DNA of 64,000 bases from Clostridia bacterium (lineage in GTDB: Bacteria; Bacillota; Clostridia; Christensenellales; CAG-138): assembly GCA_030527115.1 (NCBI GenBank), contig JAUNBM010000003.1, forward strand, positions 5,837-69,836. Reading direction: 5' to 3'. Positions within the stretch are counted from its first letter, which is position 1, and each line of letters begins with the position of its first letter. This document shows, piece by piece, positions 1-64,000 of the stretch. Both the position numbers and the translations under genes were made by a program. The notes under the pieces were generated by a model. It did no database searches. It was given only the letters and a program-made list of their open reading frames with translations, and had not been told where the DNA came from.

Positions 1-733
1 TGAAGGGAACGAGATACAGGTCGATCTCGCCGGCGTATGAGGCGACTATGCGCGCCAGTTCCTCCACCTTGTCCCGCGCCCGCTCGCTGGTATAGGGATA
101 GCTGAAAAAATGCACCGCCGCCAGGCTGACCCCGCGCTTTGCAATCATGTGGCCGGCGACGGGGCTGTCGATTCCACCGGAAATCAGGAGCATGGCCTTG
201 CCGTTGCAACCCACGGGCATCCCGCCCTGGCCGCTCAGTTCGCCGGCATAGACGAAGGCGCTGTCCTGCCTTATCTCCACGGTGAGGGGAATCTGCGGGT
301 TATGCACGTCCACCTTAAGCTTTGGGAAGCGCTCCAGAGCCTCATGCCCCAGCTCGCGGCATAGCTGTTCGGAGGTCATGAAAAACCTCTTGTCGGCGCG
401 CCTTGCAAACACCTTGAAGGTTTTGCCGTCCTGCACCCCGGCTTTTTCCAAGACGAAAAACGCGGCGTCCTTGATCTGCTCCCAGTCCTTGTCCACACAG
501 GAGGCGATGCAGAGGGAGTGTATCCCGAAAACCCTGCGAAGCCTGCTTGCGGCGTCCTCGACATGGTCGGGGGGAATATCCATCACGAATATTCTCCCCT
601 GCTCGCGGATGATGCGCGCCCTGTGCGGGGCGAGAGCGGAGTCTATCCTCGAAACAAGCATACGCTCGAAATAGGGGCGGTTAAGCCCTTTCAGATGGAT
701 CTCCGCGTATTTTATGAGTAATGCGGTTTTCAT
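1..733 (-). CDS. thiI: tRNA 4-thiouridine synthase/sulfurtransferase ThiI, N-terminal ~244 aa (gene continues past the left edge)
   Basis: My translation of the minus strand from ATG 733 gives MKTALLIKYAEIHLKGLNRPYFE...AMLLISGGIDSPVAGHMIAKRG, with the PP-loop SGGxDS. It is absent from the ORF track because no stop lies in the window. It sits directly downstream of the cysteine desulfurase. Confidence 0.85.
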   Translation of the reverse strand, partial: MKTALLIKYAEIHLKGLNRPYFERMLVSRIDSALAPHRARIIREQGRIFVMDIPPDHVEDAASRLRRVFGIHSLCIASCVDKDWEQIKDAAFFVLEKAGVQDGKTFKVFARRADKRFFMTSEQLCRELGHEALERFPKLKVDVHNPQIPLTVEIRQDSAFVYAGELSGQGGMPVGCNGKAMLLISGGIDSPVAGHMIAKRGVSLAAVHFFSYPYTSERARDKVEELARIVASYAGEIDLYLVPF

Positions 734-734
734 T

Positions 735-1880
735 TTACCTCCTGCGGTATTTTCGCAACTGAGTAACCAGCTCAATTATTGCCTGGGAAACGAAGTCGAC
801 TTCCTTTAACGTATTGAACGGACAGAAGCTGAATCGCAATGCGCCCTCCTGGCGCGTTCCCAAAACTCCGATAGCACTCAGGACACGGTTCTTGCCCCGC
901 TTGTGCGAGGAGCAGGCCGAGCCGGTCGCCACGCAAACGTCCTTTTGCTCAAGCGCGTGGAGCAACACCTCGGCGCGAACGCCGTCAAACGAAAGATTCA
1001 GGATATGCGGAGCGCCGTTATCCACATCGGGGCCGTTTAGAAAAACGCCCTCCAGTTCGTTTAGATTCAAAAAGAGCCGTTTTTTGCAAAGCAGCATATT
1101 CCGATGCCAAAACTCCAGGTTCTTCCGGTAGATATTCGCGGCGGTCTGCATCGCTAAAATTGCGGGGACGTTTGTCGTTCCGGAGCGGAGATTGTTCTCC
1201 TGCCCTCCGCCAATCTGCCCGCCAAAGAATTTCAGCCCGCTTCTCACCTTCAAAAAACCCACGCCCTTCGGCGCATGGAACTTATGCCCCGAAACGGAGT
1301 ATAAATCAACCGGAAGCTTTTGTAAAGGCAATTTTAAATAGGCCTGCACGCCGTCGGAATGAAACGCCGCGCCGGGGGCTCTTTGCCTTAGGAGGGCGGC
1401 TACGGCTTCGAGATCGGTTATCGTTCCCAACTCGTTGTTAACGTGCATAACCGAGACAAGGGCGGTATCGGCAGAGAGCGCGTCGTCAAGGGCGTCGAGG
1501 CGGACGTGACCTATGTTGTCTACGGGGAGTATCTTTATCTCCGTTTCGGGATCGTTTTTGAAGGCTTGAAAAACCTCGTATACCGAGGGATGTTCAACGG
1601 CGGTCGTGAGGATGCGCTTTTTGCCGCGGCGCGCCTTCAGCGTTCCGAATATCGCCATGTTGTTGGACTCCGTGCCTCCGGAGGTAAATACTATCTCGCC
1701 CGGCGCGCAAAGGAGGCTGTCGGCAAAGTCCTTCCGCGCTGAGTTGATTTGGCGCTCGACGGCGACCGAAGCCGAGTAAGCCCCGGCGGGATTATAGAAA
1801 TCGCGGGTCATAGCCGCAACAGCCGTTTCGGCGGCTTCGGTCAAGACCTGCGTTGTCGCACTGTTGTCAAAATAAATCAT
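735..1880 (-). CDS. cysteine desulfurase (NifS/IscS family, PLP-dependent)
   Basis: 381 aa. MIYFDNSATT N-terminus, SVSGHKFHAPKGVGFL (PLP lysine) and ATGSACSS (active-site Cys loop). Paired with thiI. Confidence 0.9.
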   Translation of the reverse strand: MIYFDNSATTQVLTEAAETAVAAMTRDFYNPAGAYSASVAVERQINSARKDFADSLLCAPGEIVFTSGGTESNNMAIFGTLKARRGKKRILTTAVEHPSVYEVFQAFKNDPETEIKILPVDNIGHVRLDALDDALSADTALVSVMHVNNELGTITDLEAVAALLRQRAPGAAFHSDGVQAYLKLPLQKLPVDLYSVSGHKFHAPKGVGFLKVRSGLKFFGGQIGGGQENNLRSGTTNVPAILAMQTAANIYRKNLEFWHRNMLLCKKRLFLNLNELEGVFLNGPDVDNGAPHILNLSFDGVRAEVLLHALEQKDVCVATGSACSSHKRGKNRVLSAIGVLGTRQEGALRFSFCPFNTLKEVDFVSQAIIELVTQLRKYRRR

Positions 1881-2083
1881 ATCTTGCCACCTTTTGTAGT
1901 TTTACTCCATTCTATGCTTTTTGGCTCATATCCGAATCAATTTATAACATAACATTTTACTGTAGACAAGGAAATATTGCGTTCTTGGCGCGAAAAGTTT
2001 ACATATTTGTAACCTATTGTGTCGGTTTATCCGATATAATATGCTTGTCATTGCATTCGACCAAGAAATTAGGAGGTATCAAT

Positions 2084-4225
2084 ATGATTTGCAAAGAATG
2101 TGGCGCATATAACCCTGACCACGCATCCTACTGCAAGGTTTGCGCCGCGAATTTGAAAGAAGGGACGCAGGGCGGCGCACCGCAAGCCGCCAGCGGTCGT
2201 TACCCCGCGATGGATGATACCCGTCCTTCACGCGGATTCGTGCGCCCGCCGATATGGAGCGCCGCGCCCGTCGATACCGACGAGGTTAAAGCTTCCAAGG
2301 AGAAACCGCTCCCCGCAGAGCCGGTCTATGCGCCCGAGCCCTTTGTACGGGAGAGCGAAGCGGAACAGGTCGATTTAAAAGCAGAACCCAAGGACGAGAT
2401 TCCCGCGCCTGTGGCGGAGGAAGTCACTCCTGTTTTGGACGAGGAGCTTCACGAGGAGCCCGCGCCCGTAGCCGAGGAGAAGCCGCCTTTTCCCGCTTTG
2501 GAGGACGAGGACGAGGCTGAGGACGAGGTGGACGTCATGCCCGACAAAGTTATTGCCGCGCCCGAAACCGCGCACGAGCCCGAACCGCCGACGACGCAGT
2601 GGTCGCCCCGCGAGGTTCGCAAGCTTGAGCGTCAAAGGAGAAAGTCCGTTCAGGAGGATGAGGAGGACGATCTCAAGGCATACAAGAAATATGCCGAGAA
2701 CGAGGATGAGGACGAGGAGCTGGAGGAGGATGAATACGATGAGTATGAATATGTCCCCACCCCGCCGAGAAAGAAAAAATCCAAGCAGAAGAAGGGCGGT
2801 TCGAGCAAGCTGTTCTGGTTCTTGCTGGGGACGCTGATTCTTGTTATCCTGATCGGAGTCGGTTTTGTAGTATACTATGTCGCCACGGGCAGGTCAAGCG
2901 AGCTTCCGGGCTTTTTGAGCAACATAAACTGCGCGGGCGAGCCTGTAACCGACGGCACTCCCGATCCCAACGCAACCGCCGATGCTACGCAGGATCCGAG
3001 CGGAGAGACTCCGACCTCCGACAACAACAATATTCAGCTTTCCCGGGAGACTAACGAGAGCGGCGATCCCTGCATCAGCTTCATCGTGACGTTGCAACCG
3101 GGAGAAACCCTGACGCTGGAACTTCCCAATCGCGATCCCGAGGTTATAACCAACAGCGATACGACCGCGAAGTCCTATGAGCCGGTGATTCCGGAATCCT
3201 GCTACTGGCCGAATACCCCGTTGGAGTCGGCGGTCTATACCGTAACGCCCGAGGCTTATATCGTTGGAGCGGATGGGGTGCAAACGACGTTGAACCTGCC
3301 CTCCTTTGACATAACCTTCCCTGAGATAACCCTGACGCTTACCGCGCCGACAGAGATACCCGAGGAGGGCATAATGGCGGCGGAAGGAAACGTTTTGCAT
3401 ATCGAGGGAACCGTAGGCGAGCATACCGTCTCCGTTTATGTCAACGATGAACAGCAGATAGTATACACCGGCGGCGTGTTCCAATGCGATTATACGCTTC
3501 AATCCGAGGAGCAGTCGGAAACCATAGTGATTCGAGCCGAACAGGACAACTGCGTTTCCGCTCAAACTGAGATTCTCGCAACCCCCTATGTGTTCGTCCC
3601 CGAACCGATGGTGCTGACCGTCGTTCAGGGCGTCGACGCTCTGCGCGCGAGTGAAACCAACAAGGTGACGATCCGCGGAACAACGGTTCCCGGAGCTACG
3701 CTTGCCGCCGTGACGGACAATTCCGACGCCGCCAACTGCGGTTCGGTCTCGGTTGACGCGCTGGGCAACTACACCTTCGATCTGACCTTCAATAGTAACT
3801 ATTACGGACTGGTTAACGTAACCATCAGCGCGGTCAAGGAGGGGCATGAGGAGGCGTCGGTGAGCTGTATCGCAACTCGTATGTTCGATGAACGTTCCGA
3901 CTTCATCAATAACGCCGACGGCTATGTTGAGATTCCCCGTCCGCAAACCATGGCTTATCTGCTTGAAAACGCCGACAACACCGCGCTGGGAGTCCGCCTG
4001 ATTGCCACGGTAGTCGAAACCTTCGAGCAGGACGGCTATACGATAGTGAAGCTGAGCGTAACGAGCGAGGGCACCGAGTACACCGTATATACGATGAACC
4101 AGAGCGTCAGATGGCAGCCGGCGGATAATATCGGCAAGCGGTATAAGGTATACTGCTCACCGAACGGCACCTACGGCGACACGGGAGATATGTTCGTTGT
4201 AACCTGGTTCGCGCTCGCCGATTGA
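2084..4225 (+). CDS. zinc-ribbon membrane protein: N-terminal CxxC-x-CxxC ribbon, long acidic disordered region, one TM helix, ~370-aa extracellular part
   Basis: ATG 2084 follows AGGAGG (2071-2076). MICKECGAYNPDHASYCKVCAANL, then an E/D/P-rich tract, KKKSKQKK-LFWFLLGTLILVILIGVGFVVYYV, then a beta-rich C-terminus. The upstream 77 codons of the track ORF overlap the divergent promoter region. Confidence 0.7.
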   Translation: MICKECGAYNPDHASYCKVCAANLKEGTQGGAPQAASGRYPAMDDTRPSRGFVRPPIWSAAPVDTDEVKASKEKPLPAEPVYAPEPFVRESEAEQVDLKAEPKDEIPAPVAEEVTPVLDEELHEEPAPVAEEKPPFPALEDEDEAEDEVDVMPDKVIAAPETAHEPEPPTTQWSPREVRKLERQRRKSVQEDEEDDLKAYKKYAENEDEDEELEEDEYDEYEYVPTPPRKKKSKQKKGGSSKLFWFLLGTLILVILIGVGFVVYYVATGRSSELPGFLSNINCAGEPVTDGTPDPNATADATQDPSGETPTSDNNNIQLSRETNESGDPCISFIVTLQPGETLTLELPNRDPEVITNSDTTAKSYEPVIPESCYWPNTPLESAVYTVTPEAYIVGADGVQTTLNLPSFDITFPEITLTLTAPTEIPEEGIMAAEGNVLHIEGTVGEHTVSVYVNDEQQIVYTGGVFQCDYTLQSEEQSETIVIRAEQDNCVSAQTEILATPYVFVPEPMVLTVVQGVDALRASETNKVTIRGTTVPGATLAAVTDNSDAANCGSVSVDALGNYTFDLTFNSNYYGLVNVTISAVKEGHEEASVSCIATRMFDERSDFINNADGYVEIPRPQTMAYLLENADNTALGVRLIATVVETFEQDGYTIVKLSVTSEGTEYTVYTMNQSVRWQPADNIGKRYKVYCSPNGTYGDTGDMFVVTWFALAD

Positions 4226-4226
4226 G

Positions 4227-4532
4227 ATGAAAATCTGGGCTAAGACTTTAAAATCACACAAAATAACTTCGGAGGTCGTGCGGGAGTTTGATTCCGCACG
4301 ACCCTCCGATATCGAGGGATGGACGCCCATTTTGGACGCGCTTTGCAAGCCGCTCGATCTGGCACGGCCGGTTATGCTGAGCAATCACATTCGCGATCTA
4401 AACAGGTTCGCCCGAACGGTCTTTCGCTCCGCCGATTTTATGGAGGGCATCGACTTCGATCAGTTTGTAATCGAAATTTTTCCCGAAGAAAAAAAGAAAA
4501 CGAATGAACGCATCATAGTTGAGACATACTAA
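4227..4532 (+). CDS. hypothetical 101-aa protein, start-stop coupled to the zinc-ribbon protein
   Basis: ATG lies 1 nt after the upstream TGA. No family recognised. No TM helix or signal peptide. Confidence 0.5.
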   Translation: MKIWAKTLKSHKITSEVVREFDSARPSDIEGWTPILDALCKPLDLARPVMLSNHIRDLNRFARTVFRSADFMEGIDFDQFVIEIFPEEKKKTNERIIVETY

Positions 4533-4556
4533 TTCCGCATGAAAGGAGTTAGTAGT

Positions 4557-4763
4557 ATGAACATAGTTGCTTTGATACTGATGATAATAGGCGCATTAAA
4601 CTGGGGTCTGGTTGGAATCTTCCAGTTCGACCTGGTAGCCGCGATATTCGGCTACGCCTCCGTCGTCTCGCGAATAATCTATACCCTCGTTGGAATCGCG
4701 GGGCTTTGGGGCATAGTGATGCTCTTTCAGCGCAATGTTCGACGGGTTCCCGCCGCGGAGTGA
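4557..4763 (+). CDS. DUF378-family small membrane protein
   Basis: MNIVALILMIIGALNWGLVGIFQFDLVA... with two TM helices. AAAGGAG lies 8 nt before ATG 4557. The track start at 4539 contains the RBS itself. Confidence 0.75.
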   Translation: MNIVALILMIIGALNWGLVGIFQFDLVAAIFGYASVVSRIIYTLVGIAGLWGIVMLFQRNVRRVPAAE

Positions 4764-4779
4764 GCAAAGCTGAACACTT

Positions 4780-4801
4780 GCCCCTTCGGGGGCTTTTTTT
4801 T
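4780..4801 (+). terminator. intrinsic terminator
   Basis: GCCCC-TTCG-GGGGC followed by a run of nine T. Confidence 0.8.
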
Positions 4802-4854
4802 ATGGCTGTTCAAACCTGCAAAAACCGTGTATAATAGTTCAGGAGGATTTTGCT

Positions 4855-5325
4855 ATGAACGACTGGATTTTACCCGCGATACAACAGCTTCACCGGGGCG
4901 CTTTTTTGATAGTCAAGGGCAACCCGATGACTATCGGCTGGGCTCAGTTTGGAGTTATCTGGGGAAAGCTGTGCTGTACCGTCTATGTGCGCGACAGCCG
5001 CTATACCTACGAGCTGTTAAAGACCGCCGAAGATTTCATGATAAGTTTTCCCGCCGAGGGGACTTTTGAAAAGGAGCTGATAAAATGCGGCACCTATTCC
5101 GGAAAAGACGTGGATAAGATGGCGCTATGCGATATGTCGTTCAATCCCGACGGCCTGGGCATAGCCGGTTGCTCCATCCACCTGAAGGCGAGGATATTGC
5201 AAAGGCGGGAGCTTAGCCCCGAAACGCTGGACGAACAGTTGCGCAAGCAGTATTACCGGGGCGGCGGCGCTCATACGGCATATATCGCTGAGATTGTCGA
5301 AGTGCGAACGGAGGAAATTTCATGA
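4855..5325 (+). CDS. flavin reductase-like (FMN-binding split-barrel) protein
   Basis: 156 aa. Overall pattern of the flavin reductase-like domain family. The call is by resemblance only. Confidence 0.6.
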   Translation: MNDWILPAIQQLHRGAFLIVKGNPMTIGWAQFGVIWGKLCCTVYVRDSRYTYELLKTAEDFMISFPAEGTFEKELIKCGTYSGKDVDKMALCDMSFNPDGLGIAGCSIHLKARILQRRELSPETLDEQLRKQYYRGGGAHTAYIAEIVEVRTEEIS

Positions 5326-5813
5326 AACGGTTGCTCTTACTTCTGCTATGCCTGCTTTTTGCGCTCGGATGCTCCGCGCCGGAGGGGGCTTACCGTCACG
5401 CCCGTTTCGCGCTCGTCCTTCCGGAAGGCTGGGAGCGGGTTCGGGAGGACGGCGCGGTTTGCTTTGCGCCAAACGGCGATCCGGTCAGGAACAGCAATAT
5501 AGTATTCTATGCGACCGACAAGAACTACTATTTCCAAACCTTCGATGAAAGCGACTATATGGCCTATGTATCCGCCTATGACACCTATGAGGATATTGAA
5601 GTTTCGGATTTTGAAACCCTGCGCTTGGACGGTTGGGACGCGCATCGCGTGACCTTTTTTGCGGTGGCGGATCAGGCGCAAATTCAGATAATCCTGTACG
5701 CTGTCGATGCGGACATGACCTATTTCTTCGTCCTGTTCGAGATGGAGGGGGACGAGGTGGCGGCAAGCTTCGATGCGGCCATGCAAAACGTGAAGATATA
5801 TCCTGCCGACTGA
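5322..5813 (+). CDS. lipoprotein of unknown function
   Basis: MKRLLLLLLCLLFALGCSAPEG has a lipobox (LGC). ATGA overlap with the upstream gene. Confidence 0.65.
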   Translation: MKRLLLLLLCLLFALGCSAPEGAYRHARFALVLPEGWERVREDGAVCFAPNGDPVRNSNIVFYATDKNYYFQTFDESDYMAYVSAYDTYEDIEVSDFETLRLDGWDAHRVTFFAVADQAQIQIILYAVDADMTYFFVLFEMEGDEVAASFDAAMQNVKIYPAD

Positions 5814-5814
5814 T

Positions 5815-6546
5815 ATGGAAAACATAGTACTCATCACCGGAGCGTCCGGAACCATAGGAGCCTCGATAGCCCGGCTCTTGAATAAAAAAGGCTATCCGCT
5901 CGCTCTGCACTACCACAATAACGGGGAAGGGGCTGGGCGGCTGGCTTCCGAGTTTTTGCCCGACGGGGCGCCCTATATAACGGTTTGCGCCGACGTGTCG
6001 GATGAAAAGAGCGTGGAGGCGATGTTTAGGGATATAGAGCGCAGGCTGGGGAAGGTTTCCATCCTGATAAACAATGCGGGCTTAGCTCTGCCCCAGAAGC
6101 TGTTTTCAACCTGCACGACGGCGGAATACGAGGCGGTGTTCGACGTCAACGTTCGCGGCGCTATGCTTTGTTCAAAGGCGTGCATTCCGTCGATGACGGC
6201 GCGGCGCAACGGCTGCATAATCAATATAGCGTCCATCTGGGGGCTGGTGGGAGCCTCCTGCGAGGTCATTTATTCGGCGTCGAAGGCGGCGCTCATTGGG
6301 TTTACAAAATCGCTTGCAAAGGAGTTGCTCCCAACGGAAGTGCGGGTGAACTGCATAGCTCCCGGCTTGGTGCTGTCCGAAATGAACGCCCATCTTAGCG
6401 ATGAGGAGCTTGCCGCCGCCTGCATAGAACAGCTTCGCGGCCTGCCGATACCTCCAAATGATGTTGCGGAGGCGTGCGCGTATCTTGTCGAAGCGAAATC
6501 CGTCACGGGTCAGGTTTTGTCGATTGACGGAGGCGCTTCGTTATAG
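5815..6546 (+). CDS. SDR-family oxidoreductase (FabG-like)
   Basis: ITGASGTIGASIA (TGxxxGxG), NNAG and YSASKAAL (YxxxK). Confidence 0.85.
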   Translation: MENIVLITGASGTIGASIARLLNKKGYPLALHYHNNGEGAGRLASEFLPDGAPYITVCADVSDEKSVEAMFRDIERRLGKVSILINNAGLALPQKLFSTCTTAEYEAVFDVNVRGAMLCSKACIPSMTARRNGCIINIASIWGLVGASCEVIYSASKAALIGFTKSLAKELLPTEVRVNCIAPGLVLSEMNAHLSDEELAAACIEQLRGLPIPPNDVAEACAYLVEAKSVTGQVLSIDGGASL

Positions 6547-6664
6547 GCGGCCTTGGAAAAATTCTTTCTTTTGCAACAAATCTATTACAATTTACCGTTA
6601 ATTTCTCATTGACAGCAGTAGAAAAGAAAAGTAAACTAATACCCAGTTAGTAATCGAGGTGTTT

Positions 6665-8236
6665 ATGATAAAGAAGTATCTTGCCGCGCTCCTGTGCCTG
6701 CTGTTCATCTGCTCTTTTGCCGCCGTTCCGACCGCTTTGGCGGACGGCTACGATATGGGATCCATCAATGAAGAATTCGCGATTGTCGTCGACGCCGCGA
6801 ACCCTTCGGTAGCCCTGTACGGCATGGAGAAGAACGCCGACGCGATGGCGTATCCCGCAAGTACGACGAAGATTCTTACCTGTATAATCGCGCTGGAGCG
6901 TTGCTCGCTCGACGAGGTTGTTACCGTCAGCGCGACGGCAACGGATTTCTCCAGCCAGAATTCCCTGATGGGGCTGATAACCGACGAACAATGCACCATG
7001 CGCGACCTGCTCTACGGGCTGATGCTCGTATCCGGTAACGATGCGGCGGTCGCCATAGCCGAGCATATTTCGGGCTCGCAGGACGCATTTTCCGACCTTA
7101 TGAACAGCAAGGCGCGCGAGATAGGGATGACCAATTCCAACTTCATCACCCCCAACGGCCGGCATAAGGACGAGCATTATACCACGGCGCGCGACATGGC
7201 GATACTGACCGCCTATGCGCTTCAAAACACAACTTTTTGCGAGATAGTGGGAACCGTCTCCTATACGACGGAGCAAACTAACAAGTCCGCTTCGAGAACG
7301 ATGCAAAATTCCAACCGCCTGCTCGTGGATCTGCCCGCCTCCGACGGCTATACCCCCGTCTCCTGCCTCTATGAGGATGCGATAGGGGTAAAGACCGGAG
7401 ATACCGATAAGGCGGGCAAATGCCTCGTCGCCGCGGCTGAACGCGACGGAGTAACGCTTATAGCGGTTTTGCTCAACGGCTCGCAAACCAACTCCACGAT
7501 GACAACGGAGGAGCGGGACGCAAGGAACGCCCGCCGCTTCCAAGACGCCGCCGCCCTGTTCAACTATGCCTTTGATTCCATGGTTGAGACGGTCGCGGTG
7601 TCCGAGCTTATCACGCTGGGGCTTCCGACGACCTTCCAGTTGCAGGCGAACAATTATGCCGAGTCCGACGCGTATGCGGGCCAGTTTGACGCCGCCGCGC
7701 AAATAGACTCAACGCTCACGATTTCGCTCATGTCCAACGCGATGAGCAGTCTCAAGAGCCGGCTGTCCGAGCTGGCGGTTGTAAAAACCTCGACGATCTA
7801 TGCGCCCGTGCGCAACGGCGATATCGTCGGCACCGTGGATTATGTATTCGAGGACAGGGTGCTGTTCTCGGCAAATCTTATAGCCTCCCGCGATGTTGCG
7901 GAGGGCGTTATAGCCACCACTCCGCTTCCCACCGACACAGCCTCCGAACTGCAAACCGCCGATCCCTCGTCCGGAACGACAGGGCTGATTTCAAGCCCAA
8001 CGTCCACGCCGGGGACTTCCGGAGATGGGGAGGGAGACGGCTCATGGCTCCTTTATCTGGTAATCGGAGCAGTTATCCTGGTGCTTCTGCTGATCGTCGC
8101 AGTATTGATAATCCGTGCGGTGAACGAGCGCAAACGCAGGCTCGCGAGGGAGAAAAGACGGAGACAGATGCAAAGGCGAATGCAGGATCAACAGCGCGTA
8201 TACCGGGACCGCCAAAGACCTACTGATAAATTTTGA
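6665..8236 (+). CDS. D-alanyl-D-alanine carboxypeptidase (PBP5/DacB-like) with C-terminal TM helix and basic tail
   Basis: Signal peptide, then ASTTK (SxxK), SGND (SxN) and KTGDT (KTG). The start could be GTG 6659 or ATG 6665. Confidence 0.85.
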   Translation: MIKKYLAALLCLLFICSFAAVPTALADGYDMGSINEEFAIVVDAANPSVALYGMEKNADAMAYPASTTKILTCIIALERCSLDEVVTVSATATDFSSQNSLMGLITDEQCTMRDLLYGLMLVSGNDAAVAIAEHISGSQDAFSDLMNSKAREIGMTNSNFITPNGRHKDEHYTTARDMAILTAYALQNTTFCEIVGTVSYTTEQTNKSASRTMQNSNRLLVDLPASDGYTPVSCLYEDAIGVKTGDTDKAGKCLVAAAERDGVTLIAVLLNGSQTNSTMTTEERDARNARRFQDAAALFNYAFDSMVETVAVSELITLGLPTTFQLQANNYAESDAYAGQFDAAAQIDSTLTISLMSNAMSSLKSRLSELAVVKTSTIYAPVRNGDIVGTVDYVFEDRVLFSANLIASRDVAEGVIATTPLPTDTASELQTADPSSGTTGLISSPTSTPGTSGDGEGDGSWLLYLVIGAVILVLLLIVAVLIIRAVNERKRRLAREKRRRQMQRRMQDQQRVYRDRQRPTDKF

Positions 8237-8384
8237 CATACTCGCGCGCCAAGCGCGGCGCCACGTTGACCGTTTTAATCGTGCCGGTCGCAAAAAGCGC
8301 GGGCAACGCTTTGCTTTTATGCCCAAAGCCTGCTTCTTATGTTGCCAACAGCGCGTTTTTTTCAAAAAAGTTGGAATAAAGGTG

Positions 8385-8413
8385 TTGACAAGCGAAAAAT
8401 TACTGTTTATAAT
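8385..8413 (+). promoter_or_regulatory. sigma-A-type promoter for the tRNA pair
   Basis: TTGACA (8385-8390), 17 nt, TATAAT (8408-8413). The tRNA starts 12 nt further on. Confidence 0.7.
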
Positions 8414-8424
8414 AAACTTCGTTC

Positions 8425-8500
8425 GCGGGAGTAGCTCATTTGGTAGAGCGCAGCCTTGCCAAGGCTGAGGTGGCGGGTTCGAGCCCCGTCTCCCGCTCCA
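8425..8500 (+). tRNA. tRNA-Gly (anticodon GCC), CCA encoded
   Basis: The cloverleaf folds by hand: acceptor GCGGGAG/CTCCCGC, anticodon arm CAGCC-TTGCCAA-GGCTG, T-arm GGCGGGTTCGAGCCCCGTC. Confidence 0.9.
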
Positions 8501-8506
8501 TTTTTT

Positions 8507-8583
8507 GCCTCCTTAGCTCAGCTGGCTAGAGCACCTGACTCTTAATCAGGGTGTCCAGGGTTCGAATCCCTGAGGGGGTACCA
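8507..8583 (+). tRNA. tRNA-Lys (anticodon CTT), CCA encoded
   Basis: D-arm GCTCAGCTGGCTAGAGC, anticodon arm CCTGA-CTCTTAA-TCAGG, T-arm CAGGGTTCGAATCCCTG. The acceptor stem has two G-U pairs. Confidence 0.85.
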
Positions 8584-8607
8584 GGTCGCGATAGACTTCG
8601 CGGTTCG

Positions 8608-8638
8608 TCCCGTTCGGATAATCCGGACGGGATTTATT
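8608..8638 (+). terminator. intrinsic terminator after the tRNAs
   Basis: TCCCGTTCGG-ATAAT-CCGGACGGGA followed by TTTATT. Confidence 0.65.
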
Positions 8639-8714
8639 GTTAGAGTGCCCTCCCTAAAGCCAGAAAAGTCACTTTATCCTTTTCAAACCTTTCCGATTGT
8701 GCTATTATTTTGTT

Positions 8715-9023
8715 ATGAACAGCTTTGAACTCATTTATTCCGTTGTCAAACGCATTCCGCGTGGCAGGGTGGCGACCTACGGCCAGATCGCCGGGCTTGC
8801 GGGGAATCCGCGCTGGTCGCGGGTCGTGGGCTATGCGCTTCACGTCAATCCCGATCCGGCGACTATCCCGTGTCACCGCGTGGTAAACCGGCGCGGCGAA
8901 CCGTCGAAAGCCTTTGTTTTCGGGGGCGAGAACCGCCAAATAGAACTGCTTGAGCGCGAAGGGGTCGTTATTTGCGACGGGCATGTGGATCTGGAGAAGT
9001 ATCTTTGGAGGGCGGCACAATGA
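8715..9023 (+). CDS. MGMT-family DNA-binding domain protein (stand-alone O6-alkylguanine transferase C-terminal domain, active-site Cys retained)
   Basis: RIPRGRVATYGQIA...IPCHRVV (PCHR motif), ~100 aa. Confidence 0.8.
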   Translation: MNSFELIYSVVKRIPRGRVATYGQIAGLAGNPRWSRVVGYALHVNPDPATIPCHRVVNRRGEPSKAFVFGGENRQIELLEREGVVICDGHVDLEKYLWRAAQ

Positions 9024-9781
9024 AAACGCTTATCACGGAAAGGCTCAAACTGCGCGAATGGACGATGGAGGACGCTCCGGACCTGTTTGAATACGCGCAA
9101 AATCCCCGGGTCGGCCTGAATGCGGGCTGGTATCCGCACACAAGCCTTCGCGATTCGGAGGAATACATAAGCCTTGCTTCCAAGGCGGGGGACGTTTGGG
9201 CGATTGAGCATATCGAACAGGGCAAAGTCATAGGGGGAATAGGCCTGCATGCGGGCGGCCTGAGAAAAGCCGATTGGGCGCGGGAGCTGGGCTATGTGCT
9301 GAGCGAAGCATATTGGGGCAGGGGCTTGATGAGCGAGGCGGTCAACGCGGTATTGAAATTCGGCTTCGAGGAGCTGGAGCTTAAGATAATCAGCGTCAGG
9401 CACTTTAACGGAAACGACCGTAGCAGGCGGGTAATTCAAAAGAGCGGGTTCCGCTTTGAGGGCGTTGCGTCGACGGCGCTGTTCTTCGACGGCAGGGTAA
9501 TAGACGAGTGGTGCTATTCCATTACCTGCGATGAGTGGCGGGGCAAGCGGGGCAGGCCCATACAAAACCACCGTTTCTATCAAAATCTGCAATGCGAGTT
9601 CTTTCCCTGCCATCCGACCGAGGACGCGGAACGCTTCTCATGCCAGTTCTGCTACTGTCCGCTGTATGCCCGGGAGGACTGCGGCGGATGCTACGTTGTT
9701 TTGGAAAACGGAATCAAGGATTGCTCCAGGTGCCTGAAGCCGCATTACGACTACGACGGGATAGTGAAGCGCCTCCGATGA
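9020..9781 (+). CDS. GNAT N-acetyltransferase (RimJ/RimL-like) fused to a C-terminal cysteine-rich small domain
   Basis: The ATG overlaps the upstream TGA (ATGA). TERLKLREWTMEDAPDLFEYAQNP...GYVLSEAYWGRGLMSEAV...NDRSRRVIQKSGFRFEG, then CEFFPCHP...FSCQFCYCPLYAREDCGGCY...KDCSRCLKPH. Confidence 0.8.
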   Translation: MKTLITERLKLREWTMEDAPDLFEYAQNPRVGLNAGWYPHTSLRDSEEYISLASKAGDVWAIEHIEQGKVIGGIGLHAGGLRKADWARELGYVLSEAYWGRGLMSEAVNAVLKFGFEELELKIISVRHFNGNDRSRRVIQKSGFRFEGVASTALFFDGRVIDEWCYSITCDEWRGKRGRPIQNHRFYQNLQCEFFPCHPTEDAERFSCQFCYCPLYAREDCGGCYVVLENGIKDCSRCLKPHYDYDGIVKRLR

Positions 9782-10482
9782 AGCTAATCGTTACCCGATA
9801 CGAATATCCCTGTAAAGAGGGGCGCGGGCTCAAAATAGCGCAGGTCTCGGATCTGCACAACGAGGAGTTCAAAAATGACGAGCTTTTGCACAGGCTTTGC
9901 GCGGAAAAACCGGACCTAATCGCAGTCACCGGAGATTTTTTCAACAGGCACCGCCCATATGACGAGGGGCCCGCCTTAAGCTTTTTTCGGGAGGCCGCCA
10001 AGCGGTTCAAGGTGTTTTGTATAGAGGGAAACCATGAACGCGAGATAGGGGAGCGCTTGAGATGGCGGGAAAAATTCGCCACAATGGGCGCAATCGTGCT
10101 GGACAACGCCTTTGTGGATTTAACCGTTGGCGATTGCAGGCTTCGGATAGCCGGAGCTATGGAGAGGGCGGCGGTGGAGAGTATAGCCGCCATGCAGACG
10201 GAGGAACGCCTCACCGTAACGCTGTCCCACAGGGCGGAGAGATTCGAGGATTATGTTGCCGCAGGATGCAGGCTGACACTCTGCGGTCATGCGCACGGAG
10301 GGCAGATGCGGCCCTTCGGAATCGGGCTGTATTCGCCCGAGCAGGGGGTTTTCCCAAAGTATACAAAGGGCGTATACCGCCGCGGCGCGACCACGATGAT
10401 AGTGTCAACGGGGCTGGGAAACACGGTTGGAGTTCCCCGACTGTGGAATCCGCGTGAACTTGTCCTTATTTCCTTGCGATAA
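9778..10482 (+). CDS. metallophosphoesterase (calcineurin-like)
   Basis: ATGA overlap with the GNAT gene. SDLH, TGDF, GNHE and GHAHGGQ motifs. The 81 upstream codons of the track ORF overlap the GNAT gene. Confidence 0.85.
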   Translation: MKLIVTRYEYPCKEGRGLKIAQVSDLHNEEFKNDELLHRLCAEKPDLIAVTGDFFNRHRPYDEGPALSFFREAAKRFKVFCIEGNHEREIGERLRWREKFATMGAIVLDNAFVDLTVGDCRLRIAGAMERAAVESIAAMQTEERLTVTLSHRAERFEDYVAAGCRLTLCGHAHGGQMRPFGIGLYSPEQGVFPKYTKGVYRRGATTMIVSTGLGNTVGVPRLWNPRELVLISLR

Positions 10483-10528
10483 GTTTAAAAAAGGTATATA
10501 CTGATAAAAACGAAAGGAGACGGAGAAG

Positions 10529-11401
10529 GTGTTTTCAGCAGCAATAGAGAAGGTAGCGGGCTTTACCCGTCCGATATATACGATTCGCAGAAGGTATCCC
10601 GACAACACGATAATCAAGGACTGCGGCACGATGTTCTTTGTCAACGACCGGGGAACGGCGCTTACGGCGAAGCATGTCGCCTCAACTTTCCCTGCCGCCG
10701 AGCAGCTTGACAAAAAGTATAAGGAGTTTTTGGCGGAGCGGAGCAGACTGAAGCATGACGCCACCTTTCAATTCGAGGAGAAGTTGCTTGCCAAGCGGTA
10801 CGGCTTTACAAAGGATTCGATCACCCAGGTTTGCAACTCGTTTGTCAACTGTGTGCAGGGCGAGAAAGGCTTTACCATAACGGCGCATCCAAAGTATGAC
10901 CTGGCGCTGATTCAGTTTAACGCGCCCGGCAAGTATCTCTATTACGGCCACGCCGTATTTGCCAAGAGCGCGCCCAAGGTGGGAACGAGCGTATGCCGCC
11001 TCAGCTATCCTTTCCCCGAGTTTACCAACTATCGGTTCAACGAGGAGCAGGACAGGATTGAGTTCACGCAGGAGGGAAAGACGGCGACCCCCTATTTTCC
11101 GGTAGACGGGATGATCACCCGCTATCTCAGCGATTCCGACAGGCTTTTCGCCATCGAGACAAGCACCCCCGGTATGTTGGGGAACAGCGGAGGCCCGATG
11201 TTTGACAGGAACGGTGTCGTCTGCGGGATGCAGTTTGCCATAGCTACGATAAGGCAAACTATCAATGCGCCGAACAGGAAGGACGCGAGCGGGAATCCGG
11301 TGGAAGCTCAGACCTTTGAATACAGACTGGGCAACTGCATCCATGTGGATGTTATAAAGGATTTTCTCCGCGCAAACGGCGTTACGTTTACGGAGGAATG
11401 A
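10529..11401 (+). CDS. trypsin-like (S1/chymotrypsin fold) serine peptidase without signal peptide
   Basis: GTG start after GGAGACGGAGAAG. TAKHV (His), YDLALIQ (Asp) and GNSGGPMFD (Ser). Confidence 0.75.
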   Translation: MFSAAIEKVAGFTRPIYTIRRRYPDNTIIKDCGTMFFVNDRGTALTAKHVASTFPAAEQLDKKYKEFLAERSRLKHDATFQFEEKLLAKRYGFTKDSITQVCNSFVNCVQGEKGFTITAHPKYDLALIQFNAPGKYLYYGHAVFAKSAPKVGTSVCRLSYPFPEFTNYRFNEEQDRIEFTQEGKTATPYFPVDGMITRYLSDSDRLFAIETSTPGMLGNSGGPMFDRNGVVCGMQFAIATIRQTINAPNRKDASGNPVEAQTFEYRLGNCIHVDVIKDFLRANGVTFTEE

Positions 11402-11452
11402 GCGGCGCTTCTGGCAAAAATGTGATGGGTTTGTAAATAGTTTCCTGCATTC

Positions 11453-11481
11453 TTGACTGATTGAGCCGGAGAAAGTATAAT
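11453..11481 (+). promoter_or_regulatory. sigma-A-type promoter of the dockerin-sortase gene
   Basis: TTGACT, 17 nt, TATAAT. Confidence 0.65.
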
Positions 11482-11510
11482 CAATGGTAGTAAAATAAGG
11501 GAGAATTCTA

Positions 11511-13040
11511 ATGAAAAAGAAGATTTCTTTTTTGCTCGTTCTGATGATGGCTATCGGCGTTTTTTGCGCCATGCCGCTTGCGGCGGCCGCCGAAAGCCAG
11601 ATAGTAGGCGATGCAGATATGAACGGAGCAATTGAGGCGAACGATGCGGCGACGGTTTTGCGCCATGTTGTGCGCATCAGCGAACTGACGGGACAAGCGC
11701 TGATAAATGCGGACGCAAACTGCGACGGCGAAGTGAATTCGCAGGACAGCGCGCTGATACTGCGCTATGTAGTCAAGCTGGAAACGGTTCTCCCGCCTTC
11801 GGGAGGAACGCTGGTTACCCCGCCGATAACCAATACTCCCCCTCCGACGGCGACCCCAACGCCAACTCCAACTCCAACTCCGTTTATCAACCGCTCGCTG
11901 GGCGACGTCGACCTTAATGGAAATATTGAGGCGGCGGACGCTTCGATGATCCTGAGATATTTGGTCCGGCTGACGGATCTTACCGACATACAGCTCAAGA
12001 ATGCTGACGTCACCTTTGACGAGCAGGTGTCCGCGTCCGACGCTGCACGCATCTTGAGATATATTGTCAGGCTGATCAGCGATTTGAATATCTGGCCCGA
12101 TCCCACCGCTGTTCCAACGGTAACTCCAACGCCCACGGCAACTCCGGTGCCAACTAACAAGGACGGACTGCCCGCCGCGGGAACCAAGGGCCTCATCGTG
12201 CCGGACGACGATCCCAACTACGAAAGAATAATGGGCTACTATCTCAACCGCAGTCTGTGGACTAACGAGCTGAACCCGAACAATTCGAGCTATTCGGAAA
12301 GCGAGTTTTGGACCTCGTCGATACCTCAACGCTCGTTCCGCTTTATTACCGTAAATATGCAGGGCAAGACGGAACGCGGCCTCAACGGAGCGGTCTACGA
12401 TTATACCGCGAACAACGAGGACATAATCGGATGGGTGCGCATGGCGTTCTACGGCAAGGAAAACAATAGAAGCCGGCCCTATACCGCGAACATCGGGATA
12501 AGCGATTATCGCGTTATAGACGAACCTATAATGTACGACCCCTATGGCAGGCAGTATTATTTCGATCATACCTGCTACGGACTTGAAACCGCCGGCGGCT
12601 CGCTGATGGCATACTATGATACGCTGGCGAAGAATATCGTTGTCACGGGCCACAATTCGAGGCCGACCAAGACGCATTTCCATCATCTGCACACGATGCA
12701 GAGCGGGGCGAAGTATTATGGTTCGAGCATCAATCCCGACAACTATATCTTCGACATCTCCATCTTCGGGCTTACCAAGTGGCAGGTGTGGGCGATGTAT
12801 GAGACTTCGGAGAACGAGCCGTCCTCAACGCTGTTGTACAACATAAGCTCCTCCTGCGGAACGGACGGCAATGTGCAAAACTGGATCAATACCCAGCTTA
12901 CAAGGAGCGAGGTGAACTTCAAGGTTTCCGTCTCCACGAACGACCAGTTCTTGACGCTGTACACCTGCGCCGACGCCTATGACAGCAGCGATGATACGAC
13001 TCAGGCGAGGCTGTATGTGTTCCTGAAGTATGTTGGATAG
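11511..13040 (+). CDS. class B sortase with N-terminal signal peptide and two dockerin type-I modules
   Basis: - Signal peptide MKKKISFLLVLMMAIGVFCAMPLAAAAE.
- Dockerin 1: GDADMNGAIEANDAATVLRHVV + NADANCDGEVNSQDSALILRYVV.
- TP linker.
- Dockerin 2: GDVDLNGNIEAADASMILRYLV + NADVTFDEQVSASDAARILRYIV.
- Catalytic part: NEDIIGWVRM, YYFDH, NIVVTGHNSR (His), LTLYTCAD (Cys), ARLYVF (Arg). Confidence 0.8.
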   Translation: MKKKISFLLVLMMAIGVFCAMPLAAAAESQIVGDADMNGAIEANDAATVLRHVVRISELTGQALINADANCDGEVNSQDSALILRYVVKLETVLPPSGGTLVTPPITNTPPPTATPTPTPTPTPFINRSLGDVDLNGNIEAADASMILRYLVRLTDLTDIQLKNADVTFDEQVSASDAARILRYIVRLISDLNIWPDPTAVPTVTPTPTATPVPTNKDGLPAAGTKGLIVPDDDPNYERIMGYYLNRSLWTNELNPNNSSYSESEFWTSSIPQRSFRFITVNMQGKTERGLNGAVYDYTANNEDIIGWVRMAFYGKENNRSRPYTANIGISDYRVIDEPIMYDPYGRQYYFDHTCYGLETAGGSLMAYYDTLAKNIVVTGHNSRPTKTHFHHLHTMQSGAKYYGSSINPDNYIFDISIFGLTKWQVWAMYETSENEPSSTLLYNISSSCGTDGNVQNWINTQLTRSEVNFKVSVSTNDQFLTLYTCADAYDSSDDTTQARLYVFLKYVG

Positions 13041-13077
13041 GATGAGCTGATTAGTTAAAAAAAGAATTAGCGAGTTT

Positions 13078-13119
13078 AGCCGCCATTTCGCCCTCAAGGG
13101 AGCTGTGGCGGCTCTTTTG
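13078..13119 (+). terminator. intrinsic terminator
   Basis: AGCCGCCA...TGGCGGCT stem followed by CTTTTG. Confidence 0.6.
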
Positions 13120-13225
13120 CGCCTTAAAATCCGGCGCGAAACGGCGTTGTGGCAGGCATGGATTGCAAAATAATGCGGGCGGCGTTTGTATTTCCATTTT
13201 CGGTCTTTTGTGCTATAATGGCGGC

Positions 13226-14446
13226 ATGGAACAGGCGGTTTTTTCGGTAAGCGAATTAAACGAATATGTTCAGCTCACATTAAGCCATGATCCGAACCTG
13301 AGAAACCTCCGGGTTCAGGGCGAGATATCGGGCTTTCATCGTCATAGCTCGGGGCATCTGTACTTCACATTGAAGGACGATAAAGCGGCGGTTCGTTGCG
13401 TAATGTTTCGTTCGGCGGCGATGAAGCTCCGCTTTTCACTCAAGGACGGGGTGCGCGTTCAGATAAGCGGTCAGGCGTCGCTCTATCAAAAGGACGGGAG
13501 CTTTCAAGTCTATTGCGAAGGGATGGAGGAACTCGGCGAGGGCGAGCTGTTTTTAAAGTTTTTGAAGCTCAAGGAGGAGCTGGCAAAAAAGGGCTATTTT
13601 GACGAGGCAAGGAAAAGGTCAATTCCGGCGCTTCCTAATTGCGTTGGGATAGCGACGAGCAAAACGGGCGCCGCCCTCCAGGATATGTTGAATATTCTCA
13701 AGCGCCGCTTTCCCACGATGCCATACAGGCTGTACCATTGCGCGGTTCAGGGAGTGGGGGCGGCGAAGGAGATTGCAAAGGCGATAGACGCGGCGAATGC
13801 GGAGGGGGTCTGCGACGTTTTGATAGTCGGGCGGGGCGGCGGAAGTCTGGAGGATCTCTGGGCGTTCAACGAGCTTCCGGTTGCCGAGGCCATATACCGC
13901 TCCGAAATCCCGATAATCTCCGCCGTCGGACACGAGACGGACTTTTCGATCGCTGACTTTGCCGCCGATCTGCGCGCGCCCACGCCATCGGCGGCGGCAG
14001 AGCTGGCGGTACCCGAATACGAGGCTTTGCTCAGGCGGCTCTTAGAGCTTAGGATACGGCTGAATAACGCGCTCGGAAGCGGAATAGAGCGGAAGAAGGC
14101 GCGGCTTGAGCTGTTGGCGCATTCGCCGGCTTTGCAGAAGGCGGGGCTGACTTTGCTTTTTGAACAGCAACGGAGCGGCGAGCTGTTTGAACGGCTCAAC
14201 AGAAGGGCGGGCGAGCTGTTGAACAAGCGAAATTCCGCCCTCAGCGAACTGGGAGCGCGGCTTAAAGCCTGCAATCCGAGGGAGGTTTTAAAGCGCGGGT
14301 TCGCTCTGGTGAGCGGGGCGGACGGAGCCCTTATTTGCAGGGCGGAGGAGCTTAGTTTGGATCAGGAGTTGAATATTAGATTTGCAGACGGCATGGCAAA
14401 CGCCGTTGTGCGGGAAAGGACTTTGGATGAGCGGGAAAACCTATGA
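13226..14446 (+). CDS. xseA: exodeoxyribonuclease VII large subunit
   Basis: MEQAVFSVSELNEYVQLTL... with an OB-fold N-terminus. Followed by xseB. The track start at 13163 adds 21 non-homologous residues. Confidence 0.9.
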   Translation: MEQAVFSVSELNEYVQLTLSHDPNLRNLRVQGEISGFHRHSSGHLYFTLKDDKAAVRCVMFRSAAMKLRFSLKDGVRVQISGQASLYQKDGSFQVYCEGMEELGEGELFLKFLKLKEELAKKGYFDEARKRSIPALPNCVGIATSKTGAALQDMLNILKRRFPTMPYRLYHCAVQGVGAAKEIAKAIDAANAEGVCDVLIVGRGGGSLEDLWAFNELPVAEAIYRSEIPIISAVGHETDFSIADFAADLRAPTPSAAAELAVPEYEALLRRLLELRIRLNNALGSGIERKKARLELLAHSPALQKAGLTLLFEQQRSGELFERLNRRAGELLNKRNSALSELGARLKACNPREVLKRGFALVSGADGALICRAEELSLDQELNIRFADGMANAVVRERTLDERENL

Positions 14447-14621
14447 ACAGAAGGTCGCGGAGCTTGAGGAGATTGTCGGCAGGCTCGAAAGCGGGAATGT
14501 GCCCTTGAACGAGATGATAAGCCTTTATGAGCAGGGAATTAAGCTCTACGAGGCTTTGGCAAAACAGCTTGCGGATTACGAGAAGCGGCTGAATGAGAAT
14601 AAGGAGAAGACGGATGCTTGA
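14427..14621 (+). CDS. xseB: exodeoxyribonuclease VII small subunit
   Basis: MSGKTYEQKVAELEEIVGRLESGNVPLNEMISLYEQG. Overlaps the xseA end. Confidence 0.9.
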   Translation: MSGKTYEQKVAELEEIVGRLESGNVPLNEMISLYEQGIKLYEALAKQLADYEKRLNENKEKTDA

Positions 14622-15354
14622 AACGGCGTTAAGAGAGCTGCTCGAACGCGAGATTCAAGACGAAAAGCTCCTTGAGATGGCGAAATACTGCGTTTTGGAC
14701 GGGGGCAAGCGAATCCGGCCAAGGCTGTGCCTTATGACGGTGCAGATGCTCGGCGGAAGCGTTGAGCGCGCTCTGCCGTTTGCCTGCGCCATAGAGCTGA
14801 TACACGCCTATTCGCTGGTTCACGACGACCTTCCTGCAATGGACAACGATGATTTCAGGCGCGGAAAACCCTCCTGCCATAAGCGGTTCGGCGTGGCTGA
14901 AGCCATCCTCACAGGGGACGCCCTGCTGACGCTTGCCGCGCTTGCGCTCTCGCGTGTCGAGGGCGGGGACGAGGCGAAGGCGGAGATATTTCGGGCGGCG
15001 CTGTTGATGGTGGAGGGGCAGAGATACGACCTCTGCGAAACGGTGGATTCCGAAGCGAAGCTGTTGGAGCTGTATCGGAAAAAGACCGGCGCGCTGATGC
15101 TCTCGGGAATACTGTGCGCCGCCAAGCTTGAAGGTTGCACGGCGGAGCAGTATAATAAGCTCAAGCTGTTCGGAGAAAAGCTGGGGCTGTTGTTCCAGCT
15201 CACGGACGATGTGTTGGACGGGGATCAGCGTTTAGTAACGGCGGAGGACAGGATAAAGGATTTAGCCGATGAGGCGCTGGCCGCGCTGGAGGACTTTCCC
15301 GCGTCGGAGGAGCTGAAGACGCTGGTTGTCAGCATCAAAAAAAGGAGTGAATGA
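14614..15354 (+). CDS. ispA: polyprenyl (farnesyl/geranylgeranyl) diphosphate synthase, short form (246 aa)
   Basis: LVHDDLPAMDNDDFRRGKPS (first DDxxD) and FQLTDDVLD (second). Lies in the canonical xseB-ispA-dxs position. Confidence 0.85.
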   Translation: MLETALRELLEREIQDEKLLEMAKYCVLDGGKRIRPRLCLMTVQMLGGSVERALPFACAIELIHAYSLVHDDLPAMDNDDFRRGKPSCHKRFGVAEAILTGDALLTLAALALSRVEGGDEAKAEIFRAALLMVEGQRYDLCETVDSEAKLLELYRKKTGALMLSGILCAAKLEGCTAEQYNKLKLFGEKLGLLFQLTDDVLDGDQRLVTAEDRIKDLADEALAALEDFPASEELKTLVVSIKKRSE

Positions 15355-17183
15355 TGGCTTATTCACTATTGGATTCAATCCACGGAATCGACGACTTAAA
15401 AAAGCTTCGTATAAACCAGCTCGATCAGCTCGCGGCTGAAATACGCGGCTTTATGATAGAATCCGTGTCGAATACGGGCGGGCATTTGGCGTCAAGCCTC
15501 GGCGCAATCGAGCTGATAATAGCCACGCACTATGTGTTCGACAGCCCAAGGGACAGGATAGTATTCGACGTGGGGCATCAGTCCTATGCCCACAAGATTT
15601 TAACGGGACGGCGCGAGCAGTTCGCCCTGTTGCGCCAGGAGGGCGGGATCTCCGGCTTTCCTAAGCGCGAGGAGAGCGAGCATGACGCTTTCAATACCGG
15701 CCATGCAAGCACCTCCATATCGGCGGCGCTCGGCATGGCGAGGGCGCGCAAGCTCCTCAACGAGGAGGGCAGTTGCGTAGCCTTCATAGGCGATGGAGCC
15801 ATGACCGGCGGGCTGGCTATGGAGGCGATGGACGATATTGACGATTACGAGCTTCCGCTGGTTTTGATTTTGAACGACAACGAGATGTCGATAGCCCCAA
15901 ACGTCGGGGCGGTGAACCGGAGGCTAACCAAGCTCCGGACGAACAAGGGCTATGTCCGGTTCAAGCGTTGCTTAGTCCGCACGCTCGATACGAGCCGCGG
16001 GGGCAAATGGCTGTCACGGCACATGGAGCGAACCCGCGACAGGGTTAAGCGCTTCATCATGCCCAACCTCCCGTTTGAGGACTTCGGGCTTATATATCTG
16101 GGGCCGGTGGACGGTCATGATATAAAAAAGCTGATAAAGATGCTGAGAAGCGCAAAGGAGCTTCACAAGCCGGTTATAGTCCATGCGAGAACGATAAAAG
16201 GGAAGGGCTATTCGTTCTCCGAAACGAATCCCGAACGCTTTCACGGCATAGCGCCGTTTTCGGTGATGACCGGCAAGGTGAGAACCACCGGGCAGATGAA
16301 CTGCTCCGAGGTGTTTGGCAAAACCATGCTGGAGATTGCGCAACGGCGCGAGGACGTCGTTGCGATAACCGCCGCGATGCCGTCGGGCACGGGGCTTTCC
16401 GAATTTTCCGAGCGATATCCGAGCCGCTTTTTCGATGTTGGAATCGCGGAGGAACACGCGCTGACGATGGCGGCGGGAATGGCTACCGTTGGCATTCGCC
16501 CCGTGGTTGCTATTTACTCCTCCTTTTTACAGCGCGGCTATGACGAGCTGTTGCACGATATTTGCCTGCAAAATCTTCCGGTGGTCGTTGCGGTGGACAG
16601 GGCGGGGCTCGTAGGCGAGGACGGGGAGACGCATCAGGGCATATTCGACCCGGCGTTTTTAATCACGATGCCGAATCTGACCGTCTATTCTCCGGCAACG
16701 CTGGAGGAGCTTTCTGTCATGCTCAATATGGCGGTGGACAGCGGGCGGCCGTCCGCAGTCCGGTATAACCGTGGGACTTTGCCGAGCGAGAAGCTTTCAA
16801 GCCCGGTCGCTTACGGCAAATGGGAGATAAAGCTTCCGATAGCCGAAGTCACAGTGGTCTCAACCGGAACGATGCTCCCGATAGCGCATTGGGTTGCAAA
16901 GAAGCACGGAGTCGGGCTGGTTCACGCCAGGTTCTTAAGCCCGCTCGACCGTGAGGTGTTGGATGAAATCCAAAAAAAGCGCTCCAAGGTGCTGGTGGTT
17001 GAGGAAAACGTGCTTGCGCTCGGAGGCATTTTGGCGCACGAGCTAAACCCATGCCGGGTGAGGACGCTGTGCCTGCCGAACGAGCCGGTTACGCATGCTT
17101 GCATAGACAGACAGCGGGAATGGTATGGGCTCACCGAGAAGGGGATTGAGACGGCGCTCAGGGAACTGGCGGTTGAAGAATGA
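15351..17183 (+). CDS. dxs: 1-deoxy-D-xylulose-5-phosphate synthase
   Basis: 610 aa. GGHLASSLG, FDVGHQSYAHKILTGR and GDGAMTGG (ThDP motif). Confidence 0.95.
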   Translation: MMAYSLLDSIHGIDDLKKLRINQLDQLAAEIRGFMIESVSNTGGHLASSLGAIELIIATHYVFDSPRDRIVFDVGHQSYAHKILTGRREQFALLRQEGGISGFPKREESEHDAFNTGHASTSISAALGMARARKLLNEEGSCVAFIGDGAMTGGLAMEAMDDIDDYELPLVLILNDNEMSIAPNVGAVNRRLTKLRTNKGYVRFKRCLVRTLDTSRGGKWLSRHMERTRDRVKRFIMPNLPFEDFGLIYLGPVDGHDIKKLIKMLRSAKELHKPVIVHARTIKGKGYSFSETNPERFHGIAPFSVMTGKVRTTGQMNCSEVFGKTMLEIAQRREDVVAITAAMPSGTGLSEFSERYPSRFFDVGIAEEHALTMAAGMATVGIRPVVAIYSSFLQRGYDELLHDICLQNLPVVVAVDRAGLVGEDGETHQGIFDPAFLITMPNLTVYSPATLEELSVMLNMAVDSGRPSAVRYNRGTLPSEKLSSPVAYGKWEIKLPIAEVTVVSTGTMLPIAHWVAKKHGVGLVHARFLSPLDREVLDEIQKKRSKVLVVEENVLALGGILAHELNPCRVRTLCLPNEPVTHACIDRQREWYGLTEKGIETALRELAVEE

Positions 17184-17989
17184 ACGGAATCAGACTTGAC
17201 AACGAGATGACGGAGCGCGGGCTTGCGCCCTCGCGGGAGAAAGCGCGGGCGCTGATAATGGCGGGCGCGGTATATGTGGACGGCATTAAGGCTGAAAAAG
17301 CGGGGCAGGCGGTTAAGGCGGGGGCGAGCATCACGGTTAAAGACGACGCGCTTCCCTTTGTCAGCCGCGGCGGCTTAAAGCTCGACAAGGCGATAAGGAG
17401 CTTTGCGATTGATCTTAGTGAAAAGGTCTGCGCGGATATCGGAGCTTCGACCGGCGGCTTCACCGACTGTATGCTTCAAAACGGGGCGAAGCGCGTGTAT
17501 GCGCTGGACGTGGGCTACGGTCAGCTGGATTGGAAGCTGAGGAACGATCCGAGGGTGGCTGTAATGGAGCGAACCAACGCCAGGTTTATGTCGCCGGAGT
17601 TGTTTGAATCATCGCTGGACTTCGCGTCGATAGACGTTTCGTTCATCTCGCTCCGCCTGATACTGCCGCCGCTTTTTAACTGCCTGGCTCCGGAGGCGAA
17701 GGTGGTGGCGCTTATCAAACCGCAGTTTGAAGCGGGGCGTTCGGAGGTTGGCAAAAACGGGGTGATTCGCGACAAAACGATTCACCGGCGCGTATGCGCG
17801 GAGCTTATGGACTTTGCCGATGGGGCGGGCTATACGGTTTTGGGGCTTACTTATTCACCGATAACCGGGCCGAAGGGCAATATCGAGTTTCTGCTGTATC
17901 TTCAAAAGGGCGGGGACAAAAACGGGACAAGCAGGGCTGATTGGGCGGATTTGATCCAAAAAACGGTCGAACAAGCCCATTCCGGCTAA
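17180..17989 (+). CDS. tlyA: TlyA-family 16S/23S rRNA (cytidine-2'-O)-methyltransferase
   Basis: RLD..MTERGLAPSREKARALI (S4 domain), SRGGLKL and DIGASTGGFTD. Confidence 0.9.
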   Translation: MNGIRLDNEMTERGLAPSREKARALIMAGAVYVDGIKAEKAGQAVKAGASITVKDDALPFVSRGGLKLDKAIRSFAIDLSEKVCADIGASTGGFTDCMLQNGAKRVYALDVGYGQLDWKLRNDPRVAVMERTNARFMSPELFESSLDFASIDVSFISLRLILPPLFNCLAPEAKVVALIKPQFEAGRSEVGKNGVIRDKTIHRRVCAELMDFADGAGYTVLGLTYSPITGPKGNIEFLLYLQKGGDKNGTSRADWADLIQKTVEQAHSG

Positions 17990-18087
17990 AAATTTGTTAA
18001 AAGATTATTCACAAATGACTTGTATTTTTATCCGCAAGAATGTATAATATGCTTGCTATATTCATCAGGGACAGGAGTTGAACGGCG

Positions 18088-18864
18088 TTGCATCTTTGTT
18101 TTGCGGCAAACCCTAAGCGGACTCAAACCATCGAGGTGGAAAAAAGGCTTATGAGGCTTGCCCAAGAGAGAGGCTTCGACTGTTCGAGACTGTCCGACGG
18201 CGGCGGCGAGGGTTCGGACATTCTCGTTGTCATTGGGGGCGACGGTTCGCTGATCCACAATGCCGGGATAAGCTGTGAGCGCGGCTTGCCGATGCTCGGG
18301 GTTCATTTCGGCAGGGTGGGCTTTTTGAGCGAGTGTCGGGAGGAAGATTTTTCAAATGCGCTTGATTTATTGCGCGAAGGAAGGTATACTCTCGATTCCA
18401 GGCGGATGATGGCCTGCTCGATCAACGGGGGAGCCAAGGTGCATTGCCTTAACGACGTGCTTTTGTTTAAGCACAGTTTTTCGGGCGTTGCGGAGATGGA
18501 GCTTTCGATCGACGGGGAGGCGGCTGGCACGATATTTGGGGACGGGATAGTCGTTGCCACGCCGACAGGCGCTACTGCCTATTCGCTTTCCGCAGGCGGG
18601 CCGATAATAGCGGACGGGCTTGACGCGGTGGTTATCACGCCGATCTGCCCGCATACGCTTCATATGCGCCCGATAGTCGCATCCTGCGAGGCTGAAATCT
18701 GCCTGCAGGTCAAGGGAATGGGCATGGTCGCCGCTGATGGAACGAGGATAGCCGAGGTGCATACCGGCGACAAAATCATGCTCGGCAGTTCGGACAAAAC
18801 GGTTTCGTTCGTCCGGTTTGCCAAAAGAAACTTATTTTTCAGCATTCAACAGAAGTTGAGGTAG
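18088..18864 (+). CDS. nadK: NAD kinase
   Basis: VVIGGDGSLIH, ATPTGATAYSLSAGGPI. TTG start. Confidence 0.9.
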   Translation: MHLCFAANPKRTQTIEVEKRLMRLAQERGFDCSRLSDGGGEGSDILVVIGGDGSLIHNAGISCERGLPMLGVHFGRVGFLSECREEDFSNALDLLREGRYTLDSRRMMACSINGGAKVHCLNDVLLFKHSFSGVAEMELSIDGEAAGTIFGDGIVVATPTGATAYSLSAGGPIIADGLDAVVITPICPHTLHMRPIVASCEAEICLQVKGMGMVAADGTRIAEVHTGDKIMLGSSDKTVSFVRFAKRNLFFSIQQKLR

Positions 18865-18884
18865 TAAAAGGATTAGAGGTGGCT

Positions 18885-19337
18885 ATGAAAACAAAAAGAC
18901 ATTCGGCAATCATGAAGATCATTACGTCTCAGAACGTTGAGACGCAGGAGGAGCTTGCGGGAATTTTGTCCACTTTGGGCTTTACCGTAACTCAGGCGAC
19001 GGTTTCGCGCGACATCAAGGAGTTGCGCCTTATAAAGGTGCTGACTAACGAGGGCCGGTATAAGTACGCGACGGTGGACAAGGCCGAGTCCGATATGCAG
19101 GAACGCTTTATCCGCCTGTTTGCCAACTGCGTAATGTCGGTAACCAGCGCGGGCAACATCATCGTCGTCAAGACTATGGCTGGCAGCGCCTCCGTTGCCG
19201 GCGAGGCGATAGATTCGCTGAAGTGGCCGGAAATCGCCGGTTCGATAGCCGGAGATAATACGATCTTTGTTGCGATCCGCGAAGGCAAGAACGTTGCGGA
19301 GATAGTTAAGCGTTTTCAGAAGATGCTTAAATCCTAA
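18885..19337 (+). CDS. argR: arginine repressor
   Basis: KRHSAIMKIITSQNVETQEELAGILSTLGFTVTQATVSRDIKEL and a GDNTIFV C-terminal domain. The alternative GTG at 18879 adds 2 aa. Confidence 0.9.
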   Translation: MKTKRHSAIMKIITSQNVETQEELAGILSTLGFTVTQATVSRDIKELRLIKVLTNEGRYKYATVDKAESDMQERFIRLFANCVMSVTSAGNIIVVKTMAGSASVAGEAIDSLKWPEIAGSIAGDNTIFVAIREGKNVAEIVKRFQKMLKS

Positions 19338-19351
19338 GCGGCGGCAGTCCC

Positions 19352-21019
19352 GTGCTAAAGAGGATACATATATCCAATATTGCGCTCATAGATAAGCTTG
19401 ACGTCGAGTTCGATGCAGGCTTTTCTGCGCTTACGGGCGAGACCGGCGCGGGCAAAACGATCCTGATAGAGGCCGTGGGCTTTGTGCTGGGGGAGCGCGC
19501 AAGCCGCGAGAGCATTCAAAGCGGCGCGGAGAGGGGGAGCGTCGAAGCGGTTTTTACCGTGGATAAGGACGGGCCGGCGGCGGAGTATTTAAGGCGGCAG
19601 GAGCTGTACGAGGGGGAGGAGCTAACGCTCTATCGCGAGCTGAGCCTCAGCGGGAGGAACAGTTGCCGGATAAACGGCACCTTGGTTTCGGCGGCGGAAT
19701 TAAAGGCACTGGGCGATCTGCTCTGCGATATGCACGGTCAGCATGCCCATCAGAGCCTTCTCAACAGCCGCACTCATCTTGAACTGCTCGACAGCTATGC
19801 GCAAAGCAACCGCGACGGCCTCATGGACAGGCTCGCCGCGAAGCGGGACGAGGCGGCGGACGCATACCGGAGGAAGAAGGCGCTGCTCGACAGCATACGC
19901 GAGCGGGAGCGGCGGCTGGAGATGATAGCCTATCAGCTAAAAGAGATCGAAGCCGCCGGGTTAAAGGCGGGCGAGGAGGAGGAGCTGGAGGCGCAGAAGA
20001 AGCGAATGCAGAGCGCCGAGGAGATATCCGAAGGGCTGAATGCGGCTCACGAGCGGCTGAACGGGGAGAACGGAAGCCTGCCGGGCCTCTTTGAAGCTCG
20101 TGCGGCGTTGCGTCCGCTTTGCGAATTCGATCCCGAGTACAAGGCGGCATATGAGCGGCTGGAGGAAGCCTATTACACCCTCGAGGACGTGGGGTTCACC
20201 CTTAGGGACGCGGTGCATTCGTTCCAGTTCGATCCCCGGCTTTTGGAGGAGGCGGAGAGCCGGCTGGCGCTGATCCATTCGCTCAAGCGCAAATATGGGG
20301 CGAGCATAGCCGAGATTCTAAACTATCGTGACAGGCTTGCGCTGGAGAGGGACGAGCTTCTGATGGGGGAGGCAAATTTAGAACAGCTCGAAAAGGTTGA
20401 GCAAAGGGCGCGGGACGATTTTGAAAAGCTCTGTTTGGAGCTGTCCTCCCGTCGGCAGGAGGCGGCGCAAGCGCTCAAGGGCGCGCTTGCAGTTGAGCTT
20501 GCCGCGCTTGGAATGCCCAACGCGAGGTTTTCGGTTGAGTTCGAGCGCGTCCCTGCCGAACAGCTTTCGGAGAACGGGATTGACGAGGCCGAATTCTATC
20601 TATCCGCCAACCGGGGCGAACCGCTAAAGCCGCTGGTTAAGGTTGCGTCGGGCGGCGAGATTTCCAGAATCATGCTCGCTTTCAAGGTCGTGCTTGCCTC
20701 AAGCGACCATATCGACACCCTGATTTTCGACGAGATCGACACGGGGATATCCGGGCTGATAGCCAACGAAGTGGCAAAGAAGATGGAGGAGCTGTCGAGG
20801 TCGCATCAACTGCTCTGCGTCACGCATCTTGCGCAGATAGCGGCGCGGGCGGACAGGCATTACATAGTTTATAAAGAGGTCTTTGGCGACAGTACGCGCT
20901 CGCGGGTAAGACTGCTTTCCGAATCCGAGCGCGCGCCTGAGCTTGCCAGAATCATGGGCAGCGACGGGCGCGACAAGGCGGCGCTTGAACACGCGGAGCA
21001 TATGTTGAGGAACGACTGA
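19352..21019 (+). CDS. recN: DNA repair protein RecN
   Basis: LTGETGAGKTIL Walker A, long coiled coil, ASGGEISRIMLA signature, LIFDEIDTGISG. Confidence 0.95.
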   Translation: MLKRIHISNIALIDKLDVEFDAGFSALTGETGAGKTILIEAVGFVLGERASRESIQSGAERGSVEAVFTVDKDGPAAEYLRRQELYEGEELTLYRELSLSGRNSCRINGTLVSAAELKALGDLLCDMHGQHAHQSLLNSRTHLELLDSYAQSNRDGLMDRLAAKRDEAADAYRRKKALLDSIRERERRLEMIAYQLKEIEAAGLKAGEEEELEAQKKRMQSAEEISEGLNAAHERLNGENGSLPGLFEARAALRPLCEFDPEYKAAYERLEEAYYTLEDVGFTLRDAVHSFQFDPRLLEEAESRLALIHSLKRKYGASIAEILNYRDRLALERDELLMGEANLEQLEKVEQRARDDFEKLCLELSSRRQEAAQALKGALAVELAALGMPNARFSVEFERVPAEQLSENGIDEAEFYLSANRGEPLKPLVKVASGGEISRIMLAFKVVLASSDHIDTLIFDEIDTGISGLIANEVAKKMEELSRSHQLLCVTHLAQIAARADRHYIVYKEVFGDSTRSRVRLLSESERAPELARIMGSDGRDKAALEHAEHMLRND

Positions 21020-21081
21020 GCCTTAGCATGGGCGCCGGTTCGGCGCGACGGTCGAAAAATTTGCGTTTTGTAAAATAATGC

Positions 21082-21110
21082 TTGCTTTTTTGCCTTTGCT
21101 GTGGTAGAAT
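21082..21110 (+). promoter_or_regulatory. promoter of rpsT
   Basis: TTGCTT, 17 nt, TAGAAT with a TG at the extended -10 position. Confidence 0.55.
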
Positions 21111-21166
21111 AGCGCCTGTTCGAGCGGATTCCCGCTTCGGATAATATGACCAGGGGGTAAAATGCT

Positions 21167-21421
21167 TTGGCTAACATTAAATCCGCTATCAAACGTGCAA
21201 AGATTTCCGAGAAGCAGAACCTGCGTAACCGCATGGCAAAGTCGGAGATTAAGACCGTCATTCGTCGCTTTGACGAGGCGATCGCAGCAGGCGATAAGGA
21301 AGCCATCGAAGCAGCTTATACTTTGGCGGTTAAGACCGTCGATCAGGCTGCCGCAAAAGGCGTGATTCACAAGAACAACGCCGATCGCAAAAAGGCACAG
21401 CTGGCAAAAAAACTTGCCTGA
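21167..21421 (+). CDS. rpsT: 30S ribosomal protein S20
   Basis: (M)ANIKSAIKRAKISEKQNLRN. TTG start. Confidence 0.92.
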   Translation: MANIKSAIKRAKISEKQNLRNRMAKSEIKTVIRRFDEAIAAGDKEAIEAAYTLAVKTVDQAAAKGVIHKNNADRKKAQLAKKLA

Positions 21422-21443
21422 TCCCTGTTACTACAAAATATTT

Positions 21444-21472
21444 GCGCCGGAATCATGCCGGCGCTTTATTTT
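21444..21472. terminator. intrinsic terminator between convergent rpsT and recG
   Basis: GCGCCGG-AATCATG-CCGGCGC followed by TTTATTTT. An A/T run also lies on the other side. Confidence 0.7.
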
Positions 21473-21500
21473 ATATTCGTTGCAATGACGGTTTTACAAT

Positions 21501-23489
21501 TCAGTTTAAAACGATATCGCGCCTTTCGGCAAAGGTCGCGGCCGCCCTTTGAATCAATTCAAAATTGACCGCGCTCGGCATCGCCAAGATGTCCTTCGCC
21601 GCCTCGCTCGCCCGGCTCAATACCGCCGGAGGCATCGCCGCAAGGTTCTTCCAGCGCGCTTCGTCCCCGTGCTGGCGCGTTCCGAGCAGTTCGCCCGCGC
21701 CCCGTATGCTCAGATCCATCTCGGACAGCTCGAAGCCGTCGTTTGTGGAGAGCAAAGCGCTTATCCGCTCGTTTTGACGCGGCTCGATTTCGTCCGCAAG
21801 CAGGAAGCAATAGGATTGCTTGTCCCCGCGCCCAACCCTGCCTCGAAGCTGGTGAAGCGTGGCAAGGCCGAAGCGGTCGGCGCTCTCTATAACCATATTG
21901 ACCGCGTTTTTAACGTCGATTCCCACCTCGATAACCGTAGTCGCTATCAACACCGATATTTCGCCCGCCTGAAAGCTTTGCATCACGCGGCTCTTTTCGC
22001 TTTCGTGCATCCTGCCGTGCAACAGGCCGAAGCTAATGTCCGGATATCTCTCCCGAAGTTCAGAATAAAGCTCCACCGCCGAAACGAGGTCGGAGTCGCC
22101 GGCGCTCTCTATAAGCGGGCAAACCACATAGCTTTGATTGCCCCTCTTTGCGTCCTCGCAGAGATAGGAGTACAGGGCGTCGCGCTTAGCGGCGGGGATA
22201 AAGCGCGTCTTGACGCTCCTGCGTCCCTTGGGAAGCTCGTCGATGACCGACAGATCCAAATCGCCGTAAAGTATCAAGGAGAGCGTTCTCGGAATCGGAG
22301 TCGCGCTCATAACCAGCGTATCGGGCCTGAGCCCTTTTTGAAGGAGCTTTGCGCGTTGCGCCACTCCAAAGCGGTGTTGCTCGTCGGTAACCACCAGCCC
22401 GAGCTTGTCAAAAACCACGGACTCGCCAAGCAATGCGTGCGTTCCGACGACTACGCTCAGCTCGCCGCTTCTGATTCTCTCGTTTATCAGCTTTCGCTCA
22501 TGCGCCGTATCGCTTCCGAGCAAAAGCCCGCAGGTTCTTCCAAACAGGCGCTTTAGGGTTTCATAGTGTTGTCGGGCAAGTATCTCGGTCGGAGCCATAA
22601 AAGCGCCCTGATAGCCGTTTGCGGCGGCGATAGCCAGCGCAAATTCGGCTATCATAGTCTTGCCGGAGCCAACGTCGCCCTGAATAAGGCGGTTCATCAG
22701 CAGGGGGCGGGACATATCCGCCGCGACCTCGTCCATAACCCGAAGCTGCGCTTTGGTTGGCTCAAACGGGAGCTTTTTCAAAAAGCGTTCCTTTATACCG
22801 TCGACTTCAAAGCTGACGCCAACGTGCCTTTTGCGCTCGTCCTTTTGCGCTTCGACAATCAACAGATAGATCAGAGCTTCTTCAAAGGCGCGGCGCTCCA
22901 TAGCCGAGCGCAGGGTCTCGCTTGAGGTCGGGCGGTGTAATTCAAAAACCATACGGGGGCGGGACATGAGCGAATAGCGCTCCAAAACTTCAAAGGGCAG
23001 GCTTTCGTATACGGGAACCCGTTCGAGCGCCTCAGAGACGCAGTTTTTAAAGATGGTTTGCGACAGGCCGGTACAGCTCTCATAAATCGGGGTTATGCCG
23101 CCTCCGCCCATCGAGATGGCGGGGTTCGCCATCGACCAGCCTTTCTTTTTTGCGGGCCTGCCGGTGGCAAAAACCCAGCCGCCTACGGGAAGCTGATTAG
23201 CGCGATAGGGCTGGTTGAACCAGCGGAGCGTAATCCGCCCGCTCTCGTCCTCCGCCGTGAAGCTGACGATGGATAGCTTGCCCTTGTAAAAAACCTGCGG
23301 CTTGGAAACGAGCCTGACGCGGATGGTGGTATTTTCGCCCTCCAAAAGCTCGCTCACCGGCTTTGGATTGGACAGGTCTATATAAGCCACCGGCCAAAAG
23401 CTTTGAATATCCTCCAGCGTAAACAAACCCAGCCGGTTCAACAGCTCGACCCTGCGCCTGCCTATTCCCTTTATATCGGTAAGTTCCAT
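21501..23489 (-). CDS. recG: ATP-dependent DNA helicase RecG
   Basis: 662 aa. LIQGDVGSGKT (Walker A), VTDEQHRFG (DEQH box), QLRGRVGRG. Confidence 0.95.
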   Translation of the reverse strand: MELTDIKGIGRRRVELLNRLGLFTLEDIQSFWPVAYIDLSNPKPVSELLEGENTTIRVRLVSKPQVFYKGKLSIVSFTAEDESGRITLRWFNQPYRANQLPVGGWVFATGRPAKKKGWSMANPAISMGGGGITPIYESCTGLSQTIFKNCVSEALERVPVYESLPFEVLERYSLMSRPRMVFELHRPTSSETLRSAMERRAFEEALIYLLIVEAQKDERKRHVGVSFEVDGIKERFLKKLPFEPTKAQLRVMDEVAADMSRPLLMNRLIQGDVGSGKTMIAEFALAIAAANGYQGAFMAPTEILARQHYETLKRLFGRTCGLLLGSDTAHERKLINERIRSGELSVVVGTHALLGESVVFDKLGLVVTDEQHRFGVAQRAKLLQKGLRPDTLVMSATPIPRTLSLILYGDLDLSVIDELPKGRRSVKTRFIPAAKRDALYSYLCEDAKRGNQSYVVCPLIESAGDSDLVSAVELYSELRERYPDISFGLLHGRMHESEKSRVMQSFQAGEISVLIATTVIEVGIDVKNAVNMVIESADRFGLATLHQLRGRVGRGDKQSYCFLLADEIEPRQNERISALLSTNDGFELSEMDLSIRGAGELLGTRQHGDEARWKNLAAMPPAVLSRASEAAKDILAMPSAVNFELIQRAAATFAERRDIVLN

Positions 23490-23577
23490 AGCTATAAAAA
23501 ATAAGAGCCGTCACAGCGGCCCTTGCGGGCTTCCTGCCGGGGCAAGCTCGGCGGAAGCCCAAAAAAGTCGATTGAAT

Positions 23578-25224
23578 TTACTCCACCGAGAAGTAGTAAT
23601 AATACAAGGGCTGGCCGCCGTCCTGTATCAATACCTCCGCATCGGGAAACTCCTCGTTTACCTGCTCTGCGAGAGCTTCGGCGCGTTCCTTATCCACCGA
23701 TTCGCCGTGGAACAGGGTTACAACGGGGTCGCTTTGCGCGCGCTTGGCTATCATCTTTCTGAGCAACATCAGCCCCGCTTCGTCCACCTCGCCGTTGACC
23801 ACAACGATATCGCCGTCCATTATCCCGATTATATCGCCGGAGTTGATCTTAGTTCCGTTATACTGGGTGTCGCGGACGGCATAGGTGATGGCGCCGGAAA
23901 TGACCTGCTCTATCGCTTCGAGCATATTGGCCTTGTTTTCCTCAACCCCGTCGTCGGGGTTGAAAGTCATAGCCGCGGCTATTCCCTGGGGAATCGTCTT
24001 TGTCGGCAAAACGATAACGTTGACGTCGCAAAGCTCCTTTGCCTGCTCTGCGGCGAGGATTATGTTGCTGTTGTTCGGAAGCACAAAAACATTTCTTGCG
24101 TTCACGAGCCTAATAGCATTGACGATGGTATCAATGCTGGGATTCATCGTCTGCCCGCCCTGGATAATCTTGTTGACCGACAGATCCGAGAAGATGGCGT
24201 TGACTCCCTCGCCCGTGCTGACGGCTATCATCGCATACTCAGCCTCGTTGCGCCTGCGGTTTTCCAAAAGCTGGCGGTTTTGCTCGCGCATATTCTCAAT
24301 CTTCAGGCGGTCAAGCTCGCCATAGCGCATCGCCATTTGCAGTATCTTGCCGGGGCAGTCGGAGTGGACGTGAACTTTAACCATATCCGCGTCGCTTGCT
24401 ACGACGACGGAATCGCCTATGCGCATCAAATGCTCGCGGAAAACATCCAAATCCTTTTCGGAGAAGCCCGGAACGAGCCGCACGATGAAAAACTCCGTGC
24501 AGTAGCCAAATTCTATCGTATCGGTGGTAAAGGACTCCAAATCCGCCTGTTCGTTCGTCTCGACCGGTTCCTCAACCGCAATTTCAATCTCGCTGAGATC
24601 CTCGCCTGAGAGCGCGGCGGCGAAGCCGCGATAGATTATCAGCAGTCCCTTGCCGCCCGAGTCGACCACGCCCGCCTCCTTCAAAACGGGGAGCAGGGTC
24701 GGGGTAAGAGCGAGCGCGGTTTCACCCGCCTCAAGGATGGTATCAAACAGCTCGTTCACGTTTGGATTCTTGCCGTTCGCAAACGGGGCGGCGGCCTCTG
24801 CCATCATTCGGGAAACGGTGAGGATGGTACCCTCACGGGGCTTCATAACCGCCTTGTAAGCGGCCTGCGTTCCGTCGTTCAGCGCCAGCGCAAAGGTGGA
24901 CGCATCCAGCTCGACATTGCCCTTGACGCGCTTGGCAAAGCCGCGAAAGAGCTGGGACAGGATAACGCCGGAGTTTCCGCGCGCGCCGCGCAGGGAACCG
25001 GAAGCCACAACCGTCATAACCTGATCGACGCTTATATCGTCGGGCAGGGTTTTCAACTCCTTAATCGCGCCGCGCATCGTCATGCACATATTCGTTCCCG
25101 TGTCCCCGTCGGGCACGGGGAAAACGTTGAGCGCATCAATGTGCGCCTTATTCTGCTCCAAAAGTGCAGCCCCGCTCAGAAACATATTTCGGAGCATAGC
25201 ACCATTGATCGTCGTAATATTCAA
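23578..25224 (-). CDS. yloV: DAK2-domain fusion protein YloV
   Basis: ALNVFPVPDGDTGTNM. TTG start at 25224 lies 7 nt after GGAGGT. The track ORF start at 25272 overlaps the asp23 end. Confidence 0.88.
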   Translation of the reverse strand: MNITTINGAMLRNMFLSGAALLEQNKAHIDALNVFPVPDGDTGTNMCMTMRGAIKELKTLPDDISVDQVMTVVASGSLRGARGNSGVILSQLFRGFAKRVKGNVELDASTFALALNDGTQAAYKAVMKPREGTILTVSRMMAEAAAPFANGKNPNVNELFDTILEAGETALALTPTLLPVLKEAGVVDSGGKGLLIIYRGFAAALSGEDLSEIEIAVEEPVETNEQADLESFTTDTIEFGYCTEFFIVRLVPGFSEKDLDVFREHLMRIGDSVVVASDADMVKVHVHSDCPGKILQMAMRYGELDRLKIENMREQNRQLLENRRRNEAEYAMIAVSTGEGVNAIFSDLSVNKIIQGGQTMNPSIDTIVNAIRLVNARNVFVLPNNSNIILAAEQAKELCDVNVIVLPTKTIPQGIAAAMTFNPDDGVEENKANMLEAIEQVISGAITYAVRDTQYNGTKINSGDIIGIMDGDIVVVNGEVDEAGLMLLRKMIAKRAQSDPVVTLFHGESVDKERAEALAEQVNEEFPDAEVLIQDGGQPLYYYYFSVE

Positions 25225-25243
25225 TGAATGTACCTCCAACCTA

Positions 25244-25603
25244 TCAATCCTGAACGCGGATATTCTCCACATGGATATGTACGTTGCGCACGGATACGCC
25301 CGTCATCTCCTCCACGCGGTATTTAACGTTATCCTTCGCATTCTGCGCTACGGCAGGCAAAGAAACCCCGTATTGCAACGTAACGTAGAGATGAATGTCC
25401 ACTTCGTTTACGGACACCGCCTCAACCTTTACGCCCTTTTTCAAATTGTCACGGCCGAACAGGTCGATTATCGAATCTATCGCCTTCTTTGAGCTCATTC
25501 CGACAATGCCATAGTTCTCAACGGCGGCATATCCGGCGATACTTGCGATCAAATCTTCCGGTATGGTAATCGTGCCCAGACTATTAACGGATTCAGTAGC
25601 CAT
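25244..25603 (-). CDS. Asp23/Gls24-family envelope stress protein
   Basis: 119 aa. TIPEDLIASIAGYAAVENYGIVGM. Canonical partner upstream of yloV. Confidence 0.88.
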   Translation of the reverse strand: MATESVNSLGTITIPEDLIASIAGYAAVENYGIVGMSSKKAIDSIIDLFGRDNLKKGVKVEAVSVNEVDIHLYVTLQYGVSLPAVAQNAKDNVKYRVEEMTGVSVRNVHIHVENIRVQD

Positions 25604-25647
25604 AAAGCTCCTCCTGCTGATTTAGTATATTGTAAAAGGTTCGTTCC

Positions 25648-26388
25648 TTATTCGTCGTCGGGGAACACCCCGTTGTGATAGACTTCCTGAACGTCGTCGT
25701 TATCGTCGAGCCTCTCCAAAAAACGCTCGATCTTTTCAATCGTCTCCGGATCGGAAATATTCGCGGTATTCTGCGGAAGCATGCTGATTTCGGCGGAGAT
25801 AAACTCATAGCCGCAACCTTCGAGCTGTTCGCGAACGCTCGAAAAGTCCGTGGGCGCGGTGTAAATCTCAAAGGCGTCGTCCTTAGCTTCAAAGTCCTCC
25901 GCTCCGGCCTCAAGCGCCTGCATCATAACCTCATCCTCGTCCATCAACGCGGTACGTTCAATGACGATAACGCCGCGCTTGTTAAACATCCATGCAACCG
26001 AGCCGCTCGCTCCGATATTGCCGCCGCTTTTGGAGAAGATATGCCTCATCTCCGCGGCGATGCGGTTGCGGTTGTCGGTCAGCACGTTGACTATGACGGC
26101 GAGATTGCCGGGGCCGTAGCCCTCGTAGACGACCTCCTCATAGTTCACCGAGCCGCCCTCGCCGGTCGCCTTCTTAATCGAACGCATTATGTTGTCGTTG
26201 GGCATATTATTCGCCTTAGCCTTGGCGATAACGTCGCGAAGCTTGGAATTGTTCGACGGGTCTCCGCCGCCGCCTTCCTTAACGGCTATCGCGATTTCGC
26301 GTCCGATCTTGGTAAATATCTTGCCCCGTTGAGCGTCGGTCTTTTCTTTTTTATTCTTTATATTCGCCCATTTTGAATGTCCAGACAT
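25648..26388 (-). CDS. YebC/PmpR-family transcriptional regulator
   Basis: MSGHSKWANIKNKKEKTDAQRGKIFTK. Confidence 0.93.
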   Translation of the reverse strand: MSGHSKWANIKNKKEKTDAQRGKIFTKIGREIAIAVKEGGGGDPSNNSKLRDVIAKAKANNMPNDNIMRSIKKATGEGGSVNYEEVVYEGYGPGNLAVIVNVLTDNRNRIAAEMRHIFSKSGGNIGASGSVAWMFNKRGVIVIERTALMDEDEVMMQALEAGAEDFEAKDDAFEIYTAPTDFSSVREQLEGCGYEFISAEISMLPQNTANISDPETIEKIERFLERLDDNDDVQEVYHNGVFPDDE

Positions 26389-26410
26389 AAATCATCCTCC
26401 TGATTCTATT

Positions 26411-27082
26411 TTAAAGCATAGAAGCCGCTTCTTCATCGAGAATAAACACAGCGTTGGCATGAAGCTGTAAAAGGCTTGCGGGAACCGAATCGCCAACGGA
26501 ACCCTTGAGCGAACGGGACACGGCTTGAGCCTTGTCCTTGCCGGTGGCGATAACCACCAGCTTCTTCGCCATCATCACCGTGGTCAGCCCCGCGCATATC
26601 GCCTTGGCGCCCTTGTAGGCCTCCACATGGGTTATGGGGGCGAGATCGCCGCCGGTTCCGTTAAACAGCAGTCCGCCGTCGTCCTTAATCGTGAGGAGCG
26701 CAATATCCATTCCGCCGAGGCTTAGGATGCTCTCCTCAAAATCGTTGCAGGCAAGCGCCCAGTTTTCACTCTGACGGGGCGGCAAATAATACTGCTGTGC
26801 AAGCAGATGCGCCGGCTCGTAAAGCAGTTCAAAGAGGCGGTCGCGAACCGAGGTCGACGCCGTCTCGGAGATCAGATACTCGCAGAGCTGAAAAAGGCGA
26901 ATCCTGCTCCAATCGAGCAGTCCGTTTCCGGTCATGGCCGCCAAAGAGGCGTAAACCGGATGGAGCGCCTCGTCATAGTCCATTCCTATAACGGTCGACG
27001 GCTTTTCTATGAGCTGGGCGGCTATCAAGGTCGCCGCCGCGGCGGCTGCCGTCTGTTTGTCCGAATATACCAGTATGCTCAT
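26411..27082 (-). CDS. NagB/6-phosphogluconolactonase-fold protein with degenerate catalytic motifs
   Basis: It aligns along its length with the genuine NagB at 46263-46982. The C-terminus PASLLQLHANAVFILDEEAASML matches PASVLQLHPFVEIYLDEEAASLL, but the catalytic motif positions are substituted. Confidence 0.7.
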   Translation of the reverse strand: MSILVYSDKQTAAAAAATLIAAQLIEKPSTVIGMDYDEALHPVYASLAAMTGNGLLDWSRIRLFQLCEYLISETASTSVRDRLFELLYEPAHLLAQQYYLPPRQSENWALACNDFEESILSLGGMDIALLTIKDDGGLLFNGTGGDLAPITHVEAYKGAKAICAGLTTVMMAKKLVVIATGKDKAQAVSRSLKGSVGDSVPASLLQLHANAVFILDEEAASML

Positions 27083-28023
27083 TCAATCTCTCCCATAGCG
27101 GTAACGGTTTCCAAAAACAGCAGAACGTCTCCGAAAACCTCGTCCCTGTTCAATTCGTTAAGCATTTCATGCCTGCCGTTTTCATAGAGCTTACAGCACA
27201 CCTCGTGCCCGCTCGCTTCGAGCCGGTTCTTAACCTGCAAAACGCCCTTTCCAAATGAGCCGACGGGGTCGTGATCGCCGGCGATAAGCAGGATGGGCTT
27301 CTTCGGAACGGCCTTTGCCCAGCCCTTGTCCGAAACTTCAATCAGCCCGTCGAGCATATCCCGCATTCCGCAGGCAGTAAACGGGAAGCCGCACTTTTCA
27401 TCGGCTTCATAGCGCGATACTATCGCCTCGTCCCGCGTCAGCCAGTCGTTTGGGGTTTTGGCGTTTTTAAACTTCTTGTTATAGCCGCCGACGCTCATCT
27501 TGTGGAGCGACAGGCTCGGTTGCCGTCCCAGCCCCTTCTTTATCTCGCGGTTGGCAAGGAATCTTCCAAGTTTGGCGACGGGATTCTTTCCGGCGGTTCC
27601 CGAAAAAACATAGGCCTCAAAGTCGCCGGGGAAGCGGGCAGAGTAGCTTCGCGCCATAAAGGAGCCCATGGAGTGCCCAAACAGGATGAACGCCGTGGCG
27701 GGATAGTCCGCCTTCATGCGATTATACAGGGTTCTCATGTCCAAGATCAGGTTTCTCCAGCCGTTTTCGTCGCCAAAGAAGCCCAAAGGCATATCCTTTC
27801 CTATGCTCTTGCCGTGCCCGGGATTGTCCATGCCGTAGACTAAAAAACCCTCGCCTGCCAGATATCTCGCGAACTCATCGTATCTGTCGATATGCTCGGC
27901 CATGCCGTGCGTGAGTTGCACCGCGCCGCGAACCTCCGCAGGTTGCCAGACGCGGTATCTGCAATCGCAAAGACCCGTAGCCGAGGGAAATCTTTTTTCG
28001 CGAAGAACAAGCTCCATCGCCAA
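27079..28023 (-). CDS. alpha/beta hydrolase (lysophospholipase/monoacylglycerol lipase-like)
   Basis: HGMAEH, GHSMGS nucleophile elbow, C-terminal GRHEML. ATGA overlap with the downstream NagB-like gene. Confidence 0.8.
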   Translation of the reverse strand: MAMELVLREKRFPSATGLCDCRYRVWQPAEVRGAVQLTHGMAEHIDRYDEFARYLAGEGFLVYGMDNPGHGKSIGKDMPLGFFGDENGWRNLILDMRTLYNRMKADYPATAFILFGHSMGSFMARSYSARFPGDFEAYVFSGTAGKNPVAKLGRFLANREIKKGLGRQPSLSLHKMSVGGYNKKFKNAKTPNDWLTRDEAIVSRYEADEKCGFPFTACGMRDMLDGLIEVSDKGWAKAVPKKPILLIAGDHDPVGSFGKGVLQVKNRLEASGHEVCCKLYENGRHEMLNELNRDEVFGDVLLFLETVTAMGEIE

Positions 28024-28160
28024 ACCATCCTATTTGTATGTTTTGCTAATGTTAACACATTCTTCAAAAAATAGCAAGCCCTGAGCGGAATAGGGCGTGG
28101 ATTGCAAAGGAGAGGGGGAAAAACGGGAATTTTTCTAAAAAACGGCGCATTTTTTGCTCA

Positions 28161-28216
28161 TTTTACCGCGATTTAACATAAGCTTGCTTTTTCATTTTAC
28201 CTTGGAAGTTTATCAT
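28161..28216 (+). promoter_or_regulatory. putative PhoP (Pho-box) binding repeats and -10 element of the pst operon
   Basis: Four direct hexamers start at 28161, 28172, 28184 and 28195 (TTTTAC, TTTAAC, TTGCTT, TTTTAC), giving 11-12 bp spacing. One contains TTAACA exactly. TATCAT at 28211-28216 is a possible -10. Confidence 0.45.
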
Positions 28217-28268
28217 GGGAAATGAAGGAATAATAGTACAAAGAGGAAAGAAAAGAGGAGAAAAAACG

Positions 28269-29069
28269 ATGAAAAAAATGCTGATAATTGCAGTCATGGC
28301 AATCCTGTCGCTGTCGCTGGCAACGGGCTGTTCAAAGGGAGGTTCGGTATCCACGGACGGATCCACCTCGATGGAGAAGGTTATAGGCTCGCTTGCGGAG
28401 GCCTATATGCTGGCAAACGACAGCGTGAGCGTCACCTATAATCCGACCGGTTCGGGAAGCGGAATCACCGCAGTAGCCGAGGGCCGCTGTGATATCGGGC
28501 TTTCGAGCCGGTATCTAAAGGCGGAGGAGGAAGCGAATGGACTTACCGCAACTATCCTTGCCTACGATGGGATTGCGATAATCGTCCATCCCGACAACCC
28601 GGTTGCGGCTCTGACGCTGGAGCAGATTGCGGCGGTATTCACGGGCGAAATCACCGACTGGAGTGAGCTTGGCGGCGAAAGCGGGAGCATAGTGCTTATA
28701 GGCAGGGAGGCAGGAAGCGGCACGCGCGACGGCTTTGAGAGCATCGTCGGCGTGGAGGAGCAATGCGCATATAGGCAGGAGCTGACCTCAACAGGCGACG
28801 TAATAACCACGGTCGCATCCAACCCGAACGCAATCGGATACGCCTCGCTGGCGGCTATCAAGGACAACGTAAAGATGATATCGGTGGACGGCGTTATTCC
28901 CAGTGAGGACGCGGTGAAGGACGGAAGCTATAAGGTACAGCGCCCGTTCCTGCTCGTAACCAAAGCGGGCTCCGAGCTAAGCGCGGACGCTCAGGCGTTC
29001 TTCGATTACATAACCTCCCCAAATGCCGCTGAGATAATTTCCGCCGCCGGCGCGGTTCCCGCTAACTGA
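28269..29069 (+). CDS. pstS: phosphate ABC transporter substrate-binding lipoprotein
   Basis: MKKMLIIAVMAILSLSLATGCS lipobox. GSTSM...YNPTGSGSG...REAGSGTR. Confidence 0.92.
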   Translation: MKKMLIIAVMAILSLSLATGCSKGGSVSTDGSTSMEKVIGSLAEAYMLANDSVSVTYNPTGSGSGITAVAEGRCDIGLSSRYLKAEEEANGLTATILAYDGIAIIVHPDNPVAALTLEQIAAVFTGEITDWSELGGESGSIVLIGREAGSGTRDGFESIVGVEEQCAYRQELTSTGDVITTVASNPNAIGYASLAAIKDNVKMISVDGVIPSEDAVKDGSYKVQRPFLLVTKAGSELSADAQAFFDYITSPNAAEIISAAGAVPAN

Positions 29070-29074
29070 AGCAT

Positions 29075-29977
29075 ATGAAGCGTTCGGATAAAAAGAGGAA
29101 TATCCGCGGCAGGAAGAACAAACGCCTTGAAAGAGCGATTCACGGCGTTTTCCTGCTGCTCGGACTCGTGACGGTGGGCTGTGTTCTGCTGATATCCGTG
29201 TATCTGATAATATCGGGCATCCCCGCGATTCGTGAGATAGGGCTCATAGACTTCCTGTTCGGAAAAACATGGGCTTCGACGGCGGAAGACCCGCAATTTG
29301 GAATACTGCCGTTCATTCTCACGAGCGTGTACGGGACGGCGGGCGCGATATTGATTGGAGTTCCCATAGGCTTTTTCACCGCAGTATACCTTGCCAAGGT
29401 TGCGCCGGCGCGGATAAAGAGCGTGGCGTCGTCGGCTGTAAGCCTGTTAGCGGGCATCCCTTCGGTGGTTTACGGGCTGGTTGGAATGCTCGTGCTGGTT
29501 CCCGCCATCCGCAACATCTTTAACGTTGCGGACGGGGCGAGCCTGCTCGCCGCGATAGTGGTGCTTTCGGTCATGATTCTCCCGTCGATTATAAAGGTCT
29601 CGCTCACGGCGCTCGAGGCGGTTCCAAAGGAGTATGAGGAGGCTTCGCTGGCGCTGGGCGCAACTCCGGTTGAAACCTACTTCCGCGTTTCGGTGCCGGC
29701 GGCAAGGAGCGGAATAGCCGCCTCGGTGGTGCTGGGAGTTGGCAGGGCGATAGGCGAGGCTATGGCGGTGATGATGGTTTCGGGAAACGTGGCGAATATG
29801 CCGTCCCTTTTCCAGAGCGTCCGCTTTTTAACCACGGCGGTGGCGGGGGAGATGTCGTATGCGGCGGAGGGCTTACAGCGGCAGGCGCTGTTTTCGATAG
29901 CGCTCGTGTTGTTTTTGTTCATCATGCTCATCAACGCCGCGCTGAATTTTTTGCTGAAGCGCAAAAAGGAGGGCTGA
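29075..29977 (+). CDS. pstC: phosphate ABC transporter permease PstC
   Basis: Multi-TM protein with an EAS-LGAT permease loop (YEEASLALGATPVETYF). Confidence 0.92.
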   Translation: MKRSDKKRNIRGRKNKRLERAIHGVFLLLGLVTVGCVLLISVYLIISGIPAIREIGLIDFLFGKTWASTAEDPQFGILPFILTSVYGTAGAILIGVPIGFFTAVYLAKVAPARIKSVASSAVSLLAGIPSVVYGLVGMLVLVPAIRNIFNVADGASLLAAIVVLSVMILPSIIKVSLTALEAVPKEYEEASLALGATPVETYFRVSVPAARSGIAASVVLGVGRAIGEAMAVMMVSGNVANMPSLFQSVRFLTTAVAGEMSYAAEGLQRQALFSIALVLFLFIMLINAALNFLLKRKKEG

Positions 29978-29978
29978 T

Positions 29979-30842
29979 ATGCTGACGAAGAACGCATCCA
30001 AGCGAAGAACGGCGTATGGCTTAATTATGAAGACGCTCATGCTTGCGGCTACAACGGTCACCTGCGCCCTCGTATTGTTCCTTATCGGCTATGTGCTTGT
30101 TCGCGGCATTCCGAATATCAGTTGGAAGCTTTTGAGTACCTCGCCGAGCTATTTAAACGACTCCATCGGAATCCTTCCCGACCTGCTGAACACCCTCTAT
30201 ATCGTAATTGCCACGCTGGTCATAGTGCTTCCGCTCGGGGTGGGCGCGGCGATATACCTTAACGAGTATTGCAAAAGCAAGCGCCTTGTAAGCGCGATAG
30301 AATTCGCCTCGGAGACGCTTTCGGGCATACCGTCGATAATCTACGGACTGGTGGGAATGCTGTTCTTTTGCCAGTTTTGCGGCCTTCAAACCTCGTTGCT
30401 TGCGGGTTCGCTCACGCTGGTTATAATGAACCTGCCCACGGTGATGAGGACGACGCAGGAGAGCTTAAAAACCGTTCCGAACGGATACCGCGAGGGCGCT
30501 TTTGGACTGGGCGCGGGCAAGTGGCGCGTGATTCGCACCGTCGTATTGCCTAACAGCGTGGACGGCATAATAACCGGCTGTATCCTCTCCGTGGGGCGAA
30601 TACTCGGAGAATCGGCGGCGCTTCTGTTCACGGCGGGGTTTGCGCATACGCTGAACGGCTTTATCGAGGGGCTGTCGCGTTCGGGGGCGAGCCTGACGGT
30701 TGCGCTTTACGTCTATGCCAAGGAACAGGGCGAATTTGAGGTCGCCTTTGCCATAGCCGCCATACTTATGATACTTACTCTGCTTATCAACGCTTCGGCG
30801 TCGTGGATCGGAGGCTACTTTAAACGAAGGAGGACAAGATGA
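29979..30842 (+). CDS. pstA: phosphate ABC transporter permease PstA
   Basis: [22 protein letters not shown] permease loop. Confidence 0.92.
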
Positions 30843-31594
30843 ACCCAATTATCACAACTAAAAACCTATGCCTTTGGTACGGCTCAACGCAGGCGCTGAA
30901 GGACGTGGAGCTGAATATAGAGAAGAACCGCATAACGGCGCTTATCGGGCCGTCGGGCTGTGGAAAATCCACCTTCTTAAAGACGCTGAACCGCATGAAC
31001 GACCTGATAGCCGGGGTCAGAATCAGCGGCGAGGTTACATACAAGGGCGAGAACATCTACGGCGCGGGGGTGAACGTCAACGAACTGCGCAAGGAGGTGG
31101 GAATGGTGTTTCAAAAGCCCAATCCCTTCCCGATGAGCGTCTTTGACAACGTAGCCTATGGGCCCAAGACGCACGGGATAAGGAACAGCGCGAAGCTCAA
31201 CGATATCGTCGAGCGCGCGCTCAGGGACGCGGCAATCTGGGACGAGGTCAAGGACAGGCTGAAAAAACCGGCGCTGGGGCTATCGGGCGGACAACAACAG
31301 CGGCTGTGCATTGCGCGGGCGCTGGCGGTGGAACCGGAGGTGCTTTTGATGGATGAGCCGACGAGCGCCTTAGATCCGATTTCAACCTCGAAGATAGAGG
31401 ACCTTGCCGTCACGCTTAAAAGCAAGTATACTATAATCATCGTCACGCACAATATGCAGCAGGCGGTGAGGATATCGGACAGCACGGCGTTTTTCCTGCT
31501 CGGCGATCTGATAGAATACGGCGAGACCGAAAGGCTGTTCAGCGCACCCGTGGATAAGCGCACGGAGGATTATATCACAGGGAGGTTCGGATAA
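30839..31594 (+). CDS. pstB: phosphate ABC transporter ATP-binding protein
   Basis: [34 protein letters not shown]. Confidence 0.95.
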
Positions 31595-32244
31595 TGAGAA
31601 ACAGGTTTGACGCGCAACTGGAGCAGTTAAACGTAGAGCTTATAGAGATGGGAGCGCGCTGTGAGGAGGTTATCTCGCTGGCGGCGAAAGCGCTTATCGA
31701 GGGCGACGCCGCAATCGCCGGCAGGGTTGGCCCCATCGACGCTGAGATCGACCGGATGGAGCGCGAGATAGAGAATCTTTGCCTGAGGCTTCTGCTTCAA
31801 CAGCAACCGGTTGCGAGGGATTTGAGGCAGATTTCGGCAGCGCTCAAGATGATAACCGACATGGAGCGCATAGGGGATCAGGCGGACGATATAGCGGAGA
31901 TAATCGGCTTTTTGAACGGTCATTCCGCGGCGGACTGCGCCTATATAGGCGAGATGGCAAACGAGACCAAGCGGATGGTGACCGGAAGCGTCGACGCCTA
32001 TGTAAAAAGGGATTTGGAGCTTGCGGTGCGGGTGATGGAACAGGACGATGTGGTGGATGCGCTGTTCCAAAGCGTAAAAGCATCGCTGATCGAGATGATA
32101 AGGGAGAAGCCGGAGGAGGGGGTTTACGCCCTCGACCTTTTGATGATAGCCAAGTATTTTGAGCGCATCGGGGATCACGCGGTGAACATCGCGGAATGGG
32201 TCGAGTTTTCGCTCACGGGAGTGCATAGGGGGGAAGAACAATGA
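31594..32244 (+). CDS. phoU: phosphate signalling regulator PhoU
   Basis: Two PhoU repeats (DLERIGDQADDIAE / YFERIGDHAVNIAE). Confidence 0.92.
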   Translation: MRNRFDAQLEQLNVELIEMGARCEEVISLAAKALIEGDAAIAGRVGPIDAEIDRMEREIENLCLRLLLQQQPVARDLRQISAALKMITDMERIGDQADDIAEIIGFLNGHSAADCAYIGEMANETKRMVTGSVDAYVKRDLELAVRVMEQDDVVDALFQSVKASLIEMIREKPEEGVYALDLLMIAKYFERIGDHAVNIAEWVEFSLTGVHRGEEQ

Positions 32245-32912
32245 TTTGGTGCGTGGAAGACGACGCCGGAATTTTGGATATCGAGGTCTACACCTTAAAA
32301 TCGACGGGATTCGAGGCGCGGGGGTTCAGGGACGCTTTTGCGATGCTGGAGCAATTGGAGACGGAAAAGCCCGATTTGATAATACTGGACATAATGTTGC
32401 CCGGCATGGACGGAACGAAGCTCCTTCAAGAACTGAAAGCGCGTCCCGATACCAGCGATATTCCCGTTATCATGGCTACCGCGAAGGGGCAGGAGTACGA
32501 CAAGGTGCAAAACCTCGACCTGGGCGCGGACGACTATCTCACCAAGCCGTTCGGAATGATGGAGATGGTATCGCGGGTGAAGGCGGTTTTGCGGCGTTGC
32601 GCAGGGCGCGGGCAGGACGTATTGCAGAGCGGCGGCGTCGTTCTCGATATAGACGCGCATACGGTTAAGGTGAATGGGGAAAGGGTCGAGCTGACCTTGA
32701 AGGAATTTGAACTTTTAAAGCTTCTGATGAGCCATGAGGGGACGGCTTTTACCCGCGAGCGCCTGCTTTTGGACGTCTGGGGGGACGACTATTTTGGAGA
32801 AACCCGGACGGTGGACGTACACATAAGAACTTTGCGCCGCAAGCTCAAGGAGGCGGGGGACTGCATCGAAACCGTGCGCGGGGTTGGCTACAGAATGGAG
32901 GCTAAGGCATGA
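32241..32912 (+). CDS. OmpR-family response regulator (PhoP/PhoB-like)
   Basis: DLIILDIMLPGMDG receiver domain and a winged-helix C-terminus (VDVHIRTLRRKL, RGVGYR). Confidence 0.9.
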   Translation: MIWCVEDDAGILDIEVYTLKSTGFEARGFRDAFAMLEQLETEKPDLIILDIMLPGMDGTKLLQELKARPDTSDIPVIMATAKGQEYDKVQNLDLGADDYLTKPFGMMEMVSRVKAVLRRCAGRGQDVLQSGGVVLDIDAHTVKVNGERVELTLKEFELLKLLMSHEGTAFTRERLLLDVWGDDYFGETRTVDVHIRTLRRKLKEAGDCIETVRGVGYRMEAKA

Positions 32913-34555
32913 CCAAACGTATTTTCCGATCCATAGTGCTGGTGGCGGCGGCGGTTTTGCTCTGCACCGTCATAATCATTATGAGCGCTTTCTACACATA
33001 TTTCAACCGAACCCAGCTCGACAGGCTTTCCGCCCAGACCGAGCTTGCGGCGCAAGGGGTCGAGCATGAGGGCGTGAGCTTCTTTGAGGGGCTTGAGCTG
33101 GAGGATTACCGGTTCACCCTGGTGGCGGCGGACGGCACGGTGCTTTATGACAGCCGCGCCGACATAGCGGAGATGGAAAACCATCTCGACAGGGAGGAGA
33201 TCAGGGAAGCCCTGCAAACGGGAGTTGGGGAGAGCGGACGCACCTCCGACACGCTTGCCCAGCGGACGCTGTACAGCGCGAGACGGCTGTCCGACGGAAG
33301 CGTTATTCGCGTCTCGATAACTCAGCATACCATACTAACCCTGACTTTGGGCATGGTTCAGCCGATGCTCATAGTGTTGCTCGTTGCCATAGTCCTATCG
33401 ATCTGGCTCGCCTTCCGCCTGTCGAAGCGGGTCATGGAGCCGATGAACAACCTAAACCTTGAAAAGCCGCTCGAAAACGACCTTTACTCCGAGCTTGCTC
33501 CGCTTCTCAACAGAATCGACCGCCAACAGCGCCGGATTGAGGCGCAAACCCGCGAGGTCGAGCGCCGACGCGAGGAGTTTGAGGCCATCACCTCCAGCAT
33601 GAGCGAGGGGCTGGTTTTGCTCAACGAAAGCGGAACCGTTTTGAGCCTTAACCCGGCGGCGGCGAAGCTGTTTTCAACCGATGAAAGCTGTATAGGCTCC
33701 AGCTTTTTAAAGATGGATCGAAGCATCGAACTGCAACACGCCTTTGAAAGGGCGCTGTCGGAGGGAAGCGGCGAGCTGACCCTCACGAGGAACGACCGCA
33801 AATATCGGATTGAGATGAACCGGATAGATACTGAAAAGGAGCTTTCCGGCGTGGTTCTGCTGTCGTTTGACGTCACCGACAAACAGCTTTTGGAAAGACA
33901 GCGCCGCGAATTTACCGCGAATGTGTCGCACGAGCTGAAAACTCCGTTGCAATCCATAATGGGAAGCGCGGAACTCGTGGAAAACGGACTTGTAAAGGAC
34001 GGGGATCTGCCGGCCTTCATGGGGCGCATCCGTGGCGAGGCGCAGAGGCTTGTCAGCCTCATCGACGACATAATCCGGCTCTCCCAGCTCGACGAGGGCG
34101 GCGAGCTTCCCATCGAAACCGCGGATATCTATTCGATTGCCGAGGAGGTGTTGCAGAGCCTGGCTCAGGCGGCGGGCAAGCGCAATATCGACCTGCGCCT
34201 CGACGGCGAGAGCTGTAAGGTTTCGGGGGTTCGGAGACTGCTGTATGAGATAGTCTACAACCTCGTCGATAACGCTATCCGCTATAACAGGGAGGGCGGA
34301 AGCGTTGCCGTAAGCGTGCAAAACGAGGGGAGCAATGCCGTGCTTCGGGTGAGCGATACCGGGGTCGGCATCCCAAAAGACCAGCAGGAGCGGGTGTTCG
34401 AGCGGTTCTACCGGGTCGATAAGAGCCATTCCAAGGAGACGGGCGGAACCGGACTGGGGCTTTCGATAGTCAAGCACGCCGCACAGCTCCACCATGCAAA
34501 GGTTTCGCTTGAGAGCGCGGAAAACTCGGGAACCATCGTAACCGTGACCTTTTGA
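32909..34555 (+). CDS. sensor histidine kinase (PhoR-like)
   Basis: Two TM helices, FTANVSHELKTPL (H-box), DNAIRYN (N-box), DTGVGIP and GGTGLGLSIV. Confidence 0.9.
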   Translation: MTKRIFRSIVLVAAAVLLCTVIIIMSAFYTYFNRTQLDRLSAQTELAAQGVEHEGVSFFEGLELEDYRFTLVAADGTVLYDSRADIAEMENHLDREEIREALQTGVGESGRTSDTLAQRTLYSARRLSDGSVIRVSITQHTILTLTLGMVQPMLIVLLVAIVLSIWLAFRLSKRVMEPMNNLNLEKPLENDLYSELAPLLNRIDRQQRRIEAQTREVERRREEFEAITSSMSEGLVLLNESGTVLSLNPAAAKLFSTDESCIGSSFLKMDRSIELQHAFERALSEGSGELTLTRNDRKYRIEMNRIDTEKELSGVVLLSFDVTDKQLLERQRREFTANVSHELKTPLQSIMGSAELVENGLVKDGDLPAFMGRIRGEAQRLVSLIDDIIRLSQLDEGGELPIETADIYSIAEEVLQSLAQAAGKRNIDLRLDGESCKVSGVRRLLYEIVYNLVDNAIRYNREGGSVAVSVQNEGSNAVLRVSDTGVGIPKDQQERVFERFYRVDKSHSKETGGTGLGLSIVKHAAQLHHAKVSLESAENSGTIVTVTF

Positions 34556-34556
34556 C

Positions 34557-34585
34557 TTGACGAACGTTCAGCTTTCCCGTAGAAT
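34557..34585 (+). promoter_or_regulatory. sigma-A-type promoter
   Basis: TTGACG, 17 nt, TAGAAT, 37 nt upstream of the SorC-family regulator gene. Confidence 0.55.
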
Positions 34586-34621
34586 AAGAAATAATGTTCA
34601 AAAAAAGGAGCGGGGACTGCA

Positions 34622-35563
34622 ATGGACGGGAAGCGGTTGGATTTGCTGGTTAGGGTTGCAAACTGGTATTATAGGGACAATCTGACTCAGCAGGAGATAG
34701 CGAAGCGGCTGTTCGTTTCGCGGCCCACGGTTTCGCGCCTGCTCCGTGCCTGCGCCGAGGAGGGCGTCGTCACGATAAGGATAAAGGACGCAACAACGAA
34801 GCGCGAAGCGCTCGCGGAGAGGCTTAGGGAGCGGTTTGGATTGAGACGGCTGATAATCGTCCCGAGCGACGAAAATTTGGAGGTAACCAAGGACAGGGTC
34901 GGTTCGGCGGCGGCGGAGCTTATGGCGGAGATTCTGCACAAGGATGAGCTTATCGGCATATCGTGGGGCACGACGGTCAACCGCCTGCTCTTTCACATGG
35001 AGGAACACGAGTATCCAAGGGCGAATGTAATCCAGATTTTAGGCGACACTCAAACGAACCGCGAATCCAACGCGACGCGGATGACGCTGTCGCTTGCGGA
35101 GGCGCTGGGCGGGGACGGCTATATAATGCAGGCGCCGATGCTGGTGGGTTCGTCCCTGCTCAAGGAGCTTTTGATGCAGGAGCCGCACATGATTAAGCTT
35201 GCCGGGCTGTACGACCAAATCAGGATTGCCATATTGGGCTTTGGCGGAATCTCCGCGCAAAACCACGTCTATCTTACGAATGGAAATAAGGTTAGGGAGC
35301 TGTATGAGGAGGTAAAAAAGCATGGCGCGGTTTGCGACCTGCTGGGCTCGTTTTTGAACGCCGAAGGCGAGCCGGTCTATACTCCGCTTCAAGAGCTTAC
35401 CTTCGCCATGCCGCTTGAGAAGCTTCGGGGCATAGAGCGGGTGATAGGCATGGCGGCAGGGGTGAAAAAGAGCCGCCAGCTCCTGTCGGCGCTTAAAGGC
35501 GGCTTTTTTGACACGCTGATTATCGACGAGGCGCTCGCCGAATCAATCCCGCCCGAGGCTTAA
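34622..35563 (+). CDS. SorC/DeoR-family sugar-binding transcriptional regulator (CggR-like)
   Basis: LLVRVANWYYRDNLTQQEIAKRLFVSRPTVSRLL HTH and a sugar-binding C-terminal domain. Confidence 0.85.
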   Translation: MDGKRLDLLVRVANWYYRDNLTQQEIAKRLFVSRPTVSRLLRACAEEGVVTIRIKDATTKREALAERLRERFGLRRLIIVPSDENLEVTKDRVGSAAAELMAEILHKDELIGISWGTTVNRLLFHMEEHEYPRANVIQILGDTQTNRESNATRMTLSLAEALGGDGYIMQAPMLVGSSLLKELLMQEPHMIKLAGLYDQIRIAILGFGGISAQNHVYLTNGNKVRELYEEVKKHGAVCDLLGSFLNAEGEPVYTPLQELTFAMPLEKLRGIERVIGMAAGVKKSRQLLSALKGGFFDTLIIDEALAESIPPEA

Positions 35564-36162
35564 AGCCCGAGCTTTTCGTTGACCAGAATCACATGGAATT
35601 CCTTGTGAATCCGCGTTGGATATTCGAGGATAGTCGTTACATTGCACATACGTCCCGCGCCCTTGCAGTCGGCGCAAACATTCGTAGCCGCGCAGGGAGT
35701 GGCTACTCCGAGCCTGCGCGCATTGGGCGGGCAGGCGTCCCGCTTGATGCGCTCTATTGCGCTGTCATAGTCCGCGCACAGCTTGTTTATTCCGGCAACT
35801 ACTATAACGCAGGGCGGGCCGAAGCACAGGGCGGCGACGCGGTTTCCCGTGCCGTCGATGTTGATAAGGCGGCCGTCCTCTAAGATGGCGTTGCTGGAGC
35901 AGATATAGACCTCTGCGTCGCGGGCGAGAAGCTGGGCCTCGTGCTTCCGTTCCTTGGGCTCCTTCCAATGCCAGAACAGGCTGTTGCCCCTTTTTTGGAG
36001 TTCGTCGTAGATCAAAAGATCGTTTACGGTTTTTGAGCCCCCGAAGCCAACGGAGCGGTTGCCGATTATCGCGAGGATTTTTTCCCTTGCTTCGACGGCG
36101 GTCTCCGTCCACGCGGGGATAAAATGTCTCTCGCCTAATGCCCTGATAATTTTTTCTTTCAT
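35560..36162 (-). CDS. LUD-domain (lactate-utilisation/YkgG-like) protein
   Basis: ATG 36162 follows GAGGTGAAG. MKEKIIRALGERHFIPAWTETAVEAREKIL...SSNAILEDGRLINIDGTGNRV. The track ORF (to 36420) runs through the lepA promoter into lepA. Confidence 0.7.
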   Translation of the reverse strand: MKEKIIRALGERHFIPAWTETAVEAREKILAIIGNRSVGFGGSKTVNDLLIYDELQKRGNSLFWHWKEPKERKHEAQLLARDAEVYICSSNAILEDGRLINIDGTGNRVAALCFGPPCVIVVAGINKLCADYDSAIERIKRDACPPNARRLGVATPCAATNVCADCKGAGRMCNVTTILEYPTRIHKEFHVILVNEKLGL

Positions 36163-36195
36163 TTTCTTCACCTCGGATAAATCATAGCATAGTTC

Positions 36196-36224
36196 TTGCT
36201 TTTTTGCCAGCATTAAGATATTAT
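36196..36224 (+). promoter_or_regulatory. promoter of lepA
   Basis: TTGCTT, 17 nt, TATTAT. Confidence 0.55.
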
Positions 36225-36247
36225 TAACTGAATATTTGGAGGCGTAA

Positions 36248-38053
36248 ATGGCATACGAACAGAACCTAATCAGAAATTTCTGCATTATAGCGCATATAGA
36301 CCACGGCAAGTCCACGCTTGCCGACCGCATGATGGAGCTTACCGAAACCGTATCCAAGCGGGATATGGAGGAACAGCTCCTCGACTCGATGGATATCGAG
36401 CGCGAGCGCGGAATAACCATAAAGGCGTCCGCGGTAAGGATGTTCTATCATCATACCGATGGAAAATGCTATATGTTCAACCTTATCGACACGCCGGGCC
36501 ATGTGGACTTCACATACGAGGTCAGCCGGGCGCTCGCCGCCTGCGAGGGCGCAGTTTTGGTTGTGGACGCAACGCAGGGGATAGAGGCGCAGACGCTCGC
36601 CAACGTTTACCTTGCGGTGGACAACGGGCTTGAGGTGTTGCCAGTAATCAACAAGGTCGATCTTCCGAGCGCGGAGGCTGACCGGGTAGCTGACGAGATT
36701 GAGGAGGTTATAGGCATTCCCGCCTTTGACGCGCCGAGGATATCCGCCAAGAACGGCGTGAACGTCGAGCAGGTTTTGGCAAGGATAGTGGACGCGGTTC
36801 CGCCGCCGAAAGGCGATGCGAAAGCGCCCTTGAAGGCGCTGATATTCGACTGCCTCTATGACAACTACAAGGGCGCGCTCTCCTATGTGCGGGTCTTTGA
36901 GGGGAGCGTCAGCGCCGGGATGCGCATTCGCTCGATGGCTACCGGAAATGAGTTTGAAGTGACCGAGGTCGGAGTGTTCACCCCTGCTTTCAAGCCCACG
37001 GAGAGTTTGGAGGCGGGCGAGGTGGGCTATATCGCCGCTTCCATCAAGAGCGTTGAGGAGACTAAGGTTGGCGACACGTTCACCGGAGCGGACAACCCCG
37101 CTTTACAGCCGCTATCCGGCTATAAGCAGGTCAATTCGATGGTTTTCTGCGGCATATATCCTGCGGACGGCGCGCATTACGATGACCTTCGGGAGGCGCT
37201 CGACAAGCTCAAGCTCAACGACGCTTCGCTCCGTTACGAGCAGGAGACTTCCGCGGCGCTGGGCTATGGGTTCCGTTGCGGATTCCTGGGGCTGTTGCAC
37301 ATGGAGATAATCTGCGAGCGGCTCGAACGCGAGTTCGATCTGGATTTGGTTACGACCTCGCCCTCGGTCAGCTACAAGGTTTTGACAACCGACGGGGAGG
37401 AGCTTACGATAGATAACCCCGCCAACCTGCCGCCGATCACGGAGATAGATTCGATGCGCGAGCCCATGGTGAAGGCCAGCGTCATGACTCCGGTCGAATA
37501 TATCGGCCCGATCATGGAGCTTTGCCAAAGCAATCGCGGCGAGTTTGTCAACATGGAGTATATGGACGCAACGAGGGTCAGCCTGCATTACATTCTCCCG
37601 CTTAACGAGATAATCTATGATTTTTTCGATTCTTTGAAATCCCGCAGCAGGGGCTACGCCTCCTTCGACTACGAGCTTTCCGACTATCAGAAGAGCGAGC
37701 TGGTTCGTCTCGATTTTCTGCTTAACGGGGAGATGTGCGACGCTTTGTCCACGATAGTGCATAAGGACAGGGCATATCCGAAGGGCAGGGCGGTGGCTGA
37801 AAAGCTGAAAGAGGTCATACCGCGCCAGCAGTTTGAGATTGCGGTTCAAGCGGCAATCGGCGGCAAGGTAATCGCCCGCGAAACGGTCAAGGCGGTGCGC
37901 AAGGACGTGCTTGCCAAGTGCTACGGCGGCGACATATCGAGAAAGAAGAAGTTGCTTGAAAAGCAAAAGGAGGGCAAAAAGCGCATGAGGCAGGTTGGCT
38001 CCGTTTCGGTGCCGAGCGACGCTTTTATGAGCGTTTTGAGGATCAACGGATGA
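36248..38053 (+). CDS. lepA: translation elongation factor 4
   Basis: [33 protein letters not shown]. 601 aa. Confidence 0.96.
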
Positions 38054-39186
38054 GCGCAATCTATATTCATATTCCCTATTGCCTGAAAAAATGCCTCTAT
38101 TGCGACTTCTGCTCCGTGCCGCTCGATTCGAGCGCCGAACAGTATTGCGGCGCGCTGAAAAGGGAGCTGGAGCTTCGCAGGGCGCAGTATGAGTTTAAAG
38201 CGGTGGAGACCGTGTTCTTCGGCGGCGGCACGCCCACAGTTCTGCCCGCCTGGGAGCTTACGAGCGTCCTTGACGAGATACGCAAGCTGTATCCGCTCGC
38301 GCCCGACGCCGAAATATCCATCGAGTGCAACCCCAAAACTGCGGATTTTCAAAGCCTGTGTGCGCTGAAAAGGGCGGGGTTTAACCGCCTGTCCATAGGA
38401 CTGCAGAGCGCCGACGATCATATCCTCTCGCTTATCGGGCGGGCGCACAGCTTTGCCGACTATCAAAGTACCTTAAATGCGGCGAAAGAGGCGGGCTTTA
38501 CCAATATCAATGTCGACGTTATGCACGGGCTTCCCCTGCAAAAGCAGGAGGCTTATCTCGATACGCTAAAAATCGTGTGCGACGCAGATATTCTGCATAT
38601 CTCCGCCTACAGCCTCATACTTGAGGAGGGGACGGAGCTGAAAAGGCTTGTAAAGGCGGGGCGGCTGCGCCTGCCCGATTCCGACGAAACCGCCGATATG
38701 CAGGACGCTGGGATGGAATATTTAAAGGAGCGCGGGTATATCCGGTATGAGGTGTCCAACTTTTCAAAGCAGGGCTATGCCTGCCGCCACAACCTGACCT
38801 ATTGGAACAACCGCCCCTATCTGGGCTTCGGCGTGGCGGCGCATTCCTCGCTTCCAAACGGACGGGCATGGGAGCGCTTTTCCAACGCCGAGAGCATAAA
38901 GGTATATTTGAAGCGGATTCGCGAGGGCAGGCTTCCGACGAACGAAACGATACGCTTGAATAAGGCGGAGCAGATGTTTGAAACCGTCATGCTGGGGCTG
39001 AGAAAGGTCGAGGGCATAAACAAGAAAGAATTTTTCGACCGCTTTGAAGTGGACATAGACGAGTATTTCCACGAGGCGATAGCTTCGGTTCGCGAGCAGG
39101 GCTGGTGGGAGGAGGACGAGAGCTTCCTGCGGCTGAACGCCCGCGGCATGGATATGCAAAACGCCGCGCTGTTGAAATTCAGATAA
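38050..39186 (+). CDS. hemW: radical-SAM heme chaperone HemW (HemN-like)
   Basis: [17 protein letters not shown] (CxxxCxxC). Canonical position after lepA. Confidence 0.9.
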
Positions 39187-39221
39187 ACATATCTTTTGCA
39201 ATTCAGGCACATAATAGCCGT

Positions 39222-40046
39222 GTGAAGAAATATCTCTGCCTGATTTTGATTTTCATAACGCTTATGGCGGGCTGTAAAACCGTCGAAAAGAGCGAGGCTC
39301 AACCGGGCTATCGCGAGGCGCTGGCGTTTGCCAAGGAGAGCCTGATTCCGGCGCTTGACGAGAAGCTCAACGGGCTGGTTTCCGCATATAACGGGCAAAG
39401 CGGCGAGACTTTAGCCGTCAGCTATTACAGCTTCTACGACCCCTATCTTCCGCTCACGTCCGGGCTTTGCGAGGACGAGCGGGTGATTGCGGCGTTGCAG
39501 GACGCCTATACGAGCCTTCACAGCGAGGCTTCGGTCATAAGGCGCGCCGATAACCTCTATGAGATCAGCTTTTCAGACGATGAAAAAGAGGTGCTGTTGA
39601 CCTGCGAATACCGGCCGTCGGACGGCGCTATTCAATGCCTGCGCTATATAGACGGGGAGTTTGAAGCTTTCTTCGACTTCGTTCCGCTGGGCGGCGACAG
39701 ATATGCCGTTTGCAGTTCCGACACGATGGCGATAGTGGCTTACAGCGGCGGCGAGATCACAAGCGCGCTGTATGCGAAGCTGAAATACAGCTATACTGCG
39801 AACGAGGAGATATACGACTCCGATATACGCCGCCTCCGCTATCCGGAGGACTCCTTTTTCCGCGCGGCTACCATAGACGAGAGCGCGATTTGGGACAGGA
39901 AGGAGGACTTGATGCACATAAGCGAGTGGGACGGGAATAGTTTAAGGGTGAGCCTCTGCCGCCCAAGCTATGTTTTCGACGAAAACCATACCTTCGTCAA
40001 GCGCGAATGGGAATGGCAGGACGATGTGACGATAACGGGGGAATGA
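39222..40046 (+). CDS. lipoprotein of unknown function
   Basis: GTG start. VKKYLCLILIFITLMAGCKT lipobox. The track ORF start at 39105 overlaps hemW. Confidence 0.6.
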   Translation: MKKYLCLILIFITLMAGCKTVEKSEAQPGYREALAFAKESLIPALDEKLNGLVSAYNGQSGETLAVSYYSFYDPYLPLTSGLCEDERVIAALQDAYTSLHSEASVIRRADNLYEISFSDDEKEVLLTCEYRPSDGAIQCLRYIDGEFEAFFDFVPLGGDRYAVCSSDTMAIVAYSGGEITSALYAKLKYSYTANEEIYDSDIRRLRYPEDSFFRAATIDESAIWDRKEDLMHISEWDGNSLRVSLCRPSYVFDENHTFVKREWEWQDDVTITGE

Positions 40047-40086
40047 TTATTTCACCGCGATTTCACAATTGCGACGCGGCACTTGC

Positions 40087-40115
40087 TTGACATTTTAGCA
40101 ATCAAGTGCTAATTT
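40087..40115 (+). promoter_or_regulatory. sigma-A promoter of the hrcA-grpE-dnaK-dnaJ operon
   Basis: TTGACA (40087-40092), 17 nt, TAATTT (40110-40115). Confidence 0.7.
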
Positions 40116-40126
40116 TTAGGTGATGA

Positions 40127-40153
40127 TTAGCACTCCCAAACGTTGAGTGCTAA
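40127..40153 (+). promoter_or_regulatory. CIRCE operator (HrcA binding site)
   Basis: TTAGCACTC-CCAAACGTT-GAGTGCTAA matches the consensus TTAGCACTC-N9-GAGTGCTAA perfectly. Confidence 0.95.
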
Positions 40154-40173
40154 ATTTTAGAAGGGAGAGCGGA

Positions 40174-41208
40174 ATGGAGCTGGATCAAAGAAAAATGCGC
40201 ATACTTCGCGCCATAATCGACGAGTATCTTCTTTCCGCTAACCCTGTCGGCTCGAAGGCTCTGAGCCGAAGCCACGAGTTCAACCTTTCGCCCGCCACGA
40301 TTCGCAACGAGATGGCTGATTTGGAGGATTTGGGCTATCTGGCTCAGCCGCATACTTCGGCGGGGCGCATCCCCTCCGACAAGGCGTACAGGCTTTATGT
40401 GGATAAGATGCTGACCCATGCCAAGCTTTCGGAGGACGAGGCGAAATCCATACTGAGCTACTGCAATACCCGGGTCGATGGAATCCGTTCGGTTATGAAG
40501 GGGACGGCGAAAGCGCTTTCCGAGATTACGCATTACACCGCCATGGTGCTGATGCCCGAGCTTGCCGCGAACCGGCTCCGCCATATTCAGCTCGTTCCGC
40601 TCACCGAGGGCTACGCCCTGCTCGTGGTAGTTACCGACGCTGGGGTTGCCAAGGACGCGGTGGTTGAGATTCCGAGCGATATGACGGTTTCGGAGCTGGA
40701 GAGCATCTCGCGGCAGATTACGGCAAGGTTTTACAACAGCCGCATGACGACCGTTGCAGACCGGATAATGAGCGAGCTGGGAAGGGAAGTGGAGAGCCGC
40801 CGCGGCTTCGTTGCGGATCTTACCGAGTCGATTCGCAGGAGTACGGCGTCCGGCGCGCATTCGGTGGAGCTTTTCGGAGCGACCAATATGCTAAAGTATC
40901 CGGAGTACAGCGACGTTGGCAAGGCGCAAAGCTTTCTCGCCATAGTTGAGGGCAGGGAGCCGCTGTACAACCTTTTGAAGAAGGCGAGCGTACTGGAGTT
41001 TTCGGTCACGATAGGCAGGGAGAATGAGATGGATGAGCTTTCCGACTGTAGCGTCGTTACCGCTACATATAAGATAGGCGACTTGCCCGTCGGTTCCTTC
41101 GGCGTTATCGGCCCTACGCGAATGGACTATGCGAGGGTGCTTTCGGTTCTCGAATGTATGCGCGGGGGACTTGGCGAGGTATTGACCAATTTATTGGAGG
41201 AGGATTAG
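40174..41208 (+). CDS. hrcA: heat-inducible transcription repressor HrcA
   Basis: MELDQRKMRILRAIIDEYLLSANPVGSKALS...SPATIRNEMADLEDLGYL. Confidence 0.95.
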   Translation: MELDQRKMRILRAIIDEYLLSANPVGSKALSRSHEFNLSPATIRNEMADLEDLGYLAQPHTSAGRIPSDKAYRLYVDKMLTHAKLSEDEAKSILSYCNTRVDGIRSVMKGTAKALSEITHYTAMVLMPELAANRLRHIQLVPLTEGYALLVVVTDAGVAKDAVVEIPSDMTVSELESISRQITARFYNSRMTTVADRIMSELGREVESRRGFVADLTESIRRSTASGAHSVELFGATNMLKYPEYSDVGKAQSFLAIVEGREPLYNLLKKASVLEFSVTIGRENEMDELSDCSVVTATYKIGDLPVGSFGVIGPTRMDYARVLSVLECMRGGLGEVLTNLLEED

Positions 41209-41211
41209 GCT

Positions 41212-41757
41212 TTGGCAAAAAAGACTAAGGACAACAACGAGGCCGTGGACGCGCAGGTTGAGGCTGCTGAGGAGCCGGAGACCTATACGCTGACGCGGGA
41301 GGAGATGGAGCAGGCCAGGGAGCATATCGAGGGACTGCAGAAGGAGCGGGACGAGATGGTTGAGCTTTTAAAGCGCACCCAGGCGGATTTCGACAACTAT
41401 CGCAAAAGAAACGCTCAGATACGGCTCGACAGCTTCGAAGATGGCAAGCGCGAGTGCATCGCCCAACTGCTTCCGGCTTTGGACGATTTTGAGCGGATGC
41501 TTGAGAGCGGGGACGACAGCTCGAATGCATGGATGGAGGGCGTAAAGCTCGTGTATAAAAAGCTTACGGACGCATTGAAAGCGCAGGGCTTGAGTGAAAT
41601 TGAGACGGAAGGTAAGTTTGATCCGTCCGTCCACAATGCGGTTCTGACCGAAGCCGTGGAGGGCAGGGAGGCCGGAGAGGTGCTTCAGGTGTTTCAAAAG
41701 GGCTATAAGGCCGGCGACCGCGTGATAAGGCCCGCCATGGTTAAGGTATCACAGTAG
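41212..41757 (+). CDS. grpE: nucleotide exchange factor GrpE
   Basis: TTG start after GGAGGAGG. RTQADFDNYRKR and FDPSVHNAV. Confidence 0.93.
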   Translation: MAKKTKDNNEAVDAQVEAAEEPETYTLTREEMEQAREHIEGLQKERDEMVELLKRTQADFDNYRKRNAQIRLDSFEDGKRECIAQLLPALDDFERMLESGDDSSNAWMEGVKLVYKKLTDALKAQGLSEIETEGKFDPSVHNAVLTEAVEGREAGEVLQVFQKGYKAGDRVIRPAMVKVSQ

Positions 41758-41829
41758 GCAACAAACAAGATTTTCTTGTATTGCATAGAAAAAATGAGAA
41801 AGCGTAGAAATTATTAGGAGGCTTGAATT

Positions 41830-43668
41830 ATGGGTAAAATTATTGGAATTGATCTTGGAACAACAAACTCTTGCGTCGCCATCTTGGAGGGCGGCGAACC
41901 CGTGGTAATCCCCAATTCCGAGGGATCAAGAACCACGCCGTCGGTCGTGGCGTTCAAGGATAACGAAAGACTTGTCGGAACGATCGCAAAGAATCAGGCG
42001 ATAACCAACTCGGAGCGCACCATCTCGTCGATCAAGCGCGAAATGGGCTCCTCCTACAAGGTTAAGATAGACGGAAAGGAATATACCCCGCAGGAGATTT
42101 CCGCCATGATTCTGCAAAAGCTCAAGACGGAAGCCGAAAACTATCTCGGAGAAAAGGTCACGCAGGCGGTTATCACGGTTCCCGCTTACTTCACCGACAG
42201 CCAGCGTCAGGCGACAAAGGATGCGGGAAGGATTGCGGGACTGGAGGTGCTCCGTATAATCAACGAGCCCACGGCGGCGGCGCTCGCCTATGGCTTGGAT
42301 AAGGAAACCAACCAAAAGATTCTGGTGTACGATCTCGGCGGCGGCACGTTCGACGTTTCGATTCTCGAAATAGGCGACGGAGTTTTCGAGGTTCTGGCGA
42401 CTGCCGGCAACAACAGGCTGGGCGGCGACGACTTTGATAAGCGGCTGATGGAGTATATCGCCGGCGAATACAGGCGCACCAACGGCATCAACCTGCTTCA
42501 GGATAAGATGGCGACCCAGCGATTGAAGGAGGCGGCGGAGAAGGCGAAGATCGAGTTGAGCGGAGTTATGCAGGCGCACGTCAACCTCCCGTTCATCACG
42601 ATGGATGCGAGCGGGCCTAAGCACCTCGACATGACAATCACCCGCGCTAAGTTCAACGAGCTTATCGCCGACCTGATCGACCAAACCAGGGTTTGCGTCC
42701 AAAAAGCGATGCAGGACGCCGCTTTGAGCAACTCGCAGATAGATAAGGTCATCCTAGTGGGCGGCTCGTCGAGGATTCCCGCCGTTCAGGATATGGTTAA
42801 GAACATTATCGGCAAGGATCCCTTCAAGGGAATCAATCCCGACGAATGCGTTGCAATCGGCGCGGCTATTCAGGGCGGCGTTCTCGGCGGCGAGGTCAAG
42901 GATATCCTGTTGCTCGACGTCACGCCCCTGTCGCTCGGTATTGAGACCGTCGGCGGAGTGTTTACCCGCTTAATCGAGCGGAACACCACGATTCCGACCA
43001 AAAAGAGCCAGATATTCTCAACCGCCGCCGATGGGCAGACCAGCGTTGAGGTTCATGTTCTGCAGGGCGAGCGCGAGATGGCGCAGTACAACAAATCCCT
43101 CGGCAGGTTCCAGCTTGCCGGAATCGCGCCCGCGCCCAGAGGCGTGCCGCAGATTGAGGTTACCTTCGATATCGACGCAAACGGCATCGTTCACGTTTCG
43201 GCAAAGGATCTCGGAACCGGCAACCAACAGCAGGTGACGATAACTGCCTCGTCCAACCTTAACGAGGACGAGATTAAAAAAGCGGTCGAGGACGCGGAGA
43301 GGTTTGCCGCCGAGGACAAGAAGAACAAGGAGGCGGTTGAAGCCAAGAACCATGCCGACCAGCTCATTTATACGACCGAAAAGACGCTCAAGGAGATGGG
43401 CGACAAGGTTTCCGCAGACGACAAGTCCAAGCTGGAGGGCGGGATAGCCGAGCTGAAGAAGGCCGTTGAAAGCAACGACAGCGAAAGGATCAAGTCCGAG
43501 ACCGAAAAGCTCACCGAGATGAGCTATGAGGTGTTTGGCAAGGTTTACCAGCAGGCGGCGGCTGAGGCTCAGGCGCAACAGCAGGCGGCGGGCCAGCAGG
43601 CTCAGAACGAGCCGCCCAAGGACGATAACGTTGTCGACGCCGACTACGAAGTGGTTGACGATAAATAA
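41830..43668 (+). CDS. dnaK: molecular chaperone DnaK
   Basis: [32 protein letters not shown]. Confidence 0.98.
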
Positions 43669-43737
43669 AACGGAGCTAATAAAAGAAGAAAGCCGGCGGC
43701 GGGGAGACGCTCCCCGCTTCGGCATGGGGAATAGGTA

Positions 43738-44868
43738 GTGGCGGAAAAAAGAGATTATTATGCGGTGCTGGGCGTTGAAAAGAACGCGACCGAGAATGAA
43801 ATAAAGAGTGCGTTTCGGAAGCGGGCGAAGGACTGTCATCCGGATTTGCATCCCGACGACAAGGCAAAGGAAGCCGAGTTCAAGGAGCTGAACGAGGCTT
43901 ACGCCGTGCTGTCCGACAGCGAGAAGCGCTCCAAATACGACCAGTTCGGCCATGCGGCATTCGATCCTTCGATGGGCGGCGGCAATCCTTTCGCGGGATT
44001 CAACGGGGCGGACTTCGATTTCGGCGGCTTCGGAGATATATTCAGCAGCTTTTTCGGCGGCGGGTTCTCGTCCGGCTCCGTCAACCGGAATACTCCGATG
44101 GCGGGCGACGATCTGCGCTATTCTATGACCATAAGCTTCGAGGAAGCCGCCTTTGGCGTGACCAAGGAGATATTGATTCCGCGCGAGGAGGCCTGCTCCG
44201 CCTGCAAGGGCTCGGGAGCGAAGGCGGGAACCACTCCGGTGCGCTGTACGAGTTGCAACGGAACCGGCAGGGTGCGCGTCCAGCAGAACACCTTTATGGG
44301 AGCGATAACCTCAACCCGTGACTGCCCCAACTGCCGCGGAACGGGCCAGATAATCAAGGAACCCTGCCCCGAATGCAAGGGGAAGGGGCGCGTGCGCAAG
44401 TCGGCGCGGGTTCAGCTAAAGATTCCCGCCGGAATCGATGACGGGCAGACGCTCAATCTTCGCGGAGAGGGCGAAGCCGGCTACCGGGGCGGCCCCCGGG
44501 GCAACCTCTATGTCACCATCAGCGTCCGCCCGCATAAGCTGTTTACCCGCAGGGGCTACGACCTCTTGCTGAGACTGCCCATCCCCTATACGACTGCGGC
44601 GCTGGGCGGCGAGATAACCGTACCTACCCTGTCGGGGCAGGTGAAATACAACGTTCCGTCCGGTACGCCCAGCGAAACGGTATTCCGGCTCCGCGACCAG
44701 GGAGTTCAGCGGCTGAATTCCAACGGCAAAGGCGATCTGCTCGTTACCGTAACCGTGGACGTTCCAAAGAAGCTGAGCGACGAGGAGAAAGAACTGTTGC
44801 GCCGGCTTTCCGAACTGCAAAGCGGGGCGCAACCGAACAAAGGCAAGAAGGGATTTTTTAAGAAGTAA
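43738..44868 (+). CDS. dnaJ: molecular chaperone DnaJ
   Basis: GTG start. KRDYYAVLGV...HPD J-domain, G/F region, four CxxCxGxG zinc motifs. Confidence 0.96.
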   Translation: MAEKRDYYAVLGVEKNATENEIKSAFRKRAKDCHPDLHPDDKAKEAEFKELNEAYAVLSDSEKRSKYDQFGHAAFDPSMGGGNPFAGFNGADFDFGGFGDIFSSFFGGGFSSGSVNRNTPMAGDDLRYSMTISFEEAAFGVTKEILIPREEACSACKGSGAKAGTTPVRCTSCNGTGRVRVQQNTFMGAITSTRDCPNCRGTGQIIKEPCPECKGKGRVRKSARVQLKIPAGIDDGQTLNLRGEGEAGYRGGPRGNLYVTISVRPHKLFTRRGYDLLLRLPIPYTTAALGGEITVPTLSGQVKYNVPSGTPSETVFRLRDQGVQRLNSNGKGDLLVTVTVDVPKKLSDEEKELLRRLSELQSGAQPNKGKKGFFKK

Positions 44869-46068
44869 TCAGTCGACCCCCCAAAAAAGCTGGTGTCCAT
44901 AGGAATCGACCAGATGTATTACAGCTTCCCCATCGCGGGGGAGCTGTAGTTTTATCGGAAGCCGGGGATGGCAGTTGGTTTCGACCGGATAGAAGCAGTT
45001 CCCCTTAACCGTGCCGATGGCGGCATAGACCGGCGGAGAGCCGGCGCCGTTGAGATTCAGGCTCTTGACGGAGGCAAAGCGGTGCGCCCCCCTTTTGATT
45101 ATCTCAAAGTCCAGCTCTGCTTCGCACATATCCTTTGGATAGGAGAGCGTCAGCTCCGTGGAAGCCGTTCCGCTAAGATCTATTAAACTGCCCAGCGACA
45201 GCAATCGTTTGCGAATCGTATAGAGCGAGACGGGGGAGGCGTCGACGGCAACGAATCTGCGGTTAAGCTTCGAGGCGACGGCGGCGGTAGTTCCGCTCCC
45301 CGAAAATAGATCCATAACAGTATCGCCTTCCTTCGAGGAGGAAAGGATTATCCGCTGGAGCAACGCTTCGGGCTTTTGAGTGGCGTAGCCTAAACGTTCC
45401 TTGTCCTTCTGTTGCAGATGCTCGATATCGTCCCAAACGTCGGTCGGGAAGATAAGCGAGTCCTCATAATATTTATACAGCTTGCCGTTGCTCCGGATGG
45501 AGAAGCCCACGCGCCCGTCCTCGTCGACAAAGCGCTTCATATGGTTTCTGCGCTCAGCGCCCCGGGGCTTACCAACGGCTCGGATATCGAAGTATACCTT
45601 GCGGCTTTTGCGATAGAACAGAATAACGTCGTGCTTTCGCGGGAAATAGCGCGTGCTTCTGCCGCCGGACTTGTAGCTCCAGATTATCTCGTTCATGAAG
45701 TTATCCTCGGAAAAGATATCGTCCAGCAGGAGCTTTAAATGCGCGTGCATACGATAATCTATATGCAGGTACAGCGAGCCGGAAGGCGCGAGCATCTCGT
45801 GGCAGGCCTTCAGGATGGAGCGCATCCATTGGAGGTATTCGTCCCTCGGCATCTGATCCTGATACAGGGGAATCTTGACTGCGCGCTGACCCTTGCCGAG
45901 CTTCATCGAAAACGTATCGCCTGTTCCGAACGGCGGGTCGAGGTAGATGAGCTGGATGCTGTTCTTGTAGGACTTTTTAAGCTTTGACAGGCTCTTTTCC
46001 GTGTCTGCGAGGAAAAACCGGCCGAAGCCTCCCGCTAAATGACGTTCTTCGCCGCAATAGTATCGCAT
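44869..46068 (-). CDS. site-specific DNA methyltransferase, N6_N4_Mtase family, beta-class motif order, with a ~110-aa extra C-terminal domain
   Basis: IYLDPPFGTG (motif IV) lies near the N-terminus. YATQKPEALLQRII and DLFSGSGTTAAVA (motif I) come later. No endonuclease gene is nearby. Confidence 0.8.
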   Translation of the reverse strand: MRYYCGEERHLAGGFGRFFLADTEKSLSKLKKSYKNSIQLIYLDPPFGTGDTFSMKLGKGQRAVKIPLYQDQMPRDEYLQWMRSILKACHEMLAPSGSLYLHIDYRMHAHLKLLLDDIFSEDNFMNEIIWSYKSGGRSTRYFPRKHDVILFYRKSRKVYFDIRAVGKPRGAERRNHMKRFVDEDGRVGFSIRSNGKLYKYYEDSLIFPTDVWDDIEHLQQKDKERLGYATQKPEALLQRIILSSSKEGDTVMDLFSGSGTTAAVASKLNRRFVAVDASPVSLYTIRKRLLSLGSLIDLSGTASTELTLSYPKDMCEAELDFEIIKRGAHRFASVKSLNLNGAGSPPVYAAIGTVKGNCFYPVETNCHPRLPIKLQLPRDGEAVIHLVDSYGHQLFWGVD

Positions 46069-46262
46069 AGGCCCCTCCTTGTATTTTTATACCATCATTT
46101 TACTATATGTGGGGGACTGATTACAAGTGTCAATACAATATTTTGTTTTAAAAAATCGTCATATTTCGTGTTTTCCTAAGCATAGTCATTTAAATGGGGG
46201 GTTGACTTTTATATATTATTGTGCTAACTTAGACGCGGAATTTGACTTGTTGGGAGGATAGG

Positions 46263-46982
46263 ATGAAAGTATTTATCGGCTCTGCGGAGCAGGTGGCGAA
46301 GGAAGCCGCAAAGAGGTATGTTGAACTGTTAAACAAAAAACCGAACGCAGTATTGGGGTATGCAACGGGCTCGACCCCGCTCGGGCTGTATTCCGAGCTG
46401 ATCCGCCTGAATCAGGCGGGAGCGTTTTCCTATAAGGAGGCGACCACCTTCAACCTGGACGAGTATGTAGGGCTCGACGGTTCGCACGATCAATCCTACC
46501 GCTATTTCATGAACGAGAACCTGTTTAACCATGTGGATATAGACAAGAGCAGAACTTTCGTTCCCTCGGGACTGGACACTTCCGCCGAGACCGCCGCCGC
46601 CTATGACGAGGCTATCGAGAAGGCGGGCGGAATCGACATCCAGCTCCTCGGCATCGGCAACAACGGGCACATCGGATTCAACGAGCCGGGAACTCCGTTC
46701 TCAAGCAAAACGCATATGGTGGAGCTGACCCAAAACACCCGAGAGGTGAACTCCCGCTTCTTCAAGAGCATCGACGAGGTTCCCACCCATGCGGTAACGA
46801 TGGGCGTAAAAACCGTTATGAACGCCAAGAGCATAATCTTAATCGCGTTGGGCAAGGCGAAAGCTCCGATAATCAGGGAGACTATTATGGGCGAGGTTAC
46901 GCCGGAAGTTCCCGCTTCGGTGCTTCAACTGCACCCATTTGTTGAGATTTACCTGGATGAAGAAGCAGCGTCCCTGCTTTAA
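46263..46982 (+). CDS. nagB: glucosamine-6-phosphate deaminase
   Basis: ATG follows GGGAGGATAGG. LGYATGSTPLGLY, FNLDEY, GIGNNGHIGFNEPG. Confidence 0.92.
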   Translation: MKVFIGSAEQVAKEAAKRYVELLNKKPNAVLGYATGSTPLGLYSELIRLNQAGAFSYKEATTFNLDEYVGLDGSHDQSYRYFMNENLFNHVDIDKSRTFVPSGLDTSAETAAAYDEAIEKAGGIDIQLLGIGNNGHIGFNEPGTPFSSKTHMVELTQNTREVNSRFFKSIDEVPTHAVTMGVKTVMNAKSIILIALGKAKAPIIRETIMGEVTPEVPASVLQLHPFVEIYLDEEAASLL

Positions 46983-47044
46983 TATATAGAAAGCCAAAGA
47001 ATACCGTCGCCAGCGACGGTATTCTGTAAGATAGGAGGATATGT

Positions 47045-48397
47045 ATGTCAAAATATTTCGGAACGGACGGGTTCAGAGGGGACGCGAATGTCGATCTGAC
47101 CGTCAACCACGCCTTTGAGATAGGAAGGTTTTTGGGTTACTACTATGGAAAAGAGCATAAGGCGAGGATAGTAATCGGCAAGGATACCCGCAGATCCAGC
47201 TATATGTTCGAGTGCGCGCTGGCGGCGGGGCTTACCGCGTCGGGCGCAGACGCTTACCTGTTGCACGTTACGACTACGCCAAGCGTTTCCTATGTAGCCA
47301 GGACTGAGGACTTCGACTGCGGAATTATGATATCGGCAAGTCATAATCCGTATCATGATAACGGAATTAAGCTCCTCAACTGCAACGGCGAGAAGATGGA
47401 GGACTCCATAATCGACGAGGTCGAGAGGCATCTCGACGGCGAATACGGGGAGCTTCCGCTGGCTTGCGGCGAGAGGATAGGCAAGGTAATCGACCATGTT
47501 GCGGGCAGAAACCGCTATGTCGGCTATCTTATCTCGCTTGCAACGCAGTCCTATAAGGACGTTAAGGTTGGGCTCGACTGCGCCAACGGCAGTACCTGGA
47601 TGATAGCCAAGAGCGTCTTTGAGGCGCTGGGCGCGGAAACCTACGTTATAAACAACACGCCTAACGGCTCGAACATAAATCGCGACTGCGGCTCCACGCA
47701 TATCGAACAGCTCCAATCGCTCGTGCGCGAGAACAAGCTCGACGTGGGCTTCGCCTTTGACGGGGATGCCGATCGTTGCCTTGCGGTGGATGAGCATGGT
47801 GAAATCGTGAACGGCGATAAGATTATGTATATCTACGCCTGCTATATGAAGGAGCGCGATAAGCTCGCGAACAACACCGTGGTTACAACGGTCATGTCGA
47901 ATTTCGGCCTGTATAAGGCGCTCGATAAGGCGGGAATAGGCTACGAAAAGACCAAGGTCGGGGATAAATACGTCTATGAGAATATGCGCGAAAACGGCCA
48001 TCTTATCGGCGGCGAGCAGTCGGGGCATATCATCTTCTCGAAGTACGCCAATACCGGCGACGGCATCTTGACCGCCATCAAGGTTATGCAGGCGATGCTG
48101 GCGAAGAAGACTACGCTTTCCGAGCTTGCCAAGCCGGTTTCGATGTACCCGCAGGTGCTGAAGAACGTCAAGGTTACCGACAAGGAAGCCACCCTGAACA
48201 ACGAGCTGGTGCTTGCCGAGGTTAAGGCGGTCGAGGAAAGGCTCGGTGAAAACGGAAGGATTCTGCTTCGCGCAAGCGGAACCGAGCCGGTTCTGCGAGT
48301 GATGGTGGAGGCGGGAACGCATGAGCTTTGCGAGGAGAATGTCGACGCGGTGATAGCGGCGATGAACGAGGCGGGACTTTTGATAGGAGTGAAATGA
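47045..48397 (+). CDS. glmM: phosphoglucosamine mutase
   Basis: MSKYFGTDGFRG, ISASHNPYHDNGIK (phosphoserine loop), FDGDADR. Confidence 0.95.
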   Translation: MSKYFGTDGFRGDANVDLTVNHAFEIGRFLGYYYGKEHKARIVIGKDTRRSSYMFECALAAGLTASGADAYLLHVTTTPSVSYVARTEDFDCGIMISASHNPYHDNGIKLLNCNGEKMEDSIIDEVERHLDGEYGELPLACGERIGKVIDHVAGRNRYVGYLISLATQSYKDVKVGLDCANGSTWMIAKSVFEALGAETYVINNTPNGSNINRDCGSTHIEQLQSLVRENKLDVGFAFDGDADRCLAVDEHGEIVNGDKIMYIYACYMKERDKLANNTVVTTVMSNFGLYKALDKAGIGYEKTKVGDKYVYENMRENGHLIGGEQSGHIIFSKYANTGDGILTAIKVMQAMLAKKTTLSELAKPVSMYPQVLKNVKVTDKEATLNNELVLAEVKAVEERLGENGRILLRASGTEPVLRVMVEAGTHELCEENVDAVIAAMNEAGLLIGVK

Positions 48398-49059
48398 TGT
48401 ATAAGATAAACGATCTGCTGGATTTGAGCAAAACCAGGGCTTTTGGGCTGTTTGAAAACAAGGTCTATCCCTGGGAGGCGCTGGACGATATCAAGGGCTT
48501 CATATTGGAGCTGGGAAAGACGCTTTCGGAGGACGAGTTCGACCATCCTGCCGACGATATTTGGATTGCAAAGGACGCAAAGGTATTTTCCAGCGCGTTT
48601 ATCGGCGGCCCCTGCATCATCGACAGCGGGGCTGAAATCCGCCAGTGCGCCTTCATACGGGGGAGCGCGATAGTCGGGAAGAACTGCGTTGTCGGCAATT
48701 CAACCGAGCTAAAGAATGTGGTGCTGTTCGACGGGGTTCAGGTTCCGCATTACAACTATGTGGGCGACTCCATTTTGGGCTATAAGTCGCACATGGGAGC
48801 CGGCTCTATCACCTCCAATGTCAAGAGCGACAAGACGCTGGTGACGGTTAAGTTCAACGACGAGAGAATCGAAACGGGCAGAAAGAAATTCGGCGCTATC
48901 CTCGGAGACTTTGTCGAGGTCGGTTGCAACAGCGTTCTCAATCCCGGAACCGTTGTGGGCAGAAACAGCAACATATATCCCGTTTCCTGCGTGCGCGGCG
49001 TCATTCCGGAGAGCTCCATCTATAAAACCGGCGGGCTTATCGTCCAAAAGCGCGGATAG
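48394..49059 (+). CDS. left-handed beta-helix acyltransferase resembling the C-terminal (GlcN-1-P acetyltransferase) half of GlmU
   Basis: ATGA overlap with glmM. Hexapeptide repeats: PHYNYVGDSILGYKSHMGAGSITSN...FGAILGDFVEVGCNSVLNPGTVVG. Confidence 0.7.
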   Translation: MMYKINDLLDLSKTRAFGLFENKVYPWEALDDIKGFILELGKTLSEDEFDHPADDIWIAKDAKVFSSAFIGGPCIIDSGAEIRQCAFIRGSAIVGKNCVVGNSTELKNVVLFDGVQVPHYNYVGDSILGYKSHMGAGSITSNVKSDKTLVTVKFNDERIETGRKKFGAILGDFVEVGCNSVLNPGTVVGRNSNIYPVSCVRGVIPESSIYKTGGLIVQKRG

Positions 49060-49072
49060 AGGCTGATTCAAA

Positions 49073-50893
49073 ATGTGCGGTATCGTTGGTTACGTCGGAG
49101 AGCGGAATGCGGCGCCGATATTGATGAAAGGGCTGGAAAAGCTCGAATATCGGGGCTATGACAGCGCGGGAATCGCAGTTCACGACGGAAAAAATGTCAA
49201 TATATACAAGGCCAAGGGCAGACTAAAGGTTCTTGAGGAACGCTATCCCCCAAGCGAGGTTGCGGGCGTTCTCGGAATCGGGCATACGCGTTGGGCTACG
49301 CACGGCGAGCCGAGCGAGCTGAACTCCCATCCCCATGTCAGCGGCAGAATCGCGGTCGTGCATAACGGCATCATCGAGAACTATCAGCGGCTGAAACCCT
49401 GGCTGGAGGAAAAGGGCTTCAATTTTATTTCGGAGACCGACACCGAGGTTGCGGCGCATCTGGTAAACCACTTCTACGAGGGCAATCTGCTACGGGCGCT
49501 GAAAAAGGCGGTGGCGCTTTTGGAGGGGAGCTTTGCGCTCGGCGTTTTGAGCGCGGATTATCCCGACACGCTCGTTGCGGTAAGAAAAGCCAGCCCGCTG
49601 ATAGTCGGAATCGGGGATAACGAGAACTTCATAGCCTCCGATATACCTGCCATTTTGGAGCATACCCGTAAGGTCTATCTCTTAGACGACGGCGATATGG
49701 TCGTGCTTAAAAAGAACGACGTCAGGCTGTACAATTCGCTCGGGGAGCGGATAAGGAAGGAGATTTTTCACGTAACCTGGGACGCGGACATGGCGGAGAA
49801 GGGCGGCTGGGCGCATTTTATGGTCAAGGAGATCAATGAGACGCCCAAGGTTTTGCACGATACTCTGCTTCCGAGGATAGATGAAAACGGCAGGTTCTCG
49901 CTCAGCGAAATATCCGGCTTCGCCGCGATGGCGGGCGGGCTCAGAAGGCTCTTTATTATAGGTTGCGGCACGGCGTATAACGCCGCAATGATGGGAAAGT
50001 ATTTCATAGAGCGGACGGCGCGGATTCCGGTCGAGGTCGATTATGCGAGCGAGTTTCGCTACAGAAAGCCGCTCATCGGCAGGGGCGACGCCTGCATAGT
50101 TATTTCCCAGTCGGGCGAGACTGCCGATACCCTCGCGGCTATGCGCGAGGCTAAGAAGCGGGGCGCAAGGGTTGTGGCGATAACCAATGTTGTCGGAAGT
50201 TCGGTCGCTCGGGAGGCGGACGAGGTTTTCTACACCTGGGCGGGTCCGGAGATAGCGGTCGCCTCTACTAAGGCATACAGCGCACAGCTGATGGCGCTGT
50301 TCATAATAGGAACGGAGCTGGCTTTCAGGGTAGGCGGAATAGACGAGGAGCAGTATTCGGCCATGCTCTCGGCGCTTATAAAGATACCGGAGCAGGTTCA
50401 GCGCGTGCTGGACAACGTTGCACGGATTCAACAGGTTGCGGCGGAGAGATTCAACGCCAAAAACGTATTCTATATCGGGCGCGGAATGGACTGCCCACTG
50501 TCGATGGAGAGCGCGTTAAAGCTCAAGGAGATATGCTATACCCATGCGGAGGCGTTTGCCGCTGGCGAATTGAAGCACGGCCCGTTAGCGCTTTTGGAGC
50601 GCGGGACGCTGGTCGTTTCGCTCATGACGGAGGAGGCGCTGATAGATAAGACTATAAGCAATATGATAGAGTGCCGGACAAGGAGCGCATATATTCTCGG
50701 AATAGCGATGGAGGGGAATATCAAGGCGGTTGAAACCTCCGACGAGTGCATAATGATTCCGAGAACCATGGATTGCTTCGCGCCGATGCTCGCGGCGGTG
50801 GCGGCACAGCTTTTCGCCTATTATGTTGCGGTGCAGAAGGGGCTCGACGTCGACAAGCCGCGAAATCTCGCCAAGTCCGTAACGGTCGAGTAA
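49073..50893 (+). CDS. glmS: glutamine--fructose-6-phosphate aminotransferase
   Basis: MCGIVGYVG (Cys1 amidotransferase), two SIS domains, C-terminal KSVTVE. Confidence 0.97.
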   Translation: MCGIVGYVGERNAAPILMKGLEKLEYRGYDSAGIAVHDGKNVNIYKAKGRLKVLEERYPPSEVAGVLGIGHTRWATHGEPSELNSHPHVSGRIAVVHNGIIENYQRLKPWLEEKGFNFISETDTEVAAHLVNHFYEGNLLRALKKAVALLEGSFALGVLSADYPDTLVAVRKASPLIVGIGDNENFIASDIPAILEHTRKVYLLDDGDMVVLKKNDVRLYNSLGERIRKEIFHVTWDADMAEKGGWAHFMVKEINETPKVLHDTLLPRIDENGRFSLSEISGFAAMAGGLRRLFIIGCGTAYNAAMMGKYFIERTARIPVEVDYASEFRYRKPLIGRGDACIVISQSGETADTLAAMREAKKRGARVVAITNVVGSSVAREADEVFYTWAGPEIAVASTKAYSAQLMALFIIGTELAFRVGGIDEEQYSAMLSALIKIPEQVQRVLDNVARIQQVAAERFNAKNVFYIGRGMDCPLSMESALKLKEICYTHAEAFAAGELKHGPLALLERGTLVVSLMTEEALIDKTISNMIECRTRSAYILGIAMEGNIKAVETSDECIMIPRTMDCFAPMLAAVAAQLFAYYVAVQKGLDVDKPRNLAKSVTVE

Positions 50894-50927
50894 ATTTGTC
50901 GCAAAAGGTCGCATATTTAAGCTTCAG

Positions 50928-50961
50928 CCTGCCGGCGCTTTGGACAAAAAGTTCCGGCAGG
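50928..50961 (+). terminator. possible terminator after glmS
   Basis: CCTGCCGG...CCGGCAGG (8-bp stem, 18-nt loop) followed by a weak TTATGTAATT tract. Confidence 0.4.
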
Positions 50962-51034
50962 TTATGTAATTATATTCGGTTGAGTAATTATCCACTTTTC
51001 CTTCACTTTTTCTTTGAATTAATTGGAAAAGTAC

Positions 51035-51063
51035 TTGCTTTTCTCACAATTTCGTGCTAACAT
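51035..51063 (+). promoter_or_regulatory. putative promoter of the 5'-nucleotidase gene
   Basis: TTGCTT, 17 nt, TAACAT with a TG-type extended -10. This implies a ~160-nt leader. Confidence 0.45.
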
Positions 51064-51228
51064 TACGGTGAATACATGGTAGCTTGCCGATAGTGCCTAT
51101 TTGCGGGCTTCCATGGAAAGCTTAAAACTTGGCTTCGCTTTTGTCCCGTGAAATTTCAAAAAGGGGAGGGAAGGGGAGCGGGGGCTTTGAGCAAAAAAAC
51201 AAAAACAAATAGGAGGAAAAACACACTT

Positions 51229-54200
51229 ATGAAGAAAGCATTGGCACTTATCCTTTCTCTGGCAATGGTTCTTTGCTTGATTCCGGCGGTGGCAGGCGCT
51301 GTTGGTGAAACGGCGACTGCGATGACGACTGCTCCCGTGGATGGAGATCAGGTCGTTATCTATTATCCCGCGGGTGCAACCGCAGTCAGCAACACCGAGT
51401 ACCTTTATGAGTCGCGCGGCTATTGGCAGCTTGAGCCCGTTGAGGTTACGGTTACTGAAGGCGCAATGACCGTTCCGGAGGGCGCCGCTGTATTGGACGT
51501 CACCGTTGATGAAAACGGCAATTACACCTTCGTCGATCAGAACGGCGAGTATCTGACGGCAGGCGAAACCGGTAACAACCTCACCTTCGAGGCTGCCGCA
51601 AGCGATTACAGCCTGTGGATTCCCGAAGATGCAGGAAACGGCAACTTCTATATCAAGAATGTAAACGCCGCTTACAACGAGAGACCCCAGTATCTGGAGT
51701 TCTACAACAACTTCACCACCTATGGCTTCAATGATAGCAATACGGCTATCTACACCTTCACCTTCTTTAAGGTAGAAGCATCCGACCCCGGCCCCATTGA
51801 CCCGCCTCCGGCTGAGAAATCCGATGATATCGTAATTCTCTACAGCAATGACGTGCATTGCGGCATCGGCGAAGAGATTGAAGAAGATGGCACGCTTGTT
51901 AGCTACAGCGGCGGCTATGCGGCTCTCGCGGCTGTCAAGAAGGGCCTTGAGGCGACCCACAACAACGTCCTGCTCGTAGACGCGGGCGACAGCATTCAGG
52001 GCGCGCCGATTGGCACGATTTCCCGCGGTTCCTACATCATCGACATCATGAACTATGTCGGCTATGACGTATCGGCAGTCGGCAACCATGAGTTCGATTA
52101 TGGCATGGATCGCTTCTTCGAGCTGGAAGCGCTGGCTAACTTCCCGTTCGTGGCGGCAAACTTCATGGATCTCACCGCCAATGAGCCGGTTCTGGACGCA
52201 TACAGCGTATTTACCCTTGGCGACGTCAAGGTAGCCTTCGTTGGTATCTCGACCCCCGAAACCCTGACTAAGTCCACCCCGACTTACTTCCAGGATGCGG
52301 AGGGCAACTGGATCTATGATTTCGCGAACGAGAGCTTTGAGACCTTCATCGCCGCGATTCAGCCCGCCATCGATGCGGCTAAAGTTGAAGTCGGCGAGAC
52401 CGGCTATGTTATAGCCCTTGCCCACTTGGGCATTGACCCGTCCTCTACCCCCTGGACTTCCACCGAGATGATCGCGGCGGTATCCGGCCTTGACGCCGTT
52501 ATCGACGGACACTCCCACAGCACGGTTGAAAACCAGATAGTAAAAGATAAGGACGGCAACGATGTAGTCCTCACCCAGACCGGCACGAAGCTTGAAAATG
52601 TTGGCAAGATGACGATTACCGCAGAAGGCATCGTCACCGAGCTTATTCCTCTGGAGGAAGCCGAGGTTGACAAGGACACCAGCGACTACCTGGTAAGCAT
52701 CGCGAGCCTGTACAACGCCGATCTGCAGACCGTCGTTGCGCACACCAACTTCGATCTCACGGTAAACGATCCCGCGACCGGAAGCCGTATCATTCGCAGC
52801 CAGGAAACCAACCTGGGCGACCTCGCGGCGGATGCATATCGCGATCAGCTCGATTCCGACATAGCGTTTGTCAACGGCGGCGGCGTTCGTGCGAACATCC
52901 CTGCAGGCGACATTACCTATGGCCAGATCCTGACGGTACACCCGTTCGGCAACATGGCATGCTTGGTTGAAGTTACCGGCCAGCAGGTTCTCGACGCCCT
53001 TGAGTGGGGCAACAGAATGGTTGGCGTTGGCGAGAACGGCGGCTTTTTGCAGGTATCCGGAATCACCTTTGAGGTTGACCCGAATGTTGAAAACGGTTGC
53101 GTCGTAGATGCGGCTGGAATGTGGGCCGGTCATACCGGCGAGTACAGGGTTAAGAACGTAATGGTCGGAGGAGAGCCTCTGGATCTCGAAGCGAAATATA
53201 CGCTGGCTTCCCACAACTATATGCTCAAGAGCCAGGGCGACGGCTATGCCATGTTTGGAACAGCCAACGTTACCCTGCTCCGTGACGAAGTCCTGATCGA
53301 CAATCAGGTTCTCATCAACTACATCCAGGGCACGCTGGGCGGCGAAATCCCCGAAGTCTATGCAAACCCCTATGGCCAGGGCAGAATCACCATCCTGCCG
53401 ATAGTTGAGGGCGAACCCGAGTATGACTACTATATTGCCGGCGACAGAGGCTATGAGTCCGAATTCACGACCGATGCAAACGGCAACCTGGTCTTCAACC
53501 TGACGCTTGGCGAGCTGGGCGAGAATGAGCTTATCAGCGCGCTTGAGTTTGACCTGGCATGGGATGCAACCAAGCTGGAGCTCGTATCCGCCGTTGCTAA
53601 CCCCTTGACGAGCAGGAATGCTTTCGGCGCTGAAGTCGCTGTGAACCCCGAGCTTAACGTGGATGCGGTTATGCCCAACACGAGCGAGATCTACTATGCG
53701 GTTGCCACGAGCGTTGGCGGCTGGTTCGCAGAGGATCTCAGCAACGTCGTCATGACCCTGACCTTCCAGATCAAGGACGGAGTTGCCGATGGCGAACAGC
53801 TCGACGTTGAGTTCACCAAGTTCAAGTTCTCCGTTGTCAACAGCGAAACCCAGACGATAGTCGATATCCCCGAGGATCAAGTCGGCGCATATGACGGCTA
53901 TATCATTGTCGGCAACGCCCCCGCTCCGGTCGTTGACAAGAGCGCTCTGATCGCGCTTGATGCGCAGTATGACGCAGTTATGACCACCGTTGTAGCGAGC
54001 GCGAACGGCATGGATCTGACCGCAGGCACGCTCTGGCTGACCGAGGCGGAGATTGCCACGAACACCGCCGCTCTGGCGGCTTCCCAGGCAGTCATCGACA
54101 ATGCGGAAGCAACTCAGGAAGAGGTCGATGCGGCATATCAGGCATTGCTTGCGGCCTTCATTCAGCCCAAGACCGTCGTTCTCGACTATACCGCGCTGAA

Positions 54201-54471
54201 TGCGGCTCTCGCCGCCGCGAATGAGTTCGTTGCGAGCGAAGACTTTGCAAACTGCTCCGAGGAGCTCCAGAAGGCATGGACGGATGCGATTGCGGCGGCT
54301 ACCGCTCTGATCGACAATCCGGAAGCCACCCAGAACGCCATCAACGCCGCGACTGACGCGCTGAACGCGCTCAAGAAGACCGGCGAGTCCGCAACCTACA
54401 TCATCTTTGCGGGCATAGCTGTTCTGGCAATGCTTGGCATGGCTGTCGTGGTTCGCCGCAGATTCAACTAA
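51229..54471 (+). CDS. cell-surface bifunctional metallophosphatase/5'-nucleotidase with cohesin-like module, two FIVAR-like repeats and C-terminal sorting signal
   Basis: - ATG follows AGGAGG, then signal peptide MKKALALILSLAMVLCLIPAVAGA.
- Metallophosphatase/nucleotidase motifs: NDVHCG, GDSIQG, GNHEFDYG, DGHSH, ETNLGDLAADAYR, NGGGVRA.
- Cohesin-like module: ISALEFDLAWDATKLELVSA...MTLTFQIKDGVADGEQLDVEF...GYIIVG.
- FIVAR-like: ATQEEVDAAYQALLAAF and ATQNAINAATDALNAL.
- Sorting signal: LKKTGE + hydrophobic helix + RRRFN. Confidence 0.85.
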   Translation: MKKALALILSLAMVLCLIPAVAGAVGETATAMTTAPVDGDQVVIYYPAGATAVSNTEYLYESRGYWQLEPVEVTVTEGAMTVPEGAAVLDVTVDENGNYTFVDQNGEYLTAGETGNNLTFEAAASDYSLWIPEDAGNGNFYIKNVNAAYNERPQYLEFYNNFTTYGFNDSNTAIYTFTFFKVEASDPGPIDPPPAEKSDDIVILYSNDVHCGIGEEIEEDGTLVSYSGGYAALAAVKKGLEATHNNVLLVDAGDSIQGAPIGTISRGSYIIDIMNYVGYDVSAVGNHEFDYGMDRFFELEALANFPFVAANFMDLTANEPVLDAYSVFTLGDVKVAFVGISTPETLTKSTPTYFQDAEGNWIYDFANESFETFIAAIQPAIDAAKVEVGETGYVIALAHLGIDPSSTPWTSTEMIAAVSGLDAVIDGHSHSTVENQIVKDKDGNDVVLTQTGTKLENVGKMTITAEGIVTELIPLEEAEVDKDTSDYLVSIASLYNADLQTVVAHTNFDLTVNDPATGSRIIRSQETNLGDLAADAYRDQLDSDIAFVNGGGVRANIPAGDITYGQILTVHPFGNMACLVEVTGQQVLDALEWGNRMVGVGENGGFLQVSGITFEVDPNVENGCVVDAAGMWAGHTGEYRVKNVMVGGEPLDLEAKYTLASHNYMLKSQGDGYAMFGTANVTLLRDEVLIDNQVLINYIQGTLGGEIPEVYANPYGQGRITILPIVEGEPEYDYYIAGDRGYESEFTTDANGNLVFNLTLGELGENELISALEFDLAWDATKLELVSAVANPLTSRNAFGAEVAVNPELNVDAVMPNTSEIYYAVATSVGGWFAEDLSNVVMTLTFQIKDGVADGEQLDVEFTKFKFSVVNSETQTIVDIPEDQVGAYDGYIIVGNAPAPVVDKSALIALDAQYDAVMTTVVASANGMDLTAGTLWLTEAEIATNTAALAASQAVIDNAEATQEEVDAAYQALLAAFIQPKTVVLDYTALNAALAAANEFVASEDFANCSEELQKAWTDAIAAATALIDNPEATQNAINAATDALNALKKTGESATYIIFAGIAVLAMLGMAVVVRRRFN

Positions 54472-54519
54472 TCTGCATTACTAAATCAACAGGGAGGAGA
54501 TATCCTCCTTAGACCTTCG

Positions 54520-54559
54520 GCAAACCCCGCGTTCTTCGGAATACGGGGTTTGCATTTTT
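54520..54559 (+). terminator. intrinsic terminator
   Basis: GCAAACCCCG...CGGGGTTTGC (10-bp stem) followed by ATTTTT. Confidence 0.8.
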
Positions 54560-54904
54560 CTATCGTTTATTTACGCGGCGGAAGTCCCCTTGCCGCCCAC
54601 TTTCTTTCAAAATACATATTCACAGATATTTTCCATTATCGCTCTTTGCGGTTTGCATTTATGTGTTAAGGTTTTAAAAAGGAGATTATTATGGGAAATT
54701 GATGCGGAGCTTGCGGAATATCCCTAAGCTTCGCAAACGATAATCAATCAGGCGCTTTTTGAGGCATAATGGCGGAATATCGAAGCGGAGAGCCGCACCC
54801 CTAATGCGTCAAAACTGCAACAAAAGCGTAAAAATGAAAAAAGGATAGGCACAAATTCAATTCTGTGCTATAATACTCATAGATATGGTCGGGAGGGCGT
54901 TATT

Positions 54905-57358
54905 TTGATTGGAGACTCGGCAAGAAGAATATTGAGCTTTGTGGTAGTCGTGCTTTTCACGATAGCTTTATTGTTGCCGTTTGGACTTGCAACTTCGGAT
55001 GCGTTGGCTGAGACCGCTCAGCTCCCTGAAGTCGCGGGCATGGATTCCGAGATAACGATGGAGCAACCGAGCGATGCTTCGTCCACCGAACCAAGCGCCG
55101 AGCCTACGGCAGAACCAAGTACCGAACCGTCCGAGAGCCCGCAACCGGGCGAATTTGAAATTGATACGACTAAGAAGATCGCGTTTGAACTGGGCTATAC
55201 TTTGAGCGACGGCACGGAGATATATGTGTCGCTGGGCGAGCTTACGCTTGCCGAGCTTGAGGCGCGAACTCCCGCCATTGAACACACCTATTCATATTTG
55301 AACGGAGGAAACGCGGAACAGGGCGTTGCCCCCACGGTTACCTATGTCACGGCAAAGGGCTATACTCTGCGCCAGCTCCTTGACAGCACGAATACGACGA
55401 TTGAAGACAGCCTTATCGGTAGCATAAGCTTTGGACAGGATAAGCTGGCAGGCTCGCTGTTCAGCTCCAAGAACAGCTATGTTGACCTGCACAAGAACCT
55501 GATGGTCGGGGACGACGGACAGCTCTACGCGGCGGATATGCAGGTTTTGTCGGTACCTGCGCTGTTTGCGATATACGAGAGTAGCGAGACCTATGCGCTG
55601 GAGGCGGAAACTCCGTCGGCCACGACGGCGAACGCGCAAAACGATACCTTCCACCTGCTCACAGGGCAGGAAAGCGCCACGCAAACGGGGGTATATTCGA
55701 GCCATCGCGATATCCGCACCCTTAGAATCACCTTGAAGGACACTCCGGTGCTTACGCTTCCGAGCGACGATTTCAACATGATAGTGAACGAGCGCAAGCA
55801 GGTTGACGTTGGAGTTTCGAGCGGAGTGCATCAGGGGCTGACGGACGCTTATATCAACCATGTGCTGAGCTGGCAAAGCTCGGACGAAAGCGTGGTGAGC
55901 GTCGCTTCCGGCGAGCTTACGGCGCACAAGGCGGGTACTGCGACGATTACGGCGACTGCCGGAGGAACGGCTTCGAGCTTCAACGTGACGGTTTTCGGAA
56001 CCTACGCCATAAGCTATAATTCCAACGTGAGCGGGATTGACGTGGCGGATATGCCCGCCATGCAGACGAAGATTCACGGCACGAACATACAGATTTCAGA
56101 CAAGATTCCAACGCGGGCGGACGGCTATGTTTTCGCGGGCTGGAACACGGCGGCTGACGGAAGCGGAACGAGCTATCAGCCCTCCGCCGTCTATTCGGAC
56201 AATGCGGATTTAAGCCTCTTTGCCCAATGGGAGACGGCGAAGATAACCATAACCTTTGATCCGAGCCTGCCTTCAGGGGTTACGGCTCAGCCAACCAACT
56301 GGCCCACCAACGTGAGCATAGCGCCGGGGAGCGAATTTACCTTCCCTGCGACCGATCCCGTGCTGTCCGGCTATGAGTTCCGCGGCTGGCAGTATACTAT
56401 CAACAAGGTTACCTATACGAAATACGCGGGCAATAAGGAGAGCGGTTTTACCGAGGACGTAACGGTGAGTGCGCTTTGGATTGAGAAGGAGGCGGTTCAG
56501 TATACCGTAACGCTCAAGGCGAACGGCGGTATGTTTTTAATCACCTCAACGACTACGGGCGATTCCACGCATACGCTGACCGTAAACGCCGGAACCCAAA
56601 TCCGCCTCAGCAACTATAACTGCAAAAAGAGCGGAAGCTATCCTACGAACTGGAAGGGCAGCGACGGTAAAACCTATTCAAACTCCGTGTATATCACGAT
56701 AAATTCCAACATGACGTTTACGGCTCAGTGGACGACAACGACGACCACGACGAAGTATACGATAACCTATAACGGCAATGCGGACGGAGTTACCAATGTT
56801 CCGGGCAAGCAAACCAAGAGCAAGGGCGCATCGCTCACGATATCCTCGCAGGTGCCGGTTCGGAGCGGCTACACCTTTGCCGGGTGGAATACCTCCAAGA
56901 CCGGAACGGGCACCTCGTATAAGGCGGGAACGGTATACCGCACCGACAGTAATCTAACGCTCTATGCCCAGTGGACGCAGGTGACGGCAAGCCCAACGCC
57001 TACGGCGACCCCAACGCCCACCCCCACGCCCACGCCAACCCCGACGCCGATACCGGACGCCGTTTTGGACGATGAGGCGGTGATCAATCCGATCGAGGTG
57101 AGCCTGAAGCCCGTCGTTTACTTCGGGAACGACGAGCCAACGCCGACCCCGCCGGAGGGGGAGGCAACTGCAATACCGACACTGCGACCCACCGCCGAGC
57201 CTACGCCTGAGCCGGAAAAGACGGCGGAGGAACTGGAAATCGAGGAGGCAGAGGAGGCGAAGCAACGCTCAACCTATGCCATCGTCGGAGTATCAAACGG
57301 AATCTTGCTGATCGCGGGAAGCTGTCTTGCGGTAGTCAAGTTTAACATACAGCTATAA
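54905..57358 (+). CDS. large surface protein: signal peptide, unassigned N-terminal module, Big_2-like domain, four Listeria-Bacteroides (Flg_new-type) repeats, Thr/Pro/Glu-rich spacer, C-terminal TM anchor
   Basis: - TTG start 8 nt after GGGAGGG; extended -10 TGCTATAAT at 54866-54874.
- VVSVASGELTAHKAGTATITATAGG (Big_2-like).
- Repeats with GYVFAGWNT, GYEFRGWQ, GYTFAGWNT cores ending (F/Y)AQW(E/T).
- ASPTPTATPTPTPTPTPTPTP spacer.
- TYAIVGVSNGILLIAGSCLAVVKF C-terminal helix. Confidence 0.8.
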   Translation: MIGDSARRILSFVVVVLFTIALLLPFGLATSDALAETAQLPEVAGMDSEITMEQPSDASSTEPSAEPTAEPSTEPSESPQPGEFEIDTTKKIAFELGYTLSDGTEIYVSLGELTLAELEARTPAIEHTYSYLNGGNAEQGVAPTVTYVTAKGYTLRQLLDSTNTTIEDSLIGSISFGQDKLAGSLFSSKNSYVDLHKNLMVGDDGQLYAADMQVLSVPALFAIYESSETYALEAETPSATTANAQNDTFHLLTGQESATQTGVYSSHRDIRTLRITLKDTPVLTLPSDDFNMIVNERKQVDVGVSSGVHQGLTDAYINHVLSWQSSDESVVSVASGELTAHKAGTATITATAGGTASSFNVTVFGTYAISYNSNVSGIDVADMPAMQTKIHGTNIQISDKIPTRADGYVFAGWNTAADGSGTSYQPSAVYSDNADLSLFAQWETAKITITFDPSLPSGVTAQPTNWPTNVSIAPGSEFTFPATDPVLSGYEFRGWQYTINKVTYTKYAGNKESGFTEDVTVSALWIEKEAVQYTVTLKANGGMFLITSTTTGDSTHTLTVNAGTQIRLSNYNCKKSGSYPTNWKGSDGKTYSNSVYITINSNMTFTAQWTTTTTTTKYTITYNGNADGVTNVPGKQTKSKGASLTISSQVPVRSGYTFAGWNTSKTGTGTSYKAGTVYRTDSNLTLYAQWTQVTASPTPTATPTPTPTPTPTPTPIPDAVLDDEAVINPIEVSLKPVVYFGNDEPTPTPPEGEATAIPTLRPTAEPTPEPEKTAEELEIEEAEEAKQRSTYAIVGVSNGILLIAGSCLAVVKFNIQL

Positions 57359-57374
57359 TATAAGGAGTTAGTAT

Positions 57375-58043
57375 ATGCTATTATCGAGTGTTCCCATTGC
57401 AACAGGCGCGGAGGGCGCTGTGGAGTCCGGTAATTTTTTGACAGACGTTATGCGCACGATTGCCGAGGCAATGCGCTATCCGGTAATCATCATCTTGATT
57501 CTGATGTTTGCCTGCGTCGTCGTATTCATAGGCTGGCTGATCGCGGAATATTTCACCGAGCGCCGGCATCTCAACGTCAAGCTTCCCCAGCTTTTGGACA
57601 GGCTCAAGGAGGGTTACGACCCGATAGAGGTTTGCATTGAGGAGAGCGGGCTTCTAAAGAGGCAAAAAGCGGCGCTGTTCGAGCTGACAATGCACCCGAA
57701 TTTTACCCCCGATATGCGGGAGGCGCTTGCGATACGGCTGATTACCGAGGAACAGGTGCGGTATGACAAGATAGTGCGCTTCAGCGACCTGATTGTGAAG
57801 CTTGGCCCGGTATTCGGACTTTTGGGAACCTTGATTCCGCTCGGCCCCGGAATAATCGCTCTGGGACAGGGCGATACCGCCTTGCTTTCATCGTCGATGC
57901 TCATAGCCTTTGACACAACCATCATAGGACTAATCTGTTCGGGACTGGCGCTCATGATTTCGTCGATTCGCAAGAGCTGGTACAGGAACTATATGTCCCT
58001 GCTCGAAACGGTAATGGAAGTCGTGCTTGAGTTGGAGAAGTAG
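57375..58043 (+). CDS. MotA/TolQ/ExbB-family proton-channel protein
   Basis: AAGGAG RBS, 16 nt after the upstream stop. Three TM helices. LGPVFGLLGTLIPLGPGIIAL and LIAFDTTIIGLICSGLALMISS match the ExbB/TolQ TM2-TM3 signature. Confidence 0.85.
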   Translation: MLLSSVPIATGAEGAVESGNFLTDVMRTIAEAMRYPVIIILILMFACVVVFIGWLIAEYFTERRHLNVKLPQLLDRLKEGYDPIEVCIEESGLLKRQKAALFELTMHPNFTPDMREALAIRLITEEQVRYDKIVRFSDLIVKLGPVFGLLGTLIPLGPGIIALGQGDTALLSSSMLIAFDTTIIGLICSGLALMISSIRKSWYRNYMSLLETVMEVVLELEK

Positions 58044-58044
58044 G

Positions 58045-58347
58045 ATGAAGCTGAATCTTGGTAATAAGAAGATATTTTCCCGCCCGCGTTCGGACGAGGA
58101 GCCAAACCCGATGGAGGGAGTTGCGAACATGGCGGACGCTATGCTCGTGCTGGCGGTTGGAATCATGCTTGCGCTTATCATAAACTGGGAGGTCGATTTA
58201 ACGAGCCCCTCCCAGACGCAAACCCCCATCGTCAATCCCACCGACGGCTATCTTGAGCCGAGCGAGGAGGGGGAGCCCATCGGCATCGTCTATGAGCGCT
58301 CCGACGGAACCCGTTACTATGTGGTGGACGAAACTCCCGCGCCCTAA
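58045..58347 (+). CDS. ExbD/TolR-like single-pass protein (DUF2149-type)
   Basis: ATG lies 1 nt after the upstream stop. NPMEGVANMADAMLVLAVGIMLALIINWEVDL compares with E. coli ExbD NVTPFIDVMLVLLIIFMV and TolR IVPLLDVLLVLLLIFMA. The Asp at the start of the helix is retained. Short Pro/Glu-rich C-terminus. Confidence 0.7.
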   Translation: MKLNLGNKKIFSRPRSDEEPNPMEGVANMADAMLVLAVGIMLALIINWEVDLTSPSQTQTPIVNPTDGYLEPSEEGEPIGIVYERSDGTRYYVVDETPAP

Positions 58348-58446
58348 GTCAATCCGTGCGCGGCGCTGACTTTGGCATATGAAGCCCTGCAAAAATGCAA
58401 CCCAAAGGGGAGACGCGCCCCAAAGCTAAAAAAATATCATAAGTTC

Positions 58447-58477
58447 GACCGCCGTATGATTTCGGCGGTCTATTTAT
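58447..58477. terminator. terminator between the convergent ExbD-like gene and the 83-aa gene
   Basis: GACCGCCG-TATGATTT-CGGCGGTC followed by TATTTAT. Confidence 0.55.
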
Positions 58478-58497
58478 CGTCCGGCTGAAAGTTGCTT

Positions 58498-58749
58498 TTA
58501 GCCCTTCAAGCCCCGCGACTGTCTGTCCATATCCTCCACCACGATATCGAAGATCTCGCCGAGCGTGGAGCAGTATTTCAAAACGTCCCACGGTTCGTTG
58601 GTGTGATAATGAATCTTTATCAGGGTTTCGTCCCCAACGGCGAGCAAACAGTCGCCCTTAATGTTTTTTTCGATATAATCGTAGATTGCGTCCTCGTCGA
58701 GAGCGCCGCCCTCGATTAACAGCTGGGTATCGTATTTGAATTCTTGCAT
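58498..58749 (-). CDS. 83-aa protein homologous to the middle domain of YloV (DAK2 fusion protein)
   Basis: YDTQLLIEGG...GDCLLAVGDETLIKIHYHTNEPWDVLKYCSTLGEIFDIVVEDMDRQ aligns with YloV GYCTEFFIVRL...GDSVVVASDADMVKVHVHSDCPGKILQMAMRYGELDRLKIENMREQ in this same window. Confidence 0.6.
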   Translation of the reverse strand: MQEFKYDTQLLIEGGALDEDAIYDYIEKNIKGDCLLAVGDETLIKIHYHTNEPWDVLKYCSTLGEIFDIVVEDMDRQSRGLKG

Positions 58750-58918
58750 CTTAAATCCCTTTCTGAGCTTTTTTACAGTATAGCACAGTATTGCGTTAGT
58801 TGCAACAAACCTGATGCCGCGCTTGCGTTCGGCAGGGGAGTTTATTGGGCGATTTTTGCGAATTATGCAGGTTTCGGACTTTCCGCTATGAGTTCACAAC
58901 TTCGTTGCATTTTAGGGG

Positions 58919-58947
58919 TTGAAAAACCAAAAAAAGGGTATTATAAT
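58919..58947 (+). promoter_or_regulatory. sigma-A promoter of groES-groEL
   Basis: TTGAAA, 17 nt, TATAAT. Confidence 0.7.
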
Positions 58948-58958
58948 CGTGATGAAAG

Positions 58959-58985
58959 TTAGCACTCAACGTCTTTGAGTGCTAA
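58959..58985 (+). promoter_or_regulatory. CIRCE operator
   Basis: TTAGCACTC-AACGTCTTT-GAGTGCTAA is a perfect consensus match. Confidence 0.95.
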
Positions 58986-59018
58986 AATCAGGATTAAACA
59001 AAAACTAGGAGGCAAAAT

Positions 59019-60957
<1,939 letters not shown>

Positions 60958-61033
60958 ACCCGGATAACTCGATATAGGCAAACGGGAGGGCGGGCGCATC
61001 CGATGGTGCATCCGCCCCCCTCTTATTTGGAAA

Positions 61034-61070
61034 GGAAAAAAAGAGGGACGTCGGTTAAATGACGTCCCTC
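61034..61070 (-). terminator. intrinsic terminator of the minus-strand membrane-protein gene
   Basis: GAGGGACGTC-N8-GACGTCCCTC. On the minus strand it is followed by TTTTTTT. Confidence 0.75.
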
Positions 61071-61089
61071 GTATTTGAAAGTAATGGGA

Positions 61090-61755
61090 TTAGCGGCCGA
61101 CCTTTTTCAAAAGAGCCTGGACGGCGGGAATGCGAAGGGCGATGCCGGCAAGAGCCAGAATCAGCTCAAGAATCATCGCAAAGCTGATACGAACCGTATA
61201 TGCGCTTGCGGCTATGGAGCCCAGCCCCCAGTCGCTGAATTCATCCACAAGAGCGGATACGCCGGCGTTCAGAGAAATCAGCGAAATCACAACGAAGATG
61301 AACATAACCACGACCGACGCGCAGGCGATCATAAAGAAGAATGGAGCTTCAAACTTGCCTATGGGCAACTTGTTACGCAGGATCAGCTTGAGGATGGTAA
61401 GCACAAAGCCCGCAATAGCGATGAGAGTAAAGATCCAGACCATCACAAGCAGGAAGACGGTGCCTCCGCCAAGCCATCTGAGGCTGGACAGGCCGTTGAA
61501 GAAGCCTATCCCGGATATGTAACGGGTGCAGAGGAGCAGGATGAACATCAAACCCGAGATGCCGAGCATAATCCATTGGTTGAGCTTGAACATACCGGCG
61601 ATGCCACCGAGCTGAACCGACGGCTGAGGAGCGGCGCTACGACGGGGCGCCTGTTGAGCAGTTGCCTGCATTTTCGCTCCGCAATTGGGGCAAAAAGCAT
61701 CAGCGGTAGAGCACCGGGTGCCGCAATTCGTACAAAACTGTTGTTGCTGTTCCAT
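61090..61755 (-). CDS. zinc-ribbon multi-pass membrane protein
   Basis: ATG 61755 follows GGGAGGT. MEQQQQFCTNCGTRCSTADAFCPNCGAKM, then ~5 TM helices. Confidence 0.7.
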   Translation of the reverse strand: MEQQQQFCTNCGTRCSTADAFCPNCGAKMQATAQQAPRRSAAPQPSVQLGGIAGMFKLNQWIMLGISGLMFILLLCTRYISGIGFFNGLSSLRWLGGGTVFLLVMVWIFTLIAIAGFVLTILKLILRNKLPIGKFEAPFFFMIACASVVVMFIFVVISLISLNAGVSALVDEFSDWGLGSIAASAYTVRISFAMILELILALAGIALRIPAVQALLKKVGR

Positions 61756-61783
61756 TTTAATACCTCCCTTAAATTCTACATCC

Positions 61784-61812
61784 ATAATACAGGAAAAATG
61801 CCCCTATGTCAA
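61784..61812 (-). promoter_or_regulatory. sigma-A promoter (minus strand)
   Basis: Minus strand reads TTGACA, 17 nt, TATTAT. Confidence 0.65.
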
Positions 61813-61858
61813 TGCAAAATATATAATAAAATGTTGAGGAGGCGGGTGGATGCAACTT

Positions 61859-61890
61859 AAAAAAGCGCCGCCCGAGGGGAGGGGCGGCGC
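61859..61890 (-). terminator. intrinsic terminator of the HtrA-like gene
   Basis: GCGCCGCCC...GGGCGGCGC. On the minus strand it is followed by TTTTTT. Confidence 0.75.
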
Positions 61891-61983
61891 TTTCCCGCAG
61901 CGGACGGAAGGGGGAATCCGCGGCGGGGTTCCGATAAACGGAACGATGAGGGGGGTATCAATAAACACGAACTCAGTTCATGG

Positions 61984-63195
61984 TTATTGCGGGATATACT
62001 CGCCGAAGGTCACGGTGACGGTAAACTGTGAGCCGTCCCGCTGTATTGTTAGGGTTGCCTGATCGCCCGCATTATATGCGTTGATGGCGGCGGAAAGGTC
62101 AGAATTAGAGCTTATTTGAGTGGAATCGACGGCAAGGATCAAATCGCCCACTTCGATTCCGGCGGCTTCGGCGGCGCCGCCCTCAACGATATCGGAGACC
62201 TGCACGCAGTTGGTGGCGCTACCGCCATAGAACATTCCGTAGTTGCGATTCTGTACCGTAACGTTTTGGGTATATACTCCGAGATAAGCCCTGCCGCTGA
62301 CATAACCCTGGGAGATCAAATCGTTTATTTCCGAGATGACGTTGTTCACGGGGATGGCGAAGCCCAAGCCCTCCGCGTCCTCGTCGCTCACCTTAGCGTT
62401 AACTATGCCGATAAGATGGCCGTTGCTGTCAAAGAGCCCGCCGCCGGAATTGCCGGGGCTGATGGCGGCGTCGGTTTGTACCAGCTCCATCTCAACGTCC
62501 TCCACGGTAATGTTCCGGTTGACAGCCGAGATTATTCCGCTGGTTGCGGTGCCGCGAAGCTCGCCGAGTGGATTGCCGATGGCAATAACATCCTCGCCAA
62601 CGGTCAGCATATCGGAATCGCCAATGGTTGCGGGCTGGAGGTTTTCGGCTTCAATCTTGATGATTGCGAGATCGTTTCTCGCATCGGTTCCAATAATCGT
62701 GGCGGGGTAAACGGAATCGTCGTTGAGAGTAACGGTTACGGTGGTCGCGCCGTCAACGACATGGGCGCAGGTGGCTATATAGCCGTCTGTGGTCAAAATA
62801 ACCCCGCTTCCGGAACCTGTGGTTTCATAACTGCCGTAGTAGAAGTAGCTTCCGCTCGTCATAGTCACGTCGATACCGACAACCGAGGGGGCGCACATCT
62901 CAACGATCTGGGCGCGGGTGTAGCCTTCGGTCACCATCGAGGTATAGTTTGTGCTTCCGTCGCTGACGGTCAGGGTGGAAACCGGCGTCTCGGTTTGCGG
63001 CGCTTCGGTAGCAGAGTCGGATGCCTCCGTTGCGGGCGTTGCGGTTGCGATTCCTTCGACAACGGAGGGCGAATCTTCACCAGTGGTCAGAATAAGCCCC
63101 ACAGCTACGCCTATGAGGGCTACGAGCAAAACACAGCAAATAAATACCGGTAATGCGACTGAGGTTTTTTGTTTTCCGTTTTCGTAGTAATACAT
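61984..63195 (-). CDS. htrA: HtrA/DegP-family serine protease with N-terminal TM anchor and C-terminal PDZ domain
   Basis: ATG 63195 follows AAAGGAG. TCAHVV (His), NDLAIIK (Asp), GNSGGGLFD (Ser), then a PDZ domain (GDLILAVD). Confidence 0.88.
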   Translation of the reverse strand: MYYYENGKQKTSVALPVFICCVLLVALIGVAVGLILTTGEDSPSVVEGIATATPATEASDSATEAPQTETPVSTLTVSDGSTNYTSMVTEGYTRAQIVEMCAPSVVGIDVTMTSGSYFYYGSYETTGSGSGVILTTDGYIATCAHVVDGATTVTVTLNDDSVYPATIIGTDARNDLAIIKIEAENLQPATIGDSDMLTVGEDVIAIGNPLGELRGTATSGIISAVNRNITVEDVEMELVQTDAAISPGNSGGGLFDSNGHLIGIVNAKVSDEDAEGLGFAIPVNNVISEINDLISQGYVSGRAYLGVYTQNVTVQNRNYGMFYGGSATNCVQVSDIVEGGAAEAAGIEVGDLILAVDSTQISSNSDLSAAINAYNAGDQATLTIQRDGSQFTVTVTFGEYIPQ

Positions 63196-63296
63196 AATCT
63201 CATCTCCTTTACAAGCAGTAGTATAGACAGAGAATTTGAACGGCAAAGGGATGAATTGTGGAAAAAATAAGGCAGTTCTTTAAGTTTTAGGGCGGA

Positions 63297-63325
63297 TTGA
63301 CTTAATGATTAAAATAGTCTAAAAT
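63297..63325 (+). promoter_or_regulatory. sigma-A promoter
   Basis: TTGACT, 17 nt, TAAAAT. Confidence 0.6.
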
Positions 63326-63350
63326 GAGGAATCAACGTCAAGGAGAAGCT

Positions 63351-64000
63351 ATGAAGAATAAAACCCTGTCGGTCGTTATTTCATATGCGATCAAGATTCT
63401 AAAGGGCGCTCTGATCGGGCTCGCAGTTTTGATTCCCGGCGTCAGCGGAGGCTCTATGGTAATGTCCATGGGCATCTATGAGCAGGCGCTCTGCCTCACG
63501 TCGCGGGACAAGTCGTTGCGCAGGGGCGCATTAAAGGCGCTTTGGCCCTATATCCTCGGACTGGTTGTTGGGGTGTTGGGACTGGCCTTCGTCATCTCGT
63601 TCTGCCTCGAGCGGTTTCCCTTTGAAACGATAATGGCCTTTGTCGGCCTTATATTGGGCAGTCTGCCGATGCTTATCGGCAAGGTAAAGAGAGAGAAATT
63701 CAAGCCGCTGAACCTTCTGCTTTTGCTCCTGATGGTGGCAATCATGATTGCGCTTCCAAACCTCTCCTCAAGCTCTACAACCCCCTATTCGCTCGTGGAA
63801 AACGTTTCCGACTTAAAGGCGGGCGATTACATCGCCGTTAATCCCGAACAGTTGCCGGACGAGGACGGAAAGATAGCCCTCAACAATGAGACGGAGACGG
63901 TATATAAGCTCAAGCTGGAGGAGGAACGGCTGATGCTTGAGCTGGACGATGAATACGTCTTTTCGCTTGAGGAGGTCGCGGGCGAAACGATATACCGCGC
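63351..64000 (+). CDS. DUF368-family membrane protein, N-terminal 216 codons (runs off the right edge)
   Basis: My translation gives MKNKTLSVVISYAIKILKGALIGLAVLIPGVSGGSMVMSMGIYEQAL (the IPGVSGG motif of DUF368). The frame stays open to position 64000. It is absent from the ORF track because it has no stop. Confidence 0.7.
   Translation, partial: MKNKTLSVVISYAIKILKGALIGLAVLIPGVSGGSMVMSMGIYEQALCLTSRDKSLRRGALKALWPYILGLVVGVLGLAFVISFCLERFPFETIMAFVGLILGSLPMLIGKVKREKFKPLNLLLLLLMVAIMIALPNLSSSSTTPYSLVENVSDLKAGDYIAVNPEQLPDEDGKIALNNETETVYKLKLEEERLMLELDDEYVFSLEEVAGETIYR

Follow-up and report, generated by a model that had tools for sequence, protein, structure and literature searches.

How is a sortase positioned at the cell surface when dockerins make up its N-terminal part? 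Sortases are membrane-anchored enzymes, acting where Sec-exported substrates meet lipid II. A gene in the 64-kb stretch of Clostridia DNA analysed here (the window) encodes a protein in which two dockerins precede a sortase-fold domain, and a preliminary description of this DNA had proposed that cohesin-dockerin pairing directs the enzyme to its place. Positioning of a sortase-like enzyme in this way is plausible, judging by its sequence and that of its relatives. On balance, and with no great assurance, we lean towards the whole proposal – an exported class-B-type cysteine transpeptidase that would be docked by its dockerins on cohesin-bearing surface proteins.

The gene, its product and its neighbourhood

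From the N-terminus to the C-terminus, the protein consists of a predicted signal peptide, two type I dockerins and a sortase-fold domain, with linkers rich in proline and threonine (Table 1). This is the architecture that the preliminary description had read from the sequence, and Pfam, Foldseek, a PDB profile search and hhalign agreed with it, including the alignment of the His, Cys and Arg of a class-B-type sortase domain. All of the motifs quoted at that time (NEDIIGW, YYFDH, GHN, TLYTC, ARLYVF, DADMNGAIEAND and DANCDGEVNSQD) are present in the translation. A cluster look-up identified the NCBI record of the protein as MDO4564146.1, from a Clostridia MAG. It is named only "dockerin type I domain-containing protein", and this naming by the dockerin alone is an example of an annotation gap.

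The gene had also been credited with its own consensus promoter and terminator. The promoter sequence is there, with 11 of 12 positions matching, but matches of this type are about as frequent as chance would give (3 observed and 2.3 expected in the 2-kb region around the gene). To call the terminator consensus was an overstatement – the hairpin is plausible (fold z-score −2.1) but non-consensus, and a terminator pattern scan did not detect it at 13078–13113. An antisense ORF of 394 aa (11508–12692) was discarded as an unsupported shadow ORF. The GC content of the gene (0.51–0.57) is like that of its flanks, so recent horizontal acquisition is unlikely. The source MAG has a GC content of ca. 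54%.

The neighbours of the gene are housekeeping genes and a cytoplasmic-looking peptidase, and no substrate gene is adjacent. A Trypsin_2 gene lies directly upstream of the sortase-like gene in five species, and it was the only gene to emerge for the dockerin clade when neighbours were clustered all against all in search of a conserved substrate gene adjoining the enzyme gene. Having no signal peptide, the Trypsin_2 protein was set aside as a substrate or partner.

Table 1. Positions in the window of the dockerin-sortase gene, its parts and associated features
Feature	Position	Strand	Basis or remark
Trypsin_2 peptidase gene, without signal peptide	10529–11401	+	Pfam; conserved upstream neighbour, association only
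Sigma-70-like promoter candidate, TTGACT-17-TATAAT	11453–11481	+	11/12 matches (scan)
Shine-Dalgarno sequence, AAGGGAG	11497–11503	+	7 nt before ATG, read from sequence
ORF encoding the dockerin-sortase protein	11511–13040	+	ATG start, 509 aa
Predicted signal peptide, aa 1–27 (MKKK, hydrophobic core, PLAAAA then E)	11511–11591	+	−3/−1 small-residue rule
Dockerin type I module 1, aa 29–95	11595–11795	+	Pfam PF00404; both Ca loops canonical
Pro/Thr-rich linker 1, aa 96–127	11796–11891	+	Sequence; AF2 pLDDT <50
Dockerin type I module 2, aa 128–193	11892–12089	+	Pfam best stretch 130–185; module alignment
Pro/Thr-rich linker 2, aa 194–226	12090–12188	+	Conserved PTNxxGLP motif included
Class-B-like sortase-fold domain, aa 227–509, with stop codon	12189–13040	+	PDB profile, AF2, Foldseek, hhalign
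Catalytic His381 codon (GHN)	12651–12653	+	Invariant; aligns with C. difficile SrtB and P0146 SrtB-domain GHN
Catalytic Cys486 codon (TLYTC)	12966–12968	+	Invariant; aligns with TLSTC and TLQTC
Arg500 codon (ARLYVF)	13008–13010	+	Aligns with ARYIVM of P0146 SrtB domain
Terminator-like hairpin, then CUUUUG	13078–13119	+	9-bp GC-rich stem 13078–13113, fold z-score −2.1
Cohesin-like module inside surface 5'-nucleotidase, speculative docking partner	53431–53985	+	Pfam, Foldseek
Sorting-signal-like tail of 5'-nucleotidase, speculative substrate	54370–54468	+	LKKTG-ES, hydrophobic helix, RRRFN

A divergent SrtB-like catalytic domain

The putative catalytic domain has the predicted fold of a class B sortase. 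A profile of the family matched only SrtB chains in the PDB (E 2e-12 to 2e-7). The domain was modelled by AF2 with a pLDDT of 70–93, and the best 19 Foldseek matches to the model were all SrtB (E 7e-11 to 6e-7, TM (target) 0.59–0.76), while SrtA, SrtC and SrtE appeared at ca. 1e-3 or worse. The barrel, the N-terminal helices and the long helical beta6-beta7 segment of class B are all found in the predicted structure. Alignment by hhalign to a threshold-passing SrtB domain (P0146) had a probability of 98.5% and paired GHNSR with GHNMR, TLYTC with TLQTC and ARLYVF with ARYIVM; the catalytic residues are in this way aligned with the GHN, TLxTC and Arg of bona fide SrtB, and they line up also with the GHN, TLSTC and Arg of C. 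difficile SrtB. Within the close family, His381 and Cys486 do not vary; two of the 10 close homologues (P0005 and P0007) have His in the position of the Arg; and each of the three residues is at least 90% conserved over 84 wider relatives.

As a call of class B sortase, the earlier assignment stands by fold and motifs but fails the curated thresholds. The score for Pfam Sortase (PF04203) is 24.8 bits, under the gathering score of 26.6, and that for TIGR03064, the curated SrtB model, is 29 bits, where 153.75 would be needed; the wider relatives have 50–83 bits in the curated-cutoff test. The protein is therefore assigned to a divergent SrtB-like clade and not to the SrtB equivalog. It shares with the class B sortases (MEROPS C60B: SrtB of S. 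aureus, C. difficile and C. perfringens, and Spy0129 of S. pyogenes) the predicted fold, the His/Cys/Arg triad at the GHN, TLxTC and Arg-beta8 positions, and the long, helix-bearing segment from His to Cys that is typical of the class. It differs from them in its predicted cleavable-type signal and two dockerins instead of an N-terminal anchor, in an extra N-terminal subdomain of ca. 70 aa, in insertions of 17 residues after IGW and 6 residues between Cys and Arg, and in a locus with no adjacent substrate, isd or pilus genes.

The same domain could instead serve a scaffold-docked cysteine endopeptidase, a sheddase or maturation protease whose acyl-enzyme is resolved with water and which trims or releases surface and scaffold proteins. 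Hydrolysis is the default outcome for a sortase away from lipid II, the replacement of Arg by His in P0005 and P0007 implies that a transpeptidation-type triad is not strictly required, and the processing of cellulosomal proteins is the presumed role of known peptidases with dockerins (PMC12484212, PMC2930009). We consider such an enzyme unlikely, though worth keeping in mind, because the fold and the motifs are those of a transpeptidase and at least 90% of the family has kept the Arg.

The N-terminus and the swappable modules of the family

The protein begins with MKKK and a hydrophobic core of ca. 16 aa, followed by Pro in position −6 and by A-A-A ahead of the E. An export signal with an AAA-E site had been proposed and is indeed predicted, since the −3/−1 rule is satisfied both here and in ten dockerin-clade homologues – in 10 of 10, position −1 is Ala and position −3 is a small residue. 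By these sequence features, the N-terminus appears to have a signal-peptidase-I-type c-region rather than the transmembrane signal-anchor of a classical class B sortase. The first dockerin begins 3–12 residues past the signal in dockerin-clade members, and within 5 residues in the protein described here. At that distance it would be too near the membrane for use if the N-terminal segment remained an anchor.

If the segment were nonetheless an uncleaved type II signal anchor, the enzyme would be a membrane-anchored sortase whose dockerins capture cohesin-bearing substrates (the 5'-nucleotidase with its LKKTG tail, for instance) and present their sorting signals to an active site at the membrane. 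Classical sortases have just such an N-terminal anchor, a membrane location would keep the enzyme close to lipid II, and the one cohesin-like module of the window is in its one sorting-signal-tailed protein. This arrangement is improbable, however, given the small residues at −3 and −1 kept in all ten clade members, the Pro at −6, the short distance from hydrophobic core to dockerin with no bilayer spacer, and the N-termini of other family members, which have lipoboxes or AXA-type signals and not anchors.

The clade to which the protein belongs is SrtB-like, apparently undescribed and found in Clostridia MAGs; at E<1e-30 it has 86 cluster representatives. In its members the SrtB-like domain always lies at the C-terminus, preceded by a signal (secretion or lipoprotein) and by a module that is a dockerin, an SH3b or an RCC1 propeller. 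Among 84 representatives, the profile matches were to SH3_3 (31), RCC1 (32) and Dockerin_1 (21), and full N-terminal dockerins are present in only ten family proteins. A heuristic tally of ca. 99 full-length representatives counted at least 26 RCC1 types with a lipobox and one protein with the look of a classical short TM-anchored sortase. P0004, a candidate for a dockerin-less member of the clade, was rejected as a truncated gene call.

The proteins fused to SH3b or RCC1 have the same C-terminal signature (GHNSR..FHxLH..Q, WQVWAMYE and TCGD...SRLYxFL) as the dockerin-sortase protein, and each of them has, besides a secretion or lipoprotein signal, a binding module at the N-terminus. They differ in the targeting module itself, which is SH3b or a lipobox with an RCC1 propeller, and they are often encoded as tandem paralogue pairs, whereas the dockerin-sortase gene is single copy in the window. 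The idea that dockerins replace or supplement a membrane anchor thus has comparative support, with the same catalytic domain placed behind interchangeable targeting devices.

Dockerins, candidate partners and a proposed mechanism

Two type I dockerins had been described, and Pfam Dockerin_1 (PF00404) matched two stretches of the protein with 69.5 bits, far more than the 22.9 required (E 2.9e-19). Each module has two 22-residue segments, with a D-x-[DN]-x-[DN]-G...D calcium loop and a helix. Three of the four calcium-binding loops (loops 1–3) are canonical. The fourth, which is the second of module 2 (DVTFDEQVSASD), is non-canonical, its third position being T and its sixth E, and P0001 and P0002, the closest homologues, depart in the same way. 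In the PDB, the stretch made up of linker, dockerin 2 and linker was most similar in sequence to Amy16 of the R. bromii amylosome (PDB 9QF9, E 3e-9), which has the same ILRY-type dockerin helices but attached to a GH13 amylase.

Protein-modifying enzymes other than glycosidases that bear dockerins include the C. thermocellum S8 protease Clo1313_0689 and peptidases and transglutaminase-like proteins of R. flavefaciens. The double dockerin of the S8 protease binds a cell-bound scaffoldin (PMC12484212; PDB 8X39/8X3A), and scaffoldins attached to the cell are regarded as the anchor of these enzymes, which would there process surface proteins (PMC12484212, PMC2930009). Clo1313_0689 has two tandem dockerins, as does the protein described here, but in the latter they are N-terminal, separated by a PT linker of ca. 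32 aa and not packed together, and the catalytic domain has a sortase fold rather than that of subtilisin or papain. No sortase is among the dockerin proteins listed in these two papers (PMC12484212, PMC2930009), and where cellulosome papers speak of sortase, it is solely for its part in anchoring scaffoldins. A literature search found neither a paper with both a class B sortase and a dockerin nor a domain-architecture paper on sortase, dockerin and SH3.

The one cohesin-like module that had been noted in the window is borderline as a cohesin, both by sequence and as modelled. Type I cohesins make up nearly all of its top Foldseek matches (best E 1.6e-4), but the model has a pLDDT of 45, and Pfam Cohesin (PF00963) gives 22.8 bits, where 24.1 is the cutoff (E 1e-4, with 99 of 139 profile positions covered). 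A word-index search found no homologues of the module, so its structure was predicted by AF2 from a single sequence, with low confidence, and the module is not a conserved partner of the whole clade. The LKKTG tail of the same 5'-nucleotidase is the only sorting-signal-like tail among the ORFs of the window. The 5'-nucleotidase gene is 40 kb from the dockerin-sortase gene. A search of the 64-kb window for further sortase-like, dockerin or cohesin-like ORFs found none, and a search of 32 related loci with a weak single-sequence query found no cohesin-like ORF.

Dockerin-like modules are also found in organisms without cohesins, and partnerless, non-cellulosomal ones are common. The two dockerins might likewise bind no cohesin, and act as calcium-binding stabilising or spacer modules or bind another ligand, leaving the enzyme secreted or otherwise retained; the degenerate fourth calcium loop and the failure to find a strong cohesin in the window or the related loci are in keeping with this. 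We judge it quite improbable, since the dockerins are complete and high-scoring, with the ILRY-type helices of functional ruminococcal dockerins and a best PDB match in the dockerin region of R. bromii Amy16, since the loci of relatives hold other dockerin proteins (CAP-dockerin), and since the window does contain a cohesin-like module. That the enzyme is a catalytically dead pseudo-sortase, kept as a binding or structural protein, is scarcely credible: its score is under the family cutoffs and its insertions are large relative to SrtB, but neither His381 nor Cys486 varies, Arg500 hardly does, and proteins that are 40–70% identical retain the flanking motifs.

For the exported, dockerin-docked transpeptidase that we favour, we infer the following course. 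The protein would be exported by Sec and then cleaved by signal peptidase at AAA before E (Glu28). The mature protein would start with the two type I dockerins, with one flexible Pro/Thr linker of ca. 30 residues between them and another leading to the catalytic domain. By binding cohesins, the dockerins would tether the enzyme non-covalently to cohesin-bearing proteins of the cell surface. The docked enzyme, with His381, Cys486 and Arg500 as its catalytic residues, would cleave a sorting-signal-like motif of surface proteins and transfer the cleaved proteins to an amine acceptor. A point against docking is the distance that it would put between a sortase held off the membrane and its usual acceptor, lipid II.

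A broader and rather doubtful reading is that this protein and its SH3b and RCC1 relatives together make up a class of sortases not yet described, anchorless and module-targeted, which would work off the membrane and independently of lipid II. The dockerin version would then be seated on a cohesin scaffold and covalently ligate or cross-link surface proteins there; it might, for instance, fix cohesin-dockerin assemblies, or attach proteins to one another or to mature peptidoglycan. Substrate specificity would be set by the docking module and not by co-localisation at the membrane.

The presence of two dockerins in place of a membrane anchor suggests an undescribed way to position an enzyme that attaches surface proteins, and the replacement of the anchor in the clade leads one to ask what acceptor such enzymes would use off the membrane. 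To our knowledge, cohesin-dockerin assemblies of the cell surface have so far been known chiefly as carriers of glycoside hydrolases, along with a small number of peptidases; if the proposal is true, an activity that ligates or processes proteins would be added to them. Sortase chemistry would then be delivered by modular targeting – by a dockerin, an SH3b or a lipidated RCC1 propeller – and the family would offer naturally "addressable" sortases for protein engineering.

The gene and its SrtB-like domain

The ORF proposed in the preliminary description is real, with an ATG start, a Shine-Dalgarno sequence and a 509-aa product in the translation of the window. A match to the consensus promoter credited to it is present, but promoter-type matches in the 2-kb region occur at about the chance rate; the terminator credited to it is a GC-rich hairpin that could act as one, though it is non-consensus. 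The GC content of the gene is like that of its flanks. An overlapping 394-aa antisense ORF was rejected as an unsupported shadow of the coding strand. The protein (NCBI MDO4564146.1, on a 74.8-kb contig of a Clostridia bacterium MAG) is annotated solely as "dockerin type I domain-containing protein", and its sortase domain is missed by public annotation.

This C-terminal domain, previously called a class B sortase, scores below the cutoffs of Pfam Sortase (24.8 bits vs 26.6) and of the class B model TIGR03064 (29 bits vs 153.75), but a profile built from ten family members matched only class B sortases among all PDB sequences (best C. difficile SrtB, E 2e-12), aligning GHN with GHN and TLYTC with TLSTC. 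The family profile removes the doubt about the predicted homology to class B sortases. In the AF2 model the domain has a pLDDT of 70–93; the best 19 Foldseek matches were SrtB structures (E 7e-11 to 6e-7), with SrtA, C, E and F no better than about 1e-3. An hhalign comparison with the homologue P0146, which clears the TIGR03064 cutoff in its sortase domain (158 bits), gave 98.5% probability and paired GHNSR/GHNMR, TLYTC/TLQTC and ARLYVF/ARYIVM, so that the catalytic His, Cys and Arg do align with SrtB-type residues. Relative to P0146, the domain has two insertions, one of 17 residues following IGW and one of 6 residues between the Cys and the Arg. Profile, fold and catalytic-residue alignment together place the domain with class B sortases: as judged from sequence and model, it descends from them and is predicted to work likewise, and it is not an SrtB equivalog. 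A dead enzyme is a rival reading; within the close family His381 and Cys486 never vary, and the Arg500 position is His in two homologues, P0005 and P0007 (ARLYVF to AHLYVF), which keep the His and Cys.

Signal peptide, dockerins and proposed mechanism

Residues 1–27 comprise MKKK, a hydrophobic core of ca. 16 residues, Pro at −6 and AAA|E. Every member of the dockerin clade obeys the −3/−1 rule, and the dockerin begins 3–12 residues past the core. The rival in which the anchor is uncleaved and the dockerins recruit substrates would, at this distance, leave the dockerin pressed against the bilayer; rule and distance together suggest that the signal peptide is cleaved.

The two tandem dockerins described earlier were confirmed by Pfam Dockerin_1 (two matches, E 2.9e-19, 69.5 bits vs a cutoff of 22.9). 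In an alignment with the modules of ten homologues, the loops fit the canonical D-x-[DN]-x-[DN]-G...D pattern and lead into ILRY-type helices, apart from the protein's fourth loop, DVTFDEQVSASD; the protein's closest relatives, P0001 and P0002, deviate there as well. Pro/Thr linkers of ca. 32 residues lie between the two dockerins and between the second dockerin and the catalytic domain. Among PDB sequences, the N-terminal half was matched best by the dockerin region of R. bromii Amy16 (E 3e-9), with a double dockerin from a C. thermocellum serine protease also among the top matches.

These comparisons show that the protein, predicted to be exported, combines two dockerins with a conserved active site of SrtB type. 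In the proposed mechanism, the signal peptide would be removed after export and the dockerins would keep the enzyme docked to surface proteins that bear cohesins; from there the PT linkers would let it extend to proteins with a sorting-type motif, which it would cleave and transfer. Both cohesin docking and sorting-motif cleavage and transfer are predictions; in rival readings, the chemistry is hydrolytic rather than ligating, or the dockerins bind something other than cohesins. The proposed docking has its nearest precedent in C. thermocellum, where an S8 protease binds a cell-bound scaffoldin through a double dockerin (PMC12484212); the dockerin-bearing peptidases of R. flavefaciens are a similar case (PMC2930009).

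Relatives and gene neighbourhoods

A word-index search found nine relatives (seven with dockerins, one with SH3, one lipoprotein). An exhaustive profile search over 1.84 billion cluster representatives gave 162 at E<1e-10, 86 of them at E<1e-30; in all, the sortase-like domain is C-terminal. Pfam scans of 84 members of the wider family matched Sortase in 43, RCC1 repeats in 32, SH3_3 in 31 and Dockerin_1 in 21; scores on TIGR03064 were 50–83 bits. A dockerin HMM derived from the protein itself found full N-terminal dockerins (one or two) only in the closest clade (P0001, P0002, P0003, P0005, P0006, P0007, P0010, P0011, P0012 and P0020); in several RCC1-type proteins, a weak dockerin-like module sits after the propeller and before the catalytic domain. 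P0004 was rejected as a dockerin-less member: its gene call is truncated, with two dockerins upstream in another frame, and at the related locus L010 both dockerins lie in a single intact ORF of 528 codons. In a heuristic tally of ca. 99 full-length representatives, N-termini were signal-peptide-like in ten dockerin types and 27 SH3 types, at least 26 RCC1 types had lipoboxes, and one protein had a classical short TM anchor. The predicted architectures show a clade in which surface-targeting modules, swapped from one protein to another, take the place of a TM anchor beside an SrtB-like catalytic domain. The hosts identified are all MAGs of uncultured Clostridia: Eubacteriales, Oscillospiraceae and Christensenella-like genomes as well as bins from rumen, digester and termite gut; the nearest match among them is 69% identical.

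The neighbours of the gene are housekeeping genes: upstream an acetyltransferase, a metallophosphoesterase and a Trypsin_2 peptidase, and downstream what we take, from translation alone for all four, to be xseA/xseB, ispA and dxs. No candidate substrate gene lies beside it. The Trypsin_2 peptidase lacks a signal peptide. Its gene immediately precedes the dockerin-sortase gene, and runs the same way, in five species (that of the window and four others) whose outer flanks differ, and is absent at the P0003 and P0007 loci of two more; this is an association only.

Tandem paralogues are frequent in the family (also at L016–L018, L020, L021 and L023) and common in the SH3 group; in the closest relative the pair consists of a two-dockerin gene and, after it, a paralogue with one dockerin. 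In the window the sortase-like gene is single, with no second copy or other dockerin. SH3-type pairs are preceded by one or two copies of a ca. 150-aa two-TM protein that has no Pfam match and ends in an acidic, APRAAFEFDEEE-like tail that is conserved. RCC1-type genes in nine Clostridia MAG loci (among L022–L031), several from rumen, are directly followed by two related ORFs; of the two at L024, one is unmistakably a signal peptidase I (Peptidase_S26, 139.7 bits) and the other matches S26 weakly (21.7 bits vs a gathering score of 22.9). At L005 and L010 a 598-aa protein with a CAP (cysteine-rich secretory protein) domain and C-terminal dockerin is encoded 1.5 kb downstream of the dockerin-sortase, so these organisms also place dockerins on other non-glycosidase proteins.

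Coordinates of features in the window and at related loci (L) in other genomes
Feature	Locus	Position	Strand	Basis
Dockerin-sortase ORF	window	11511–13040	+	translation
Shine-Dalgarno AAGGGAG	window	7 nt before ATG	+	sequence
Promoter match TTGACT-17-TATAAT	window	11453–11481		pattern scan
Hairpin, 9-bp GC-rich stem, then CUUUUG	window	13078–13113		fold
Antisense ORF (rejected)	window	11508–12692	−	
Trypsin_2 peptidase gene	window	10529–11401	+	
Trypsin_2 peptidase gene	L001; L003; L010; L012	3475–4344; 195–1073; 6126–7118; 6351–7307		
Genes with His at Arg500 position (P0005, P0007)	L003; L004	1133–2608; 6694–7920		alignment
Truncated P0004 call	L005	9204–10948		
Intact two-dockerin ORF	L010	7221–8807		
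Tandem paralogues	L001; L012	5950–7050; 8830–10014		
Two-TM acidic-tail protein	L016; L017; L018; L020; L023	3907–4944; 6887–7327; 6211–7345; 6933–7394; 5828–6810		
ORFs after RCC1-type gene (example)	L024	8696–9931		Pfam
CAP-dockerin protein	L005; L010	12459–14255; 10273–12114		
5'-nucleotidase (likely true start Met at 51229)	window	51148–54471	+	Pfam
Cohesin-like segment	window	53431–53985		Pfam, Foldseek
817-aa surface protein	window	54905–57358	+	

Candidate partner and standing of the architecture

The 5'-nucleotidase in the window (signal peptide, Metallophos/5_nucleotid_C domains, FIVAR) is a possible, weakly identified partner and substrate. It ends in LKKTG-ES, a hydrophobic helix and RRRFN, an unusual tail and the only sorting-signal-like one among the window ORFs. 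The cohesin-like module proposed within it, at ca. 53440–53920, is borderline: Pfam Cohesin falls under its cutoff (22.8 bits vs 24.1, E 1e-4) and the single-sequence AF2 model is poor (pLDDT 45), but nearly all top Foldseek matches to that model were type-I cohesins (best E 1.6e-4). No homologues of the module were retrieved, so it is not claimable as a conserved partner of the clade. The nucleotidase is a large surface protein with an unassigned N-terminal domain of ca. 200 aa. The 817-aa surface protein has Big_2 and Listeria-Bacteroides (Flg_new) repeats, a PT-rich stalk and a C-terminal hydrophobic helix with no recognisable sorting motif.

A literature search found no paper joining "class B sortase" with "dockerin", and no description of the sizeable clade was found; cellulosome papers and a 2025 review name sortase only as the enzyme anchoring scaffoldins. 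Given this literature and the annotation that misses the sortase domain, the architecture is rated as a new variation on a known theme: a putative SrtB-like enzyme with modular, non-membrane targeting.

Follow-up and report, generated by a model that had tools for sequence, protein, structure and literature searches.

A surface 5'-nucleotidase encoded in the 64,000 nucleotides of Clostridia bacterium DNA analysed here (the window, meaning the whole stretch) carries a segment (53428–53907) that, as judged from sequence-profile homology and a predicted fold, is a genuine and highly divergent cohesin, closest to the type I cohesins. The cohesin opens a C-terminal cassette consisting further of two FIVAR three-helix repeats, LKKTGE, a membrane helix, and RRRFN; fused in front of this cassette is a complete UshA-type metallophosphatase/5'-nucleotidase. 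The favoured explanation, held with moderate confidence, is that this cassette forms a dockerin-anchoring site that resembles those of ScaE and Sca2 and carries an enzyme; judging from sequence and model, other secreted proteins would probably also attach to the nucleotidase.

Cohesin-dockerin assemblies are best known from the degradation of cellulose and starch. Here, an uncultured Clostridia lineage has a cohesin built into a putatively wall-anchored enzyme that degrades nucleotides, and the cohesins and dockerins on the tandem 5'-nucleotidases and endonuclease I of its relatives hint at a similarly organised extracellular scavenging of nucleic acids and nucleotides. The module escapes standard annotation (the database entry for the protein lists only phosphatase and FIVAR domains), and divergent cohesins are probably under-counted, a point likewise argued by a 2026 AlphaFold survey of ruminococci (PMC13463774).

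Architecture of the surface nucleotidase

The protein starts at the ATG at 51229, its orthologues likewise start MKKALALILSLAM, and its 1080 aa (1081 aa in a preliminary description of this DNA) are identical to database protein P0001 (NCBI MAG Clostridia bacterium). All peptide strings quoted in that description were located in the + strand ORF 51148–54471. An antisense ORF of 927 aa (51097–53880) was rejected as a shadow ORF opposite the coding strand of GC-rich DNA.

Both catalytic domains, earlier called complete, exceed their Pfam thresholds (Table 1), and the translated metallophosphatase domain holds the motifs DVHC, DAGD, GNHEFD, AHLG, and GHSH. With Metallophos and 5_nucleotid_C present and the metal-binding motifs intact, the protein can be placed in the UshA-type 5'-nucleotidase superfamily with predicted activity; the NCBIfam UshA and Nt5e families match it as general homologues, with scores below their cut-offs. 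The N-terminal segment, put at ~185 aa and left unassigned in the preliminary description, is closer to ~165 aa and indeed had no significant match in Pfam or PDB sequence searches, and shares 36–37% identity with the N-terminal ends of P0002 and P0014. The gene immediately upstream of P0014 and of P0019, both orthologues, belongs to the uridine-kinase family and may be counted as nucleoside salvage context for the nucleotidase. An Rfam search of the window returned just two tRNAs, located elsewhere than this gene, and promoter-like sites near the gene were no more frequent than expected by chance. Terminator-like sites around it numbered eight, about twice the shuffled mean (4.0, sd 2.1).

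Beyond the single cohesin, two FIVAR-like repeats and an anchor had been described. The second repeat stands above threshold; the first is weak, has no Pfam match in the 1080-aa protein itself, and is detected via homologues only. The anchor is visible as LKKTGE, a hydrophobic stretch, and RRRFN, while the LPXTG-type profiles score just under their cut-offs (TIGR01167, 14.9 vs 15.9; Pfam Gram_pos_anchor, 13.2 vs 20). Within the family the sorting motif has the consensus L-x-[KQ]-T-G-E, with a canonical LPKTGE in P0126. Because the signal falls just below the curated cut-offs, covalent wall anchoring via LKKTGE is putative.

Table 1. Features of the nucleotidase gene and the dockerin-bearing sortase gene, in window coordinates
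Feature	Position	Strand	Basis or remarks
Surface 5'-nucleotidase gene with cohesin	51229–54471 (including stop codon)	+	ORF; product 1080 aa
Shine-Dalgarno AGGAGG	51211–51216	+	Read from sequence; 12 nt 5' of the start codon
Predicted signal peptide MKKALALILSLAMVLCLIPAVAGA	51229–51300	+	Sequence features; conserved in P0014, P0019
N-terminal domain, ~165 aa	51301–51810	+	Between signal peptide and Metallophos
Metallophosphatase (calcineurin-like) catalytic domain	51835–52521	+	Pfam PF00149, 38.5 bits vs cut-off 21.5
5'-nucleotidase C-terminal (substrate-binding) domain	52789–53259	+	Pfam PF02872, 131.3 bits
Cohesin module	53428–53907 (residues ~734–893)	+	Limits from AF2 strands
First helical FIVAR-like repeat (weak)	53938–54180	+	Homologous region FIVAR-positive in P0019, P0020, P0121
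Second FIVAR repeat	54184–54378	+	Pfam PF07554, 43.8 bits vs cut-off 29.2
LKKTGE, LPXTG-type sorting motif, relaxed P position	54370–54387	+	Family consensus
Hydrophobic membrane-spanning stretch, then charged tail RRRFN	54388–54468	+	Sequence; shared by 11 family members
SrtB-like sortase with two N-terminal dockerins	11511–13040	+	Doc1 11604–11780, Doc2 11898–12074, catalytic domain 12183–13037 (residues 225–509)

A divergent cohesin behind the catalytic domains

The preliminary description had placed a cohesin-like module at 53440–53920, essentially where the strands of the AF2 model locate it. Its Pfam-aligned core (53491–53805) is accompanied by a subfamily-specific N-terminal beta extension (Y-x-Y...GD-x-GYE). 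The module scores 17.5 bits (E 0.0048) with Pfam Cohesin (PF00963), short of the gathering score of 24.1, and sub-threshold matches occur at the homologous position in three orthologues (17.6–22.2 bits); three subfamily members pass the gathering score (P0122, 34.8 bits; P0124, 25.9 bits; P0127, 39.0 bits). A word-indexed protein search with the cohesin module alone gave no matches, and its relatives came from an exhaustive protein search. A single-sequence phmmer search of the PDB was weak (E 0.08) and ranked first a Vps74 chain, an unrelated protein that proved to be noise once profiles were used. With a 17-sequence profile (A2), all of the top eight PDB matches were solved cohesins, to which the module is significantly homologous in sequence (5nrk, E 6.4e-8; 3kcp, E 4.4e-5; 4ums, E 1.8e-4).

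The AF2 model of the module (pLDDT 94.4; a model from a 4-sequence alignment, pLDDT 51, was discarded) is a beta jelly-roll of ~160 aa, as in cohesins, with the N-terminal beta extension and a variable beta insertion. The first 47 matches of this model in a Foldseek search against the PDB were all cohesins (E 2e-7 to 1.7e-3). The comparison with cohesin structures by HMM and Foldseek, as proposed in the preliminary description, returned a cohesin fold and not a generic Ig or CBM fold, and the assignment is made because profile homology and predicted fold are in agreement. A likeness by chance, or one of generic beta-sandwiches (Ig-like or CBM) rather than of homologues, could appeal to the weak single-sequence searches and the empty word-indexed search, but is effectively refuted, and very improbable, given the profile match to solved cohesins, the 47 cohesin chains that precede any other fold in a high-confidence model, and the three homologues above the Pfam cut-off. 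The fold evidence covers the monomer model only; dockerin binding by the module, which in cohesins is Ca2+-dependent and uses the 8-3-6-5 strand face, is putative.

A cassette shared with stand-alone cohesin proteins

The same cassette makes up stand-alone, single-cohesin surface proteins of ~380 aa (P0121, P0122, P0127, P0129, and P0133), laid out as signal peptide, cohesin, FIVAR, and L-x-KTGE anchor. From end to end, over 362 aa, the cassette of the nucleotidase is 52% identical to P0121, which comes from the same sample as the window and lies on a contig of similar composition (GC 0.551 vs 0.548; tetranucleotide r, 0.959); on the basis of sample identity and composition only, it probably belongs to the same genome. 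A genome scan with the single cassette sequence gave no matches, while a scan with alignment A1 found only two MAGs, both already known, and a metagenome scan found two weak relatives (28–30% identity).

Dockerins recur among the relatives. The subfamily members P0124 and P0125 end in a Pfam-confirmed dockerin (cohesin...dockerin adaptors), and the C-terminus of P0132 is dockerin-like in sequence, without detection by Pfam. The closest tandem-nucleotidase homologues bear dockerins, most of them together with one or two cohesin-like modules.

Within a lineage, the enzyme-borne and stand-alone cohesins are 59–68% identical; among orthologous nucleotidases, the cohesins share only 33–45% identity, compared to 67–68% for the catalytic domains. 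A neighbour-joining (NJ) tree of the cohesins paired enzyme and stand-alone proteins within each of three lineages (bootstrap, 100%), and an NJ tree of the adjacent tail grouped them by protein type (99%; within-lineage pairs, 0%). The three cohesin pairs derive from the same MAG in one lineage and from the same sample in two lineages (P0020 and P0127 were found in one MAG; P0019 and P0122 in one sample). At the sequence level, then, concerted evolution links the cohesin, but not the tail, to the stand-alone cohesin of that MAG or sample. Such concerted evolution at the level of the module argues for a ligand common to both cohesins, though the pattern could also reflect gene conversion without selection for ligand sharing. 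Read as a sign of shared ligand specificity that needs only sequences, the pattern could be used to predict how cohesins and dockerins are wired in metagenomes.

A surface enzyme as a proposed dockerin-anchoring site

The preliminary description proposed that a cohesin on an enzyme would make it an anchoring platform. This role is plausible, as we infer because the same cassette exists in stand-alone single-cohesin anchored proteins, because relatives of the module occur in cohesin...dockerin adaptors, and because the module and the stand-alone cohesin show concerted evolution. Following export, the nucleotidase would be held on the cell surface, by sortase cross-linking to peptidoglycan or by retention through its C-terminal helix, where its catalytic domains would remove phosphate from extracellular nucleotides, feeding nucleoside salvage. 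Its cohesin would bind, in a Ca2+-dependent manner, dockerins on proteins that the same organism secretes, so that the nucleotidase would act as a ScaE/Sca2-like anchoring site carrying an enzyme.

A module with a cohesin fold might instead be something other than a dockerin receptor, serving as a rigid spacer off the wall or binding a glycan, host, or matrix component. The sub-threshold Pfam Cohesin score would fit such a role, as would the columns conserved across the whole subfamily, which look like core residues (none shown as surface-exposed), and the relatives P0128, P0130, and P0131, in which the module is paired with BspA-type LRR_5 repeats and Pfam detects no dockerin. This reading is nonetheless unlikely, as other relatives of the module are classic cohesin...dockerin adaptors, the cassette equals the ScaE/Sca2-type single-cohesin anchored proteins, the same genome encodes dockerin proteins (the sortase on the same contig), and a passive spacer hardly explains module-specific concerted evolution with the stand-alone cohesin.

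If the cohesin is a dockerin receptor for an anchoring site, candidate partners in the clade are an endonuclease I, an S8 peptidase encoded near an orthologue, cell-wall hydrolases, and the sortase, all dockerin-bearing. No other ORF of the window than the sortase bears a dockerin, as noted in the preliminary description. A cohesin occurs in the nucleotidase ORF only. The sortase ORF matches Pfam Dockerin_1 in two stretches (69.5 bits) and Sortase just below cut-off (24.8 vs 26.6), and its best PDB matches are sortase B structures (6kyc, 4ux7, and 1ng5).

The preliminary description suggested that the sortase and the nucleotidase may pair. One or both sortase dockerins could have the nucleotidase cohesin as receptor, the sortase thereby being tethered to the nucleotidase and possibly to its own L-x-KTGE substrate. 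The window speaks for this pairing in that its sole cohesin and sole L-x-KTGE signal lie in the nucleotidase gene. The two proteins belong to rare families (with about 16 sequence clusters and 15 representatives, respectively) that are found together on this contig as well as in MAG GCA_028694155.1, and the catalytic domain of the sortase is SrtB-like; in C. difficile, the substrates of SrtB carry (S/P)PxTG motifs. However, 38 kb separate the two genes, no relative has them side by side, common descent would lead one to expect both within a single clade, and the clade has further dockerin proteins, one of them encoded two genes from an orthologue. The case is built only on both genes lying within 64 kb, a small sample of a genome whose length is probably in the megabases. 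Further, the dockerin recognition positions of the sortase (10, 11, 17, and 18) hardly vary from lineage to lineage (dockerin identity, 51–67%), whereas the cohesins diverged to 33–45% identity over the lineages in which these positions stay near-constant. Because of this comparison of dockerin and cohesin divergence, which is not decisive, the pairing is mildly disfavoured by the sequences, and it is considered rather improbable. There is a slim chance that the sortase dockerins dock more broadly onto the cohesins of the sortase's own L-x-KTGE substrates, both the nucleotidase and the stand-alone cohesin anchors; if true, the cohesin-dockerin pair would be a substrate-recruitment device for a sortase, a role beyond enzyme display.

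Comparison with known cohesin systems

The single-cohesin, sortase-anchored scaffoldins ScaE of Ruminococcus flavefaciens and Sca2 of R. bromii are a surface root for dockerin proteins (PMC2930009, PMC4611034). Their signal peptide, one cohesin, and C-terminal LPXTG-type signal are exactly the layout of P0121, P0122, and P0127. ScaE cohesin structures (9gvb and 8ajy) are among the fold matches of the module, though at E about 1e-3 they match less strongly than the type I cohesins do (E about 2e-7). Unlike in ScaE and Sca2, the cassette here is fused behind a large enzyme, FIVAR repeats lie between cohesin and anchor, the motif is L-x-KTGE rather than LPXTG, and no carbohydrate-degrading system is in evidence. 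ScaE and Sca2 are non-catalytic structural proteins, whereas the window protein has complete Metallophos and 5_nucleotid_C domains; it would work like an anchor, but not as a plain scaffoldin.

Type I cohesins from the ScaB scaffoldins of Acetivibrio cellulolyticus (5nrk) and Pseudobacteroides cellulosolvens (4ums) are the best profile and fold matches of the module and have in common with it the strand hallmark motif ...f.v.yD.tkLe..... Identity is only 18–19%, the module is ~20 residues longer (N-terminal extension and variable insertion), and these cohesins sit in multi-cohesin scaffoldins whereas the module sits in an enzyme.

The LPXTG-anchored ecto-5'-nucleotidases of Gram-positive cocci combine the same two catalytic domains with a C-terminal sorting signal, but lack the cohesin, FIVAR, and N-terminal extra domain. 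The window protein scores far under the cut-offs of their families (Nt5e_LPXTG NF040549, 207.7 bits vs 1050; 5nuc_LPXTG_Strp NF047875, 54.1 bits vs 1050) and, relative to Nt5e (NF040549), is a general UshA-superfamily homologue only. A literature search for a cohesin or dockerin with a nucleotidase or nuclease found nothing relevant.

Internal cohesins in non-cellulosomal enzymes, as in the window protein, are found in GH84C (NagJ) and the GH33 sialidase of Clostridium perfringens, a system that also has FIVAR modules next to dockerins. C. perfringens cohesin structures (2w1n, 2o4e, 2jh2, and 2vo8) are significant fold matches of the module at 9–16% sequence identity. These enzymes differ in being glycoside hydrolases of a pathogen, with FN3 after the cohesin rather than FIVAR and an anchor. 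In the amylosomes of Ruminococcus bromii, Amy4 (Sca1) is an enzyme with its own cohesin that nucleates small enzyme complexes (PMC4611034). Its order of enzyme, cohesin(s), and dockerin recurs in P0002 and P0012, which are tandem-nucleotidase homologues. Amy4, a GH13 amylase, ends in a dockerin, whereas the window protein is a 5'-nucleotidase ending in a wall or membrane anchor and can therefore be a root, not cargo. Enzyme-borne cohesins are thus already known from Amy4 and from GH84C and GH33 of C. perfringens, and the window protein represents a new architectural variant.

A cohesin module in a surface 5'-nucleotidase

The nucleotidase frame contains every peptide quoted in the preliminary description, and its ATG is preceded at 12 nt by AGGAGG, which gives a protein of 1080 aa (one fewer than first counted), identical to P0001 (NCBI name 'MAG: Clostridia bacterium, 5'-nucleotidase C-terminal domain-containing protein'). 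The cohesin-like module reported there was confirmed, with slightly corrected coordinates. By NCBIfam, the enzyme is a member of the UshA/Nt5e superfamily, scoring far under every equivalog cut-off. The gene looks monocistronic, with intergenic gaps of 335 nt upstream and 433 nt downstream and no known RNA element near it (Rfam). An overlapping 927-aa antisense frame was taken as a coding-strand shadow in 55% GC DNA and not as a gene; comparable long antisense frames occur throughout the window and were read likewise. The N-terminal domain (~165 aa), without a sequence match in Pfam or the PDB, shares 36–37% identity with the N-termini of the homologue P0002 and the orthologous nucleotidase P0014, and could be a beta domain that binds substrate or surface.

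Features of the window and of related loci. Residues are those of the 1080-aa protein +1 (translated from 51226).
Feature	Position	Pfam bits	Cut-off
Two adjacent tRNA genes (sole Rfam matches of the window)	8425-8580 (+)		
Dockerin-sortase	11511-13040 (+)		
Antisense frame (rejected)	51097-53880 (-)		
Nucleotidase frame	51148-54471 (+)		
Nucleotidase start codon	51229		
N-terminal domain	51301-51810 (+)		
Metallophos	residues 204-432	38.5	21.5
5_nucleotid_C	residues 522-678	131.3	23.6
Cohesin	residues 756-860	17.5 (E 0.0048)	24.1 (below)
FIVAR	residues 987-1051	43.8	29.2
Gram_pos_anchor	residues 1051-1079	13.2	20 (below)
817-aa surface protein	54905-57358 (+)		
MotA/ExbB-family proton channel	57375-58043 (+)		
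Dockerin-sortase relatives	L005 4451-5911; L015 4001-5473		
Giant S8 peptidase gene, upstream of nucleotidase gene	L007 1-4612; L011 1-1807 (partial)		
Uridine-kinase-family gene, upstream of nucleotidase gene	L007 6928-7614; L011 1990-2676		
Stand-alone anchor P0122	L008 1126-2277		
Second cohesin-bearing nucleotidase	L008 3252 onward		
Phage terminase and portal genes	L013 2043-4403		
Endonuclease I P0154	L016 814-1899		

The 817-aa surface protein encoded downstream has a C-terminal membrane helix but no LPXTG-like motif; it also contains a Big_2 domain, four Listeria-Bacteroides (Flg_new) repeats and Pro/Thr linkers. Beyond it lies the MotA/ExbB-family gene and then a small frame; in the matching contig L001, the gene after the MotA/ExbB homologue encodes DUF2149. 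The two resemble an ExbB/ExbD pair, although the Clostridia genome is presumably of Gram-positive type.

Single-sequence evidence for a cohesin was weak but convergent: all three module-sharing orthologues (P0014, P0019 and P0020) have a sub-threshold Pfam Cohesin match in the same place (17.6–22.2 bits). When 1.84 billion representatives were scanned exhaustively with HMMER, no more than 15 relatives emerged, three of which (P0122, P0124 and P0127) lie above the Pfam Cohesin cut-off over the homologous stretch. A four-sequence profile matched the A. cellulolyticus ScaB cohesin 5nrk (E 1.9e-4), as did the 17-sequence profile A2 (E 6.4e-8), for which the top eight matches were all cohesins (after 5nrk, the PDB matches were 3kcp, 4ums, 5lxv, 1aoh, 4uyp and 5n5p). 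AlphaFold2 returned a poor model from four sequences only (pLDDT 51) and an all-beta model from A2 (pLDDT 94.4, pTM 0.87), which Foldseek matched to 47 cohesin chains in the PDB ahead of the first non-cohesin, including type I cohesins, R. flavefaciens ScaC, CohG and ScaE cohesins, and the cohesins carried by the C. perfringens enzymes GH84C and GH33. Because profile, model and structural matches point to a cohesin and not to a generic Ig or CBM fold, the original assignment stands and the module is a real cohesin. Compared to type I cohesins, it has an extra conserved N-terminal extension (Y-x-Y..GD-x-GYE) and an extra beta insertion of variable length. The subfamily is rare, present in 2 of 185,579 species-representative genomes, with two weak relatives in JGI metagenomes.

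A portable, putative anchoring cassette

The cohesin belongs to a portable cassette that probably serves for anchoring. Over their full length, the C-terminal 362 aa of the nucleotidase (cohesin, two FIVAR repeats, LKKTGE, hydrophobic helix and RRRFN) are 52% identical to P0121, a stand-alone surface protein of 374 aa in which only a signal peptide precedes the cassette; the same arrangement is seen in P0122, P0127, P0129 and P0133. The putative sorting motif has the consensus L-x-[KQ]-T-G-E, with the canonical LPKTGE in P0126. Elsewhere the module stands at the N-terminus of proteins with a Pfam-confirmed terminal dockerin, an adaptor layout (P0124 and P0125), or is combined with LRR_5 repeats (P0128, P0130 and P0131); P0132 has the adaptor layout likewise, though its dockerin-like C-terminus was seen by eye and Pfam detects no family there.

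P0121 and the window gene come from a common sample (SRR24915838), and the P0121 contig (GC 0.551) has a tetranucleotide correlation to the window of 0.959, above that of the window's own fragment L001 (0.922); P0121 is therefore probably a paralogue within the same genome. On L008, the gene for the stand-alone anchor P0122 is followed 1 kb downstream by that for another, distant nucleotidase with a cohesin (1492 aa, P0126 type), which may be a snapshot of the fusion's origin. Phage genes lie directly downstream of the P0127 gene (MAG GCA_030526995.1).

Concerted evolution of the cohesin

Against the orthologous nucleotidases, identity of the window protein was 67–68% in the catalytic region, 56–59% in the FIVAR/anchor tail and 33–43% in the cohesin; against P0121 (catalytic region not applicable) it was 47% in the tail and 62% in the cohesin. 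The same pattern recurs in two further lineages, in the cohesins of P0020 and P0127 (59% identity; both within GCA_030526995.1) and of P0019 and P0122 (68%; both from sample SRR31904132). In neighbour-joining trees, each of the three within-lineage pairs had 100% bootstrap for the cohesin and 0% for the tail, where nucleotidase-type tails clustered at 99% and the stand-alone tails of P0121 and P0127 at 84%. Within a lineage, then, only the cohesin has been homogenised across the nucleotidase and its stand-alone counterpart, with gene conversion or co-evolution as conceivable mechanisms. Species-specific cohesin-dockerin recognition predicts such a pattern, and it forms the main argument that the module would be a working interaction domain with ligands common to both proteins. 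Concerted evolution at the level of the module is new in the present analysis.

The dockerin-sortase as a candidate partner

The sortase combines two Dockerin_1 modules with an SrtB-like catalytic domain (TLYTC motif) and belongs to a small, conserved family (about 16 clusters) with two N-terminal dockerins and Pro/Thr linkers between. Its gene always comes after genes for a Metallophos protein and a Trypsin_2 peptidase, in conserved order, and in relatives it is itself followed by a shorter dockerin-sortase paralogue. The literature searched contained no description of sortases with dockerins. As the sole dockerin frame in the window, it had been proposed as the ligand of the nucleotidase cohesin. 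This pairing was unsupported and is considered unlikely: the occurrence of the sortase orthologue P0137 and P0014 in one MAG is co-occurrence inside one clade and no evidence of contact, and the sortase dockerins, 51–67% identical between lineages, are near-constant at the canonical recognition positions while the cohesins there have diverged to 33–45%, which argues mildly against the cohesin as their specific receptor. A bolder version of the idea, in which the sortase would recruit its own L-x-KTGE substrates by docking to their cohesin, would be novel but is quite improbable.

Possible nucleotide-scavenging enzymes and known cohesin systems

Among the 17 closest non-identical homologues of the enzyme, 14 are tandem nucleotidases with a terminal dockerin. 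Cohesins are Pfam-significant in P0002 and P0012 as well, and most other tandem-nucleotidase homologues have a cohesin-like module, or two, by the A2 profile. The profile also detects one each (E about 1e-10) in the endonuclease I proteins P0160 and P0163, which are extracellular and have a dockerin-like terminal sequence where Pfam detects none. P0154, from a sample that also contains P0019, has a Pfam-confirmed dockerin without a cohesin. These three endonucleases suggest nuclease/nucleotidase cohesin-dockerin assemblies in the clade. The genes for P0014 and P0019 are each immediately preceded by one of the uridine-kinase family, and at the P0014 locus an S8 peptidase gene, with a dockerin confirmed in the L007 copy, lies two further genes upstream; the matching S8 gene near P0019 was covered in part. 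Together, this context suggests that the clade may use cohesin-dockerin links to display enzymes that scavenge nucleotides and nucleic acids.

Of the initial interpretation, a platform role for the cohesin-bearing nucleotidase remains likely, but its unusualness was overstated, since Amy4 and C. perfringens enzymes already carry a cohesin. What is novel is that a ScaE-like cohesin/FIVAR/sorting cassette, of a cohesin subfamily that is rare and unannotated, is combined with an ecto-5'-nucleotidase. Stand-alone cassette proteins such as P0121 have the layout of two sortase-anchored single cohesins, ScaE of R. flavefaciens and Sca2 of R. bromii (PMC2930009; PMC4611034).
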